A stretch of 64,000 nucleotides of DNA. It comes from Escherichia coli O127:H6 str. E2348/69. Its GTDB lineage: Bacteria; Pseudomonadota; Gammaproteobacteria; Enterobacterales; Enterobacteriaceae. A program made the translations under genes and the position numbers. The notes beneath the pieces were generated by a model that did no database searches, was not told the DNA's origin, and saw only the letters and a list, made by a program, of their open reading frames with translations. The stretch is taken from the NCBI RefSeq assembly GCF_000026545.1, contig NC_011601.1. One strand, written 5' to 3'. Shown piece after piece: positions 1 through 64,000 of the stretch. The first letter of the stretch is position 1. Each line of letters starts with the position of its first letter.

Positions 1-2375
1 GTAATATTAAGGAGCAGATTGCCGTTCTGAAGGGCAGTCTGCTGTTGTCACGTATCCTGTACCAGCAACAACAAACACTCCCCTCGGCAGATGAACTGGA
101 AAACATGACCAACCGCATCGCGGATTTGCGTCTCGAACAGTTTGAAGTCAACCAGCAGCGTGACGCGCTGTTCCAGAGCGATGCGTTCGTCAGCAAACTG
201 GAAGAAGGTCACACCAACGAAGTCAACAGCGAAGTTCACGATGCATTATTGCAAGTAGTTGATATGCGTCGCGAATTGCTGGATCAGCTTAACAAACAGT
301 TGGGTAACCAGCTGATGATGGCCATTAACCTGCAAATCAACCAGCAGCAGTTAATGAGTGTGTCGAAAAACCTGAAATCCATCCTGACGCAGCAAATTTT
401 TTGGGTGAACAGTAACCGCCCGATGGACTGGGACTGGATTAAAGCGTTCCCGCAAACGCTGAAAGATGAATTTAAGTCGATGAAAATCACGGTGAACTGG
501 GAAAAAGCCTGGCCCGCCGTATTCATCGCCTTCCTCGCTGGTTTGCCGCTGCTGTTGATTGCCGGGCTGATCCACTGGCGTCTGGGCTGGCTGAAAGCGT
601 ATCAACAAAAACTGGCTTCCGCTGTGGGTTCCCTGCGTAACGACAGCCAGCTCAACACACCAAAAGCGATCCTTATCGACCTGATCCGCGCACTGCCGGT
701 GTGCCTGATTATTCTCGCTGTCGGCCTGATTCTGCTGACTATGCAGCTCAATATCAGCGAGTTATTGTGGTCGTTCAGCAAAAAACTGGCGATTTTCTGG
801 CTGGTATTTGGCCTGTGCTGGAAAGTGCTGGAGAAAAATGGTGTTGCCGTGCGTCACTTTGGTATGCCGGAACAGCAGACCAGCCACTGGCGTCGGCAAA
901 TTGTCCGCATCAGCCTCGCGTTGCTGCCGATCCATTTCTGGTCTGTGGTGGCAGAACTCTCCCCGCTGCATTTGATGGATGATGTGCTGGGGCAGGCGAT
1001 GATTTTCTTCAACCTGCTGCTGATTGCCTTCCTGGTGTGGCCGATGTGCCGCGAAAGCTGGCGTGATAAAGAGTCGCACACCATGCGACTGGTCACCATT
1101 ACCGTGCTGTCGATTATCCCGATTGCGTTGATGGTGCTGACCGCCACGGGTTACTTCTACACCACGCTGCGCCTCTCCGGGCGTTGGATTGAAACCGTTT
1201 ATTTGGTGATCATCTGGAACCTGCTGTACCAGACGGTATTGCGCGGCTTAAGCGTAGCGGCGCGGCGTATCGCCTGGCGTCGTGCACTGGCGCGTCGGCA
1301 GAATCTGGTGAAAGAGGGCGCAGAAGGTGCCGAACCGCCGGAAGAACCCACCATTGCGCTGGAGCAGGTTAACCAGCAGACGCTGCGTATTACCATGTTG
1401 CTGATGTTTGCGCTGTTCGGTGTCATGTTCTGGGCAATTTGGTCTGATTTGATCACCGTGTTCAGCTATCTCGACAGCATTACGCTCTGGCATTACAACG
1501 CTACTGAAGCTGGTGCTGCGGTGGTGAAAAACGTCACCATGGGCAGTCTGTTGTTTGCGATTATCGCCTCAATGGTGGCCTGGGCGTTGATTCGCAACCT
1601 GCCTGGTTTGCTGGAAGTGCTGGTGCTCTCGCGACTGAATATGCGCCAGGGCGCGTCGTATGCCATTACTACCATCCTTAACTACATCATTATTGCCGTT
1701 GGTGCGATGACGGTGTTCGGATCGCTGGGCGTCTCGTGGGATAAACTCCAGTGGCTGGCGGCAGCATTATCCGTAGGTCTTGGTTTTGGTTTACAAGAGA
1801 TCTTCGGTAACTTCGTTTCCGGTTTGATCATTCTGTTCGAACGTCCGGTGCGCATAGGCGACACGGTAACCATTGGTAGCTTCTCGGGTACGGTCAGCAA
1901 GATCCGTATTCGTGCGACAACGATTACCGATTTCGATCGCAAAGAAGTGATTATCCCGAACAAAGCGTTTGTTACCGAGCGTCTGATCAACTGGTCGTTG
2001 ACTGACACGACTACGCGTCTGGTGATCCGTCTCGGCGTAGCCTATGGCTCCGATCTGGAAAAAGTGCGTAAAGTGTTGCTGAAGGCGGCGACTGAGCACC
2101 CAAGGGTGATGCACGAACCAATGCCGGAAGTCTTCTTTACGGCATTTGGTGCCAGCACGTTGGATCATGAGCTGCGTCTGTATGTGCGTGAACTGCGTGA
2201 CCGTAGCCGTACTGTCGATGAGCTGAACCGTACTATCGATCAGCTGTGCCGTGAAAACGACATCAACATTGCCTTTAACCAGCTTGAAGTGCATCTGCAC
2301 AACGAGAAGGGCGATGAAGTGACGGAAGTGAAACGCGACTACAAAGGCGACGATCCGACGCCAGCGGTAGGGTAA
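1..2375 (+). CDS. mscK: Mechanosensitive K+-regulated channel MscK (KefA), C-terminal part; 5' end lies upstream of the window
   Basis: ORF 45..2375 is open in frame back to position 1; multi-pass membrane region followed by MscS-like C-terminal domain; recognised from memory. Confidence 0.85.
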   Translation, partial: NIKEQIAVLKGSLLLSRILYQQQQTLPSADELENMTNRIADLRLEQFEVNQQRDALFQSDAFVSKLEEGHTNEVNSEVHDALLQVVDMRRELLDQLNKQLGNQLMMAINLQINQQQLMSVSKNLKSILTQQIFWVNSNRPMDWDWIKAFPQTLKDEFKSMKITVNWEKAWPAVFIAFLAGLPLLLIAGLIHWRLGWLKAYQQKLASAVGSLRNDSQLNTPKAILIDLIRALPVCLIILAVGLILLTMQLNISELLWSFSKKLAIFWLVFGLCWKVLEKNGVAVRHFGMPEQQTSHWRRQIVRISLALLPIHFWSVVAELSPLHLMDDVLGQAMIFFNLLLIAFLVWPMCRESWRDKESHTMRLVTITVLSIIPIALMVLTATGYFYTTLRLSGRWIETVYLVIIWNLLYQTVLRGLSVAARRIAWRRALARRQNLVKEGAEGAEPPEEPTIALEQVNQQTLRITMLLMFALFGVMFWAIWSDLITVFSYLDSITLWHYNATEAGAAVVKNVTMGSLLFAIIASMVAWALIRNLPGLLEVLVLSRLNMRQGASYAITTILNYIIIAVGAMTVFGSLGVSWDKLQWLAAALSVGLGFGLQEIFGNFVSGLIILFERPVRIGDTVTIGSFSGTVSKIRIRATTITDFDRKEVIIPNKAFVTERLINWSLTDTTTRLVIRLGVAYGSDLEKVRKVLLKAATEHPRVMHEPMPEVFFTAFGASTLDHELRLYVRELRDRSRTVDELNRTIDQLCRENDINIAFNQLEVHLHNEKGDEVTEVKRDYKGDDPTPAVG

Positions 2376-2383
2376 TAACCAAA

Positions 2384-2577
2384 GGGGGCGACATTTAGTT
2401 GCCCCGAGATTACTAACAAAGTGCGCGTTGTTCATGCCGGATGCGGCGTGACCGCCTTATCCGGCCTACGAAACCGCAAGAATTCAATATATTGCAGGAG
2501 CGGTGTAGGCCTGATAAGCGTAGCGCATCAGGCAGTTTTGCGTTTGCCCACAATCTTAGGGGACATTTAGCGGCCCC
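2384..2577. repeat. REP/BIME palindromic unit pair in the mscK-ybaM intergenic region
   Basis: gccggatgcggcgtgaccgccttatccggcctac and taggcctgataagcgtagcgcatcaggca, typical enterobacterial REP sequences. Confidence 0.7.
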
Positions 2578-2586
2578 ATTTATTTC

Positions 2587-2748
2587 TCACTTTTCCGCCT
2601 CATCATCGCGCGTTAATTTCTTTTCATAATCGCGTTTTACAATATCCAGCGCGCGCAGTACGGTGCGGGCTGGGATCTGATTTTCTTCCAGCAGCACAAT
2701 CAAATCGACGGCCAGTTTGACATCGTCAGGGGCATTTTCCAGTGACAT
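2587..2748 (-). CDS. ybaM: Small conserved protein YbaM (53 aa)
   Basis: Hand-translated minus-strand [56 protein letters not shown], directly upstream of priC; too short for the ORF track. Confidence 0.7.
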
Positions 2749-2761
2749 ACTCTCTCCATTG

Positions 2762-3289
2762 CTAGCGGGTTAAACGCGCTAACCTGTTTTCGATTTTTTC
2801 CAGCGCATGGCGGCAGCGTGCCAGGCGCGCTTCATAGGCTTCCACTTCACGATGCAGTGTCTGCTGTTCCACGAGAGCGGTCGCTCGCGCCAGACGGGCT
2901 CTACGTTCGGCAACCATCTCACGTAGCCGCCGCTCAAAATCCTGATGCTGAATACGTTTACGCTGCCAGCGGGCAATTTTCGGTGGTGCGCTATCCCACT
3001 CGCGTAGCGACCAGGCTGTGGCTTCACGCGCTATAGCCTCCAGTTGCGCCGCCAGATGTTCTGCCAGCCAGGCGACTTGCGGCAGCTGTTGCTGCTCAAC
3101 CGCATGACGAAGCGCAGCCAGGTTATCGCCCGCCTCATCGAGACAAGCCTGTAGTGTTGTCGCACGGGTCTGAAAAAGGTGCCTGTCAAAACGGGCACTT
3201 AGCGTGGCAAATTGCGCTACCGGGGCACAACGCTGACGCAGCGTGGCGAGCTGTCCTTCCAGTTTTTCCAGTAGCAGGGTGGTTTTCAC
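2762..3289 (-). CDS. priC: Primosomal replication protein N'' (PriC), 175 aa
   Basis: ORF track; size and sequence recognised; position between ybaM and ybaN. Confidence 0.85.
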
Positions 3290-3358
3290 GATAAGACCTC
3301 AATGAAAATGATAATTGTTATGCTAAAGTAGCCACTCTGTAAGCTGACAACACTCAAT

Positions 3359-3736
3359 ATGCAACGAATCATTTTAATCATCATTGGCTGGCTGGCGGTA
3401 GTGCTGGGTACGCTAGGCGTGGTATTACCGGTATTACCGACGACGCCGTTTATCCTGCTGGCGGCCTGGTGCTTTGCCCGTTCTTCCCCGCGCTTTCACG
3501 CCTGGTTGCTGTACCGCTCATGGTTTGGCAGTTATCTACGTTTCTGGCAGAAACATCATGCGATGCCGCGCGGCGCAAAACCACGGGCGATTTTGCTTAT
3601 TTTGATTACGTTTACGATTTCGCTGTGGTTCGTCCAGATGCCGTGGGTGCGCATCATGTTGCTGGTAATTCTCGCCTGTTTGCTTTTTTATATGTGGCGA
3701 ATTCCGGTGATTGATGAAAAGCAAGAAAAGCACTGA
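3359..3736 (+). CDS. ybaN: Inner membrane protein YbaN (DUF454), 125 aa
   Basis: ORF track; hydrophobic helices; conserved neighbour of apt. Confidence 0.8.
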
Positions 3737-3888
3737 AGCACAACAATCGCAGTTGCAATTATTGCGTACAGCCAGTACATTCTGGCGTTTTCGAGCACAG
3801 GCGCAGGCGGTCAAAGGTTAAACAACTGTTACTTTTGATACGTTCAAAACGCGCCGTGAGTACCACCGTAACAAGCAGGCATACACTT

Positions 3889-4440
3889 ATGACCGCGACT
3901 GCACAGCAGCTTGAGTATCTCAAAAATAGCATCAAAAGCATTCAGGACTACCCAAAACCCGGCATTCTTTTCCGCGATGTCACCAGCTTACTGGAAGACC
4001 CGAAAGCTTACGCTCTCAGCATCGACTTGCTGGTTGAGCGTTACAAAAATGCGGGCATTACCAAAGTGGTCGGCACCGAAGCGCGTGGCTTCTTGTTTGG
4101 CGCTCCGGTAGCTCTGGGTCTGGGCGTTGGCTTTGTACCGGTCCGTAAACCGGGCAAACTGCCGCGTGAAACCATCAGTGAAACTTACGACCTGGAATAC
4201 GGCACCGATCAGCTGGAAATCCACGTTGATGCCATCAAACCGGGCGATAAAGTTCTGGTGGTGGACGATCTGCTGGCAACCGGCGGCACTATCGAAGCGA
4301 CCGTTAAACTGATCCGTCGTCTGGGTGGTGAAGTAGCTGACGCTGCGTTCATTATCAACCTGTTCGATCTCGGCGGTGAACAGCGTCTCGAAAAACAGGG
4401 CATTACCAGCTACAGCCTTGTCCCGTTCCCGGGCCATTAA
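3889..4440 (+). CDS. apt: Adenine phosphoribosyltransferase, 183 aa
   Basis: ORF 3835..4440 trimmed to the internal ATG ([12 protein letters not shown]...); PRTase motif [13 protein letters not shown]. Confidence 0.9.
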
Positions 4441-4568
4441 TTATCGTCAGTCTTGCGCTGCTCACGCTACGGGCAGCACAAGATGTGCATTCAGCCTCGC
4501 CGTTCTGACGGGGCTGTGTTAGCATTACCCCTTCGTGAATCCACCTTCCAGCGTTTCAGAGCCTGCCA

Positions 4569-6500
4569 ATGAGTTATCAGGTCTTAGCCCGAAAATGGCG
4601 CCCACAAACCTTTGCTGACGTCGTCGGCCAGGAACATGTGCTGACCGCACTGGCGAACGGCTTGTCGTTAGGGCGTATTCATCATGCTTATCTTTTTTCC
4701 GGCACCCGTGGCGTCGGAAAAACCTCTATCGCCCGACTGTTGGCGAAGGGGCTAAACTGCGAAACCGGCATTACCGCGACGCCGTGCGGCGTGTGCGATA
4801 ACTGTCGTGAAATCGAGCAGGGGCGCTTTGTCGATCTGATTGAAATCGACGCCGCCTCGCGCACTAAAGTCGAAGATACCCGCGACCTGCTGGATAACGT
4901 TCAGTACGCTCCGGCGCGTGGTCGTTTCAAAGTTTATCTCATCGACGAAGTGCATATGCTGTCGCGTCACAGCTTTAACGCACTGTTAAAAACCCTTGAA
5001 GAGCCGCCAGAGCACGTTAAGTTTTTGCTGGCGACGACCGATCCGCAGAAATTGCCGGTGACGATTTTGTCACGCTGTCTGCAATTTCATCTCAAGGCGC
5101 TGGATGTCGAGCAAATTCGCCATCAGCTTGAGCACATCCTCAACGAAGAACATATCGCTCACGAGCCGCGGGCGCTGCAATTGTTGGCACGCGCCGCTGA
5201 AGGCAGCCTGCGAGATGCCTTAAGTCTGACCGACCAGGCGATTGCCAGCGGTGACGGCCAGGTTTCAACCCAGGCGGTCAGTGCGATGCTGGGTACGCTT
5301 GACGACGATCAGGCGTTATCGCTGGTTGAAGCGATGGTCGAGGCCAACGGCGAGCGCGTAATGGCGCTAATTAATGAAGCTGCTGCCCGTGGTATCGAGT
5401 GGGAAGCGTTGCTGGTGGAAATGCTCGGTCTGTTGCATCGTATTGCGATGGTACAACTTTCGCCTGCTGCTCTTGGCAACGACATGGCCGCCATTGAGCT
5501 GCGGATGCGTGAACTGGCGCGCACCATACCGCCGACGGATATTCAGCTTTACTATCAGACGCTGTTGATTGGTCGCAAAGAATTACCGTATGCGCCAGAC
5601 CGCCGTATGGGTGTTGAGATGACGCTGCTGCGCGCGCTGGCGTTCCATCCGCGTATGCCTCTGCCTGAGCCAGAAGTGCCACGCCAGTCCTTTGCGCCCG
5701 TTGCGCCAACGGCAGTAATGACGCCAACACAGGTGCCGCCGCAACCGCAATCAGCGCTGCAGCAGGCACCGACTGTACCGCTCCCGGAAACCACCAGCCA
5801 GGTGCTGGCGGCGCGCCAGCAGTTGCAGCGCGTGCAGGGAGCAACCAAAGCAAAAAAGAGTGAACCGGCAGCCGCTACCCGCGCGCGGCCGGTGAATAAC
5901 GCTGCGCTGGAAAGACTGGCTTCGGTCACCGATCGCGTTCAGGCGCGCCCGGTGCCATCGGCGCTGGAAAAAGCGCCAGCCAAAAAAGAAGCGTATCGCT
6001 GGAAGGCGACCACTCCAGTGATGCAGCAAAAAGAAGTGGTCGCCACGCCGAAGGCGCTGAAAAAAGCGCTGGAACATGAAAAAACGCCGGAACTGGCGGC
6101 GAAGCTGGCGGCAGAAGCCATTGAGCGCGACCCGTGGGCGGCTCAGGTGAGTCAACTTTCGCTACCAAAACTGGTCGAACAGGTGGCGTTAAATGCCTGG
6201 AAAGAGGAGAGCGACAACGCAGTATGTCTGCATTTGCGCTCCTCTCAGCGGCATTTGAACAACCGCGGCGCACAGCAAAAACTGGCTGAAGCGTTGAGCA
6301 CGTTAAAAGGTTCAACGGTTGAACTGACTATCGTTGAAGATGATAATCCCGCGGTGCGTACGCCGCTGGAATGGCGTCAGGCGATATACGAAGAAAAACT
6401 TGCGCAGGCGCGCGAGTCCATTATTGCGGATAATAATATTCAGACCCTGCGTCGATTCTTCGATGCGGAGCTGGATGAAGAAAGTATCCGCCCCATTTGA
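4569..6500 (+). CDS. dnaX: DNA polymerase III tau subunit (643 aa); gamma subunit made by -1 frameshift
   Basis: ORF track; AAA+ Walker A GTRGVGKT; slippery A AAA AAG at about 5852-5858 followed by a stem-loop. Confidence 0.95.
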   Translation: MSYQVLARKWRPQTFADVVGQEHVLTALANGLSLGRIHHAYLFSGTRGVGKTSIARLLAKGLNCETGITATPCGVCDNCREIEQGRFVDLIEIDAASRTKVEDTRDLLDNVQYAPARGRFKVYLIDEVHMLSRHSFNALLKTLEEPPEHVKFLLATTDPQKLPVTILSRCLQFHLKALDVEQIRHQLEHILNEEHIAHEPRALQLLARAAEGSLRDALSLTDQAIASGDGQVSTQAVSAMLGTLDDDQALSLVEAMVEANGERVMALINEAAARGIEWEALLVEMLGLLHRIAMVQLSPAALGNDMAAIELRMRELARTIPPTDIQLYYQTLLIGRKELPYAPDRRMGVEMTLLRALAFHPRMPLPEPEVPRQSFAPVAPTAVMTPTQVPPQPQSALQQAPTVPLPETTSQVLAARQQLQRVQGATKAKKSEPAAATRARPVNNAALERLASVTDRVQARPVPSALEKAPAKKEAYRWKATTPVMQQKEVVATPKALKKALEHEKTPELAAKLAAEAIERDPWAAQVSQLSLPKLVEQVALNAWKEESDNAVCLHLRSSQRHLNNRGAQQKLAEALSTLKGSTVELTIVEDDNPAVRTPLEWRQAIYEEKLAQARESIIADNNIQTLRRFFDAELDEESIRPI

Positions 6501-6537
6501 TCGTAAGCACAGCTTACGTTCGTCATCCTTAACGTGA

Positions 6538-6881
<344 letters not shown>

Positions 6882-6882
<1 letters not shown>

Positions 6883-7487
6883 TGCAAACCAGCCCGCTGT
6901 TAACACAGCTTATGGAAGCACTGCGCTGTCTGCCGGGCGTTGGCCCGAAGTCGGCGCAGCGTATGGCGTTCACGCTGCTTCAGCGCGATCGTAGCGGCGG
7001 GATGCGTCTGGCGCAGGCGCTCACCCGGGCGATGTCGGAAATCGGCCACTGCGCCGATTGCCGCACCTTCACCGAACAGGAAGTCTGTAACATCTGTTCG
7101 AATCCACGTCGTCAGGAAAACGGTCAAATCTGCGTGGTGGAGAGTCCGGCGGACATTTACGCCATTGAGCAGACGGGGCAGTTTTCAGGTCGTTATTTTG
7201 TGTTGATGGGGCATCTGTCACCGCTGGACGGCATCGGTCCTGATGATATCGGGCTTGATCGTCTGGAACAGCGTCTGGCAGAGGAAAAAATCACTGAAGT
7301 GATCCTCGCCACCAACCCCACGGTTGAAGGTGAAGCTACCGCTAACTACATTGCCGAGCTTTGTGCGCAATATGACGTGGAAGCCAGCCGAATCGCTCAT
7401 GGCGTACCGGTTGGCGGCGAACTGGAAATGGTCGATGGCACCACGCTGTCACACTCCCTTGCCGGGCGTCATAAGATTCGTTTTTAA
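6882..7487 (+). CDS. recR: Recombination protein RecR, 201 aa
   Basis: ORF track; C4 zinc finger [16 protein letters not shown] and Toprim region; start overlaps ybaB stop. Confidence 0.95.
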
Positions 7488-7516
7488 GCAAACGAGAGCA
7501 GGATCACCTGCTCTCG

Positions 7517-7545
7517 CTTGAAATTACTCTCCCTTGTCCCCATCT
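7517..7545 (+). promoter_or_regulatory. Sigma-32 heat-shock promoter of htpG
   Basis: CTTGAAA, about 14 bp spacer, CCCCATCT, matching the sigma-32 -35/-10 consensus upstream of htpG. Confidence 0.7.
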
Positions 7546-7596
7546 CTCCCTCATCCTGTTTTTAACCTTAAAATGGCATTATTGAGGTAGACCTAC

Positions 7597-9471
7597 ATGA
7601 AAGGACAAGAAACACGTGGTTTTCAGTCAGAAGTGAAACAGCTTCTGCACCTGATGATCCATTCTCTCTATTCCAATAAAGAAATCTTCCTGCGTGAGCT
7701 TATCTCTAACGCCTCCGATGCGGCGGACAAGCTGCGTTTCCGCGCGCTTTCTAACCCGGACCTGTACGAAGGTGATGGTGAACTACGCGTTCGTGTCTCT
7801 TTCGATAAAGACAAGCGCACGCTGACCATCTCCGATAACGGCGTGGGGATGACCCGCGACGAAGTGATTGACCATCTGGGGACTATCGCTAAATCCGGCA
7901 CCAAATCATTCCTCGAATCCCTGGGTTCTGACCAGGCGAAAGACAGCCAGCTGATCGGTCAGTTTGGTGTTGGTTTCTACTCTGCGTTTATCGTGGCTGA
8001 CAAAGTGACCGTGCGTACTCGCGCGGCAGGCGAAAAACCAGAAAACGGCGTCTTCTGGGAATCGGCTGGCGAAGGTGAATACACCGTTGCCGACATCACT
8101 AAAGAAGATCGTGGTACTGAAATCACCCTGCATCTGCGTGAAGGCGAAGACGAGTTCCTCGATGACTGGCGTGTGCGTTCCATCATCAGCAAATATTCCG
8201 ACCATATCGCGCTGCCGGTAGAGATCGAAAAACGCGAAGAGAAAGACGGCGAAACCATTATCTCCTGGGAGAAAATCAACAAAGCGCAGGCGCTGTGGAC
8301 TCGTAACAAGTCGGAAATCACCGATGAAGAGTACAAAGAGTTCTACAAACACATCGCCCACGACTTTAACGATCCGCTGACCTGGAGCCACAACCGCGTT
8401 GAAGGTAAGCAGGAGTACACCAGCCTGCTGTACATTCCGTCTCAGGCACCGTGGGATATGTGGAACCGCGATCATAAACACGGTCTGAAACTGTATGTTC
8501 AGCGTGTGTTCATCATGGACGACGCAGAACAGTTCATGCCGAACTATCTGCGCTTCGTGCGTGGTCTGATTGACTCCAGCGATCTGCCGCTGAACGTTTC
8601 CCGTGAAATCCTCCAGGACAGCACGGTAACGCGTAACCTGCGCAATGCGCTGACCAAGCGTGTGCTGCAAATGCTGGAAAAACTGGCGAAAGACGACGCG
8701 GAAAAATACCAGACCTTCTGGCAACAGTTTGGCCTGGTACTGAAAGAAGGTCCGGCGGAAGATTTCGCTAACCAGGAAGCGATCGCCAAACTGCTGCGTT
8801 TTGCTTCTACCCATACCGATTCTTCTGCGCAGACCGTGTCTCTGGAAGACTACGTTTCCCGCATGAAAGAAGGGCAGGAGAAAATCTACTATATCACCGC
8901 AGACAGCTACGCGGCAGCGAAGAGCAGCCCGCACCTGGAACTGCTGCGTAAGAAAGGCATCGAAGTTCTGCTGCTTTCCGACCGCATCGATGAGTGGATG
9001 ATGAACTATCTGACTGAGTTCGACGGTAAACCGTTCCAGTCTGTGTCTAAAGTTGACGAGTCGCTGGAAAAACTGGCTGACGAAGTTGATGAGAGCGCGA
9101 AAGAAGCGGAGAAAGCACTGACTCCGTTCATCGACCGTGTGAAAGCTCTGCTCGGCGAGCGCGTGAAAGATGTCCGTCTGACTCACCGTCTGACCGATAC
9201 GCCAGCGATCGTTTCGACCGACGCGGACGAAATGAGCACTCAGATGGCGAAACTGTTCGCTGCGGCGGGCCAGAAAGTGCCAGAAGTGAAATACATCTTC
9301 GAACTGAACCCGGATCACGTACTGGTGAAACGTGCGGCGGATACTGAAGATGAAGCGAAGTTCAGCGAGTGGGTAGAACTGCTGCTGGATCAGGCGCTGC
9401 TGGCAGAACGCGGCACGCTGGAAGATCCGAACCTGTTTATTCGTCGTATGAACCAGCTGCTGGTTTCTTGA
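7597..9471 (+). CDS. htpG: Chaperone HtpG (Hsp90), 624 aa
   Basis: ORF track; GHKL ATPase N-terminal motifs ([18 protein letters not shown]). Confidence 0.95.
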
Positions 9472-9475
9472 TGCC

Positions 9476-9510
9476 ATGCCGGATGACCTTCGTGTCATCC
9501 GGCATTTTTC
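9476..9510 (+). terminator. Intrinsic terminator after htpG
   Basis: gccggatgac...gtcatccggc hairpin followed by a T-rich run. Confidence 0.6.
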
Positions 9511-9579
9511 TTTTCTTCATCTGCACTTTCCGCAAATTATCTCGCCATTAACCGTTTCAGCCTCAGGTGCCTTTCTTGA

Positions 9580-10296
<717 letters not shown>

Positions 10297-10427
10297 TCAA
10301 GCCGCAGCAGATCTGCTTTCGGGCAGGTCTGCTCATCCTCCTCAGGCAATACCTCTTACAGCAATTAGTTCTTCTTCTTCACTTTTCCGCTACAATTATC
10401 AACAAGTTGAATCGATAAGAGGCGGTA

Positions 10428-11390
10428 ATGCGTCAGACTAAAACCGGTATCCTGCTGGCAAACCTGGGTACGCCCGATGCCCCCACACCTGAAGCGGTAA
10501 AACGCTATCTGAAACAATTTTTAAGCGACAGACGCGTGGTTGATACCTCACGGTTGTTATGGTGGCCGTTGCTGCGCGGCGTGATTTTGCCGCTGCGTTC
10601 GCCGCGTGTGGCGAAGCTGTATGCCTCTGTCTGGATGGAAGGTGGCTCGCCGCTGATGGTTTACAGCCGCCAGCAACAGCAGGCGCTGGCGCAACGTTTA
10701 CCGGAGACGCCCGTGGCGCTGGGAATGAGCTACGGCTCGCCATCACTGGAAAGCGCCGTAGATGAACTTCTGGCAGAGCATGTAGATCATATTGTGGTGC
10801 TGCCGCTTTATCCGCAATACTCCTGTTCAACGGTCGGTGCGGTATGGGATGAACTGGCACGCATTCTGGCGCGCAAACGTAGCATTCCGGGGATATCGTT
10901 TATTCGTGATTACGCCGATAACCACGATTATATTAATGCACTGGCGAACAGCGTACGTGCTTCTTTTGCCAAACATGGCGAACCGGATCTGTTGTTGCTC
11001 TCTTATCATGGCATTCCCCAGCGTTATGCAGATGAAGGCGATGATTACCCGCAACGTTGCCGCACAACAACTCGCGAACTCGCTTCCGCACTGGAGATGG
11101 CACCGGAAAAAGTGATGATGACCTTTCAGTCGCGCTTTGGCCGGGAACCCTGGCTGATGCCTTATACCGACGAAACGCTGAAAATGCTCGGAGAAAAAGG
11201 CGTGGGTCATATTCAGGTGATGTGCCCGGGCTTTGCTGCGGATTGTCTGGAGACGCTGGAAGAGATTGCCGAGCAAAACCGTGAAGTCTTCCTCGGCGCT
11301 GGCGGGAAAAAATATGAATATATTCCGGCGCTTAATGCCACGTCGGAACATATCGAAATGATGGCTAATCTTGTTGCCGCGTATCGCTAA
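10428..11390 (+). CDS. hemH: Ferrochelatase, 320 aa
   Basis: ORF track; size and position downstream of adk. Confidence 0.9.
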
Positions 11391-12346
11391 AGCTGAGCGG
11401 TAAAGAACTGAGCGCCGTCGAGAAGAGCCTCGTCGGCGGTTTTCATCATCCGTGAATAATGCAAAAAGGCGTGCAGCGTGCCTGGGTAGAGTTTGAACTC
11501 ACAGGGCTGCTGATGCGCCGCTAACGTCTGGTAAAGCAGACGGCTGTCATCCAGCAGTGGATCGAACTCCGCCCCGGCAATAAAACAGGGCGGAACTTCG
11601 CGAGTGAGATCATTATTAAACAGGCAGTAATATGGCGACTCGCGGTCCGCGTCGTTGCTTAAATACGCCTCTTCATACATCTGCAAATCCTGTTGCGTTA
11701 AGCCATCCCAGACACCACCCAACAGACGACGAGTCACGGAATCCCGTAATCCGTAAAGCCCATACCACAGCAAAACGCCCGCAACTTTACCGCAATCGAT
11801 CTGTTTATCGCGCAACCACAACGCACTGGCGAGCGCCAGCATGGCACCTGCGGAATCACCGGCAAAACCAATGCGGGACATATTGATTTGATAATCCTCC
11901 GCCTGCTGGTGGAAATAACAACAGGCAGCCACAATTTCCTCTATCGCTTGCGGAAAACGCGCTTCAGGTGAAAGGGTGTAATCAATGCCAATCACCGTAC
12001 ATTGGCTGTAGCTTGCCAGCAGGCGCATGATGCGATCGTGGGTATCGAGATTGCCGAGAATAAAACCGCCTCCATGCAAATAAAATAGCGTCGCCGGGCT
12101 ATCTGGCTGCGGATAAAAGATACGTGTTTTCACCTGCCCATATTTTGTTGGAACCCTGTAAGCTCTGGTTGCCATTTCTGGAGCGCCCACATTCCAGAAT
12201 CGGCGCTCAAGCGTGTAATACTGTCGTTGCTCAGCAATCGTTCCCGTTGCAGGCCAGGGCGGTAAATCCGGCTGAAGAGTATTCACAACGGTCTTCATTT
12301 CAGCAGAGATAAGGTCCAGAACGGGTAATTTGTTTTCCGGCTTCAT
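11387..12346 (-). CDS. aes: Acetyl esterase Aes, 319 aa
   Basis: ORF track; alpha/beta-hydrolase HGGGF oxyanion motif and GDSAG nucleophile elbow. Confidence 0.9.
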
Positions 12347-12497
12347 GCAAAAACTCCTTTCAAATTACGTCATTGTAAGGAACCACTGCCATGAAAATGC
12401 GATCCCGCCTGCTGATATTGAAACTGGCTGCGTCTCGCGCGCTCCCGTCAGATTGTGTTAACATTCGCCGCTCAGTTAACCACCCGTAAAAACAACC

Positions 12498-13802
12498 ATG
12501 AAATTTCCCGGTAAACGTAAATCCAAACATTACTTCCCCGTAAATGCACGCGATCCGCTGCTTCAGCAATTCCAGCCAGAAAACGAAACCAGCGCCGCCT
12601 GGGTAGTGGGTATCGATCAAACGCTGGTCGATATTGAAGCGAAAGTGGATGATGAATTCATTGAGCGTTATGGATTAAGCGCCGGGCATTCATTGGTGAT
12701 TGAGGATGACGTTGCCGAAGCGCTTTATCAGGAACTAAAACAGAAAAACCTGATTACCCATCAGTTTGCGGGTGGCACCATTGGTAACACCATGCACAAC
12801 TACTCGGTGCTCGCGGACGACCGTTCGGTGCTGCTGGGCGTCATGTGCAGCAATATTGAAATTGGCAGCTATGCCTATCGTTACCTGTGTAACACCTCCA
12901 GCCGTACCGATCTTAACTATCTACAAGGCGTGGATGGCCCAATTGGTCGTTGCTTTACGCTGATTGGCGAGTCCGGGGAACGTACCTTTGCTATCAGCCC
13001 CGGCCACATGAACCAGCTGCGGGCTGAAAGTATTCCGGAAGATGTGATTGCCGGAGCCTCGGCACTGGTTCTCACCTCTTATCTGGTGCGTTGCAAGCCG
13101 GGTGAACCCATGCCGGAAGCAACCATGAAAGCCATTGAGTACGCGAAGAAATATAACGTACCGGTGGTGCTGACGCTGGGCACCAAGTTTGTCATTGCCG
13201 AGAATCCGCAGTGGTGGCAGCAATTCCTCAAAGACCACGTCTCTATCCTTGCGATGAACGAAGATGAAGCCGAAGCGTTGACCGGAGAAAGCGATCCGTT
13301 GTTGGCATCTGACAAGGCGCTGGACTGGGTAGATCTGGTGCTGTGCACCGCCGGGCCAATCGGCTTGTATATGGCAGGCTTTACCGAAGACGAAGCGAAA
13401 CGTAAAACCCAGCATCCGCTGCTGCCGGGTGCTATAGCGGAATTTAACCAGTATGAGTTTAGCCGCGCCATGCGCCACAAGGATTGCCAGAATCCGCTGC
13501 GTGTCTATTCGCACATTGCGCCGTATATGGGCGGGCCGGAAAAAATCATGAACACTAACGGAGCAGGGGATGGCGCACTGGCAGCGTTGCTGCATGACAT
13601 TACCGCCAACAGCTACCACCGTAGCAACGTACCAAACTCCAGCAAACATAAATTCACCTGGTTAACTTATTCATCGTTAGCGCAGGTGTGTAAATATGCT
13701 AACCGTGTGAGCTATCAGGTACTGAACCAGCATTCACCTCGTTTAACGCGCGGCTTGCCGGAGCGTGAAGACAGCCTGGAAGAGTCTTACTGGGATCGTT
13801 AA
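12498..13802 (+). CDS. gsk: Inosine-guanosine kinase, 434 aa
   Basis: ORF track; PfkB-family sugar-kinase motifs (NTNGAGDGALAALL). Confidence 0.9.
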   Translation: MKFPGKRKSKHYFPVNARDPLLQQFQPENETSAAWVVGIDQTLVDIEAKVDDEFIERYGLSAGHSLVIEDDVAEALYQELKQKNLITHQFAGGTIGNTMHNYSVLADDRSVLLGVMCSNIEIGSYAYRYLCNTSSRTDLNYLQGVDGPIGRCFTLIGESGERTFAISPGHMNQLRAESIPEDVIAGASALVLTSYLVRCKPGEPMPEATMKAIEYAKKYNVPVVLTLGTKFVIAENPQWWQQFLKDHVSILAMNEDEAEALTGESDPLLASDKALDWVDLVLCTAGPIGLYMAGFTEDEAKRKTQHPLLPGAIAEFNQYEFSRAMRHKDCQNPLRVYSHIAPYMGGPEKIMNTNGAGDGALAALLHDITANSYHRSNVPNSSKHKFTWLTYSSLAQVCKYANRVSYQVLNQHSPRLTRGLPEREDSLEESYWDR

Positions 13803-13809
13803 GTTATCG

Positions 13810-13925
13810 TCGGTTCGTAGGCCAGATAAGGCGTTCACGCCGCATCTGGCATTTTGCTTTCAATGCCTGATGCGACGCTGGCGCGTCTTATCAGGCCTAC
13901 ATATCCGCGCCTATTATCCGGCAAC
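13810..13925. repeat. REP/BIME elements between gsk and ybaL
   Basis: taggccagataaggcgttcacgccgcatctggca and gcctgatgcgacgctggcgcgtcttatcaggcctac. Confidence 0.7.
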
Positions 13926-13931
13926 CACCGT

Positions 13932-15608
13932 TTACCCCGTCACCACCTCACCCGCCGGTGGCGTTTCCAGCAGTTCCAGCATAGTACGGGCAATTTCACG
14001 CTCACCCATCACTACCTGATTCGCACCACGTTCGGTGATATACGCCACTTCATCGTCATAATGGGCGCGGGCAATAATCTCAATATCCGGATTTTTCGCG
14101 CGGGCAGATGCCACAATCTCGCCCGCTTCATAGCCGTTGGGAATCGTCAGGATCAGCCATTTTGCACATTCCAGATGCGCCAGTTGCATAATTTCTTCGT
14201 TCGCCGCATTGCCCAATACTGCGCGGACCCCGCGCTCGCGCAGCTCATCAACACGGGTTCGTGACGTCTCAATCACCACCAGCGGAATATCAGAGGCGAG
14301 CAATTTCTCCCCCAGCAGGCTGCCTACACGACCGTAACCCACCAGTAGCGCATGGTTGCAAATATCCACTGGGATCTGCTTCTCTTCTTCGATTGCCTCT
14401 TCCAGCGTCTGCTCTTCCAGCGTTTCGGTCTTCGCCAGATATTTCTCCAGTAGTGCGAACAGTACCGGGTTGAGCATAATCGACAGGATCGCCCCTGCCA
14501 GTACCAGGTTTTGTCCGGCCTGCGGCAGTAAATTCAATGCCATTCCTAGTCCCGCCAGGATAAACGCGAACTCACCAATCTGCGCCAGGCTGGCGGCGAT
14601 GGTTAACGCCGTGCGCTGGGAGTGACCAAACAAACGCACAAGGAACAGGGCCGCGACCGATTTACCAAACAGAATAATTGCCAGCGTCGCCAGTACTGCC
14701 AGCGGTTGCTGAATCAGAATTAACGGATCAAACAACATCCCGACGGAGACAAAAAACAGCACCGCAAACGCGTCGCGCAATGGCAGTGTATCGTGGGCGG
14801 CACGGTGACTCAGTTCAGACTCGTTCAGTACCATCCCGGCAAAGAACGCACCGAGTGCAAAGGAGACATCAAACAGCTCTACCGCACCAAAGGCAATCCC
14901 TAACGCCAGCGCCAGCACCGACAGGGTAAACAGCTCGCGGGAACCGGTTGCTGCGCTGCGTGCCATAATCCACGGCACCAGACGGCGACCTACCAGCATC
15001 ATAATGGCGATAAATGCGATCACCTTGCCGATGGTGATCCCCATATCGACTGCAAGAGTGGCAAAGCCCACATCGCCCTGTTCCATCATTCCTGCTACCG
15101 CGGGTAGCAATACCAGCGTCAGGACCATCACCAGGTCTTCCACAATCAACCAACCGATGGCGATTTGCCCACGCTGACTGTCAATTAATTGCCGTTCTTC
15201 AAGTGCGCGCAGTAACACCACGGTACTGGCGGTGGAAAGACATAAGCCGAACACGATACCGGTCATTAACGACCAGCCCAGCACGGCGGAGAGCGCCATA
15301 CCCAGCAGCGTCGCCACGGCTATCTGGGCGATCGCGCCGGGAATGGCGATGGACTTTACCGCCATCAAATCCTTGAGCGAAAAATGCAAACCGACGCCGA
15401 ACATCAGCAAAATAACGCCCAGTTCAGCCAGTTCCGGCGCAAGCTTGGTATCGGCAACAAAGCCCGGAGTGAATGGTCCTGCCAGCACACCCGCTAACAG
15501 ATATCCCACCAGAGGAGAAATACGTAGTTTATTGGCCAGCATGCCGAGGATAAAGGCGAGCACAAGGCCGCCAACAATGGTGGTGATAAGCGGGGTGGTG
15601 TGATGCAT
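13932..15608 (-). CDS. ybaL: CPA2-family cation:proton antiporter YbaL (KefB-like, C-terminal TrkA-N/RCK domain), 558 aa
   Basis: ORF track; multi-pass N-terminus plus Rossmann-like GYGRVG motif. Confidence 0.85.
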   Translation of the reverse strand: MHHTTPLITTIVGGLVLAFILGMLANKLRISPLVGYLLAGVLAGPFTPGFVADTKLAPELAELGVILLMFGVGLHFSLKDLMAVKSIAIPGAIAQIAVATLLGMALSAVLGWSLMTGIVFGLCLSTASTVVLLRALEERQLIDSQRGQIAIGWLIVEDLVMVLTLVLLPAVAGMMEQGDVGFATLAVDMGITIGKVIAFIAIMMLVGRRLVPWIMARSAATGSRELFTLSVLALALGIAFGAVELFDVSFALGAFFAGMVLNESELSHRAAHDTLPLRDAFAVLFFVSVGMLFDPLILIQQPLAVLATLAIILFGKSVAALFLVRLFGHSQRTALTIAASLAQIGEFAFILAGLGMALNLLPQAGQNLVLAGAILSIMLNPVLFALLEKYLAKTETLEEQTLEEAIEEEKQIPVDICNHALLVGYGRVGSLLGEKLLASDIPLVVIETSRTRVDELRERGVRAVLGNAANEEIMQLAHLECAKWLILTIPNGYEAGEIVASARAKNPDIEIIARAHYDDEVAYITERGANQVVMGEREIARTMLELLETPPAGEVVTG

Positions 15609-15846
15609 TCCGTCTCCTTTTCCTGGTGGTTATTGTCCATTTTTGGCCGGGAAAACCAAAATTACAGGTAATAGTTTATGACAATTTCATTGATGATGTT
15701 TATGAATAATTGTTGAATTTTGCAGAAAAATGGAATTAGCTGCAAAAAAAAGCACGGATCGGAAAACAGAAGGCGGTTTAACAGAGGAAAGGCTTATGGC
15801 GACTGTAAAACGATGCAGCCAAAGTTTGCCTTTGGCTGCAATGAAA

Positions 15847-17067
15847 TCAGTCTTTATGCCGGTTATCAGGCAGGAATATGGTCAACATCCCCAATAGTGG
15901 CAGGAAAGCACAGATTTTATAGACTAACTCTATGCTGGTGTGGTCGGCGATAAGCCCCAGAACTGCCGCCCCCAGACCTCCCATGCCGAAAGCAAAACCG
16001 AAAAATAGTCCAGAAACCATACCGATACGTCCCGGAAGCAGCTCCTGGGCATAGACCAGAATGGCAGAGAATGCCGAAGCGAGGATAAATCCAATAATCA
16101 CCGTTAAAACCCCCGTCCAGTGCAGGCTGGCGTAGGGTAAAATCAGCGTAAACGGCGCAACGCCGAGGATAGAGCCCCAAATCACATATTTCCGTCCAAT
16201 TTTATCCCCTACAGGCCCGCCAATCACCGTACCTGCCGCAACGGCAAACAGGAAGGCAAACAAATGAAGCTGAGCATTCTGGATAGATAATCCGAATTTT
16301 TGCATCAGATAAAAGGTGTAATAGCTGCTGATGCTCGCCATATAGAAATATTTCGAGAAAATGAGGATTAACAGAATGCTGACCGCCAGAACAACTTTAT
16401 TGCGCGGCAGTGGATTGATAATCGTCGCTTTGGGTTTTCCTTTATTCATTCGGTGCTGTGCCGAGTACCAACGGCTGATTTGCGCCAACACCACGATCGC
16501 CAGCAGTGCCGCAAGCACAAACCAGGCAACGTTGCCTTTGCCATAAGGCGCGATAATCACCGCCGCCAGCAAGGGGCCCAGGGAACTGCCAAAGTTGCCG
16601 CCGACCTGAAATATAGATTGCGCCAGGCCATGACGCCCGCCGGAAGCCATACGGGCCACGCGAGAAGATTCCGGATGAAAGACCGATGAACCGGTACCGA
16701 CCAGCGCCGCTGCCAGCAGAACTGCGCCAAAACTGCCCGCCAGCGCCAGCAGCACCAGACCACTTAAGGTAAAACACATGCCAATCGGCAACGACCACGG
16801 CATCGGATATTTATCGGTCCAGTAGCCGACCACCGGTTGCAGTAGCGAAGAGGCGAGCTGGAAGGTGAGGGTTATCATGCCAATCTGCATAAATGTCAGA
16901 GAAAATTCTGACTGAAGCAGTGGATAAATCGCCAGAATCAGCGATTGGATCATGTCGTTCAGCAGATGTGAGAGGCTGATAGCACCTAAAATACCAAACG
17001 ATGTTCGGGCCTTAGTCGTTGACGCAGCCGCGCCCGCCACAGGCTGGGTTTGTTCACTCATTGCCAT
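15847..17067 (-). CDS. fsr: MFS transporter Fsr (fosmidomycin resistance), 406 aa
   Basis: ORF track; 12-helix MFS-like hydrophobicity; conserved position. Confidence 0.85.
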   Translation of the reverse strand: MAMSEQTQPVAGAAASTTKARTSFGILGAISLSHLLNDMIQSLILAIYPLLQSEFSLTFMQIGMITLTFQLASSLLQPVVGYWTDKYPMPWSLPIGMCFTLSGLVLLALAGSFGAVLLAAALVGTGSSVFHPESSRVARMASGGRHGLAQSIFQVGGNFGSSLGPLLAAVIIAPYGKGNVAWFVLAALLAIVVLAQISRWYSAQHRMNKGKPKATIINPLPRNKVVLAVSILLILIFSKYFYMASISSYYTFYLMQKFGLSIQNAQLHLFAFLFAVAAGTVIGGPVGDKIGRKYVIWGSILGVAPFTLILPYASLHWTGVLTVIIGFILASAFSAILVYAQELLPGRIGMVSGLFFGFAFGMGGLGAAVLGLIADHTSIELVYKICAFLPLLGMLTIFLPDNRHKD

Positions 17068-17284
17068 AGGAAAGTCACTTTTTCAGGGTTGCGATGTAAA
17101 GAATGATCTTATTTGTGATTATTACCCGACTAACATACCTGTATGCGCCGCCTGAAGGAAGTCTCAACGCGGAATACAGAATTTCTAATCTGGATGCAGA
17201 TTTATCTTCACCGGACGCAGACTTGTTTATGATGTCGCGTCATACTATTTTTCAACACGTTGAAATCAGGTCAGGGAGAGAAGT

Positions 17285-18937
17285 ATGAAATTATTGCAGC
17301 GGGGCGTGGCGTTAGCACTGTTAACCACATTTACACTGGCGAGTGAAACTGCTCTGGCGTACGAGCAGGATAAAACCTACAAAATTACAGTTCTGCACAC
17401 CAATGATCATCATGGGCATTTTTGGCGCAATGAATATGGTGAATATGGTCTGGCGGCGCAAAAAACGCTGGTGGATGGTATCCGCAAAGAGGTTGCGGCT
17501 GAAGGCGGTAGCGTGCTGCTACTTTCCGGTGGCGACATTAACACTGGCGTGCCCGAGTCCGACTTACAGGATGCCGAACCTGATTTTCGCGGTATGAATC
17601 TGGTGGGCTATGACGCGATGGCGATCGGTAATCATGAATTTGATAACCCGCTCACCGTATTACGCCAGCAGGAAAAGTGGGCTAAGTTCCCGTTGCTTTC
17701 CGCCAATATCTACCAGAAAAGTACCGGCGAGCGCCTGTTTAAACCATGGGCGCTGTTTAAGCGTCAGGATCTGAAAATTGCCGTTATTGGCCTGACGACG
17801 GATGACACAGCCAAAATTGGTAATCCGGAATATTTCACTGATATCGAATTTCGTAAGCCCGCTGATGAAGCGAAGCTGGTGATTCAGGAGCTGCAACAGA
17901 CAGAAAAGCCAGACATTATTATCGCGGCGACCCATATGGGGCATTACGACAATGGTGAGCACGGCTCTAACGCACCGGGCGATGTGGAGATGGCACGCGC
18001 GCTGCCTGCCGGATCGCTGGCGATGATCGTCGGTGGTCACTCGCAAGATCCGGTCTGTATGGCGGCAGAAAACAAAAAACAGGTCGATTACGTGCCGGGT
18101 ACGCCATGCAAACCGGATCAACAAAACGGCATCTGGATTGTGCAGGCGCATGAGTGGGGCAAATACGTGGGACGGGCTGATTTTGAGTTTCGTAATGGCG
18201 AAATGAAAATGGTTAACTACCAGCTGATTCCGGTGAACCTGAAGAAGAAAGTGACCTGGGAAGACGGGAAAAGCGAGCGCGTGCTGTACACCCCTGAAAT
18301 CGCTGAAAACCAGCAAATGATCTCGCTGTTATCACCGTTCCAGAACAAAGGCAAAGCGCAGCTGGAAGTGAAAATAGGCGAAACCAATGGTCGTCTGGAA
18401 GGCGATCGTGACAAAGTGCGTTTTGTACAGACCAATATGGGGCGGTTGATTCTGGCAGCACAAATGGATCGCACTGGTGCCGACTTTGCGGTGATGAGCG
18501 GAGGCGGAATTCGTGATTCTATCGAAGCAGGTGATATCAGCTATAAAAACGTACTGAAAGTGCAGCCATTCGGCAATGTGGTGGTGTATGCCGACATGAC
18601 CGGTAAAGAGGTGATTGATTACCTGACCGCCGTCGCACAAATGAAGCCAGATTCAGGTGCCTACCCGCAATTTGCCAACGTTAGCTTTGTGGCGAAAGAC
18701 GGCAAACTGGACGACCTTAAAATCAAAGGCGAACCGGTCGATCCGGCGAAAACTTATCGTATGGCGACATTAAACTTCAATGCCACCGGCGGTGATGGCT
18801 ATCCGCGCCTTGATAACAAACCGGGCTATGTGAATACCGGCTTTATTGATGCCGAAGTGCTGAAAGCGTATATCCAGAAAAGCTCGCCGCTGGATGTGAG
18901 TGTTTATGAACCGAAAGGTGAGGTGAGCTGGCAGTAA
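17285..18937 (+). CDS. ushA: Periplasmic UDP-sugar hydrolase / 5'-nucleotidase, 550 aa
   Basis: ORF track; signal peptide; metallophosphatase motifs (VLHTNDHHG, GNHEFD). Confidence 0.9.
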   Translation: MKLLQRGVALALLTTFTLASETALAYEQDKTYKITVLHTNDHHGHFWRNEYGEYGLAAQKTLVDGIRKEVAAEGGSVLLLSGGDINTGVPESDLQDAEPDFRGMNLVGYDAMAIGNHEFDNPLTVLRQQEKWAKFPLLSANIYQKSTGERLFKPWALFKRQDLKIAVIGLTTDDTAKIGNPEYFTDIEFRKPADEAKLVIQELQQTEKPDIIIAATHMGHYDNGEHGSNAPGDVEMARALPAGSLAMIVGGHSQDPVCMAAENKKQVDYVPGTPCKPDQQNGIWIVQAHEWGKYVGRADFEFRNGEMKMVNYQLIPVNLKKKVTWEDGKSERVLYTPEIAENQQMISLLSPFQNKGKAQLEVKIGETNGRLEGDRDKVRFVQTNMGRLILAAQMDRTGADFAVMSGGGIRDSIEAGDISYKNVLKVQPFGNVVVYADMTGKEVIDYLTAVAQMKPDSGAYPQFANVSFVAKDGKLDDLKIKGEPVDPAKTYRMATLNFNATGGDGYPRLDNKPGYVNTGFIDAEVLKAYIQKSSPLDVSVYEPKGEVSWQ

Positions 18938-18973
18938 TCCGAAAGTGCCGGATATTTGCATCCGGCACAATGC

Positions 18974-19468
<495 letters not shown>

Positions 19469-19573
19469 TTAAACAAAAAACGAAGCAAGCATACGCCTGA
19501 TGGCGGTCCCAAAAAAAGAGTCATCTTGCCTAAGAGTATTGGCAGGATGGTGAGATTGAGCGACAATCGACTT

Positions 19574-19656
19574 ACACCGTCGCTTAAAGTGACGGCATAA
19601 TAATAAAAATATGAAATTCCTCTTTGACGGGCCAATAGCGATATTGGCCATTTTTT
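19574..19656 (+). ncRNA. chiX: ChiX (MicM/SroB) Hfq-dependent small RNA
   Basis: acaccgtcgcttaaagtgacggcataataataaaaatatgaaattcctctttgacgggccaatagcgatattggccattttttt in the ybaK-ybaP intergenic region, ending in a hairpin plus T-run; matches ChiX as I recall it; coordinates approximate. Confidence 0.65.
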
Positions 19657-20450
19657 TAGCGCAACATCTGCGGCAAATTCCCTTCTCCATACAGATGTAA
19701 AGCACCGACCGCGACCACATAGCGCCCCGGCGGCATGTCGCGTAATTTGTCCCGCCAGGCGAGATTTCGCTGATGCATCAGCACATCGTACAGCGACTGA
19801 CTGAATGTATTGGGCAGCGTTATTTCATTATTTTGCGGCGGCGCATTCAGCCACCAGCCCATCATTTGTTGCAGCAACCGTGCATTGGTGTGCCAGTGGG
19901 TCAGCGTATCGTCCAGCAGCGCCAGTCCTTTGTCAGGGAGCTGGAGCAACATGGCAATCTGTTTTTCTGCGCCTTCCAGTTCAATTACAGGTTTATGTTG
20001 TTGCTTCGCCGCCTGCAATAGCTGGTAATCGATACCATATTCTGCCCGCAGCCCCAGTTTTTGCGCCTGCGTCGCCTGAAGAACCATCGCGATTTGCCAC
20101 AACGGTTGAGTAGAAAAGAGTGACGGAGAAATGCCCATCTCCTGGCTAATGTGCTGCAGGTTTTGGAGTTGCTCCTCGCTAATGCGCTCTTCCAGTGCCT
20201 CGCAGGCAGGCAAATTGGCAAAAGGCGTATCGCTGGTGGAAACATCCGCCTCGACGATCAGCGCATCGGCGTTTTTGAGCTTTTTGAGCAAACGGGTGGG
20301 CAGGGGAGCCATATCGTGGCTACCCATATGAATACTGCCGATCAGATGAAAATGGCGATTGCCGGGAAGAGAGATATCGATAGCAGGCCAGGTGTAATGA
20401 TTACCGCGCAGCGCGGCCCAAAGCGTTTTTACCCGGTACAACAGATCCAT
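19656..20450 (-). CDS. ybaP: TraB/GumN-family protein YbaP, 264 aa
   Basis: ORF track; conserved position. Confidence 0.8.
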   Translation of the reverse strand: MDLLYRVKTLWAALRGNHYTWPAIDISLPGNRHFHLIGSIHMGSHDMAPLPTRLLKKLKNADALIVEADVSTSDTPFANLPACEALEERISEEQLQNLQHISQEMGISPSLFSTQPLWQIAMVLQATQAQKLGLRAEYGIDYQLLQAAKQQHKPVIELEGAEKQIAMLLQLPDKGLALLDDTLTHWHTNARLLQQMMGWWLNAPPQNNEITLPNTFSQSLYDVLMHQRNLAWRDKLRDMPPGRYVVAVGALHLYGEGNLPQMLR

Positions 20451-20595
20451 ACGACCTCCCTTTGTGAAATATCATGCTAGCGCGCGGGGAGGGATGGCGC
20501 AAATCGCAAATGGAGTTGGGGACTTGTTTGATGTGTTTGTATGCTTCAGTATGTTCCTGTATCGCTATTTCACAAGGAAGCAACAGTTAAAAACC

Positions 20596-20937
20596 ATGAA
20601 ACAGGCAACAAGAAAACCGACGACACCTGGAGATATTCTTCTCTATGAATATCTGGAACCGCTCGATTTGAAAATCAATGAGTTAGCAGAGTTGCTGCAT
20701 GTTCATCGTAATAGCGTCAGTGCACTGATCAATAATAATCGTAAACTCACCACTGAAATGGCATTCCGTCTGGCGAAAGTTTTTGATACCACAGTCGATT
20801 TTTGGCTAAACCTCCAGGCGGCAGTTGATCTTTGGGAAGTTGAAAACAACATGCGTACCCAGGAAGAATTGGGACGGATTGAAACAGTGGCTGAATATTT
20901 GGCACGCCGTGAAGAGCGTGCAAAAAAGGTCGCGTAG
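20596..20937 (+). CDS. ybaQ: HTH (XRE/HigA-like) DNA-binding protein YbaQ, 113 aa
   Basis: ORF 20464..20937 trimmed to internal ATG (MKQATRKPTTPGDIL...). Confidence 0.75.
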   Translation: MKQATRKPTTPGDILLYEYLEPLDLKINELAELLHVHRNSVSALINNNRKLTTEMAFRLAKVFDTTVDFWLNLQAAVDLWEVENNMRTQEELGRIETVAEYLARREERAKKVA

Positions 20938-20994
20938 AATAATTTCCCTATAACGGATGCGCCACCCTAAAGCAGTGCATCCGTAATGATGTAA

Positions 20995-23499
20995 TTATTC
21001 CTTTGGTTTAAACCGCAGCAACCGGTTGGCGTTACTCACTACGGTAATCGACGAGAGCGCCATTGCCGCTCCGGCAACCACCGGGTTAAGCAGTGTTCCA
21101 GTGAACGGCCACAAAATACCGGCGGCGACCGGAATACCAATGCTGTTGTAGATAAACGCGCCGAGCAGGTTCTGCTTCATATTGCGCAGCGTTGCGCGGG
21201 AAATCGCGAGCGCATCTGCAACACCCATCAGGCTATGGCGCATCAGGGTAATCGCCGCGGTTTCAATGGCAACATCACTGCCGCCACCCATTGCAATGCC
21301 GACATCCGCCTGAGCCAGCGCTGGCGCGTCGTTAATGCCATCGCCCACCATTGCCACCTGACGTCCTTCACTTTGCAGACGTTTGATCGCTTCGGCTTTA
21401 CCGTCCGGCAGCACCCCGGCTATCACCTCATCAATCCCTGCTTCTTTGGCGATCGCATTGGCGGTGGTCGGGTTATCCCCGGTTAGCATCACCAGGCGAT
21501 ATCCCGCTTTATGCAGGCGTTGCAGCGCCGCCACGCTATCACTACGCAACGGATCGCGTACAGCCAGCAGGGCTACCGCTTTCCCGTCAACCGCCAGCAG
21601 CACAGGCGTTGCCCCTTGCGATGCCTGAGCTGAAATATCTGCTTCAATTGCTTTGGTATTGACCTGTTGGTCATTTAACAACGCCTGATTGCCCAGCAAT
21701 AACGCATGACCTTCAGCTTCACCGCTCACGCCCAGCCCGCGCAATGTGCGGAAACCGTTGACCTGCGGTAGCTGCATATCGCTTGCTTTATCGAGGATAG
21801 CCCGTGCCAGCGGGTGGCTGGAACCTTGCTCCAGCGCTGCCGCCAGACGCAATGCTTGCGCTTCATCAATATCAGCAAATGTTTTTACTGCGACAACCTG
21901 CGGCTTCCCTTCGGTCAGCGTCCCGGTTTTATCGAACACTACGGTGTCGAGCGTACTGGCGCGTTGCAGCGCGTCGGCGTCCCGTACCAGCACGCCAAAC
22001 TCAGCCGCCCGCCCGACGCCCGAAATAATCGACATCGGCGTCGCCAGCCCCAGCGCACACGGACAGGCAATAATCAGCACCGTGGTGGCAATCACCAGGG
22101 TATAGACAATCTGCGGTGCCGGACCAAAGAAATACCAGATTGCCGCACTGATCAGCGCAATCACCACCACTACCGGCACAAATACGGCTGAGATTTTATC
22201 CGCCAGCTGACCGATTTCTGGCTTACTGCTCTGGGCCTGGCGCACCATACGAATAATCCGCGACAGCGTAGTATGGCTGCCAACCGCACTGGCGCGAAAC
22301 AACACGCTACCGTCCTGCACCACTGTCCCGGCATGGACGCTATCGCCTTCGCCTTTTTGCTGCGGTATAGGTTCGCCCGTCAGCATCGCTTCATCCAGCC
22401 ACGCTTCGCCCTGGGTGATCTCACCATCTACCGGTACGCGATCGCCGGTCGTCAGGCGCAGCAACATACCTGGCTGCACTTCCGCCAGCGGCACGCTTTT
22501 TTCACCTTCGTCAGTAACCAGGCGCGCCGTCGGCGGAGTTAAATCGAGTAATTTCTCCAGCGCCTTTGAAGAACGCTGACGTGCGCGCGCTTCCAGCATA
22601 TGACCGAGATTAATCAGACCGATAATCATCGCACTGGCTTCATAGTAAAGATGCCGCGCTTCCATCGGGAACCACTGCGGCCACAGGTTAACGCTCATCG
22701 AATAGAGCCACGCCACACCAGTACCCAGCGCCACCAGCGTATCCATCGTCGCTGCACCGTTCAGCAGGCTTTTCCATGCACTACGGTAAAAATGGCCGCC
22801 GGCGAAAACCATCACTGCCAGGGTTATCAGGCCGATAACCAACCACAGGCTGCGGTTGTCAGCGGTGACCATCATGTTATCGCCGATCATCCCCCAGACC
22901 ATCACCGGGATACCCACCGCCAGTGCGACAATCGCCTGCCAGCGGAAGCGCTTCATCGTAGCGACGGCGGTTTCTTGCTGGCGCTCGCGGCGTTTAGCGT
23001 CATCTTCAATCGCTTCCGCGCCGTAGCCCGCTTTTTCCACCGCCTGCACTAAATCTTGTGGGGAGGCACTGCCCATCACCAGCGCAGTACGCTCCGCCAG
23101 GTTTACCCGTGCCTGAGTGACGCCCGGTACGCTTTGCAGCGCATTTTGTACGCGGGTGACACAGCTGGCGCAGCTCATGCCGCTCAGCAGCAACTGCTGG
23201 CTGTCATCATCATCGGCGGTCGCTGCCGGAAGCGCCTCAGAAACCGCTGTCAGTGCTTCCGACGGGATTGATGACTCCGCCAGCGGTTTAGCCTTTGGGT
23301 GGCTTACAGATGCGTCATAACCCGCTTGTTTGATGGTTTCGATCAGCTGTTCTGCACTGGCAGTCCCGGTAACGTGCGCTTCAGTGACAGACACATCCGC
23401 CTGCTCAACATCCGGGCGCTGTTCGAGACTTTCTTTCACGCGTTTAACGCAGTGACCGCAGGACAGGCCGTCCAGGGTCAGGTCGATAGTTTGTGACAT
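20995..23499 (-). CDS. copA: Cu(I)-exporting P1B-type ATPase CopA, 834 aa
   Basis: ORF track; two N-terminal GxxCxxC metal-binding domains, CPC, DKTGT and GDGxND motifs. Confidence 0.95.
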
Positions 23500-23547
23500 A
23501 AAACACTCCTTTTAAGACAGTTTTGACTGGCTGTGATAAAGGTTAAA

Positions 23548-23570
23548 CCTTCCAGCAAGGGGAAGGTCAA
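23548..23570 (-). promoter_or_regulatory. CueR (MerR-type) operator within the copA promoter
   Basis: Inverted repeat ccttccagcaaggggaagg next to a TTGACC -35 element on the copA strand, consistent with a 19-bp-spacer MerR-type promoter. Confidence 0.65.
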
Positions 23571-23761
23571 GAAATTAATAAACCAGGCGGGTAAAAGTCC
23601 GTAAAGATTAAAAAATCGGCTCGATTTGCATCAGGATTAGACATTTATCTCTTTGTTTTCCTGTGGTTAAGTTGCGGGTGCTAAGTTAAATCAGGATGCC
23701 TGAAAATCGGCACCGGGGTGAGGAATTACCTCCCGCATCTATAAAAAGGAGTTAACAAAAG

Positions 23762-24694
23762 ATGTTAGATGCAAACAAATTACAGCAGGCAGTGGATCAG
23801 GCTTACACCCAATTTCACTCACTTAACGGCGGACAAAATGCCGACTACATTCCCTTTCTGGCGAATGTACCTGGTCAACTGGCAGCAGTGGCTATTGTGA
23901 CCTGCGATGGCAACATCTATCGCGCGGGTGATAGTGATTACCGCTTTGCGCTGGAATCCATCTCGAAAGTCTGTACGTTAGCCCTTGCGTTAGAAGATGT
24001 CGGCCCGCAGGCGGTACAGGACAAAGTTGGCGCTGACCCGACCGGATTGCCCTTTAACTCAGTTATCGCCTTAGAGTTGCATGGCGGCAAACCGCTTTCG
24101 CCACTGGTAAATGCTGGCGCTATTGCCACCACCAGCCTGATTAACGCTGAAAATACTGAACAACGCTGGCAGCGAATTTTACATATCCAACAACAACTGG
24201 CTGGTGAGCAGGTAGCGCTCTCTGATGAAGTCAACCAGTCGGAACAAACAACCAACTTCCATAACCGGGCCATTGCCTGGCTGCTGTACTCCGCCGGATA
24301 TCTCTATTGTGATGCAATGGAAGCCTGTGACGTGTACACCCGTCAGTGCTCCACGCTCATCAATACTATTGAACTGGCAACGCTTGGCGCGACGCTGGCG
24401 GCGGGTGGTGTGAATCCGCTGACGCATAAACGCGTTCTTCAGGCCGACAACGTGCCGTACATTCTGGCTGAAATGATGATGGAAGGGCTGTATGGTCGCT
24501 CTGGTGACTGGGCGTATCGCGTTGGTTTACCGGGCAAAAGCGGTGTAGGTGGCGGTATTCTGGCGGTCGTCCCTGGCGTGATGGGAATTGCCGCGTTCTC
24601 ACCACCGCTGGACGAAGAAGGCAACAGTGTTCGCGGTCAAAAAATGGTGGCATCGGTCGCTAAGCAACTCGGCTATAACGTGTTTAAGGGCTGA
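23762..24694 (+). CDS. glsA: Glutaminase 1 (YbaS), 310 aa
   Basis: ORF track; serine-dependent glutaminase family; recognised. Confidence 0.9.
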   Translation: MLDANKLQQAVDQAYTQFHSLNGGQNADYIPFLANVPGQLAAVAIVTCDGNIYRAGDSDYRFALESISKVCTLALALEDVGPQAVQDKVGADPTGLPFNSVIALELHGGKPLSPLVNAGAIATTSLINAENTEQRWQRILHIQQQLAGEQVALSDEVNQSEQTTNFHNRAIAWLLYSAGYLYCDAMEACDVYTRQCSTLINTIELATLGATLAAGGVNPLTHKRVLQADNVPYILAEMMMEGLYGRSGDWAYRVGLPGKSGVGGGILAVVPGVMGIAAFSPPLDEEGNSVRGQKMVASVAKQLGYNVFKG

Positions 24695-24696
24695 TC

Positions 24697-25989
24697 ATGA
24701 TGAACACGGAAGGTAATAACGGTAACAAACCCCTCGGTCTATGGAACGTCGTTTCCATCGGTATTGGGGCAATGGTGGGGGCGGGGATCTTCGCGCTGCT
24801 GGGTCAGGCTGCGTTGCTAATGGAAGCCTCGACCTGGGTCGCCTTTGCTTTTGGCGGTATTGTGGCGATGTTTTCCGGTTATGCCTATGCGCGTCTGGGG
24901 GCGAGCTATCCCAGCAATGGCGGTATTATCGACTTCTTTCGTCGCGGATTAGGCAACGGCGTCTTTTCGCTGGCGCTCTCGTTATTGTACCTGTTGACGC
25001 TGGCGGTGAGCATCGCCATGGTCGCCCGTGCTTTTGGCGCTTATGCCGTGCAGTTTTTGCATGAAGGCAGTCAGGAGGAGCACCTTATATTGCTCTACGC
25101 GTTGGGGAGCATTGCGGTGATGACGCTTTTCAACTCCTTAAGCAACCATGCAGTAGGGCGGCTGGAAGTGATCCTCGTCGGCATTAAAATGATGATTCTG
25201 TTATTGCTGATTATTGCCGGTGTCTGGTCGCTGCAACCGGCGCATATTTCCGTCTCTGCGCCCCCCAGCTCCGGTGCGTTCTTCTCCTGTATCGGGATAA
25301 CCTTCCTTGCCTATGCGGGCTTTGGCATGATGGCGAACGCGGCGGATAAAGTGAAAGATCCGCAGGTCATTATGCCACGGGCGTTTCTGGTGGCGATTGG
25401 CGTTACCACGTTGCTTTATATCTCGCTGGCGCTGGTTTTGCTTAGCGATGTATCGGCATTAGAGTTAGAAAAATATGCCGATACCGCCGTAGCGCAGGCT
25501 GCTTCTCCGCTGCTCGGGCATGTGGGTTATGTGATCGTCGTCATCGGCGCTTTACTGGCGACGGCTTCAGCCATCAACGCGAACCTGTTCGCCGTGTTTA
25601 ACATCATGGACAACATGGGCAGCGAACGCGAACTGCCGAAGCTAATGAATAAATCCCTGTGGCGGCAGAGTACCTGGGGCAACATCATTGTCGTGGTGTT
25701 GATTATGCTGATGACGGCGGCGCTGAATTTAGGCTCACTCGCCAGCGTTGCCAGCGCCACCTTTTTGATTTGCTATCTGGCGGTGTTTGTGGTGGCGATC
25801 CGCCTGCGTCATGATATTCACGCCTCGTTGCCGATTCTTATCGTAGGTACGTTGGTGATGTTGTTGGTGATCGTTGGCTTTATCTACAGTCTCTGGTCCC
25901 AGGGCAGCCGTGCGCTGATATGGATTATTGGCGCACTCTTACTCAGCCTTATTGTGGCAATGGTCATGAAGCGCAATAAAACCGTATAA
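24697..25989 (+). CDS. ybaT: APC-family amino-acid transporter YbaT, 430 aa
   Basis: ORF track; 12-helix permease; 3-bp gap after glsA. Confidence 0.85.
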   Translation: MMNTEGNNGNKPLGLWNVVSIGIGAMVGAGIFALLGQAALLMEASTWVAFAFGGIVAMFSGYAYARLGASYPSNGGIIDFFRRGLGNGVFSLALSLLYLLTLAVSIAMVARAFGAYAVQFLHEGSQEEHLILLYALGSIAVMTLFNSLSNHAVGRLEVILVGIKMMILLLLIIAGVWSLQPAHISVSAPPSSGAFFSCIGITFLAYAGFGMMANAADKVKDPQVIMPRAFLVAIGVTTLLYISLALVLLSDVSALELEKYADTAVAQAASPLLGHVGYVIVVIGALLATASAINANLFAVFNIMDNMGSERELPKLMNKSLWRQSTWGNIIVVVLIMLMTAALNLGSLASVASATFLICYLAVFVVAIRLRHDIHASLPILIVGTLVMLLVIVGFIYSLWSQGSRALIWIIGALLLSLIVAMVMKRNKTV

Positions 25990-26113
25990 CATCTCTCTGT
26001 GCGCAGTACTTCCTGTATTATTGTGGTGGCGGTCGATATTCGCACTGGCAAAAAAACGTGCTTGAATATTTGTTGAAACCCTTTAACAAAGCACAGGAGG
26101 CGTTGCGCGAACG

Positions 26114-26521
26114 ATGAACATTAGCGATGTAGCAAAAATTACCGGCCTGACCAGCAAAGCCATTCGCTTCTATGAAGAGAAGGGGCTGGTGACGCCGCCG
26201 ATGCGCAGCGAAAACGGTTATCGCACCTACACGCAGCAGCATCTCAACGAACTGACCTTACTGCGCCAGGCACGCCAGGTGGGCTTTAACCTGGAGGAGA
26301 GCGGCGAACTGGTGAATCTGTTTAACGATCCGCAGCGTCACAGCGCCGACGTCAAACGTCGTACGCTGGAGAAAGTAGCGGAGATCGAACAGCATATCGA
26401 AGAACTGCAATCCATGCGTAACCAGCTGCTGGCGCTGGCGAATGCCTGTCCCGGTGATGACAGCGCCGACTGCCCGATTATCGAAAATCTCTCCGGCTGC
26501 TGTCATCATCGGGCGGGGTGA
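26114..26521 (+). CDS. cueR: Copper-responsive MerR-family regulator CueR, 135 aa
   Basis: ORF track; N-terminal MerR HTH ([25 protein letters not shown]) and C-terminal CxxxxxxxC metal site. Confidence 0.95.
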
Positions 26522-27252
26522 TTAAGGCTTGCGAAAATAGTCGTCCATTATTTTCGTCAGCTCCGGACGTTCCCCGTCATCATTGATGGCAAAATCCAGA
26601 AAAAAAGCATCTGCTTGCGGCGTTCGGTTTTGCGCCATCAACCGGAAGGTGAGGGGGCCTGACCAGGTTTCGGATGGGCTGATGTGCTTATCAGGGCCGA
26701 AACTCTCCCATGCGTTGGGCGGTAATGTTTTGCACGCGGTGAGTTTTGGTATGTGGTATTGCAGCTCTGTTTTGTGCAGACATTCCCCGCCAGGAAATAC
26801 CAGGGTTTGTTGCTCATCATTAAAATGGGTTGCCGTGCTGAGCACCAGTGTTTTGAGCGGTCGCCCTTCCAGCGCGGCGGCAGTAGCCTTATGGTGTCCG
26901 TCGAGCAGAACGCAGAGATAGGAATCAGGGAGATACCAGGCCAGAGCGCGGGCGATTCCAGTTTTCGAGAGCAGACAAAAACCGGGCGGCTCCCTGTTCA
27001 TCCTCCGCAAAACCGCTGTAGACAAATTCCGCACAGGTAGGGCAATCAGCCTCGGACCAGAAACGTATTAACGGGACATCCTTGCCAGCAGAGCGAATGG
27101 ATAAGACCGTGCGAGTGCGGATCGTAAATCACACATTGACGCAGAAATCCTTTCCCGGACTTCACCGAAAAAATGACGCCCGCAGCGGTATTTTTCAGCA
27201 GACGTACTTCAGGTTTTCGAAAGGGGAAAAAGCATGGCCACTCCTTAGCCAA
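26522..27252 (-). pseudogene. Hypothetical accessory gene of about 240 codons, split by an apparent frameshift near 27046-27068
   Basis: Two adjacent minus-strand ORFs (27046..27252 and 26522..27034) in different frames; the downstream frame stays open up to 27067; no family confidently recognised; stop abuts cueR stop. Confidence 0.45.
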
Positions 27253-27323
27253 AATTTCAGTTCCCTGAACTGTGCCAGAAAATTACGCTGGTGACTATTG
27301 CTCTGGAAATGGAAACGGTGTCC

Positions 27324-27530
27324 TTACCCATTAATCCCCGTTTGCACCGAAAGAATATGCTGCAAACTTTCTACCATTATGCGCCCCGACTGAAATAAGC
27401 CTTCCTGGATTTCGTTGTTAACATTCACAGCGTGAACCAGGGAGGCTAATAACACCACTTGCAAGAAGGCAAAAATAAACGCACCGATAATCATAATATG
27501 CGTCAGGGGGATTTTCCTTTGCTCCTTCAT
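27324..27530 (-). CDS. Small single-pass membrane protein (68 aa), hypothetical
   Basis: ORF track; one hydrophobic helix IIGAFIFAFLQVVLLASLV; start overlaps the stop of the upstream lipoprotein gene by 4 bp. Confidence 0.5.
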   Translation of the reverse strand: MKEQRKIPLTHIMIIGAFIFAFLQVVLLASLVHAVNVNNEIQEGLFQSGRIMVESLQHILSVQTGING

Positions 27531-27949
27531 TTTAAATAACCCACAAACTGGCCTTCTTTCATTAAGGCGACTTTTCCTGTGTGATGATAAACAATGACAT
27601 TATACAGACCCGACTGATAAACAGTAGCATCTTTATTGTCTTCATCAATTACACATAATGAATCATTGAGATAAGCAAAGTTCTTACTGCTCATTCTAAA
27701 GGTCATGCCAAATCCTTTATAAATGGCTTTCTTTGCCGCCTGGGCATGTTGTGCGGCTTCTGCATTTTTAAATGCCTGCGCCTCGGATGCACTTAAAATA
27801 GCCGTCTGACGCTGTTGTTCTGCGAGGTAACAGGTGTCATGGCTGACGCCCTGCGCCTGGCAATCTGCGATGCGGGAAGTGGGTGAACTACAGCCAGCCA
27901 GTAATATAACCGCCAGCAGGGAAAACGATTTAATGGAGCTATTCATCAT
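27527..27949 (-). CDS. Predicted lipoprotein (140 aa), hypothetical
   Basis: ORF track; signal peptide with lipobox LLAGC followed by S at +2; not a K-12 core protein I recognise. Confidence 0.6.
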   Translation of the reverse strand: MMNSSIKSFSLLAVILLAGCSSPTSRIADCQAQGVSHDTCYLAEQQRQTAILSASEAQAFKNAEAAQHAQAAKKAIYKGFGMTFRMSSKNFAYLNDSLCVIDEDNKDATVYQSGLYNVIVYHHTGKVALMKEGQFVGYLK

Positions 27950-28002
27950 TGTTAACCTTAAATAATGTGCGGAAAATTGCGAATAAGAAATTGCTGTTAA
28001 AA

Positions 28003-29019
28003 TTAGAACGAATATCCCACGCCGACACCCGCACCGAAATCAGATTGTGTATCCGCAGAAATACCTGCTTTAAGTACCGTATGCGTTCCGGCATTAAAAG
28101 ATGTTCCGACAGACACCGCAGATTCACCGTTAAAGGTTCCCGCTCCCGCTGAGACCATCATCAAGTCACCGGTTTTCACCTGTGGTTGTGAGGCGATAGC
28201 GATGGCAGATGCAGTTCCCGCATTGGCTTCTTTACGATTGTCCTCAACTTCGTTTTTTAGCGAACTGAAATGGTTATTGAGCGTGTTAATTTGCTGGCTG
28301 TTATCTGCAACCCGTTTTTGGGTGTTGGTTAACTGTTGCTGCGTTTGTGCGGAATCTTGTCTCAGACTTTCAATTTGCTCATGTGCCTGGACAGACTTCT
28401 GCGCCAGACTTTGCATTTGTTTATCGTATTGAGCCCTTTCTTTTTGCTGTTGTGCTGCCACATCGGTTGTCAGTGCATTCATTTTCTGCCCTTGTTCCGT
28501 GGTAGTGCGCTGATTAGCCTCATTTTGAGCCGCCAGCCTGGCATTAATCATCTCCTGATAATGCGCGGTATTTTGCGTATCTCCAGTCGCGGCGAGCGTT
28601 TTTTGTGTGGCTACGATCTGCGCCTGTTGCTCTGTAATTTGCGTTTGCTGGGCATCAGTTACCGTAGACTGTCGGGCGTTGATCATGCTCTGATAACGGG
28701 CGGTTGTCTGTACATCACCTGTAGCGGCAACGGTTTTTTGTCCTGCGTCAGGATCTGTCTGGACAGGGGGAGTCTGAGTGGTATCAGGTGTTTCAGAAGG
28801 GATGTAGTGATGTTCAGTCAAATAGGTATATGCAGCGGGGCTGTTGTCGGTGCGTTCTAAAAAGCGGGTAATCTTCTGCTCAATCTCCGATTGCGACATG
28901 CCCGAGTTAATGGCTGAAAGCTCTGTTGCCGCCGCTTCAATGGTATCACCAGCTAAAACAAAAGGGCTGGATGTTGCTGAAATTATGAGTGCCAGTAAAG
29001 CTACGTTTACAGTTTTCAT
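28003..29019 (-). CDS. Short trimeric-autotransporter-like protein with YadA-type C-terminal membrane anchor (338 aa)
   Basis: ORF track; N-terminal signal peptide, Q/T/A-rich coiled-coil repeats, C-terminus ...GESAVSVGTSFNAG...GAGVGVGYSF resembling the YadA anchor and ending in an aromatic residue. Confidence 0.7.
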   Translation of the reverse strand: MKTVNVALLALIISATSSPFVLAGDTIEAAATELSAINSGMSQSEIEQKITRFLERTDNSPAAYTYLTEHHYIPSETPDTTQTPPVQTDPDAGQKTVAATGDVQTTARYQSMINARQSTVTDAQQTQITEQQAQIVATQKTLAATGDTQNTAHYQEMINARLAAQNEANQRTTTEQGQKMNALTTDVAAQQQKERAQYDKQMQSLAQKSVQAHEQIESLRQDSAQTQQQLTNTQKRVADNSQQINTLNNHFSSLKNEVEDNRKEANAGTASAIAIASQPQVKTGDLMMVSAGAGTFNGESAVSVGTSFNAGTHTVLKAGISADTQSDFGAGVGVGYSF

Positions 29020-29386
29020 TCATTTTCTCTCGATCAAAATAAGTTGCATTAATGTTTCTATAAGAAACAAATAATATTGTTATTAAGAAATAAAATACGT
29101 TGCAATATGATCGAAATCTACGCCGCCATTTGTGTGATGTAAAGCGCATTTTTGTCTGTTGTAAGCGTAAATATCACCAATAAGAAACAAAAAATGTTTC
29201 TTTTATAAATTAAAAAGGAAAACATTTCGTGCTCTTTCAATGTAAAAAAGAGTAAAGACTTGTTTTGATAAGCGAAATAAATTCTGTTTCTGGACTAAAC
29301 GTGAACCGGTTCCTGATGTGTGCTAAAATGCGTTTCTTTGATAAATCTCAATTTTTAAGAGGTTTACGCCAGGCAGGAACATTTAA

Positions 29387-29749
29387 ATGAATGAATTTGA
29401 GAAGATTTTTAATGAAATGAATCTGGACCGGGCATTGCTACCGATCCTTTTTCGTTCGAACCGGTCAACAGTGTGGAAGTATTTAAGCGGCGATAGTACG
29501 GCTCCTGCCTCAGCTATGTCACTGATTATGCTGTTGCAGTTAATCCAGAAACGAAACCCCGATCTATTAGCCGAATGGTTAACGCTTTCTGATTTCACCA
29601 TTCCGCCAGAAGTTTACCTGGACCAGCCTGATTACTGGAAAGGGTGGGTGTATACCCAACACAAGGTCAATAAAAACGTCCTGGAATATCTAAAAAAACA
29701 TTATCCGGATGAAGACCAAAAAAGTATGGGTAAAGGCCGGGAAGAGTAA
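29387..29749 (+). CDS. Putative HTH DNA-binding regulator (120 aa), hypothetical
   Basis: ORF track; HTH-like segment RSNRSTVWKYLSGDSTAP; divergent from the autotransporter-like gene across a 370-bp AT-rich region. Confidence 0.45.
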   Translation: MNEFEKIFNEMNLDRALLPILFRSNRSTVWKYLSGDSTAPASAMSLIMLLQLIQKRNPDLLAEWLTLSDFTIPPEVYLDQPDYWKGWVYTQHKVNKNVLEYLKKHYPDEDQKSMGKGREE

Positions 29750-29754
29750 TTTTG

Positions 29755-29850
29755 CCTCTACTCGGCTATATGCCGGATGCGGCGCAAGCGCCTTATCTGG
29801 CCTACGATTCGGGCATATTTTGTAGGCATGATAAGACGCGCCAGCGTCGC
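29755..29850. repeat. REP/BIME elements at the island-ybbJ junction
   Basis: gccggatgcggcgcaagcgccttatctggcctac and gcgacgctggcgcgtcttatcatgcctac (revcomp) between 29749 and the ybbJ stop. Confidence 0.65.
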
Positions 29851-29851
29851 A

Positions 29852-30310
29852 TCAGGCGATGACCGCACGGATAATCAGCGTTATTCCTTCTATCGCAATC
29901 ACCTCAACATGCGTACCAGCGCCGAGATCCTCGCTGGCGCTGACAGGCCATGAACTGTCACCGACGCGCATATGACCGCGCCCGTTGACCAGCGGAGATT
30001 CCAGAACAAAACGTTGGCCAATCAACTGCTGCCCGCGCTGGTTTAAATGACTGTCGCTGTGCTTTTGTTCGCGCACCCGCCGCGACAACCATTTCCACCA
30101 CAGCCAGGCGGCGAGCAGCGTCAGGACGGCAAACATTACCCCTTGCCACTCCCAACCCAGCGGCAGCAACCAGACCACCAGACCGGTAATCACCGCTGCC
30201 ACGCCGCTCCACAACAGATAACCATTGCCGCCCAACATCTCGGCTGCCAGCAGCAAACCGCCGAGACTTAGCCAGAAAATATGTTGATGGACGACCATTA
30301 ACTCCATCAT
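29852..30310 (-). CDS. ybbJ: NfeD-like inner membrane protein YbbJ, 152 aa
   Basis: ORF track; overlaps qmcA stop; conserved NfeD-SPFH pair. Confidence 0.85.
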
Positions 30311-31224
30311 GGCTGAGTCCGTTTGTTGGCGCTGTCTTTCACCAGCTCAGCAATCCCGGCAATCGACCCCATCAGGCTGCTGGCCTCTAATGGCATCATC
30401 ACCACTTTGCTGTTACTGGACGAACCGATCTGCTGTAACGCTTCGGTGTATTTCTGTGCGACGAAGTAGTTCACCGCCTGAATATCGCCGGAGGCGATGG
30501 CTTCAGACACCATTTTGGTGGCGCGGGCTTCTGCTTCAGCGGAACGTTCACGCGCTTCAGCCTGTAAAAACGCCGACTGACGTTCGCCTTCCGCTTTCAG
30601 GATTTGTGACTGTTTTTCACCTTCGGCTTTGAGGATTTCCGCCTGACGGATCCCTTCCGCTTCAAGGATGTAAGCGCGTTTGGTACGTTCCGCTTTCATC
30701 TGCGCGTTCATTGAAGAGATAAGCTCTGCGGGCGGGCGCACATCACGAATTTCAATACGGGTGACTTTAATCCCCCACGGGTTGGTGGCCTCATCGACAA
30801 TATGCAGCAGACGCGAGTTAATGCTGTCGCGCTGAGAGAGCATTTCATCAAGTTCCATTGAACCCAGCACGGTACGGATGTTAGTCATAGTCAGATTGAT
30901 GATTGCCAGCTCCAGATTGCTGACTTCATAAGCCGCGCGCGGCGCGTCAATTACCTGAATAAAGCACACGGCGTCGATGGTAACGTTGGCGTTATCTTTC
31001 GAGATAACTTCCTGGGAAGGGATGTCGAGCACTTGCTCCATCATATTGATCTTGCGACCAATGCGATCCATAAAGGGCACCACCAGGCTTAGACCTGGCT
31101 GTAACGTTTTGGTATAGCGACCAAAGCGTTCTACCGTCCATTGATAGCCCTGCGGCACGATTTTGACGCCCGCGCCGACAATGACCAGCGCGACAAAAAT
31201 GAGAATCGGGATAAAGATAATCAT
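30307..31224 (-). CDS. qmcA: SPFH/band-7 (stomatin-like) protein QmcA (YbbK), 305 aa
   Basis: ORF track; SPFH domain plus KAEGE repeat tail. Confidence 0.9.
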
Positions 31225-31369
31225 CGGAAAAACCTCCTGTTGTACCGTCCATAATCAGCAAAATTGCTGCTTGATTAAACAAATTATACCTGATTACTGA
31301 AAGAGAGTTCCCCCTTATTCCTGCGAAGGATAAACTGTTTTTAGTAAAAATCAGAAAAAGGGAACAGCG

Positions 31370-32047
31370 ATGCAGGAAAATAGTCCTTTGCTTCAGCTAC
31401 AAAACGTAGGATATCTGGCGGGTGATACGAAGATTCTTAATAACATCAATTTTTCGCTGCGTGCTGGCGAATTTAAGTTAATTACCGGTCCTTCTGGTTG
31501 TGGCAAAAGTACACTGCTAAAAATAGTTGCTTCATTGATCAGCCCAACCAGCGGAACGTTACTGTTTGAAGGTGAGGATGTCAGCACACTAAAGCCAGAA
31601 ATCTACCGCCAGCAAGTCTCTTACTGCGCCCAGACGCCGACGCTGTTTGGCGATACGGTATACGATAACCTGATTTTTCCCTGGCAGATCCGTAACCAGC
31701 AGCCTGACCCGGCCATTTTTCTCGATTTTCTTGAACGCTTCGCTTTACCGGACAGCATTTTGACGAAGAATATCGCCGAGCTATCTGGTGGTGAAAAACA
31801 ACGCATCTCATTGATTCGTAACCTGCAATTTATGCCGAAGGTTTTATTGCTCGACGAAATCACCAGTGCGCTGGATGAAAGTAATAAACATAACGTTAAT
31901 GAGATGATCCACCGTTATGTGCGCGAGCAAAATATTGCCGTGCTGTGGGTGACACACGATAAAGACGAAATTAATCATGCGGATAAGGTGATTACACTGC
32001 AACCGCATGCCGGAGAAATGCAGGAAGCACGCTATGAACTCGCATAA
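31370..32047 (+). CDS. fetA: ABC transporter ATP-binding protein FetA (YbbL), 225 aa
   Basis: ORF track; Walker A GPSGCGKST and signature LSGGEKQR. Confidence 0.85.
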   Translation: MQENSPLLQLQNVGYLAGDTKILNNINFSLRAGEFKLITGPSGCGKSTLLKIVASLISPTSGTLLFEGEDVSTLKPEIYRQQVSYCAQTPTLFGDTVYDNLIFPWQIRNQQPDPAIFLDFLERFALPDSILTKNIAELSGGEKQRISLIRNLQFMPKVLLLDEITSALDESNKHNVNEMIHRYVREQNIAVLWVTHDKDEINHADKVITLQPHAGEMQEARYELA

Positions 32048-32813
32048 TATTACTAACGAATCATTAGCACTGGCATTAATGCTGGTGGTGGTGGCAATCT
32101 TAATTAGCCATAAAGAAAAACTAGCGCTGGAGAAAGATATTCTCTGGAGTGTCGGGCGCGCGATAATCCAGCTGATTATTGTCGGCTATGTGCTGAAGTA
32201 TATTTTCAGCGTGGATGATGCCTGTCTGACATTATTGATGGTGTTATTTATCTGCTTTAATGCGGCGTGGAACGCGCAAAAACGCAGTAAATATATTGCT
32301 AAAGCTTTTATCTCATCGTTTATTGCCATTACGGTCGGAGCGGGAATTACCCTGGCGGTACTGATCCTCTCTGGGTCGATTGAATTTATCCCGATGCAGG
32401 TGATCCCTATCGCCGGGATGATAGCCGGTAACGCCATGGTAGCGGTGGGGGTGTGTTACAACAATTTAGGGCAACGGGTCATTAGCGAACAGCAACAGAT
32501 TCAGGAGAAACTGAGTCTTGGCGCGACACCAAAACAGGCTTCAGCGATATTGATTCGCGACAGTATTCGCGCGGCTTTAATTCCGACGGTCGATTCAGCA
32601 AAAACGGTTGGCTTAGTGAGTTTACCAGGAATGATGTCCGGGCTGATATTTGCCGGGATTGATCCGGTGAAGGCGATTAAATATCAGATTATGGTGACCT
32701 TTATGCTGCTCTCAACTGCCAGCCTGTCTACCATTATTGCCTGCTATTTAACCTATCGTAAATTTTATAATTCGCGCCACCAGTTGGTGGTGACGCAATT
32801 GAAGAAGAAATGA
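32034..32813 (+). CDS. fetB: ABC transporter permease FetB (YbbM), 259 aa
   Basis: ORF 32007..32813 trimmed to MNSHNITNES...; overlaps fetA end. Confidence 0.8.
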   Translation: MNSHNITNESLALALMLVVVAILISHKEKLALEKDILWSVGRAIIQLIIVGYVLKYIFSVDDACLTLLMVLFICFNAAWNAQKRSKYIAKAFISSFIAITVGAGITLAVLILSGSIEFIPMQVIPIAGMIAGNAMVAVGVCYNNLGQRVISEQQQIQEKLSLGATPKQASAILIRDSIRAALIPTVDSAKTVGLVSLPGMMSGLIFAGIDPVKAIKYQIMVTFMLLSTASLSTIIACYLTYRKFYNSRHQLVVTQLKKK

Positions 32814-32875
32814 TGCGATGCCGGATGCGCAGCATCGCATCCGGCGTTGTGGTTCATGTGCCGATCAACAAAACA

Positions 32876-33772
<897 letters not shown>

Positions 33773-33790
33773 TTAAGCGCGCGCTTCAAC

Positions 33791-34600
33791 TCACCCCTGC
33801 AATATTTTGTCCATCACGCGCCCCGGCAGCAGGCGCTTAAGCACCATTACCGCCCAGGTCACCAGCGTCACCGGATAGCGCATCTTCGGCTTCTCGCTAA
33901 TAAAAGCATGGCGCACTTTGTCGACCACCGCTTCCGGTCCCAACGTAAAGCGGGCGGCGATGCCAGGATTTTCGACTGGTTTATCACTTTGCGTCTGATT
34001 GACGTTGTCGGTGAAGCGAGTACGAATGGGACCAGGTTCGATCAGGCTGACTTTAATTCCGCTGTGGCGCAGCTCCATGCGCAGTGCGTCTGACCACGCC
34101 TCCAGCGCATATTTACTGGCCGCGTAAGCGCCACGACCCGGTGTGGAGATTAATCCCATCACCGATGAGGTCATCACAATACGCCCTTCACCGTGCGGCA
34201 ACATCGCGGGTAACAGGCGCATGGTGAGCTGGTGTGCGCCGAAAAAGTTGGCGGAAAACTGCTGTTCCATCTGCGCACGGCTGATGGTGGAAAGGGGGCC
34301 ATACATGCCGAATCCGGCATTGTTATAGATCCCATACAGACAATTATCGGTCAGGGCGATCACTTCGTCGGCTGCGCGATCAACACTTTCTGGTGAATCC
34401 AGATCGATCAACACGCCGGTAAATCCCATGCTGTTCATGCGCTCAACATCATCCGGTTTCCGGCAACCTGCCAGCACATGAAAACCCTGGCGTTTTAATT
34501 CGAGCGCGCTTTCCAGGCCAATACCACTGGAACATCCGGTAATTAAGACCGATTTTTGCATAACTTTACCTGTCAGGATCTCCGTTGCTTTATGAGTCAT
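33791..34600 (-). CDS. ybbO: Short-chain dehydrogenase/reductase YbbO, 269 aa
   Basis: ORF track; SDR glycine motif TGCSSGIG and YxxxK. Confidence 0.85.
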   Translation of the reverse strand: MTHKATEILTGKVMQKSVLITGCSSGIGLESALELKRQGFHVLAGCRKPDDVERMNSMGFTGVLIDLDSPESVDRAADEVIALTDNCLYGIYNNAGFGMYGPLSTISRAQMEQQFSANFFGAHQLTMRLLPAMLPHGEGRIVMTSSVMGLISTPGRGAYAASKYALEAWSDALRMELRHSGIKVSLIEPGPIRTRFTDNVNQTQSDKPVENPGIAARFTLGPEAVVDKVRHAFISEKPKMRYPVTLVTWAVMVLKRLLPGRVMDKILQG

Positions 34601-35216
34601 GATTTACTAAAGGCTGCAACTGCTTCGCCATCCAGTCGGCAATAAACGGCTGGGCGTCGCGGTTGGGATGAATACCGTCATCCTGCATCCATTGTGGCTT
34701 GAGGTAGACCTCTTCCATAAAAAAGGGCAGCAGCGGAACATCAAACTCTTTGGCGAGTTTGGGGTAAATGGCGCTAAAGGCTTCATTATAACGGCGACCA
34801 TAGTTTGCAGGCAGACGTATTTGCATTAACAATGGTTCAGCGTTGGCGGCTTTGACATCCTGCAAAATCTGGCGCAGCGTTTGCTCGGTTTGCTGTGGCT
34901 GAAAACCACGCAAACCGTCATTGCCGCCCAGTTCAACCAGCACCCAGCGCGGCTGATGCTGTTTCAGCAGAGCCGGAAGGCGCGCCAGCCCTTGTTGCGA
35001 GGTGTCGCCGCTGATGCTGGCATTGATTACCGACGTTTTACTCTGCCACTTATCATTCAACAAGGCAGGCCAGGCCGCGCTGGCAGACATTCGATACCCG
35101 GCGCTCAGGCTATCACCCAGAATCAATAACGTGTCCGCTGCGGCGGCACGGAAGGTTAACAGGACCAGGAACAGGAAGGGCAAATGCCAGCGGAAAACAT
35201 TGTTGAAGTTCATCAT
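34590..35216 (-). CDS. tesA: Acyl-CoA thioesterase I / protease I / lysophospholipase L1 (SGNH hydrolase), 208 aa
   Basis: ORF 34590..35246 trimmed to MMNFNNVFRW...; GDSLS motif. Confidence 0.9.
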   Translation of the reverse strand: MMNFNNVFRWHLPFLFLVLLTFRAAAADTLLILGDSLSAGYRMSASAAWPALLNDKWQSKTSVINASISGDTSQQGLARLPALLKQHQPRWVLVELGGNDGLRGFQPQQTEQTLRQILQDVKAANAEPLLMQIRLPANYGRRYNEAFSAIYPKLAKEFDVPLLPFFMEEVYLKPQWMQDDGIHPNRDAQPFIADWMAKQLQPLVNHDS

Positions 35217-35870
35217 CTTAAGAAGTCCGTCGGTCAGGGGGAGCATGAACTCTCCATCCTCACCGGAGTTGAGCTGGTTGTCAAACGTGGTGAGACCATT
35301 GCACTGGTGGGCGAGTCGGGATCGGGTAAGTCAACCTTGCTGGCGATCCTCGCAGGGCTGGATGACGGCAGCAGTGGCGAAGTGAGTCTGGTGGGACAAC
35401 CGCTACATAATATGGACGAAGAAGCGCGGGCAAAGTTGCGCGCGAAGCACGTAGGCTTTGTTTTTCAGTCATTTATGTTAATTCCTACCCTTAACGCGCT
35501 GGAAAACGTCGAGCTTCCGGCGCTGCTGCGCGGTGAGAGTAGCGCAGAAAGTCGTAACGGGGCGAAAGCGTTGCTCGAACAGTTAGGGCTGGGTAAACGT
35601 CTTGATCATCTTCCGGCACAGCTTTCTGGCGGCGAACAGCAACGAGTGGCGCTGGCGCGAGCCTTTAATGGTCGACCTGATGTGCTGTTTGCCGACGAGC
35701 CCACCGGCAACCTTGACCGCCAGACCGGCGATAAAATTGCCGACCTGCTGTTTTCCCTCAACCGTGAGCATGGCACCACGTTGATTATGGTGACCCACGA
35801 CCTGCAACTGGCGGCACGCTGCGACCGCTGCTTACGGCTGGTGAACGGGCAGTTGCAGGAGGAAGTATGA
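35184..35870 (+). CDS. ybbA: ABC transporter ATP-binding protein YbbA, 228 aa
   Basis: ORF track; Walker A GESGSGKST, LSGGEQQR. Confidence 0.85.
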   Translation: MPAENIVEVHHLKKSVGQGEHELSILTGVELVVKRGETIALVGESGSGKSTLLAILAGLDDGSSGEVSLVGQPLHNMDEEARAKLRAKHVGFVFQSFMLIPTLNALENVELPALLRGESSAESRNGAKALLEQLGLGKRLDHLPAQLSGGEQQRVALARAFNGRPDVLFADEPTGNLDRQTGDKIADLLFSLNREHGTTLIMVTHDLQLAARCDRCLRLVNGQLQEEV

Positions 35871-38281
35871 TTGCACGTTGGTTCTGGCGCGAATGGCGTT
35901 CGCCGTCGCTATTAATTGTCTGGCTGGCGCTAAGCCTGGCGGTGGCCTGCGTGCTGGCGCTGGGCAATATCAGCGATCGCATGGAGAAGGGCTTAAGCCA
36001 GCAAAGCCGGGAGTTTATGGCGGGCGATCGGGCGTTGCGCAGTTCGCGCGAAGTGCCGCAAGCATGGCTGGAGGAAGCGCAAAAGCGCGGCCTGAAAGTC
36101 GGCAAGCAGCTGACTTTCGCCACCATGACCTTTGCAGGCGACACGCCGCAACTGGCGAACGTCAAAGCGGTGGATGATATCTACCCGATGTATGGCGAGC
36201 TACAAACCAATCCCCCTGGCCTGAAACCGCAGGCGGGCAGCGTATTGCTGGCCCCACGCCTGATGGCACTGCTTAACCTGAAAACGGGCGACACCATTGA
36301 CGTGGGCGATGCCACCTTGCGGATTGCCGGAGAAGTGATTCAGGAACCGGATTCCGGTTTTAACCCCTTCCAGATGGCTCCGCGTCTGATGATGAATCTG
36401 GCGGATGTCGATAAAACCGGAGCCGTGCAGCCGGGGAGTCGGGTCACCTGGCGCTATAAATTCGGCGGCAGCGAGAACCAGCTCGACGGCTATGAGAAAT
36501 GGTTGTTACCCCAGCTTAAACCTGAACAACGCTGGTACGGTCTGGAACAGGACGAAGGCGCGCTGGGGCGATCGATAGAACGTTCGCAACAGTTCCTGCT
36601 GCTTTCGGCGCTTCTGACCTTGCTGCTGGCGGTGGCGGCGGTTGCGGTGGCGATGAATCATTACTGTCGCAGTCGCTACGACTTGGTGGCGATCCTCAAG
36701 ACGCTGGGGGCAGGGCGAGCGCAACTGCGTAAGTTAATCGTCGGTCAGTGGTTGATGGTGCTGGCGCTTTCAGCCGTTACCGGTGGGGCGATAGGCCTGT
36801 TGTTCGAAAACGTGTTGATGGTGCTGCTCAAGCCCGTGCTACCTGCCGCTTTACCTCCTGCCAGCCTCTGGCCGTGGCTGTGGGCGCTCGGCACCATGAC
36901 GGTTATTTCGCTGCTGGTGGGGCTACGACCATACCGCCTGTTGTTGGCAACGCAGCCTTTACGCGTATTACGTAATGATGTGGTAGCGAACGTCTGGCCG
37001 CTGAAGTTTTATCTGCCGATTGTCACCGTGGTGGTTGTGCTGCTGCTCGCCGGATTAATGGGTGGCAGTATGCTGCTCTGGGCGGTGCTGGCGGGCGCGG
37101 TAGTACTGGCTTTGCTGTGCGGTGTGCTGGGCTGGATGCTGCTGAATGTACTTCGCCGCATGACGCTGAAATCGCTACCTCTGCGCCTGGCGGTTAGCCG
37201 CCTGTTACGTCAGCCGTGGTCAACGTTAAGCCAGCTTTCGGCATTTTCGCTCTCCTTTATGCTGCTGGCACTGTTGCTGGTGTTGCGTGGCGATCTGCTC
37301 GACCGTTGGCAACAACAACTGCCGCCAGAAAGCCCGAACTACTTTTTAATCAACATCGCTACGGAACAGGTTACGCCGCTGAAAGCGTTTCTCGCGGAAC
37401 ATCAAATAGTCCCGGAATCGTTTTATCCGGTGGTGCGGGCGCGGTTGACGGCGATTAACGACAAGCCGACAGAAGGCAATGGAGATGAGGCGCTCAACCG
37501 CGAGCTGAATCTCACCTGGCAAAATACGCGGCCTGATCATAACCCGATCGTCGCCGGTAACTGGCCGCCAAAAGCGGATGAAGTGTCGATGGAAGAGGGG
37601 CTGGCGAAACGCTTAAACGTTGCCCTCGGCGATACCGTGACTTTTATGGGCGATACCCAGGAGTTCCGCGCTAAAGTGACCAGCCTGCGCAAAGTGGACT
37701 GGGAAAGTCTGCGGCCTAATTTCTATTTTATTTTCCCGGAAGGGGCATTAGACGGGCAACCGCAGAGCTGGCTTACCAGTTTCCGCTGGGAGAATGGCAA
37801 CGGCATGTTGACGCAACTCAACCGCCAGTTCCCGACCATTAGCCTGTTAGACATTGGCGCGATTTTAAAACAGGTCGGTCAGGTGCTGGAGCAGGTAAGT
37901 CGGGCGCTGGAAGTGATGGTGGTGCTGGTCACCGCCTGCGGCATGTTGCTGTTGCTGGCGCAGGTGCAGGTGGGAATGCGTCAGCGTCATCAGGAGCTGG
38001 TGGTGTGGCGCACACTTGGTGCGGGGAAAAAACTGCTGCGCACGACATTGTGGTGTGAGTTCGCCATGCTCGGGTTTGTATCCGGCCTGGTGGCCGCAAT
38101 TGGTGCGGAAACGGCACTGGCGGTACTGCAATCGAAAGTGTTTGATTTCCCGTGGGAGCCAGACTGGCGATTGTGGATTGTTCTGCCGTGCAGCGGTGCG
38201 CTACTGCTGTCGCTTTGCGGCGGCTGGCTGGGTGCGCGACTGCTTAAGGGTAAGGCGCTGTTCAGGCAGTTTGCGGGGTGA
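35867..38281 (+). CDS. ybbP: FtsX-like ABC transporter permease YbbP, 804 aa
   Basis: ORF track; overlaps ybbA stop. Confidence 0.85.
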   Translation: MIARWFWREWRSPSLLIVWLALSLAVACVLALGNISDRMEKGLSQQSREFMAGDRALRSSREVPQAWLEEAQKRGLKVGKQLTFATMTFAGDTPQLANVKAVDDIYPMYGELQTNPPGLKPQAGSVLLAPRLMALLNLKTGDTIDVGDATLRIAGEVIQEPDSGFNPFQMAPRLMMNLADVDKTGAVQPGSRVTWRYKFGGSENQLDGYEKWLLPQLKPEQRWYGLEQDEGALGRSIERSQQFLLLSALLTLLLAVAAVAVAMNHYCRSRYDLVAILKTLGAGRAQLRKLIVGQWLMVLALSAVTGGAIGLLFENVLMVLLKPVLPAALPPASLWPWLWALGTMTVISLLVGLRPYRLLLATQPLRVLRNDVVANVWPLKFYLPIVTVVVVLLLAGLMGGSMLLWAVLAGAVVLALLCGVLGWMLLNVLRRMTLKSLPLRLAVSRLLRQPWSTLSQLSAFSLSFMLLALLLVLRGDLLDRWQQQLPPESPNYFLINIATEQVTPLKAFLAEHQIVPESFYPVVRARLTAINDKPTEGNGDEALNRELNLTWQNTRPDHNPIVAGNWPPKADEVSMEEGLAKRLNVALGDTVTFMGDTQEFRAKVTSLRKVDWESLRPNFYFIFPEGALDGQPQSWLTSFRWENGNGMLTQLNRQFPTISLLDIGAILKQVGQVLEQVSRALEVMVVLVTACGMLLLLAQVQVGMRQRHQELVVWRTLGAGKKLLRTTLWCEFAMLGFVSGLVAAIGAETALAVLQSKVFDFPWEPDWRLWIVLPCSGALLLSLCGGWLGARLLKGKALFRQFAG

Positions 38282-38289
38282 TGACAGGT

Positions 38290-38400
<111 letters not shown>

Positions 38401-38498
38401 CAGTGTGCATTTTGGCAATAAATATGAAACCAACTGTCATGTCGGTTTTTTTAAAGGCCGAAGGTGGTAAACCTTCGGCCTTAGCTACGTTTCCTCAG

Positions 38499-38582
38499 TT
38501 ATTCAATAAATTGACGGATCAGTTCTAGCAGCGCGATTAGCGCCTTAAGAACGATGAGAACTTTATCGAGAAAAGTTTTCAT
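38499..38582 (-). CDS. Putative 27-aa amphipathic micro-protein (MKTFLDKVLIVLKALIALLELIRQFIE)
   Basis: Hand-translated; AAGGGAG Shine-Dalgarno 6 nt upstream of the ATG; followed downstream by a perfect 10-bp-stem hairpin (about 38456-38480). Confidence 0.35.
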   Translation of the reverse strand: MKTFLDKVLIVLKALIALLELIRQFIE

Positions 38583-38656
38583 CCGTTGCTCCCTTAAGGG
38601 AGAAAGACAATCACAGCTTACCCTTACGTTGCCTGTAACTATGATTTTCTTCATGT

Positions 38657-39958
38657 GCTAGATGAGGACTGCCTCTCTCCAAATTAGAGCACCAGAATCA
38701 GCACCACCTGTATCCTGACCAGGACTTAAAAGTACTTTTCCGCACTGCGGTAATCCCTTGAGGCAGTATCACTACTAGCGTCGGGATTGTATCGCCAACA
38801 TAGCTGTTGTGTAAGTTCACAGAGATATTGCAATTGCCTCCGGATAAGTAAGGGGAGATTGCACTATGCAAATGCAGCATCTGATGGTTGGCTATCCTAA
38901 GTACTACCAAACGGCCGATTATGCGTTGAGGCTTTCAGTGATGGCTGATATAGCAACAATGAGAATGAAGGCTCTGCACTTCTGGGATAAACACGGTATT
39001 TCTGCAGCTTCTGAAGCCTTTGGCGTGTCCTGCCGCACGCTTTACTGGTGGCGTCAGTTACTGAACAAGGAAGGACCTGAGGGGCTAATCCCGCACAGTA
39101 AGGCACCTCTGGTGCGACGAAAAAAACACTGGCATCCCGATGTGCTGAAAGAGATTCGACGCCTCAGGACAGAGCTGCCGAACCTCGGTAAAGAGCAGAT
39201 TTTTGTTCGCCTGAAGCCCTGGTGCGAACAGCGCTATCTGGCCTGTCCGAGTGTTTCCACCATCGGCAGAATGATCGCTGCCGCACATGATAAAATGCGG
39301 ATGATACCTGTGCGTCTGGGATCGCGGGGGAAGGCACTGCTTGTCAAAAAGCGGTCTGCCAAACCCCGCAGGCCAAAGCACTACCGCCCGGTAAAGACAG
39401 GTGAGCTCATTGGGATGGACGCCATTGAGCTCAGAATGGGCGAACTGCGTCGCTATGTCATCACCATGATCGACGAATGCAGCAATTACGCGCTGGCGCT
39501 GGCTGTGCCGTCACTCAACAGTGATATCGTCAATCACTTCTTCAGCCGCGCAGCCCGGTTGTTCCCGGTCGGTATCAGCCAGATAATCACAGATAACGGA
39601 AAAGAGTTCCTGGGAAACTTCGACAAAACGCTGCAGGAAGCCGCTATCAAACACCTCTGGACCTATCCCTACACGCCAAAAATGAACGCTATCTGTGAAC
39701 GTTTTAACCGGACGTTAAGAGAGCAGTTTATTGAATTTAATGAGATTTTACTCTTTGAAGATCTGGCGCTATTTAACCAGAAGCTGGCGGAATATCTGGT
39801 GCTGTATAACAGCAAAAGACCCCACAAGGCGCTCGCACTAATGACGCCCGTGGAATATATTTTAAAAGAGAATAAAAATTGCAATATGTGGTGGACCCAT
39901 ACAGCTGTTTGAATATGTAGGCATCCTGACTTATAATTCACTTGCTAGATGAGGACTG
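38657..39958 (+). mobile_element. Putative insertion sequence carrying one DDE transposase gene (IS481-like architecture); ends uncertain
   Basis: Transposase ORF bracketed by a 16-bp direct repeat tgctagatgaggactg at about 38657-38672 and 39943-39958; occupies the position where K-12 has the rhsD element. Confidence 0.45.
38866..39912 (+). CDS. DDE transposase, N-terminal HTH plus integrase-core (rve) domain, 348 aa
   Basis: ORF track; catalytic D (GMDAIE), D (ITDNGKEF) and E (ICERFNRT) with 35-residue D-to-E spacing. Confidence 0.7.
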   Translation: MQMQHLMVGYPKYYQTADYALRLSVMADIATMRMKALHFWDKHGISAASEAFGVSCRTLYWWRQLLNKEGPEGLIPHSKAPLVRRKKHWHPDVLKEIRRLRTELPNLGKEQIFVRLKPWCEQRYLACPSVSTIGRMIAAAHDKMRMIPVRLGSRGKALLVKKRSAKPRRPKHYRPVKTGELIGMDAIELRMGELRRYVITMIDECSNYALALAVPSLNSDIVNHFFSRAARLFPVGISQIITDNGKEFLGNFDKTLQEAAIKHLWTYPYTPKMNAICERFNRTLREQFIEFNEILLFEDLALFNQKLAEYLVLYNSKRPHKALALMTPVEYILKENKNCNMWWTHTAV

Positions 39959-40094
39959 TTTCATTTCTGCCCGGAACCACCAAGTCTTGGGCGGAAAAAA
40001 TAAAAAAACCGACTGTCATGTCGGTTTTTTTATATCTGTATTCTGGTGCAACCATTCTGTTCTCACGACAATCGCCGTTTCAGAATACCGCCCA

Positions 40095-41204
<1,110 letters not shown>

Positions 41205-41257
41205 TCAAATCAGCTTGCGCGCTATTTTACGCGCCAACGCGCAAGGAAACTTGATTT

Positions 41258-42184
41258 TTAACTGCGTGGGTTGCCGAAAATTTCTAAAAATCCGCTGATT
41301 TCTGGCCTGCGCTGGGTAAACAAGGTCACAATATCTTCTACCGCTTTGCCGCTGCCAAATTTGCGCCATGCCAGACTCAATGGCGAAGGAGGGCGCATCG
41401 TTGGGATTACCCGGCTGACCAGTTGTTGATTATCGAGCATTGACTGGCAAAGTGATTTTGGCAAAAAACCAATGCCAACGCCCGCCAGATGGGCGGCGAT
41501 TTTCGTTTCCATATCGGGAACAATAATCTCTTTTTGCCCCGGCAATCGCCAGGCGACGCGTTTGGTTAAGGTGCGGGCGCTGTCTTCAATATTGACCGCC
41601 GGAAAGCGCCGCAACTGTGCTTCTGTTAGCGGCTCTTCAACGTTCGCCAGCGGATGATCCGCCGCCATGACAAAGCGCCATTGCACCGATCCTAAGGGAT
41701 CAAGACTAAAGGTATTTGCCAGCGCCTCGGTTCCCGTGACGCCGATAGCCAGTGAAAAACCTTCGTACAATAGCGAGTCCCAGACGCCCATATAGATTTG
41801 TCGGGAGATGTGAAATTGGGTAAACGGGTAACGTTCATTTAGCCACGCCAGCAGCCTGGCAACGGCCTGGGGGTTGTAGAGCAGGTTGTTGATGACAATA
41901 TTCACCTGGCGTTCCACGCCATCATTCACCTGTTGCAGCTCGCTGGGCATACTTTCCAGCCAGCTCAGCCAGTCTCTGGCCTGACAAAGTAGATGCTCGC
42001 CAGCCGCTGTCAACGTCACGCTGCGAGTCGTGCGGAAAAAGAGCGCCACTCCGGTATTCTCTTCCAGAAGTTTAATGCGATAACTAATCGTCGCCGTGGT
42101 TTTACATAATCGTTCTGCCGCTTTTGAAAAACTTCCTGTTTCAGCAACCGCAATGAAAGTCCGCAAGGTTTCTGGATCGAACAT
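41258..42184 (-). CDS. allS: LysR-type activator of allantoin catabolism AllS, 308 aa
   Basis: ORF track; LysR HTH; divergent from allA. Confidence 0.85.
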
Positions 42185-42291
42185 CTTCAGGTATCCCCTT
42201 TTAAATCCGCAAGTTGCGTGATTTTCTTATCCTCTGATTTATCAGTATTTTTACATGATAACCCTGTTCAATTTGTGGACTAAATCTAGTT

Positions 42292-42308
42292 TTGGAAAAA
42301 TATTCCAA
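42292..42308. promoter_or_regulatory. Candidate AllR operator in the allS-allA intergenic region
   Basis: Perfect palindrome TTGGAAAAATATTCCAA. Confidence 0.6.
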
Positions 42309-42413
42309 CTTTTGTGTTGATGTTGTTCTCTTAAGGTTTTAGATTGCCTGTTATTGAAACCAAGCTGACCGGTCGGTGGTGGTTGAACGGAATTATGTTA
42401 CAAGGACAAAAAG

Positions 42414-42896
42414 ATGAAACTTCAGGTATTACCGTTAAGTCAGGAAGCCTTTAGTGCTTATGGCGACGTAATCGAAACGCAGAAACGGGATTTTTTCCAT
42501 ATTAACAATGGACTGGTGGAGCGTTACCACGATTTGGCGCTGGTTGAGATTCTTGAGCAAGACCGTACGCTTATCAGCATTAACCGCGCGCAACCGGCGA
42601 ATCTGCCGCTGACCATTCACGAACTCGAACGTCATCCGCTGGGCACTCAGGCCTTTATCCCGATGAAAGGTGAAGTGTTTGTGGTAGTCGTGGCGTTAGG
42701 TGACGACAAACCAGACCTGTCAACCCTGCGGGCGTTTATTACCAATGGCGAACAGGGAGTGAATTACCATCGTAACGTCTGGCATCACCCACTTTTCGCC
42801 TGGCAGCGCGTCACCGATTTTCTGACCATCGATCGCGGCGGCAGTGACAACTGTGATGTTGAAAGTATTCCTGAACAGGAACTCTGTTTTGCGTGA
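42414..42896 (+). CDS. allA: Ureidoglycolate lyase AllA, 160 aa
   Basis: ORF track; recognised. Confidence 0.9.
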
Positions 42897-42973
42897 CGCC
42901 TGCAACCGACTTGCATAAGATAAACGAATTGTTCATTGTTTATGCTCATTTGTAGGTCGGAGTTAACGTAGGT

Positions 42974-43789
42974 ATGACGGAAGTTAGACGGCGCGGCAGG
43001 CCAGGACAGGCGGAGCCTGTGGCACAGAAGGGTGCACAGGCGTTAGAGCGGGGAATTGCGATTCTGCAATATCTGGAAAAAAGTGGGGGAAGTTCGTCGG
43101 TTAGCGATATCTCTCTCAATCTGGATTTGCCGCTCTCCACGACCTTTCGCTTGCTGAAGGTTTTACAGGCAGCGGATTTTGTCTATCAGGACAGTCAGTT
43201 AGGCTGGTGGCATATAGGATTAGGTGTCTTTAACGTCGGTGCAGCGTACATCCATAACCGCGATGTCCTCTCCGTCGCCGGGCCGTTTATGCGCCGCCTG
43301 ATGTTACTTTCCGGCGAAACGGTCAATGTCGCGATCCGTAACGGCAATGAAGCGGTATTAATTGGTCAGTTAGAGTGTAAATCGATGGTCAGAATGTGTG
43401 CGCCGCTGGGCAGTCGTCTGCCGCTGCATGCTTCCGGTGCGGGCAAGGCGCTGCTTTATCCGCTGGCGGAAGAAGAGTTGATGAGCATCATTCTGCAAAC
43501 CGGTTTGCAGCAGTTTACGCCAACGACGCTTGTGGATATGCCCACCTTGCTGAAGGACCTGGAACAAGCGCGTGAACTGGGCTATACCGTAGATAAAGAA
43601 GAGCATGTTGTCGGCCTGAATTGCATAGCTTCAGCAATTTACGATGATGTAGGTAGTGTTGTTGCCGCTATCTCCATCTCCGGCCCTTCATCAAGACTGA
43701 CAGAAGATCGTTTTGTCAGTCAGGGTGAGCTGGTCAGAGACACCGCCCGTGATATCAGCACGGCGTTGGGACTGAAAGCACATCCATAG
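42974..43789 (+). CDS. allR: IclR-family repressor AllR, 271 aa
   Basis: ORF track; IclR HTH and effector domain. Confidence 0.9.
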
Positions 43790-43800
43790 TGTCTGTCGTA

Positions 43801-43826
43801 TCCCGCTCTGCGGAGCGGGTTTTTTT
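43801..43826 (+). terminator. Intrinsic terminator after allR
   Basis: cccgctc tgcg gagcggg hairpin followed by TTTTTTT. Confidence 0.7.
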
Positions 43827-43841
43827 GACAAAATTTGAGAG

Positions 43842-43858
43842 TTGGAAAATTTTTCCAA
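43842..43858. promoter_or_regulatory. Candidate AllR operator in the gcl promoter
   Basis: Palindrome TTGGAAAATTTTTCCAA about 20 bp upstream of the gcl start. Confidence 0.6.
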
Positions 43859-43878
43859 TTAATAGAGGTAGGAATAAA

Positions 43879-45660
43879 ATGGCAAAAATGAGAGCCGTTG
43901 ACGCGGCAATGTATGTGCTGGAGAAAGAAGGTATCACCACCGCCTTCGGCGTTCCGGGAGCTGCAATCAATCCGTTCTACTCAGCGATGCGTAAGCACGG
44001 CGGTATTCGTCACATTCTGGCGCGTCATGTGGAAGGCGCTTCGCACATGGCGGAAGGTTATACCCGCGCAACGGCAGGGAATATCGGCGTATGTCTGGGG
44101 ACTTCCGGTCCTGCGGGCACGGACATGATCACCGCGCTCTATTCCGCTTCTGCTGATTCCATTCCTATTCTGTGTATTACCGGCCAGGCCCCGCGCGCCC
44201 GTTTGCATAAAGAAGATTTCCAGGCCGTTGATATTGAAGCAATTGCTAAACCGGTCAGCAAAATGGCGGTTACAGTTCGTGAAGCGGCGCTGGTGCCTCG
44301 TGTGCTGCAACAGGCGTTTCACCTGATGCGTTCTGGTCGCCCGGGTCCGGTACTGGTGGATTTACCGTTCGACGTACAGGTTGCGGAAATCGAGTTTGAT
44401 CCTGATATGTACGAACCGCTGCCGGTCTACAAACCTGCTGCCAGCCGTATGCAGATCGAAAAAGCTGTAAAAATGTTAATCCAGGCCGAACGTCCGGTGA
44501 TTGTTGCCGGAGGCGGGGTAATCAATGCTGACGCAGCTGCACTGTTACAACAGTTTGCTGAACTGACCAGCGTTCCGGTGATCCCAACGCTGATGGGCTG
44601 GGGCTGTATCCCGGACGATCATGAACTGATGGCCGGGATGGTGGGTCTGCAAACCGCGCATCGTTACGGTAACGCAACGTTGCTGGCGTCCGATATGGTG
44701 TTTGGTATCGGTAACCGTTTCGCCAACCGTCATACCGGTTCGGTAGAGAAATACACCGAAGGGCGCAAAATCGTTCATATCGATATTGAGCCGACGCAAA
44801 TTGGCCGCGTGCTGTGTCCGGATCTCGGCATTGTCTCTGATGCTAAAGCGGCGCTGACACTGCTGGTTGAAGTGGCGCAGGAGATGCAAAAAGCGGGTCG
44901 TCTGCCGTGTCGTAAAGAGTGGGTCGCCGACTGCCAGCAGCGCAAACGCACTTTGCTGCGCAAAACCCACTTCGACAACGTGCCGGTGAAACCGCAGCGC
45001 GTGTATGAAGAGATGAACAAAGCTTTTGGCCGCGATGTTTGTTATGTCACCACCATTGGCCTGTCACAAATCGCTGCGGCACAAATGCTGCATGTCTTTA
45101 AAGACCGCCACTGGATCAACTGTGGGCAGGCAGGCCCGCTGGGCTGGACGATTCCGGCGGCGCTGGGGGTTTGTGCCGCTGATCCAGAGCGCAATGTGGT
45201 GGCGATTTCCGGTGACTTCGACTTCCAGTTCCTGATTGAAGAATTAGCCGTTGGCGCACAGTTCAACATTCCGTACATCCATGTACTGGTCAATAACGCC
45301 TATCTGGGTCTGATTCGCCAGTCGCAACGTGCCTTTGATATGGATTACTGCGTACAGCTCGCGTTCGAAAATATTAACTCCAGCGAAGTGAACGGTTATG
45401 GCGTCGACCACGTAAAAGTAGCGGAAGGTTTAGGTTGTAAAGCAATTCGCGTTTTCAAACCGGAAGATATTGCACCAGCCTTTGAACAGGCGAAAATCTT
45501 AATGGCGCAATATCGGGTACCGGTAGTCGTGGAAGTTATTCTCGAGCGTGTGACCAATATTTCGATGGGCAGTGAACTGGATAACGTCATGGAATTTGAA
45601 GATATCGCCGATAACGCCGCGGACGCACCGACTGAAACCTGTTTCATGCACTATGAATAA
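43879..45660 (+). CDS. gcl: Glyoxylate carboligase (TPP-dependent), 593 aa
   Basis: ORF 43789..45660 trimmed to [18 protein letters not shown]... Confidence 0.9.
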
Positions 45661-45672
45661 GGGAGATAAATA

Positions 45673-46449
45673 ATGTTACGTTTCTCTGCTAATTTATCGA
45701 TGTTATTTGGTGAATATGATTTTCTCGCCCGTTTTGAGAAAGCTGCGCAGTGTGGTTTTCGCGGCGTTGAATTTATGTTCCCTTATGACTACGACATTGA
45801 AGAATTAAAACAGGTGCTGGCGAGTAATAAACTCGAACATACGCTGCACAATTTACCGGCAGGTGACTGGGCGGCGGGCGAGCGGGGTATTGCCTGTATT
45901 CCTGGCCGTGAAGAAGAGTTTCGGGATGGCGTAGCAGCAGCGATTCGTTATGCTCGTGCTCTGGGTAATAAAAAAATTAACTGTCTGGTCGGTAAAACGC
46001 CGACTGGTTTCAGCAGTGAACAGATTCACACAACGCTTGTAGAAAACCTGCGTTATGCCGCAAATATGCTGATGAAAGAAGATATTTTATTACTGATTGA
46101 ACCTATTAACCATTTTGATATTCCTGGTTTCCATCTCACCGGAACCCGGCAGGCACTGAAACTGATTGACGATGTTGGTTGCTGCAATTTGAAAATTCAG
46201 TATGACATTTATCACATGCAGCGGATGGAAGGTGAATTAACTAATACCATGACTCAGTGGGCCGATAAAATTGGTCACCTGCAAATTGCTGATAATCCGC
46301 ATCGCGGCGAACCGGGAACCGGAGAAATTAATTACGAATATCTCTTTACGGTAATTGAAAATTCTGACTACAACGGTTGGGTTGGCTGTGAATATAAACC
46401 CCAAACCACCACGGAAGCTGGTTTAGGCTGGATGGATCCGTACCGTTAA
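45673..46449 (+). CDS. hyi: Hydroxypyruvate isomerase, 258 aa
   Basis: ORF track; recognised. Confidence 0.9.
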   Translation: MLRFSANLSMLFGEYDFLARFEKAAQCGFRGVEFMFPYDYDIEELKQVLASNKLEHTLHNLPAGDWAAGERGIACIPGREEEFRDGVAAAIRYARALGNKKINCLVGKTPTGFSSEQIHTTLVENLRYAANMLMKEDILLLIEPINHFDIPGFHLTGTRQALKLIDDVGCCNLKIQYDIYHMQRMEGELTNTMTQWADKIGHLQIADNPHRGEPGTGEINYEYLFTVIENSDYNGWVGCEYKPQTTTEAGLGWMDPYR

Positions 46450-46548
46450 AACGTAACGCTATTCAGACAATGCTTTTTTAGGCCGCTAAGTTGGCAGGGG
46501 ATCGTGTTGTCTGAATTCAGGAAAAGCGAAATTTAAAAGAGGTTAATT

Positions 46549-47427
46549 ATGAAACTGGGATTTATTGGCTTAGGCATTATGGGTACACCGATGGCCATTA
46601 ATCTGGCACGTGCCGGTCATCAACTGCATGTCACAACCATTGGTCCGGTTGCTGATGAATTACTGTCACTGGGCGCCGTTAGTGTTGAAACTGCGCGCCA
46701 GGTAACGGAAGCATCGGACATCATTTTTATTATGGTGCCGGATACGCCACAGGTTGAAGACGTTCTGTTTGGTGAAAATGGTTGTACCAAAGCCTCGCTG
46801 AAGGGCAAAACCATTGTTGATATGAGCTCCATTTCCCCGATTGAAACTAAACGTTTCGCTCGTCAGGTGAATGAACTGGGCGGCGATTATCTCGATGCGC
46901 CAGTCTCCGGCGGTGAAATCGGCGCGCGTGAAGGGACGTTATCGATTATGGTTGGCGGTGATGAAGCAGTATTTGAACGTGTAAAACCGCTGTTTGAACT
47001 GCTCGGTAAAAATATCACTCTCGTGGGCGGTAACGGCGACGGTCAAACCTGCAAAGTGGCAAATCAGATTATCGTGGCGCTCAATATTGAAGCGGTTTCT
47101 GAAGCCTTGTTGTTTGCTTCAAAAGCCGGTGCGGACCCGGTACGTGTGCGCCAGGCGCTGATGGGCGGCTTTGCTTCCTCACGTATTCTGGAAGTTCACG
47201 GTGAGCGCATGATTAAACGCACCTTTAATCCAGGTTTCAAAATTGCGCTGCACCAGAAAGATCTCAACCTGGCACTGCAAAGTGCGAAAGCACTGGCGCT
47301 GAACCTGCCAAACACCGCGACCTGCCAGGAATTGTTTAATACATGTGCGGCAAACGGTGGCAGCCAGTTGGATCACTCTGCGTTAGTGCAGGCGCTGGAA
47401 TTAATGGCTAACCATAAACTGGCCTGA
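46549..47427 (+). CDS. glxR: Tartronate semialdehyde reductase, 292 aa
   Basis: ORF track; Rossmann motif GFIGLGIMG. Confidence 0.9.
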   Translation: MKLGFIGLGIMGTPMAINLARAGHQLHVTTIGPVADELLSLGAVSVETARQVTEASDIIFIMVPDTPQVEDVLFGENGCTKASLKGKTIVDMSSISPIETKRFARQVNELGGDYLDAPVSGGEIGAREGTLSIMVGGDEAVFERVKPLFELLGKNITLVGGNGDGQTCKVANQIIVALNIEAVSEALLFASKAGADPVRVRQALMGGFASSRILEVHGERMIKRTFNPGFKIALHQKDLNLALQSAKALALNLPNTATCQELFNTCAANGGSQLDHSALVQALELMANHKLA

Positions 47428-47596
47428 TACCCGCAATAAAAATGGCCGATATCAGAAAATGAATCGGCCAGCAATATTAAAAAAAGAAAGCAGCCAAAGA
47501 TGTTGCTTCAGTATTAAAAATAATATTTTTATTTTATTTGTTCCTCATAGCTAGATTAAAACAACGTTATTCGATACGTGAAATTAAGAGGGATTT

Positions 47597-49051
47597 ATGG
47601 AACATCAGAGAAAATTATTCCAGCAACGCGGCTATAGCGAAGATCTACTGCCGAAAACGCAAAGTCAGCGGACCTGGAAAACATTTAACTATTTTACCTT
47701 ATGGATGGGTTCGGTTCATAACGTTCCCAATTATGTGATGGTTGGCGGCTTTTTTATTCTCGGCTTGTCTACCTTTAGTATTATGCTGGCAATTATCCTC
47801 AGCGCCTTTTTCATTGCCGCGGTAATGGTATTAAACGGTGCTGCGGGCAGTAAATACGGCGTACCGTTTGCCATGATCCTGCGTGCTTCTTACGGCGTAC
47901 GTGGTGCACTGTTTCCCGGATTATTAAGAGGCGGTATTGCTGCCATTATGTGGTTTGGCCTGCAATGTTACGCGGGGTCACTGGCCTGCTTGATTCTGAT
48001 TGGCAAAATCTGGCCGGGATTTTTGACTCTCGGTGGCGATTTCACACTGTTAGGCCTTTCTCTACCGGGCTTAATTACTTTTTTACTCTTCTGGCTGGTT
48101 AACGTTGGTATTGGTTTTGGCGGCGGAAAAGTTTTAAATAAATTCACTGCCATTCTTAACCCGTGCATCTATATCGTTTTCGGCGGTATGGCGATTTGGG
48201 CGATTTCGCTGGTCGGGATCGGTCCAATCTTTGACTACATTCCGGGCGGTATTCAGAAAGCAGAAAACAGTGGCTTCCTGTTTCTGGTGGTGATAAACGC
48301 GGTGGTTGCGGTCTGGGCGGCACCGGCGGTGAGCGCATCCGACTTTACGCAAAACGCCCACTCGTTTCGTGAGCAGGCGTTGGGGCAAACGCTGGGTTTA
48401 GTTGTGGCCTATATTCTGTTTGCGGTCGCCGGGGTATGTATTATTGCCGGAGCCAGTATTCATTACGGCGCTGACACCTGGAACGTGCTGGATATTGTTC
48501 AGCGTTGGGACAGCCTGTTCGCCTCGTTCTTTGCGGTACTGGTTATTCTGATGACGACTATCTCTACTAACGCCACCGGTAATATTATTCCGGCTGGTTA
48601 TCAGATTGCCGCCATTGCACCGACGAAACTGACCTATAAAAACGGCGTACTGATTGCCAGTATTATCAGCCTGCTGATCTGCCCGTGGAAATTAATGGAA
48701 AATCAGGACAGTATTTATCTGTTCCTCGATATTATCGGCGGAATGCTTGGTCCGGTAATTGGTGTGATGATGGCGCATTATTTTGTGGTGATGCGTGGGC
48801 AAATTAATCTTGATGAACTGTACACCGCACCTGGCGATTATAAATATTACGATAACGGTTTTAACCTCACCGCGTTTTCAGTAACTCTGGTGGCCGTTAT
48901 TTTATCTCTTGGCGGTAAGTTTATTCCCTTTATGGAACCGTTATCACGTGTTTCATGGTTTGTCGGCGTCATCGTCGCCTTTGCGGCCTACGCCTTATTA
49001 AAGAAACGTACAACAGCAGAAAAAACAGGAGAACAAAAAACCATAGGTTAA
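47597..49051 (+). CDS. ybbW: NCS1-family allantoin permease, 484 aa
   Basis: ORF track; multi-pass permease; position between glxR and allB. Confidence 0.8.
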   Translation: MEHQRKLFQQRGYSEDLLPKTQSQRTWKTFNYFTLWMGSVHNVPNYVMVGGFFILGLSTFSIMLAIILSAFFIAAVMVLNGAAGSKYGVPFAMILRASYGVRGALFPGLLRGGIAAIMWFGLQCYAGSLACLILIGKIWPGFLTLGGDFTLLGLSLPGLITFLLFWLVNVGIGFGGGKVLNKFTAILNPCIYIVFGGMAIWAISLVGIGPIFDYIPGGIQKAENSGFLFLVVINAVVAVWAAPAVSASDFTQNAHSFREQALGQTLGLVVAYILFAVAGVCIIAGASIHYGADTWNVLDIVQRWDSLFASFFAVLVILMTTISTNATGNIIPAGYQIAAIAPTKLTYKNGVLIASIISLLICPWKLMENQDSIYLFLDIIGGMLGPVIGVMMAHYFVVMRGQINLDELYTAPGDYKYYDNGFNLTAFSVTLVAVILSLGGKFIPFMEPLSRVSWFVGVIVAFAAYALLKKRTTAEKTGEQKTIG

Positions 49052-49110
49052 TTAATCACGATATTGAACATTGAGTTAAAAACCAATCTGTATTTTACAA
49101 GGAGTTTGTT

Positions 49111-50472
49111 ATGTCTTTTGATTTAATCATTAAAAACGGCACCGTTATTTTAGAAAACGAAGCTCGCGTTGTAGATATCGCCGTTAAAGACGGAAAAATT
49201 GCTGCTATCGGTCAGGATCTGGGCGATGCAAAAGACGTTATGGATGCGTCTGGTCTGGTGGTTTCGCCGGGCATGGTTGATGCGCACACCCATATTTCTG
49301 AACCGGGTCGCAGCCACTGGGAAGGTTATGAAACCGGTACTCGCGCAGCAGCAAAAGGTGGTATCACCACCATGATCGAAATGCCGCTCAACCAGCTGCC
49401 TGCAACGGTTGACCGCGCCTCAATTGAACTGAAGTTCGATGCCGCTAAAGGAAAGCTGACTATCGATGCGGCACAACTCGGTGGCCTGGTGTCTTACAAC
49501 ATTGACCGTCTGCATGAGTTGGATGAAGTGGGTGTTGTCGGTTTCAAATGCTTCGTTGCGACCTGTGGCGATCGCGGTATCGACAACGACTTCCGTGACG
49601 TCAATGACTGGCAATTCTTCAAAGGCGCGCAGAAGCTGGGTGAACTAGGCCAGCCGGTGCTGGTGCACTGCGAAAACGCGCTGATCTGTGACGCACTGGG
49701 CGAAGAAGCGAAGCGTGAAGGTCGCGTAACTGCCCATGACTATGTGGCTTCGCGTCCGGTATTTACCGAAGTGGAAGCGATTCGCCGCGTACTGTACCTG
49801 GCGAAAGTCGCTGGTTGCCGTCTGCACGTTTGCCACGTCAGCAGCCCGGAAGGTGTTGAGGAAGTGACTCGTGCACGTCAGGAAGGTCAGGATGTTACTT
49901 GTGAATCCTGCCCGCATTACTTTGTGCTGGATACCGATCAGTTCGAAGAAATCGGTACTCTGGCGAAGTGTTCACCGCCGATCCGCGATCTGGAAAACCA
50001 GAAAGGCATGTGGGAAAAACTGTTTAACGGTGAAATAGACTGCCTGGTTTCCGACCACTCTCCATGCCCGCCGGAAATGAAAGCCGGTAACATCATGAAA
50101 GCGTGGGGCGGTATCGCTGGTCTGCAAAGCTGCATGGACGTGATGTTCGATGAAGCGGTACAGAAACGCGGAATGTCTCTGCCAATGTTCGGCAAATTAA
50201 TGGCGACTAACGCAGCAGATATTTTCGGTCTGCAGCAAAAAGGCCGTATCGCCCCAGGAAAAGATGCCGACTTCGTCTTCATTCAGCCGAATAGCAGCTA
50301 TGTTCTTACCAATGACGATCTGGAATATCGCCACAAAGTCAGCCCGTATGTTGGCCGTACTATTGGCGCGCGTATCACGAAAACCATCTTACGTGGTGAT
50401 GTGATTTACGATATCGAACAGGGCTTCCCTGTTGCGCCGAAAGGTCAATTTATCCTTAAACATCAGCAGTAA
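49111..50472 (+). CDS. allB: Allantoinase, 453 aa
   Basis: ORF track; amidohydrolase metal ligands (DAHTH). Confidence 0.9.
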
Positions 50473-50521
50473 TCTGGCCCTGCAATGCCCGTCCTTGTGG
50501 CGGGCATTCTCCGGTTAAGGT

Positions 50522-51829
50522 GTGTTTATGTTCAATTTTGCAGTGGGCCGCGAAAGCCTGTTATCAGGATTTCAGTGGTTTTTCTTTATTTTTTGCAACA
50601 CGGTTGTGGTTCCTCCTACGCTACTTTCTGCTTTTCAGTTGCCTCAAAGTAGCCTGCTTACGCTCACGCAATATGCTTTTCTTGCTACCGCACTGGCCTG
50701 CTTCGCTCAGGCGTTCTGCGGTCATCGTCGCGCTATTATGGAGGGGCCGGGCGGCCTGTGGTGGGGAACCATCCTGACTATCACCCTTGGCGAAGCATCG
50801 CGCGGGACACCGATCAACGATATCGCTACCAGTCTGGCGGTGGGGATTGCGCTCTCCGGCGTGCTGACGATGTTGATTGGTTTTAGCGGATTAGGCCATC
50901 GCCTGGCACGGTTATTTACGCCGTCTGTGATGGTCTTGTTTATGTTGATGCTGGGTGCGCAACTGACCACTATCTTTTTCAAAGGTATGCTCGGGCTGCC
51001 GTTTGGCATAGCCGACCCGAATTTTAAAATTCAATTACCGCCGTTCGCGCTCTCGGTGGCGGTGATGTGCCTGGTACTGGCGATGATTATTTTCCTGCCA
51101 CAACGTTTTGCCCGTTACGGCCTGCTGGTCGGTACGATAACCGGCTGGTTGTTGTGGTACTTTTGCTTTCCTTCTTCGCATTCGCTCTCCGGTGAGTTGC
51201 ACTGGCAGTGGTTCCCGCTCGGCAGTGGCGGTGCTTTGTCGCCGGGGATTATTCTGACGGCGGTGATTACAGGTCTGGTAAATATCAGCAATACCTACGG
51301 TGCGATTCGGGGCACGGATGTTTTTTATCCGCAGCAGGGCGCGGGGAATACGCGTTATCGTCGCAGCTTTGTGGCGACCGGATTTATGACACTGATAACC
51401 GTGCCGCTGGCAGTAATTCCATTTTCACCGTTTGTTTCATCCATTGGTTTATTAACCCAGACTGGCGATTACACGCGGCGTTCGTTTATTTATGGCAGCG
51501 TTATTTGCCTGCTGGTGGCACTGGTTCCGGCACTCACGCGACTGTTTTGCAGTATCCCTTTACCCGTGAGTAGCGCGGTCATGCTGGTTTCTTATCTGCC
51601 TTTACTCTTTTCCGCGCTGGTGTTTAGCCAGCAAATAACGTTTACCGCTCGCAATATTTATCGACTCGCATTGCCGTTATTTGTCGGCATATTTTTAATG
51701 GCATTACCGCCTGTGTATCTGCAAGACCTTCCATTAACGCTTCGTCCTCTGCTCAGTAACGGCTTACTGGTCGGAATTTTACTGGCTGTTCTTATGGATA
51801 ATCTTATTCCGTGGGAACGCATCGAATAA
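50522..51829 (+). CDS. ybbY: Putative purine/uracil-family permease YbbY, about 433 aa (start uncertain)
   Basis: ORF track; hydrophobic multi-pass; conserved position. Confidence 0.75.
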   Translation: MFMFNFAVGRESLLSGFQWFFFIFCNTVVVPPTLLSAFQLPQSSLLTLTQYAFLATALACFAQAFCGHRRAIMEGPGGLWWGTILTITLGEASRGTPINDIATSLAVGIALSGVLTMLIGFSGLGHRLARLFTPSVMVLFMLMLGAQLTTIFFKGMLGLPFGIADPNFKIQLPPFALSVAVMCLVLAMIIFLPQRFARYGLLVGTITGWLLWYFCFPSSHSLSGELHWQWFPLGSGGALSPGIILTAVITGLVNISNTYGAIRGTDVFYPQQGAGNTRYRRSFVATGFMTLITVPLAVIPFSPFVSSIGLLTQTGDYTRRSFIYGSVICLLVALVPALTRLFCSIPLPVSSAVMLVSYLPLLFSALVFSQQITFTARNIYRLALPLFVGIFLMALPPVYLQDLPLTLRPLLSNGLLVGILLAVLMDNLIPWERIE

Positions 51830-51850
51830 TTTGTTGAAAAAGGATTGATA

Positions 51851-52996
51851 ATGAAGATTGTCATTGCGCCAGACTCTTTTAAAGAGAGCTTAAGTGCAGA
51901 AAAATGTTGTCAGGCAATTAAAGCCGGGTTTTCGACCCTCTTTCCCGATGCGCACTATATCTGTTTGCCGATAGCGGATGGCGGCGAAGGGACGGTGGAG
52001 GCGATGGTTGCCGCGACGGACGGTAACATCGTGAAGCTTGAAGTCTGTGGACCGATGGGCGAAACAGTGAATGCTTTTTATGGCCTTACCGGCGACGGGA
52101 AAACGGCAGTGATTGAGATGGCGGCAGCAAGTGGCCTGATGCTGGTCGCGCCTGAAAAGCGTAATCCGTTGCTGGCCTCCAGTTTTGGTACGGGGGAGTT
52201 AATTCGCCATGCGCTGGATAACGGCATTCGCCATATTATTCTCGGCATTGGCGGCAGTGCGACGGTCGACGGCGGTATGGGCATGGCGCAGGCGCTCGGT
52301 GTGCGTTTCCTTGATGCCGACGGTCAGCCGCTGGCGGCTAACGGCGGCAATTTAGCGCGCGTGGCAAGTATTGAGATGAATGAATGCGATCCGCGTCTGG
52401 CGAACTGTCATATTGAAGTCGCATGTGATGTTGATAACCCGCTGGTAGGGGCACGCGGCGCGGCGGCGGTGTTTGGCCCGCAAAAAGGGGCAACGCCGGA
52501 GATGGTCGAAGAGCTGGAACAGGGGCTGCAAAATTACGCCCGTGTTTTACAACAGCTAACTGAAATCAACGTCTGCCAGATGGCGGGTGGTGGCGCGGCG
52601 GGCGGTATGGGCATTGCGGCGGCGGTATTCCTCAATGCGGATATTAAACCGGGTATTGAGATTGTGTTGAATGCGGTCAATCTTGCGCAGGCAGTGCAGG
52701 GTGCAGCACTGGTGATCACCGGGGAAGGGCGCATCGACTCGCAAACGGCAGGCGGTAAAGCGCCGCTGGGTGTGGCATCGGTGGCGAAGCAGTTTAATGT
52801 CCCGGTGATTGGGATTGCTGGCGTATTGGGTGATGGCGTGGAAGTGGTGCACCAGTACGGCATTGACGCGGTATTCAGCATTTTGCCTCGTCTGGCACCT
52901 TTAGCCGAAGTGCTCGCCAGCGGTGAAACCAATCTCTTCAACAGCGCGCGTAATATTGCCTGCGCCATTAAAATAGGTCAGGGAATTAAAAACTGA
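51851..52996 (+). CDS. glxK: Glycerate 2-kinase (glycerate kinase II), 381 aa
   Basis: ORF 51845..52996 trimmed to [16 protein letters not shown]. Confidence 0.85.
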
Positions 52997-53124
52997 CTAT
53001 TACCTTTAAAGCGGATGCGATTTATATCGCATCTTTTTTTACCTGAATTGACTACAAAAAAAGCCACGGAATAAACCGTGGCAAAATCCAACATAGCTAA
53101 AAATAATCAGGCGAGTGGTATGAC

Positions 53125-53910
53125 TTAAATCTCTACGTCGCGGTTGCAATCTTTCGAGTAAATATAGCTGAACGCTTCACCACGCCCCACGCCATAACCG
53201 GCCTGTAAGGAATAAGCGCCCATAAAGATGTAATCGCCTTTTTTCACCGGGATCCAGTTATTGTCGAGGTTATAAACCCCCTGACCGGAAAGAATATAGG
53301 CACCGTGTTCCTGAACGTGTGTTTCGATATAACCATGGCTGGCACCTGGCGCAAAAGAGAGGATATGCATGTTCATATCAAAACCTAACTCTTTGGGCAG
53401 AAAATCCAGCAGAATAACATCGTCCATGCCTTCATAATGAATGCGTTCCAGTTCGCTGGCATTGCCAGAAACCAGCCACGGCGCATGACCTTCTACCGGA
53501 ATATAGCGACGCTTATATAAAAAGATTTGGCTGTCTTCGGCCTGGGCGTTAACAAACGTCATTAAGGAGCCTGGCGGGCAATAAAGATAGCCACCTTCAC
53601 TTAAGGTAAATGTTTTCCCTTCGGCTTTGGCAGTGATATTTCCAGAGATCACATACAGGAACGTTTCAATGCCTTCGCCACCGAAGCCCTGTTGGTTGCC
53701 GCCGTTTTGATGCAGTGTGACCAGATAATCAACAAAAGAGGCACCCAGCTTTGGCGTGGAGAGGATTGTCGCGTCACAATTTTCAAAGCCCGGAATAATA
53801 TTTTTTACCAGACCGTCTGGTGTTAACAGTGCGAAATTACCGTGTTTCACAATCGCACGGTTAGCCAGTAAATCATCGCGGTAACCGGTGACGTTATTTA
53901 AATATCCCAT
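53125..53910 (-). CDS. allE: (S)-ureidoglycine aminohydrolase (cupin; YlbA), 261 aa
   Basis: ORF track; recognised. Confidence 0.85.
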   Translation of the reverse strand: MGYLNNVTGYRDDLLANRAIVKHGNFALLTPDGLVKNIIPGFENCDATILSTPKLGASFVDYLVTLHQNGGNQQGFGGEGIETFLYVISGNITAKAEGKTFTLSEGGYLYCPPGSLMTFVNAQAEDSQIFLYKRRYIPVEGHAPWLVSGNASELERIHYEGMDDVILLDFLPKELGFDMNMHILSFAPGASHGYIETHVQEHGAYILSGQGVYNLDNNWIPVKKGDYIFMGAYSLQAGYGVGRGEAFSYIYSKDCNRDVEI

Positions 53911-53920
53911 TTATAACTCC

Positions 53921-55156
53921 TTATTTCTGCCAGGCAAGTTGATAAAGCATGAGTGCCAACGTTTTGACCCCTTCGGCAAGGTCGGTAATATTGGTGCGTT
54001 CCGCCGGGTTATGGCTGATCCCGTTGATGCTGGGAATGAAAATCATGCAGGTCGGCACGCGAGGCGCGAAAATTTGCGCGTCGTGCCCGGCACCACTGTG
54101 CATCACCCGGTAATTCAGTTTTTCGCTTTCACACAATTCTGTCAGGGTGGCGACCAACTCCTTATTCATCGGCACGGGTTCTTCGTCCATCCATAAATCG
54201 ATATCAATACCAATATCCATTTCATCGCAAATCGCCCGCATGTCGTTTTCTAACTGTTGGGTGAAATCGCGCAGCACGGTAGCGTCGGTATGACGACAAT
54301 CAATGGTGAACGTGGTTTTACCCGGCACTACATTCACCGTATTCGGGCGCGGCTCTACTTTGCCAAAGGTCAGAACCAGCGGGTCGCCCATCTTTTTCGC
54401 TTTTTCGACAGACTGATGGCAAATGCGACTGAAAGCGTAAACCGTATCACGACGATAACCCATCGGCGTGGTGCCTGCATGGTTTGATTCGCCATTCAGC
54501 GTCACCGTATAACGACGCTGCCCGACAATTGCATTCACCACGCCAATTGATTGCCCATTACTTTCCAGCACACAGCCCTGTTCGATATGCAGTTCGACAA
54601 AGGCTTTAATATCCTGACGCGGAGTTAGTGGGGCGTTCGGCAGAGTAAATCCGCAAGCCTTCATCGCATCGACAAAACTATTTCCTTTGGCATCACAGAT
54701 ATTCCGCACGTCGTCAGGATTCGACAGCCCAAAAATATTTTTACTGCCCCAGAAAACATACGGGAAGCGGCTGCCTTCTTCTTCTGCCATCGCCACCACT
54801 TCGACCGTACGTAACGGCGCGCCGTATTGCGTTTTCAGCCAGTCAATAGCCAGCCACGCCGCCAGCGCACCGAATTGCCCGTCGAGGTTACCGCCGTTAA
54901 CCACGGTATCGATATGCGAACCGCTCAGAACCACTTCCTGTGGATATTCGGTGCCACTCAGGCGACCGTATAAATTCCCCACTTCATCGAAACGTGTTTC
55001 CAGCCCGCTTGCTGCCATTCTTTTTTTAAACTGCTGCTGGGTTTCCAGCCATTCCGGCGAATAAAGTAAACGGGTCATCCCACCCGCTGGGTCAGCGCCA
55101 AAAGAGGAAAGCCAGGGCAGCGTTTCTTCTATAGCTTGACGGAAATGTGTAATCAT
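53921..55156 (-). CDS. allC: Allantoate amidohydrolase, 411 aa
   Basis: ORF 53921..55174 trimmed to MITHFRQAIEE... Confidence 0.85.
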   Translation of the reverse strand: MITHFRQAIEETLPWLSSFGADPAGGMTRLLYSPEWLETQQQFKKRMAASGLETRFDEVGNLYGRLSGTEYPQEVVLSGSHIDTVVNGGNLDGQFGALAAWLAIDWLKTQYGAPLRTVEVVAMAEEEGSRFPYVFWGSKNIFGLSNPDDVRNICDAKGNSFVDAMKACGFTLPNAPLTPRQDIKAFVELHIEQGCVLESNGQSIGVVNAIVGQRRYTVTLNGESNHAGTTPMGYRRDTVYAFSRICHQSVEKAKKMGDPLVLTFGKVEPRPNTVNVVPGKTTFTIDCRHTDATVLRDFTQQLENDMRAICDEMDIGIDIDLWMDEEPVPMNKELVATLTELCESEKLNYRVMHSGAGHDAQIFAPRVPTCMIFIPSINGISHNPAERTNITDLAEGVKTLALMLYQLAWQK

Positions 55157-55177
55157 AAGAAAGTCCTGTCTCAATAA

Positions 55178-56227
55178 TTATTGCGCAAAGGGATTTTTCG
55201 TTTCGTATGACGTGTTATAAAGCGCGTCGGAAATTAAATACTGGTAAATATCATCAACAATTTCGATGCCTTCGACGGCGGCTTTGCGTTGTTTAATATC
55301 CTGATCCTGTCCGGGATAATAAACCTGATTAAAACCGGGCGCGGGGGTAATGGTATTTAATTCGCGCATGGTCTGGCTAAGATGTTGACGGAATAATTCG
55401 CTGGAGGAGAAAAAGTTCGGGTTAATAACTATATGTAATTGCCCCAAATTACGCCCGGCGTGTAAATCGTCATACATCGAACTAACCTGTCGCCCGAACG
55501 GTAAGCCGAGTAAGACGCCTGAGAGGACGTCAATCATCATCATCAGGCCATACCCTTTCGGCCCAGCGGCGGGGAGCAGAGCATGTACCGCGAACGGATC
55601 GGTTGTTGGTGCACCGTTTTTATCGACTGCCCAGGTATCCGGGATAGACATATTGCGCGAGCGGGCGTCGAGCACTTTTCCCCATGCCTGTACGGTAGTC
55701 GCCATATCGAAGGTAAGGATCTCATCGCCTTCTCCCGGCGCGGCAAAGGCCAGTGGGTTAGTGCCGTAGTAAATTTCCGCGCCGCCAAACGGCACCACCA
55801 TTGGATCGGACTGGCACAGCGAAATGCCAATCAATCCGGCGCGGGCAGCCTGCTGCACAAAATAAGAGATTGCGCCGCTGTGACCCATCCGGCTGATACC
55901 GACCACCGCAACGCCTTTTTGCTGGGCGGTTTTGATGGCATGTTCCATACCCATTTTCGCCGCGACCTGTCCGGCGGCATTGTCGGCATGTAAAATTGCC
56001 GAGCACGGTCCGGTTTCCTCAAGACGAAACTCCGGTTCGCGGTTGGTGCCGCCTTTTGAAATGCGTTCGGCGTAGTATTCAACGCGCACCGCGCCATGAG
56101 AGTGGATCCCTCTGGCATCGGCGTAAACCAATACTTCAGCCACGGTTGCAGCGTGCTCACGTTTTAACCCAGCCTGGCAGAGTTTATTCTCGATTAGCTG
56201 GTGGAGTGTTTCCCGACTGATTTTCAT
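55178..56227 (-). CDS. allD: Ureidoglycolate dehydrogenase, 349 aa
   Basis: ORF track; recognised. Confidence 0.85.
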   Translation of the reverse strand: MKISRETLHQLIENKLCQAGLKREHAATVAEVLVYADARGIHSHGAVRVEYYAERISKGGTNREPEFRLEETGPCSAILHADNAAGQVAAKMGMEHAIKTAQQKGVAVVGISRMGHSGAISYFVQQAARAGLIGISLCQSDPMVVPFGGAEIYYGTNPLAFAAPGEGDEILTFDMATTVQAWGKVLDARSRNMSIPDTWAVDKNGAPTTDPFAVHALLPAAGPKGYGLMMMIDVLSGVLLGLPFGRQVSSMYDDLHAGRNLGQLHIVINPNFFSSSELFRQHLSQTMRELNTITPAPGFNQVYYPGQDQDIKQRKAAVEGIEIVDDIYQYLISDALYNTSYETKNPFAQ

Positions 56228-56543
56228 CTGTCTTCCTTTTTAACGACGGTGTGAAGCATGACTGCAATTAACATACAGGGAAAATATCTGGATTATGTGA
56301 TCCAGACAGGCAAAAAAATATAGTTAGAATTTATTTGATAATCTTCGTGCTTTTAACCTGGTTTTTAAAACAACCATGCTTATTAAAAAATAACGCGTAA
56401 TAGTCTGGCGGTTATTTGAATTCTTTTGTTAATAATCCACGTGTGATATTCATCACCTTATTTACTCGTTGTCATCGATACCGTAATCGCCACATTAACA
56501 CTGCTCGTGCAATTGCCATGGGTGCAATTTTTAAGGAGTTGTT

Positions 56544-58211
56544 ATGATCCACGCCTTTATTAAAAAAGGGTGTTTTCAGGATTCGGTCAGTTTAATGATT
56601 ATTTCACGAAAACTCAGCGAATCAGAAAATGTTGATGATGTTTCCGTAATGATGGGTACGCCCGCCAATAAAGCGTTATTAGATACTACAGGTTTCTGGC
56701 ATGACGATTTTAATAACGCCACGCCGAACGATATTTGCGTGGCAATTCGTAGCGAAGCGGCGGATGCGGGGATCGCGCAGGCGGTTATGCAGCAGCTTGA
56801 AGAGGCGCTAAAACAACTGGCGCAGGGTTCAGGCAGCAGCCAGGCGTTGACGCAGGTGCGTCGCTGGGACAGTGCCAGTCAGAAATTACCCGATGCCAAT
56901 CTGGCGCTGATTTCAGTGGCTGGTGAGTATGCGGCGGAGCTGGCGAACCAGGCGCTGGATCGCAACCTCAACGTGATGATGTTCTCCGATAACGTCACGC
57001 TGGAAGATGAAATCCAACTTAAAACCCGCGCGCGGGAAAAAGGCTTGCTGGTGATGGGGCCAGACTGCGGTACGTCGATGATTGCCGCCACGCCGCTGGC
57101 TTTTGCTAACGTGATGCCGGAAGGCAACATTGGCGTCATAGGCGCTTCCGGTACCGGGATTCAGGAGCTGTGCTCACAGATTGCGCTGGCAGGGGAGGGA
57201 ATTACTCACGCGATTGGTCTTGGCGGGCGCGATCTCAGCCGTGAAGTGGGCGGCATCAGTGCGCTAACGGCGCTGGAAATGCTCAGTGCAGACGAGAAAA
57301 GCGAAGTGCTGGCATTTGTTTCAAAACCACCTGCCGAAACTGTGCGTCTGAAAATTGTTAATGCCATGAAAGCAACTGGCAAAACGACGGTGGCGCTGTT
57401 TTTAGGTTATACCCCGGCGGTGGCCCGCGACGAGAATGTCTGGTTTGCCTCCTCGCTGGATGAGGCCGCTCGTCTGGCTTGTCTGCTTTCACGCGTCACT
57501 GCGCGACGTAACGCGATAGCGCCTGCCAGCAGCGGATTTATTTGCGGTTTGTATACCGGCGGTACGCTGGCTGCTGAAGCGGCGGGATTACTTGCCGGAC
57601 ACCTTGGCGTGGAAGCCGACGATACCCATCAACATGGCATGATGCTGGACGCCGACGGACATCAGATCCTCGACCTGGGCGATGATTTTTACACCGTCGG
57701 GCGTCCCCATCCGATGATCGACCCGACCTTACGCAACCTGTTAATTGCCGATCTCGGCGCTAAACCGCAAGTGCGCGTGTTGCTGCTTGATGTCGTGATT
57801 GGCTTCGGTGCGACCGCCGATCCTGCCGCCTCGCTGGTGAGCGCCTGGCAAAAAGCCTGTGCCGCGCGTTCAGACAATCAACCACTGTATGCCATTGCCA
57901 CGGTGACAGGCACTGAACGTGACCCGCAATGCCGCGCGCAGCAAATCGCCACGCTGGAAGATGCGGGGATCGCGGTAGTGAGTTCGCTACCGGAAGCCAC
58001 CTTGCTGGCGGCGGCGTTAATTCATCCGCTCTCGCCTGCCACACAGCAACACACACCGTCATTACTGGAAAACGTCGCCGTGATTAACATCGGATTACGC
58101 AGCTTTGCGCTGGAGCTACAAAGCGCCAGCAAACCGGTTGTGCATTACCAATGGTCGCCAGTCGCCGGCGGCAATAAAAAACTGGCTCGTTTATTAGAAC
58201 GTTTGCAATAA
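56544..58211 (+). CDS. fdrA: FdrA (acyl-CoA-synthetase-like; proposed oxamate-branch component), 555 aa
   Basis: ORF track; recognised. Confidence 0.85.
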   Translation: MIHAFIKKGCFQDSVSLMIISRKLSESENVDDVSVMMGTPANKALLDTTGFWHDDFNNATPNDICVAIRSEAADAGIAQAVMQQLEEALKQLAQGSGSSQALTQVRRWDSASQKLPDANLALISVAGEYAAELANQALDRNLNVMMFSDNVTLEDEIQLKTRAREKGLLVMGPDCGTSMIAATPLAFANVMPEGNIGVIGASGTGIQELCSQIALAGEGITHAIGLGGRDLSREVGGISALTALEMLSADEKSEVLAFVSKPPAETVRLKIVNAMKATGKTTVALFLGYTPAVARDENVWFASSLDEAARLACLLSRVTARRNAIAPASSGFICGLYTGGTLAAEAAGLLAGHLGVEADDTHQHGMMLDADGHQILDLGDDFYTVGRPHPMIDPTLRNLLIADLGAKPQVRVLLLDVVIGFGATADPAASLVSAWQKACAARSDNQPLYAIATVTGTERDPQCRAQQIATLEDAGIAVVSSLPEATLLAAALIHPLSPATQQHTPSLLENVAVINIGLRSFALELQSASKPVVHYQWSPVAGGNKKLARLLERLQ

Positions 58212-58220
58212 GGGGTTCCC

Positions 58221-59480
58221 ATGTTTACATCAGTGGCGCAAGCCAATGCTGCGGTTATCGAACAAATTCGTCGGGCTCGTCCACACTGGCTGGATGTGCA
58301 ACCGTCTTCTTCACTTATCAGCGAACTAAACAAGGGCAAAACACTGCTTCACGCCGGGCCGCCAATGCGCTGGCAGGAGATGACCGGACCCATGAAAGGT
58401 GCATGTGTGGGCGCATGTCTGTTCGAAGGCTGGGCGAAAGATGAAGCGCAGGCGCTGGCAATACTGGAGCAGGGGGAAGTGAACTTCATTCCTTGTCACC
58501 ATGTGAATGCTGTCGGGCCAATGGGCGGTATTACTTCTGCCAGTATGCCGATGCTGGTGGTCGAGAACGTGACCGACGGCAACCGGGCGTACTGCAACCT
58601 CAACGAAGGTATCGGCAAAGTGATGCGTTTTGGCGCTTACGGCGAAGATGTCCTGACTCGCCATCGCTGGATGCGCGATGTGTTAATGCCAGTATTAAGC
58701 GCGGCGCTGGGGCGCATGGAGCGCGGTATCGATCTCACGGCAATGATGGCGCAGGGCATTACCATGGGCGATGAGTTCCATCAACGCAATATTGCTTCCT
58801 CAGCACTGTTAATGCGTACGCTGGCCCCACAAATTGCTCGCCTCGATCATGATAAACAGCACATTGCGGAAGTGATGGATTTCCTCAGCGTGACCGATCA
58901 GTTCTTCCTCAACCTCGCGATGGCCTACTGCAAGGCGGCGATGGATGCTGGCGCGATGATCCGCGCAGGCAGCATCATTACGGCTATGACCCGCAACGGC
59001 AATATGTTCGGGATTCGGGTAAGCGGGCTGGGTGAACGCTGGTTTACTGCGCCTGTAAACACTCCGCAAGGTCTGTTTTTCACCGGCTTCTCGCAGGAGC
59101 AGGCGAACCCGGATATGGGCGATAGCGCGATTACCGAAACCTTTGGTATCGGAGGTGCGGCAATGATCGCAGCGCCTGGCGTAACGCGCTTTGTCGGTGC
59201 GGGTGGCATGGAAGCGGCCAGAGCGGTATCTGAAGAGATGGCGGAAATTTACCTTGAACGCAATATGCAGTTGCAGATCCCCGGCTGGGATTTCCAGGGT
59301 GCGTGCCTGGGGCTGGACATTCGTCGCGTGGTAGAAACCGGCATTACGCCACTCATCAATACCGGTATCGCCCATAAAGAGGCGGGGATCGGGCAGATTG
59401 GCGCAGGCACCGTGCGGGCACCGCTGGCGTGCTTTGAGCAGGCGCTGGAAGCACTGGCTGAAAGCATGGGGATTGGTTGA
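58221..59480 (+). CDS. ylbE: DUF1116 protein YlbE, intact 419 aa
   Basis: ORF track; single uninterrupted frame. Confidence 0.8.
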
Positions 59481-59490
59481 GGAACGCACA

Positions 59491-60306
59491 ATGACGATCA
59501 TCCATCCTCTACTTGCCAGCCGTAGCGCACCGAATTATCGCCAGTCCTGGCGGTTAGCGGGAGTGTGGCGGCGGGCGATTAACCTGATGACGGAAAGCGG
59601 CGAACTGTTAACGCTGCATCGTCAGGGGAGTGGTTTCGGCCCCGGCGGATGGGTGCTTCGCCGCGCGCAATTCGATGCGTTATGCGGTGGATTATGCGGC
59701 AATGAACGACCACAGGTTGTGGCACAAGGGATTCGCCTCGGGCGTTTCACGGTTAAACAGCCACAGCGTTATTGTTTGCTACGTATTACGCCGCCTGCGC
59801 ATCCTCAAGCGCTTGCCGTTGCATGGATGCAACGCGCGGAGGAAACCGGGCTTTTCGGGCCACTGGCATTGGCGGCAAGCGATCCGCTGCCTGCTGAATT
59901 ACGCCAGTTTCGTCACTGTTTTCAGGCCGCGCTCAATGGCGTTAAGACCGACTGGCGGCACTGGCTGGGTAAAGGCCCCGGATTAACGCCAAGTCATGAT
60001 GACACGCTGAGCGGAATGCTGCTGGCGGCCTGGTATTATGGCGCTTTAGATGCGCGCTCCGGTCGCCCGTTTTTTGCCTGTTCCGACAATCTTCAACTCG
60101 TTACCACTGCGGTGAGCGTCAGTTATTTACGTTATGCCGCGCAAGGATATTTCGCCTCGCCACTCCTGCACTTTGTTCATGCTCTGAGTTGCCCGAAACG
60201 TACCGCAGCGGCGATCGATTCGCTGCTGGCGCTGGGGCATACGTCAGGGGCCGATACGCTGCTGGGGTTCTGGCTTGGCCAACAATTATTACAAGGAAAA
60301 CCATGA
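59491..60306 (+). CDS. ylbF: DUF2877 protein YlbF, 271 aa
   Basis: ORF 59398..60306 trimmed to [12 protein letters not shown]...; overlaps ybcF start. Confidence 0.75.
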
Positions 60307-61196
60307 AAACACTGGTTGTGGCTCTTGGGGGCAACGCCTTACTCCAGCGCGGTGAGGCGCTGACGGCAGAAAATCAATATCGCAATATTGCCAGTGCTGT
60401 ACCCGCGCTGGCGCGCCTGGCCCGTTCTTATCGGCTGGCGATTGTTCACGGCAACGGACCGCAGGTGGGGCTGCTGGCGTTACAGAATCTGGCGTGGAAA
60501 GAGGTAGAACCGTATCCGCTGGATGTACTGGTGGCGGAAAGCCAGGGGATGATTGGCTATATGCTGGCGCAGAGCTTGAGCGCACAGCCGCAGATGCCGC
60601 CTGTCACGACGGTGCTGACGCGCATTGAGGTTTCGCCTGATGATCCGGCGTTTTTACAGCCAGAGAAGTTTATCGGTCCGGTTTATCAGCCAGAAGAACA
60701 AGAGGCACTGGAAGCGGCTTACGGCTGGCAGATGAAACGTGATGGTAAATATTTACGCCGGGTGGTGGCGTCTCCGCAACCGCGTAAAATTCTCGACAGC
60801 GAAGCCATCGAGTTGTTGCTCAAAGAGGGGCATGTGGTGATTTGCAGTGGCGGCGGCGGTGTGCCTGTGGCGGAAGACGGGGCAGGGAGTGAAGCGGTGA
60901 TTGATAAAGATCTCGCCGCTGCGTTGCTCGCCGAGCAGATTAATGCCGATGGACTGGTGATCCTCACCGATGCTGATGCGGTATATGAAAACTGGGGAAC
61001 GCCGCAGCAACGTGCCATTCGCCATGCCACACCGGATGAGTTAGCGCCATTTGCCAAAGCCGATGGTTCGATGGGGCCGAAGGTAACGGCGGTGAGTGGC
61101 TATGTCAGAAGCCGTGGTAAACCCGCGTGGATTGGGGCGTTATCGCGGATTGAAGAGACGCTGGCGGGCGAAGCGGGGACTTGTATTTCGCTGTAG
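60303..61196 (+). CDS. ybcF: Carbamate-kinase-like protein, 297 aa
   Basis: ORF 60189..61196 trimmed to [17 protein letters not shown] (amino-acid kinase fold). Confidence 0.85.
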
Positions 61197-61214
61197 TGAT
61201 GGGCACCAGGCAAT

Positions 61215-61420
61215 TGGCACATCTAGCCTGATGCGATGCTGGCGCGTCTTATCAGGTCTACAGGCGGTGTCGGAACGGTAGGCCGGATAAGGCGTTCACG
61301 CCGCATCCGGCAATCGGCACACCATGCCTGATGCGATGCTGGCGCATCTTATCAGGCCTACAGTCGGTGTTGGAACGGTAGGCCTGATAAGGCGTTCACG
61401 CCGCATGCGGCAAGAAAATG
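61215..61420. repeat. Tandem BIME: two roughly 100-bp units, each a REP pair
   Basis: gcctgatgcgatgctggcgcgtcttatcagg...taggccggataaggcgttcacgccgcatccggca repeated almost exactly. Confidence 0.8.
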
Positions 61421-61428
61421 AGCATCAA

Positions 61429-62496
61429 TTAACTGAACTTACTCTGCGCCCACATCACGCCGCTGGCATACTCCGGCGGCAGCAGTGGGATTAAGGCTTC
61501 CAGCGTCGCGGTCAGACGCGATGTGTCGCTGTCGGTCAAATTCAAATGCCCCACTTTACGGCCCGGACGGACTTCTTTGTCGTACCAGTGCAGATGCACA
61601 AGCGGCAGTTTCAGCCAGTCATAATTCAGATCGCTACCAATCAGATTGATCATCACCGACGGATTATTCACTACTGGTTGCGGTAACGGCAGATCGGTAA
61701 TTGCCCGCAGATGTAGCTCAAACTGGCTGATGCTGGCACCGTTTTGTGTCCAGTGCCCACTGTTATGCACACGCGGAGCCAGTTCGTTGATCAGCAGACC
61801 TTGTGGGGTGACAAAACACTCCATTGCCATCACGCCTACATAGCTCAGCTCCTGCATAATCGCCGACAACATCTCTTCAGCTTGCGCCTGTTGCTGTGCG
61901 TTGGCCTGCGGGAAAGCGACGCTGGTGCGCAAAATGCCGTCCTGATGCAGGTTATGCGTCAGCGGATAAAACACGGTGCTGCCATCAAAACCGCGCGCGC
62001 CAACCAGCGACACTTCACCAGAGAAGTTTATGCCCTGCTCGACAATACATTCGCCGTAGCATTCAGCCGGTAACTGTTCGGTTTCAGCGGCGCGTAAACG
62101 CCATTGACCGCGTCCGTCATAGCCACCAGTGCGGCGCTTAACAATCGCCAGCTCACCTAAACGATCAAACACCGCAGGCCACTCGCTGCGTTCGGCAAGT
62201 AACTGCCACGGTGCGGTCGGCAGGTGGAGTTTATCGAAAAGCTGCTTCTGAGTCAGACGGTCGGCAATAATCGGGAACACATCGCGGTTCACAAAGGCCG
62301 GATGGCGTGCCAGCTCGCGGGTTAATGCGGTTTCCGGCCAGCGTTCGATCTCAGCGGTAATCACGCTTTGTTGAAAAGGCACCGCCGCCGGTTCAGCGTC
62401 CAGCCCGACCGGCCAGACAGCAATGCCTAACGGTTCGCCTGCCTGACGTAGCATACGGCCTAACTGCCCGTTCCCGAGGACGCAAACCTGTTTCAT
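61429..62496 (-). CDS. purK: N5-carboxyaminoimidazole ribonucleotide synthase, 355 aa
   Basis: ORF track; ATP-grasp; overlaps purE stop. Confidence 0.9.
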
Positions 62497-63002
62497 GCCG
62501 CACCTCGCGGGTCCGGGTTTTCCAGCACTTCATCAGTTTGTGCTTTGCGCCATTCATTCAGACGCTGGTGCAGTTCTTTATCATGAGTCGCAAGAATTTG
62601 TGCTGCCAGTAACGCCGCGTTTGCCGCGCCAGCTTTACCAATCGCCAGCGTACCCACCGGAATGCCGCGCGGCATTTGTACGATGGAGTAGAGGCTATCG
62701 ACACCGCTCAGTGCGGCGCTCTGTACTGGCACGCCCAGCACCGGCACCAGCGTTTTGGCGGCAATCATGCCAGGCAGGTGCGCTGCGCCGCCTGCGCCCG
62801 CAATAATCACCTGATAACCGTTCTCTTCGGCGCTTTCGGCGAAGCTGAACAGTTTATCGGGGGTGCGGTGAGCAGAAACCACTTCAACGTGGTGCGGGAC
62901 ATTCAGGATTTCGAAGATTTCGGCGGCGAACTGCATGGTAGCCCAGTCGCTTTTGGACCCCATCACGATGGCGACACGCGCCGGATTATTGCGGGAAGAC
63001 AT
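62493..63002 (-). CDS. purE: N5-CAIR mutase, 169 aa
   Basis: ORF 62493..63029 trimmed to [20 protein letters not shown]. Confidence 0.9.
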
Positions 63003-63074
63003 GCGTCTTAAAACTCCTGTGGTGCACAACTCTCGGCTTTAGAGGGCACAGAGAATAGCACGGAAAGAGAGCAA

Positions 63075-63090
63075 GGAAAACGGTTGCGTG
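63075..63090 (-). promoter_or_regulatory. Candidate PurR box upstream of purEK
   Basis: Minus strand reads ACGCAACCGTTTTCC, close to the PurR operator consensus as I recall it. Confidence 0.5.
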
Positions 63091-63119
63091 GCTGTGAAAT
63101 CAGCAAAGTTGCGGGTTTT

Positions 63120-63842
63120 TTAAAACGGGAAATGAATCAGCTCAACGTCATCCGCCGTGACTTTCACCATTGAACCTTCCGTATGCCAGGCACCCAGCAC
63201 GACGCGGAAAGCAGGTTGCTGATTGGCGATAAGTTCATGTACTGCCGGGCGATGGGTATGCCCGTGAATCAGCCATTGCACCTGATGTTTTTCCATCGCA
63301 TTGACCACCGCGTTTTGGTTAACGTCCATGATCGCCAGCGATTTACTGCTGTTGGCTTCTTTGCTGTTCGCTCGCATTCGCGCGGCAATGCGTTTGCGCA
63401 CAAACAACGGCAGGGCGAGAAATAGCGTTTGCAGCCAGGGTTTGTGGACTTTGGCGCGAAAAGCCTGATAACCCGCGTCATCGGTGCACAGCGTGTCGCC
63501 ATGCATAATCAACACCCGACGACCATAAAGTTCGAGCACCTTCTCTTCCGGCAATAACGTCATGCCGCTTTCACGGGCAAAGCGTTTGCCGAGCAGAAAA
63601 TCACGGTTGCCATGAATGAAATAACAGGGAACGCCGGAATCGGACACCGCTTTGATCGCTGCCGCCATCTGGTGATGAAGTGGGTTGGGATCGTCGTCGC
63701 CGATCCAGGCTTCAAACAGATCGCCAAGAATATACAGCGCATCGGCCTTGCGGGCCTCCCCCGCTAAAAAACGCAGAAAACCGGCGGTGATCGCCGGTTC
63801 TTCCACGCAGAGATGAAGATCTGCAATAAAGAGTGTCGCCAC
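63120..63842 (-). CDS. lpxH: UDP-2,3-diacylglucosamine hydrolase, 240 aa
   Basis: ORF track; metallophosphatase motifs (DLHL, GNRDF). Confidence 0.9.
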
Positions 63843-63844
63843 GA

Positions 63845-64000
63845 TTACTCGCTAACGGTCACGCTTTCAATGATAACGTCTTCTTTTGGCACGTCCTGGT
63901 GCATACCGCTACGACCGGTTGCCACACCTTTGATTTTGTCTACCACGTCCATGCCTTCAACCACTTCAGCAAATACGCAGTAGCCCCAACCTTGCAGGCT
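63845..64000 (-). CDS. ppiB: Peptidyl-prolyl isomerase B, C-terminal fragment; rest lies beyond the window
   Basis: Minus-strand frame ends ...ESVTVSE* with cyclophilin-like upstream residues; conserved neighbour of lpxH. Confidence 0.7.

Follow-up and report, generated by a model that had tools for sequence, protein, structure and literature searches.

The genes ybcF, which encodes a carbamate kinase, and purK converge in Escherichia coli E2348/69 (O127:H6 EPEC) on a spacer of 232 bp (61197-61428; positions refer throughout to the window, that is, the whole stretch of 64,000 nucleotides that was analysed). This spacer is almost entirely filled by a BIME array made up of four REP palindromes in two tandem units (Table 1). 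The array is wholly extragenic, with 29 nt separating the ybcF stop codon from the first REP and 16 nt separating the purK stop codon from the last one (REP4). REPs near stop codons reportedly stall ribosomes according to one study, and the effective distance is said to be about 15 nt or less. No gene is annotated in the spacer by PGAP in any of the records inspected, and a literature search on purK, ybcF, and repeat found no paper on this particular locus.

Table 1. Features of the ybcF-purK region of E2348/69 in window coordinates
Feature	Position	Strand	Remarks
ybcF (carbamate kinase) CDS	60303-61196	+	PGAP annotation; stop codon TAG at 61194-61196, open reading frame ends at 61196; left flank
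Repeat unit 1, 100 bp	61203-61302		Reference copy of the repeat search
Left-edge remnant, degenerate Y-REP head and l-like linker, GCACCAGGCAATTGGCACATCTA	61203-61225		First 23 nt of unit 1
REP1, Z2 type	61226-61261	-	GTAG tail on the - strand; CTAC at 61258-61261; REP-head pattern match at 61226
Tail-to-tail linker 1, S type, 16 nt, AGGCGGTGTCGGAACG	61262-61277
REP2, Y type, intact	61278-61312	+	GTAG at 61278-61281; Y half of the naRNA4 alignment
Complete Y-l-Z2 module across the unit junction	61281-61358	+	Rfam RF02564 (naRNA4) match
Repeat unit 2, 100 bp	61303-61402		Second copy, 89% identity with unit 1
Head-to-head linker, l type, 13 nt, ATCGGCACACCAT	61313-61325		Counterpart of the 'l' linker in the REP325 Y-l-Z2 unit (PMC4550694)
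REP3, Z2 type	61326-61361	-	CTAC at 61358-61361; Z2 half of the naRNA4 alignment
Tail-to-tail linker 2, S type, 16 nt, AGTCGGTGTTGGAACG	61362-61377
REP4, degenerate Y type	61378-61412	+	GTAG at 61378-61381; GCCTGAT ... ATGCGGC
purK CDS	61429-62496	-	PGAP annotation; open reading frame of 355 aa; stop codon TAA is the complement of 61429-61431; right flank

A repeat search of the region returned one direct-repeat family consisting of two copies of 100 nt each, spaced exactly 100 nt apart and aligned without gaps. Tandem Repeats Finder reported 61209-61413 with a period of 100, 2.0 copies, 90% matches, 0% indels, and a score of 340. The array in register therefore covers both units of Table 1, beyond which the fourth REP runs on for another 10 nt (to 61412). 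The four palindromes follow the order Z2-S-Y-l-Z2-S-Y, with the last Y degenerate, which amounts to two head-to-tail units of 100 bp. A preliminary description of this DNA had proposed a BIME of inverted REP pairs in two tandem copies, lying between ybcF and purK; the repeat search, Tandem Repeats Finder, and the PGAP annotation all bear this out. The same description placed the array at 61215-61420; the array is real, but these ends lie about 10 bp off on each side of the in-register limits 61203-61402. It also called the units of about 100 bp almost identical, which was right as to two 100-bp units without indels but was generous in wording, since the units differ at 11 of 100 positions. It missed two details, the crowding of these differences at the left edge and the degeneracy of the fourth REP. 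Six of the 11 differences fall in the first 23 nt, comprising the left-edge remnant of a Y head and its linker. The remnant aligns in register with GCATCCGGCAATCGGCACACCAT of unit 2, O157 has GCATCCGGCAATCGGCGCACCAT at the same position, and a weak partial match to the naRNA4 model covers this edge (61177-61258, 31.3 bits). In REP4, two substitutions break two stem pairs, and this palindrome is missed by the REP-head pattern at one mismatch.

The junction between the units matches the Rfam naRNA4 model (RF02564) on the + strand end to end, over model positions 1-77, with a score of 83.1 bits (E = 7.7e-15), while the - strand scores 59.5 bits. The gathering score of this model is 59.5 bits, so that the - strand match lies exactly at the threshold. 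It is this end-to-end match that assigns the palindromes to the Y and Z2 types and marks the linker between their heads as 'l'. The REP-head pattern had 10 matches in the 64-kb window where 0.37 were expected, and none of 100 shuffles reached 10, which shows that the array is more than a chance arrangement. Three of the 10 matches fall within it.

Other elements of this kind occur elsewhere in the window. A second Y-l-Z2 module at 13820-13897 (+), with a REP head at 13865, represents another BIME-2-type element and is also matched by the naRNA4 model (79.8 bits). Since the model matches this second REP pair and also the reverse strand of the ybcF-purK junction, it recognises any Y-l-Z2 module. 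Another BIME, with convergent REP heads, is present at 29772-29857 (Y-like at 29772, + strand; Z-like at 29844, - strand), and single REP heads are found at 2436, 32832, 38382, and 40265. The head at 38382 is of Y type and adjoins a match to Rfam ES036 (CssrF) at 38319-38361 (-, 40.3 bits) that overlaps an IHF consensus at 38337-38349; the arrangement at 38319-38396 looks like a BIME-1/RIP-type element. Further Rfam matches above the gathering score were the DnaX frameshift element (5833-5897, 96.8 bits), sroB (19574-19657, 81.1 bits), AgrB (39945-40033, 53.6 bits), and STnc480 (53052-53118, 84.1 bits). On the other side of purK, the window has about 90-120 bp between purE (open reading frame end 63029) and lpxH (open reading frame start 63120), and in JJ2434 the purE-lpxH spacer is about 535 bp long and carries an annotated hypothetical protein of 109 aa (L005, 5105-5639).

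All four REPs are predicted to fold as hairpins on either strand. The energies for the + and - strands were -17.5 and -12.4 kcal/mol for REP1, -20.9 and -21.3 for REP2, -20.0 and -19.1 for REP3, and -12.7 and -11.6 for REP4. For the spacer RNA as a whole, the folding z-score was -4.6 (+ strand) or -6.5 (- strand); none of 200 shuffles folded as well. A scan of 60900-61750 found no sigma-70-like promoter and, on either strand, no intrinsic terminator-like site made of a hairpin and a T-run. There is no match to the IHF consensus WATCAANNNNTTR inside 61197-61428. Because the spacer has no intrinsic terminator, the REPs alone give structure to the 3' ends of the two transcripts.

Unit number at the locus in other strains

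The preliminary description had named a comparison of unit number across strains as a check, and the comparison yielded one to five units at this locus. For this we searched complete E. coli genomes with a query that fused a 400-bp piece of ybcF and one of purK, and took the span between the two matched pieces as the spacer length. Spacers of 119-138 bp correspond to one unit (132 and 138 bp among the sequenced alleles), 194-204 bp to the K-12 type, 232 bp to two units, 332 bp to three, 422 bp to four, and 532 or 533 bp to five. The 100-bp register was exact in the sequenced alleles. One unit is found in CFT073 and O157, two in E2348/69, three in FDAARGOS_1252 and FDAARGOS_536, four in 2015C-4136CT1, and five in JJ2434 and NGF1. 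In the four-unit allele of 2015C-4136CT1, one unit has a 10-bp deletion in the head-to-head linker. The K-12 allele is a three-REP type that reads Z2, truncated Y, Z2, Y.

In a spread sample of 59 genomes taken evenly down the ranking, 21 had one unit and 22 had the K-12 type, while two units were present in three genomes, three units in two, and five units in seven; the remaining four carried another element of 152 bp. Arrays of at least two units occurred in this sample only on flanks that are at least 97.4% identical to those of E2348/69. Among the best 60 rows by flank match, the spacer was 132 bp in 31, 232 bp in seven, 332 bp in 14, 422 bp in two, and 532 bp in six. The 232-bp rows among these 60 were E2348/69 itself and others with 99.9-100% flank identity, two of them O127:H6. 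Rows with an equal flank score (99.4% identity, 1453 bits) carry one, three, or five units, which indicates that unit number changes faster than the flanks diverge. Variation in copy number between strains has already been reported for the BIME-2 class. The series of one to five units is a small descriptive addition and not a new kind of element.

A 45-nt probe spanning tail-to-tail linker 1 was found in only 1128 of 5426 genomes, at one to five places in each and never on plasmids, and in Nissle 1917 its single match falls inside the ybcF-purK interval. Based on these matches, the sequence of the repeat unit looks private to this locus. In a plasmid collection, matches occurred only in Escherichia records, and those listed were mostly very large, several of them of chromosome scale.

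Several alleles depart from the series. VTB96815v (L008, 401-552) and three other genomes of the 59-genome sample have a 152-bp spacer that contains no REP and is occupied by a different GC-rich element (…CCCCTCGCCCCTGTGGGGAGAGGGTTAGGGTGAGGGGG…), which we take to resemble the BoxC/RSA class of E. coli intergenic repeats. In the 119-bp allele of GPEC874 (L010, 401-519), most of the Z2 REP is replaced by another palindrome, GATTATCCGACCTGGAAATATCACTGTTTCCACAGGTCGGATAAG, beside the terminal Y REP. WP5-S17-ESBL-11 (L015, 3860-4000) has a deletion of about 7.5 kb that joins the interior of allE (window position ~53708) to ~61192, in the last bases of ybcF. The junction falls upstream of the array by about 10 bp, so that everything from allE to purK is lost but for a one-unit BIME, which is kept next to purK.

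Origin of the two-unit allele and alternative readings

Comparison of individual units links the E2348/69 allele to other arrays. Unit 1 matches the first unit of JJ2434 at every base and the single CFT073 unit at all but one. The three- and four-unit alleles end in a unit that is the same as unit 2 throughout, with the degenerate terminal Y and the same right flank. The two-unit allele, with one to three differences, is also present in strains whose flank identity is 97.4-97.9%. Since unit 2 equals the terminal unit of longer alleles and the two-unit allele occurs on these more distant flanks, the allele was inherited as one form of a recombining array and is no fresh duplication; it looks like the first and last units of longer arrays put together. 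To call the locus tandemly duplicated, as the preliminary description did, is apt in that there are two tandem units; the duplication was not a recent event in this strain, however, as both units are old variants. Units across all arrays are mosaics of about eight two-state sites, such as exchange between units would produce. Unit number may change through recombination between units, which could proceed by unequal exchange (RecA-dependent), by slippage, or by TnpA-REP strand transfer and would leave mosaics of this kind. TnpA-REP cleaves and recombines or joins BIME strands in vitro, and models of amplification have been proposed (PMC3333891).

These comparisons bear directly on the possibility that a one-unit BIME was recently doubled by slippage in this strain or its lineage alone. 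The exact 100-bp register without indels would fit such an event, as would the one-unit alleles present on closely related flanks, but a recent doubling does not account for the 11 positions at which the units differ, for a second unit that shares its degenerate Y with the terminal unit of three- and four-unit alleles, or for the occurrence of the two-unit allele on flanks of 97.4-97.9% identity. We consider this origin highly improbable. The strain comparison also weighs against the idea that the spacer codes for one or more small proteins. Overlapping open reading frames of 31-61 aa can be drawn at 61236-61331 (+, 31 aa), 61296-61406 (-, 36 aa), 61324-61494 (+, 56 aa), and 61096-61281 (+, 61 aa). 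However, the 100-bp period is not divisible by three, so each added unit shifts the frame; unit number ranges from one to five, the sequence is wholly replaced in some strains, and PGAP calls no gene here in any record inspected. The probability that the spacer is coding is, in our judgement, close to nil.

Two further readings concern RNA. The score of the RF02564 match at 61281-61358 (+), well above the gathering score, could mark a dedicated small-RNA gene of the naRNA4 family, with an HU-binding, nucleoid-condensing product, in place of a generic repeat, and naRNA4 is itself a Y-l-Z2 unit of the BIME-2 REP325 (PMC4550694). But the model matches the second REP pair of the window and, at threshold, the reverse strand as well, and without a promoter-like site in 60900-61750 the + strand would be transcribed only via read-through from ybcF. 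The one-unit strains CFT073, Nissle, and O157 have no complete Y-l-Z2 module at the locus, and the published phenotype belongs to the REP325 locus and not to ybcF-purK. A dedicated RNA gene is thus quite unlikely. A classical bidirectional Rho-independent terminator serving the convergent ybcF and purK transcripts is very unlikely as well. Its position between convergent genes and the G+C-rich hairpins on both strands would suit that function, but the REP hairpins have no U-tract, no stem with a T-run was found on either strand of 60900-61750, and the passages on BIMEs in PMC12306157, citing Espeli et al. (2001), describe them as partial attenuators and not as efficient intrinsic terminators. 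The reading that we prefer is that of an inherited, non-coding array of BIME-2 type.

Possible roles of the array

What such an array might do can be proposed by analogy with its class. At the DNA level, Y REPs would be preferred sites of gyrase binding and cleavage, as the literature on the class suggests, and the array could act as a sink or barrier for positive supercoils pushed into the spacer by the converging transcription units. Because positive supercoils accumulate between converging genes, we regard a gyrase-attracting barrier as the most plausible DNA-level role that can be proposed for the array. Gyrase cleavage sites are over-represented in BIME-2, where Y is cut more often than Z2. 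Blocking transcription raises the gyrase signal at BIME-2, so the signal is intrinsic to the sequence and independent of transcription (PMC6379681). Such sites are present in some BIME-2 elements only, and the supplementary text on gyrase sites makes no mention of purK or ybcF (PMC6379681). BIME-2 elements act as topological barriers and were shown to keep transcription-induced supercoils from spreading; MG1655 has 208 such elements, mostly at the borders of supercoiling regions (PMC10592627).

At the RNA level, the hairpins with which ybcF and purK transcripts would end may slow 3'-to-5' exonucleases and may attenuate transcription that runs on into the other gene in antisense. According to the passages of PMC12306157 that deal with REPs, REP hairpins protect upstream mRNA from exonucleases and attenuate transcription (Newbury 1987, Espeli 2001, Khemici 2004). 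The first hairpin that the purK transcript meets would be weakened, since REP4, the REP nearest purK, is degenerate. The preliminary description had listed strong secondary structure, termination, mRNA stabilisation, recombination, and service as a target for insertion sequences as roles of such arrays. These match the literature on REPs and BIMEs (PMC3333891 and the same passages of PMC12306157), except that termination finds no intrinsic terminator-like site here; no IS insertion at the locus was seen in the rows inspected.

Strains exist that have one unit, the different 152-bp element, or a deletion of the whole ybcF side. Since these strains are viable with such alleles, any function of the array is dispensable or insensitive to dosage. 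One may nevertheless ask whether selection acts on unit number as a tunable trait or whether the length variation is neutral. This could be argued because flanks of equal score carry one, three, or five units (200-bp steps) and because arrays of at least two units in the spread sample are confined to flanks of at least 97.4% identity; we hold selection on unit number to be quite improbable. If it were true, gyrase recruitment or the block to ybcF/purK read-through could grow with the number of Y REPs, and the expression of purEK or of the carbamate kinase could be altered in the lineages that bear arrays. The practical value of the locus is confined to its length polymorphism, which is clean, has a step of 100 bp and a range of 132 to 533 bp, and could serve as a typing marker in E2348/69-like lineages (presumably phylogroup B2). 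It is also a natural allelic series suited to testing for an influence of BIME-2 copy number on gyrase recruitment or on read-through between the convergent genes.

Relation to described repeat classes

In the nomenclature of Gilson and Bachellier, BIME-2 elements combine z2 and y REPs, have a short S linker, and occur in tandem copies whose number at a locus varies with the strain (Ton-Hoang et al. 2012, PMC3333891). The ybcF-purK array contains Y-type and Z2-type REPs, as seen from the alignment to the naRNA4 model and from palindromes that can be read in the sequence and fold as hairpins, and all four carry the CTAC or GTAG tail (Table 1). The tail-to-tail linkers are S linkers of 16 nt with no IHF consensus and not long L linkers with an IHF site. 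Copies are in tandem, two here and one, three, four, or five elsewhere at the same locus, and the position is extragenic. As far as sequence can define the class, every defining feature of BIME-2 is present in the array. Two findings that would speak against this identity are absent, since the palindromes do align with Y and Z2 REPs and the spacer codes for no conserved protein. We conclude that the element in the ybcF-purK spacer is very probably a BIME-2, a non-coding array of four REPs in two 100-bp units, whose two-unit allele was inherited and did not arise by a new duplication. In annotation, the fitting label for the region is a REP/BIME-2 repeat, not a gene or small RNA, and the naRNA4 match should be read as a generic Y-l-Z2 REP module. 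The array is real but ordinary, a member of a long-described repeat class with little import beyond annotation.

Among known systems, the RRS repeats were considered for their similar size and GC content. These are two GC-rich repeats of 222 bp, found near dusC and lysO at a distance of 650 kb each from dif (Pham et al. 2024, PMC10592627), and their authors present them as outside the previously described categories of genomic repeats (PMC10592627). They share with the array a GC-rich, highly structured, intergenic sequence of about 200 bp and a tie to genome topology, but we rejected the identity on location and description, the array being composed of REPs and lying between ybcF and purK. 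BIME-1 (RIP/RIB) elements join Y to Z1 through a long L linker that contains an IHF site, and they occur singly (PMC3333891). In both BIME-1 and the array, inverted REP palindromes are found at the 3' ends of transcription units. The partner REP is Z1 in BIME-1, whereas that of the array is assigned to Z2 through the match to the naRNA4 Y-l-Z2 model, and with linkers of 16 nt, no IHF consensus, and a tandem arrangement, the BIME-1/RIP identity was rejected too.

Two comparisons are closer. REP325 is a six-unit BIME-2 between yjdM and yjdN in K-12, and naRNA4 is one 77-nt Y-l-Z2 unit of it (Qian et al. 2015, PMC4550694). The ybcF-purK array has in common with it the Y-l-Z2 module and a model match above the gathering score. 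By contrast, REP325 lies at a different locus and has six units where the array has two, with only one complete Y-l-Z2 module, and it is for REP325 that a discrete HU-binding RNA is described. With BIME-2 as a class, the array shares alternating Y and Z2 palindromes, a short tail-to-tail linker, tandem arrangement, an extragenic position, and a copy number that varies among strains. Nothing essential differs between the two, and the details that are the array's own are the degenerate terminal Y beside purK and the remnant of a Y head at the ybcF edge.
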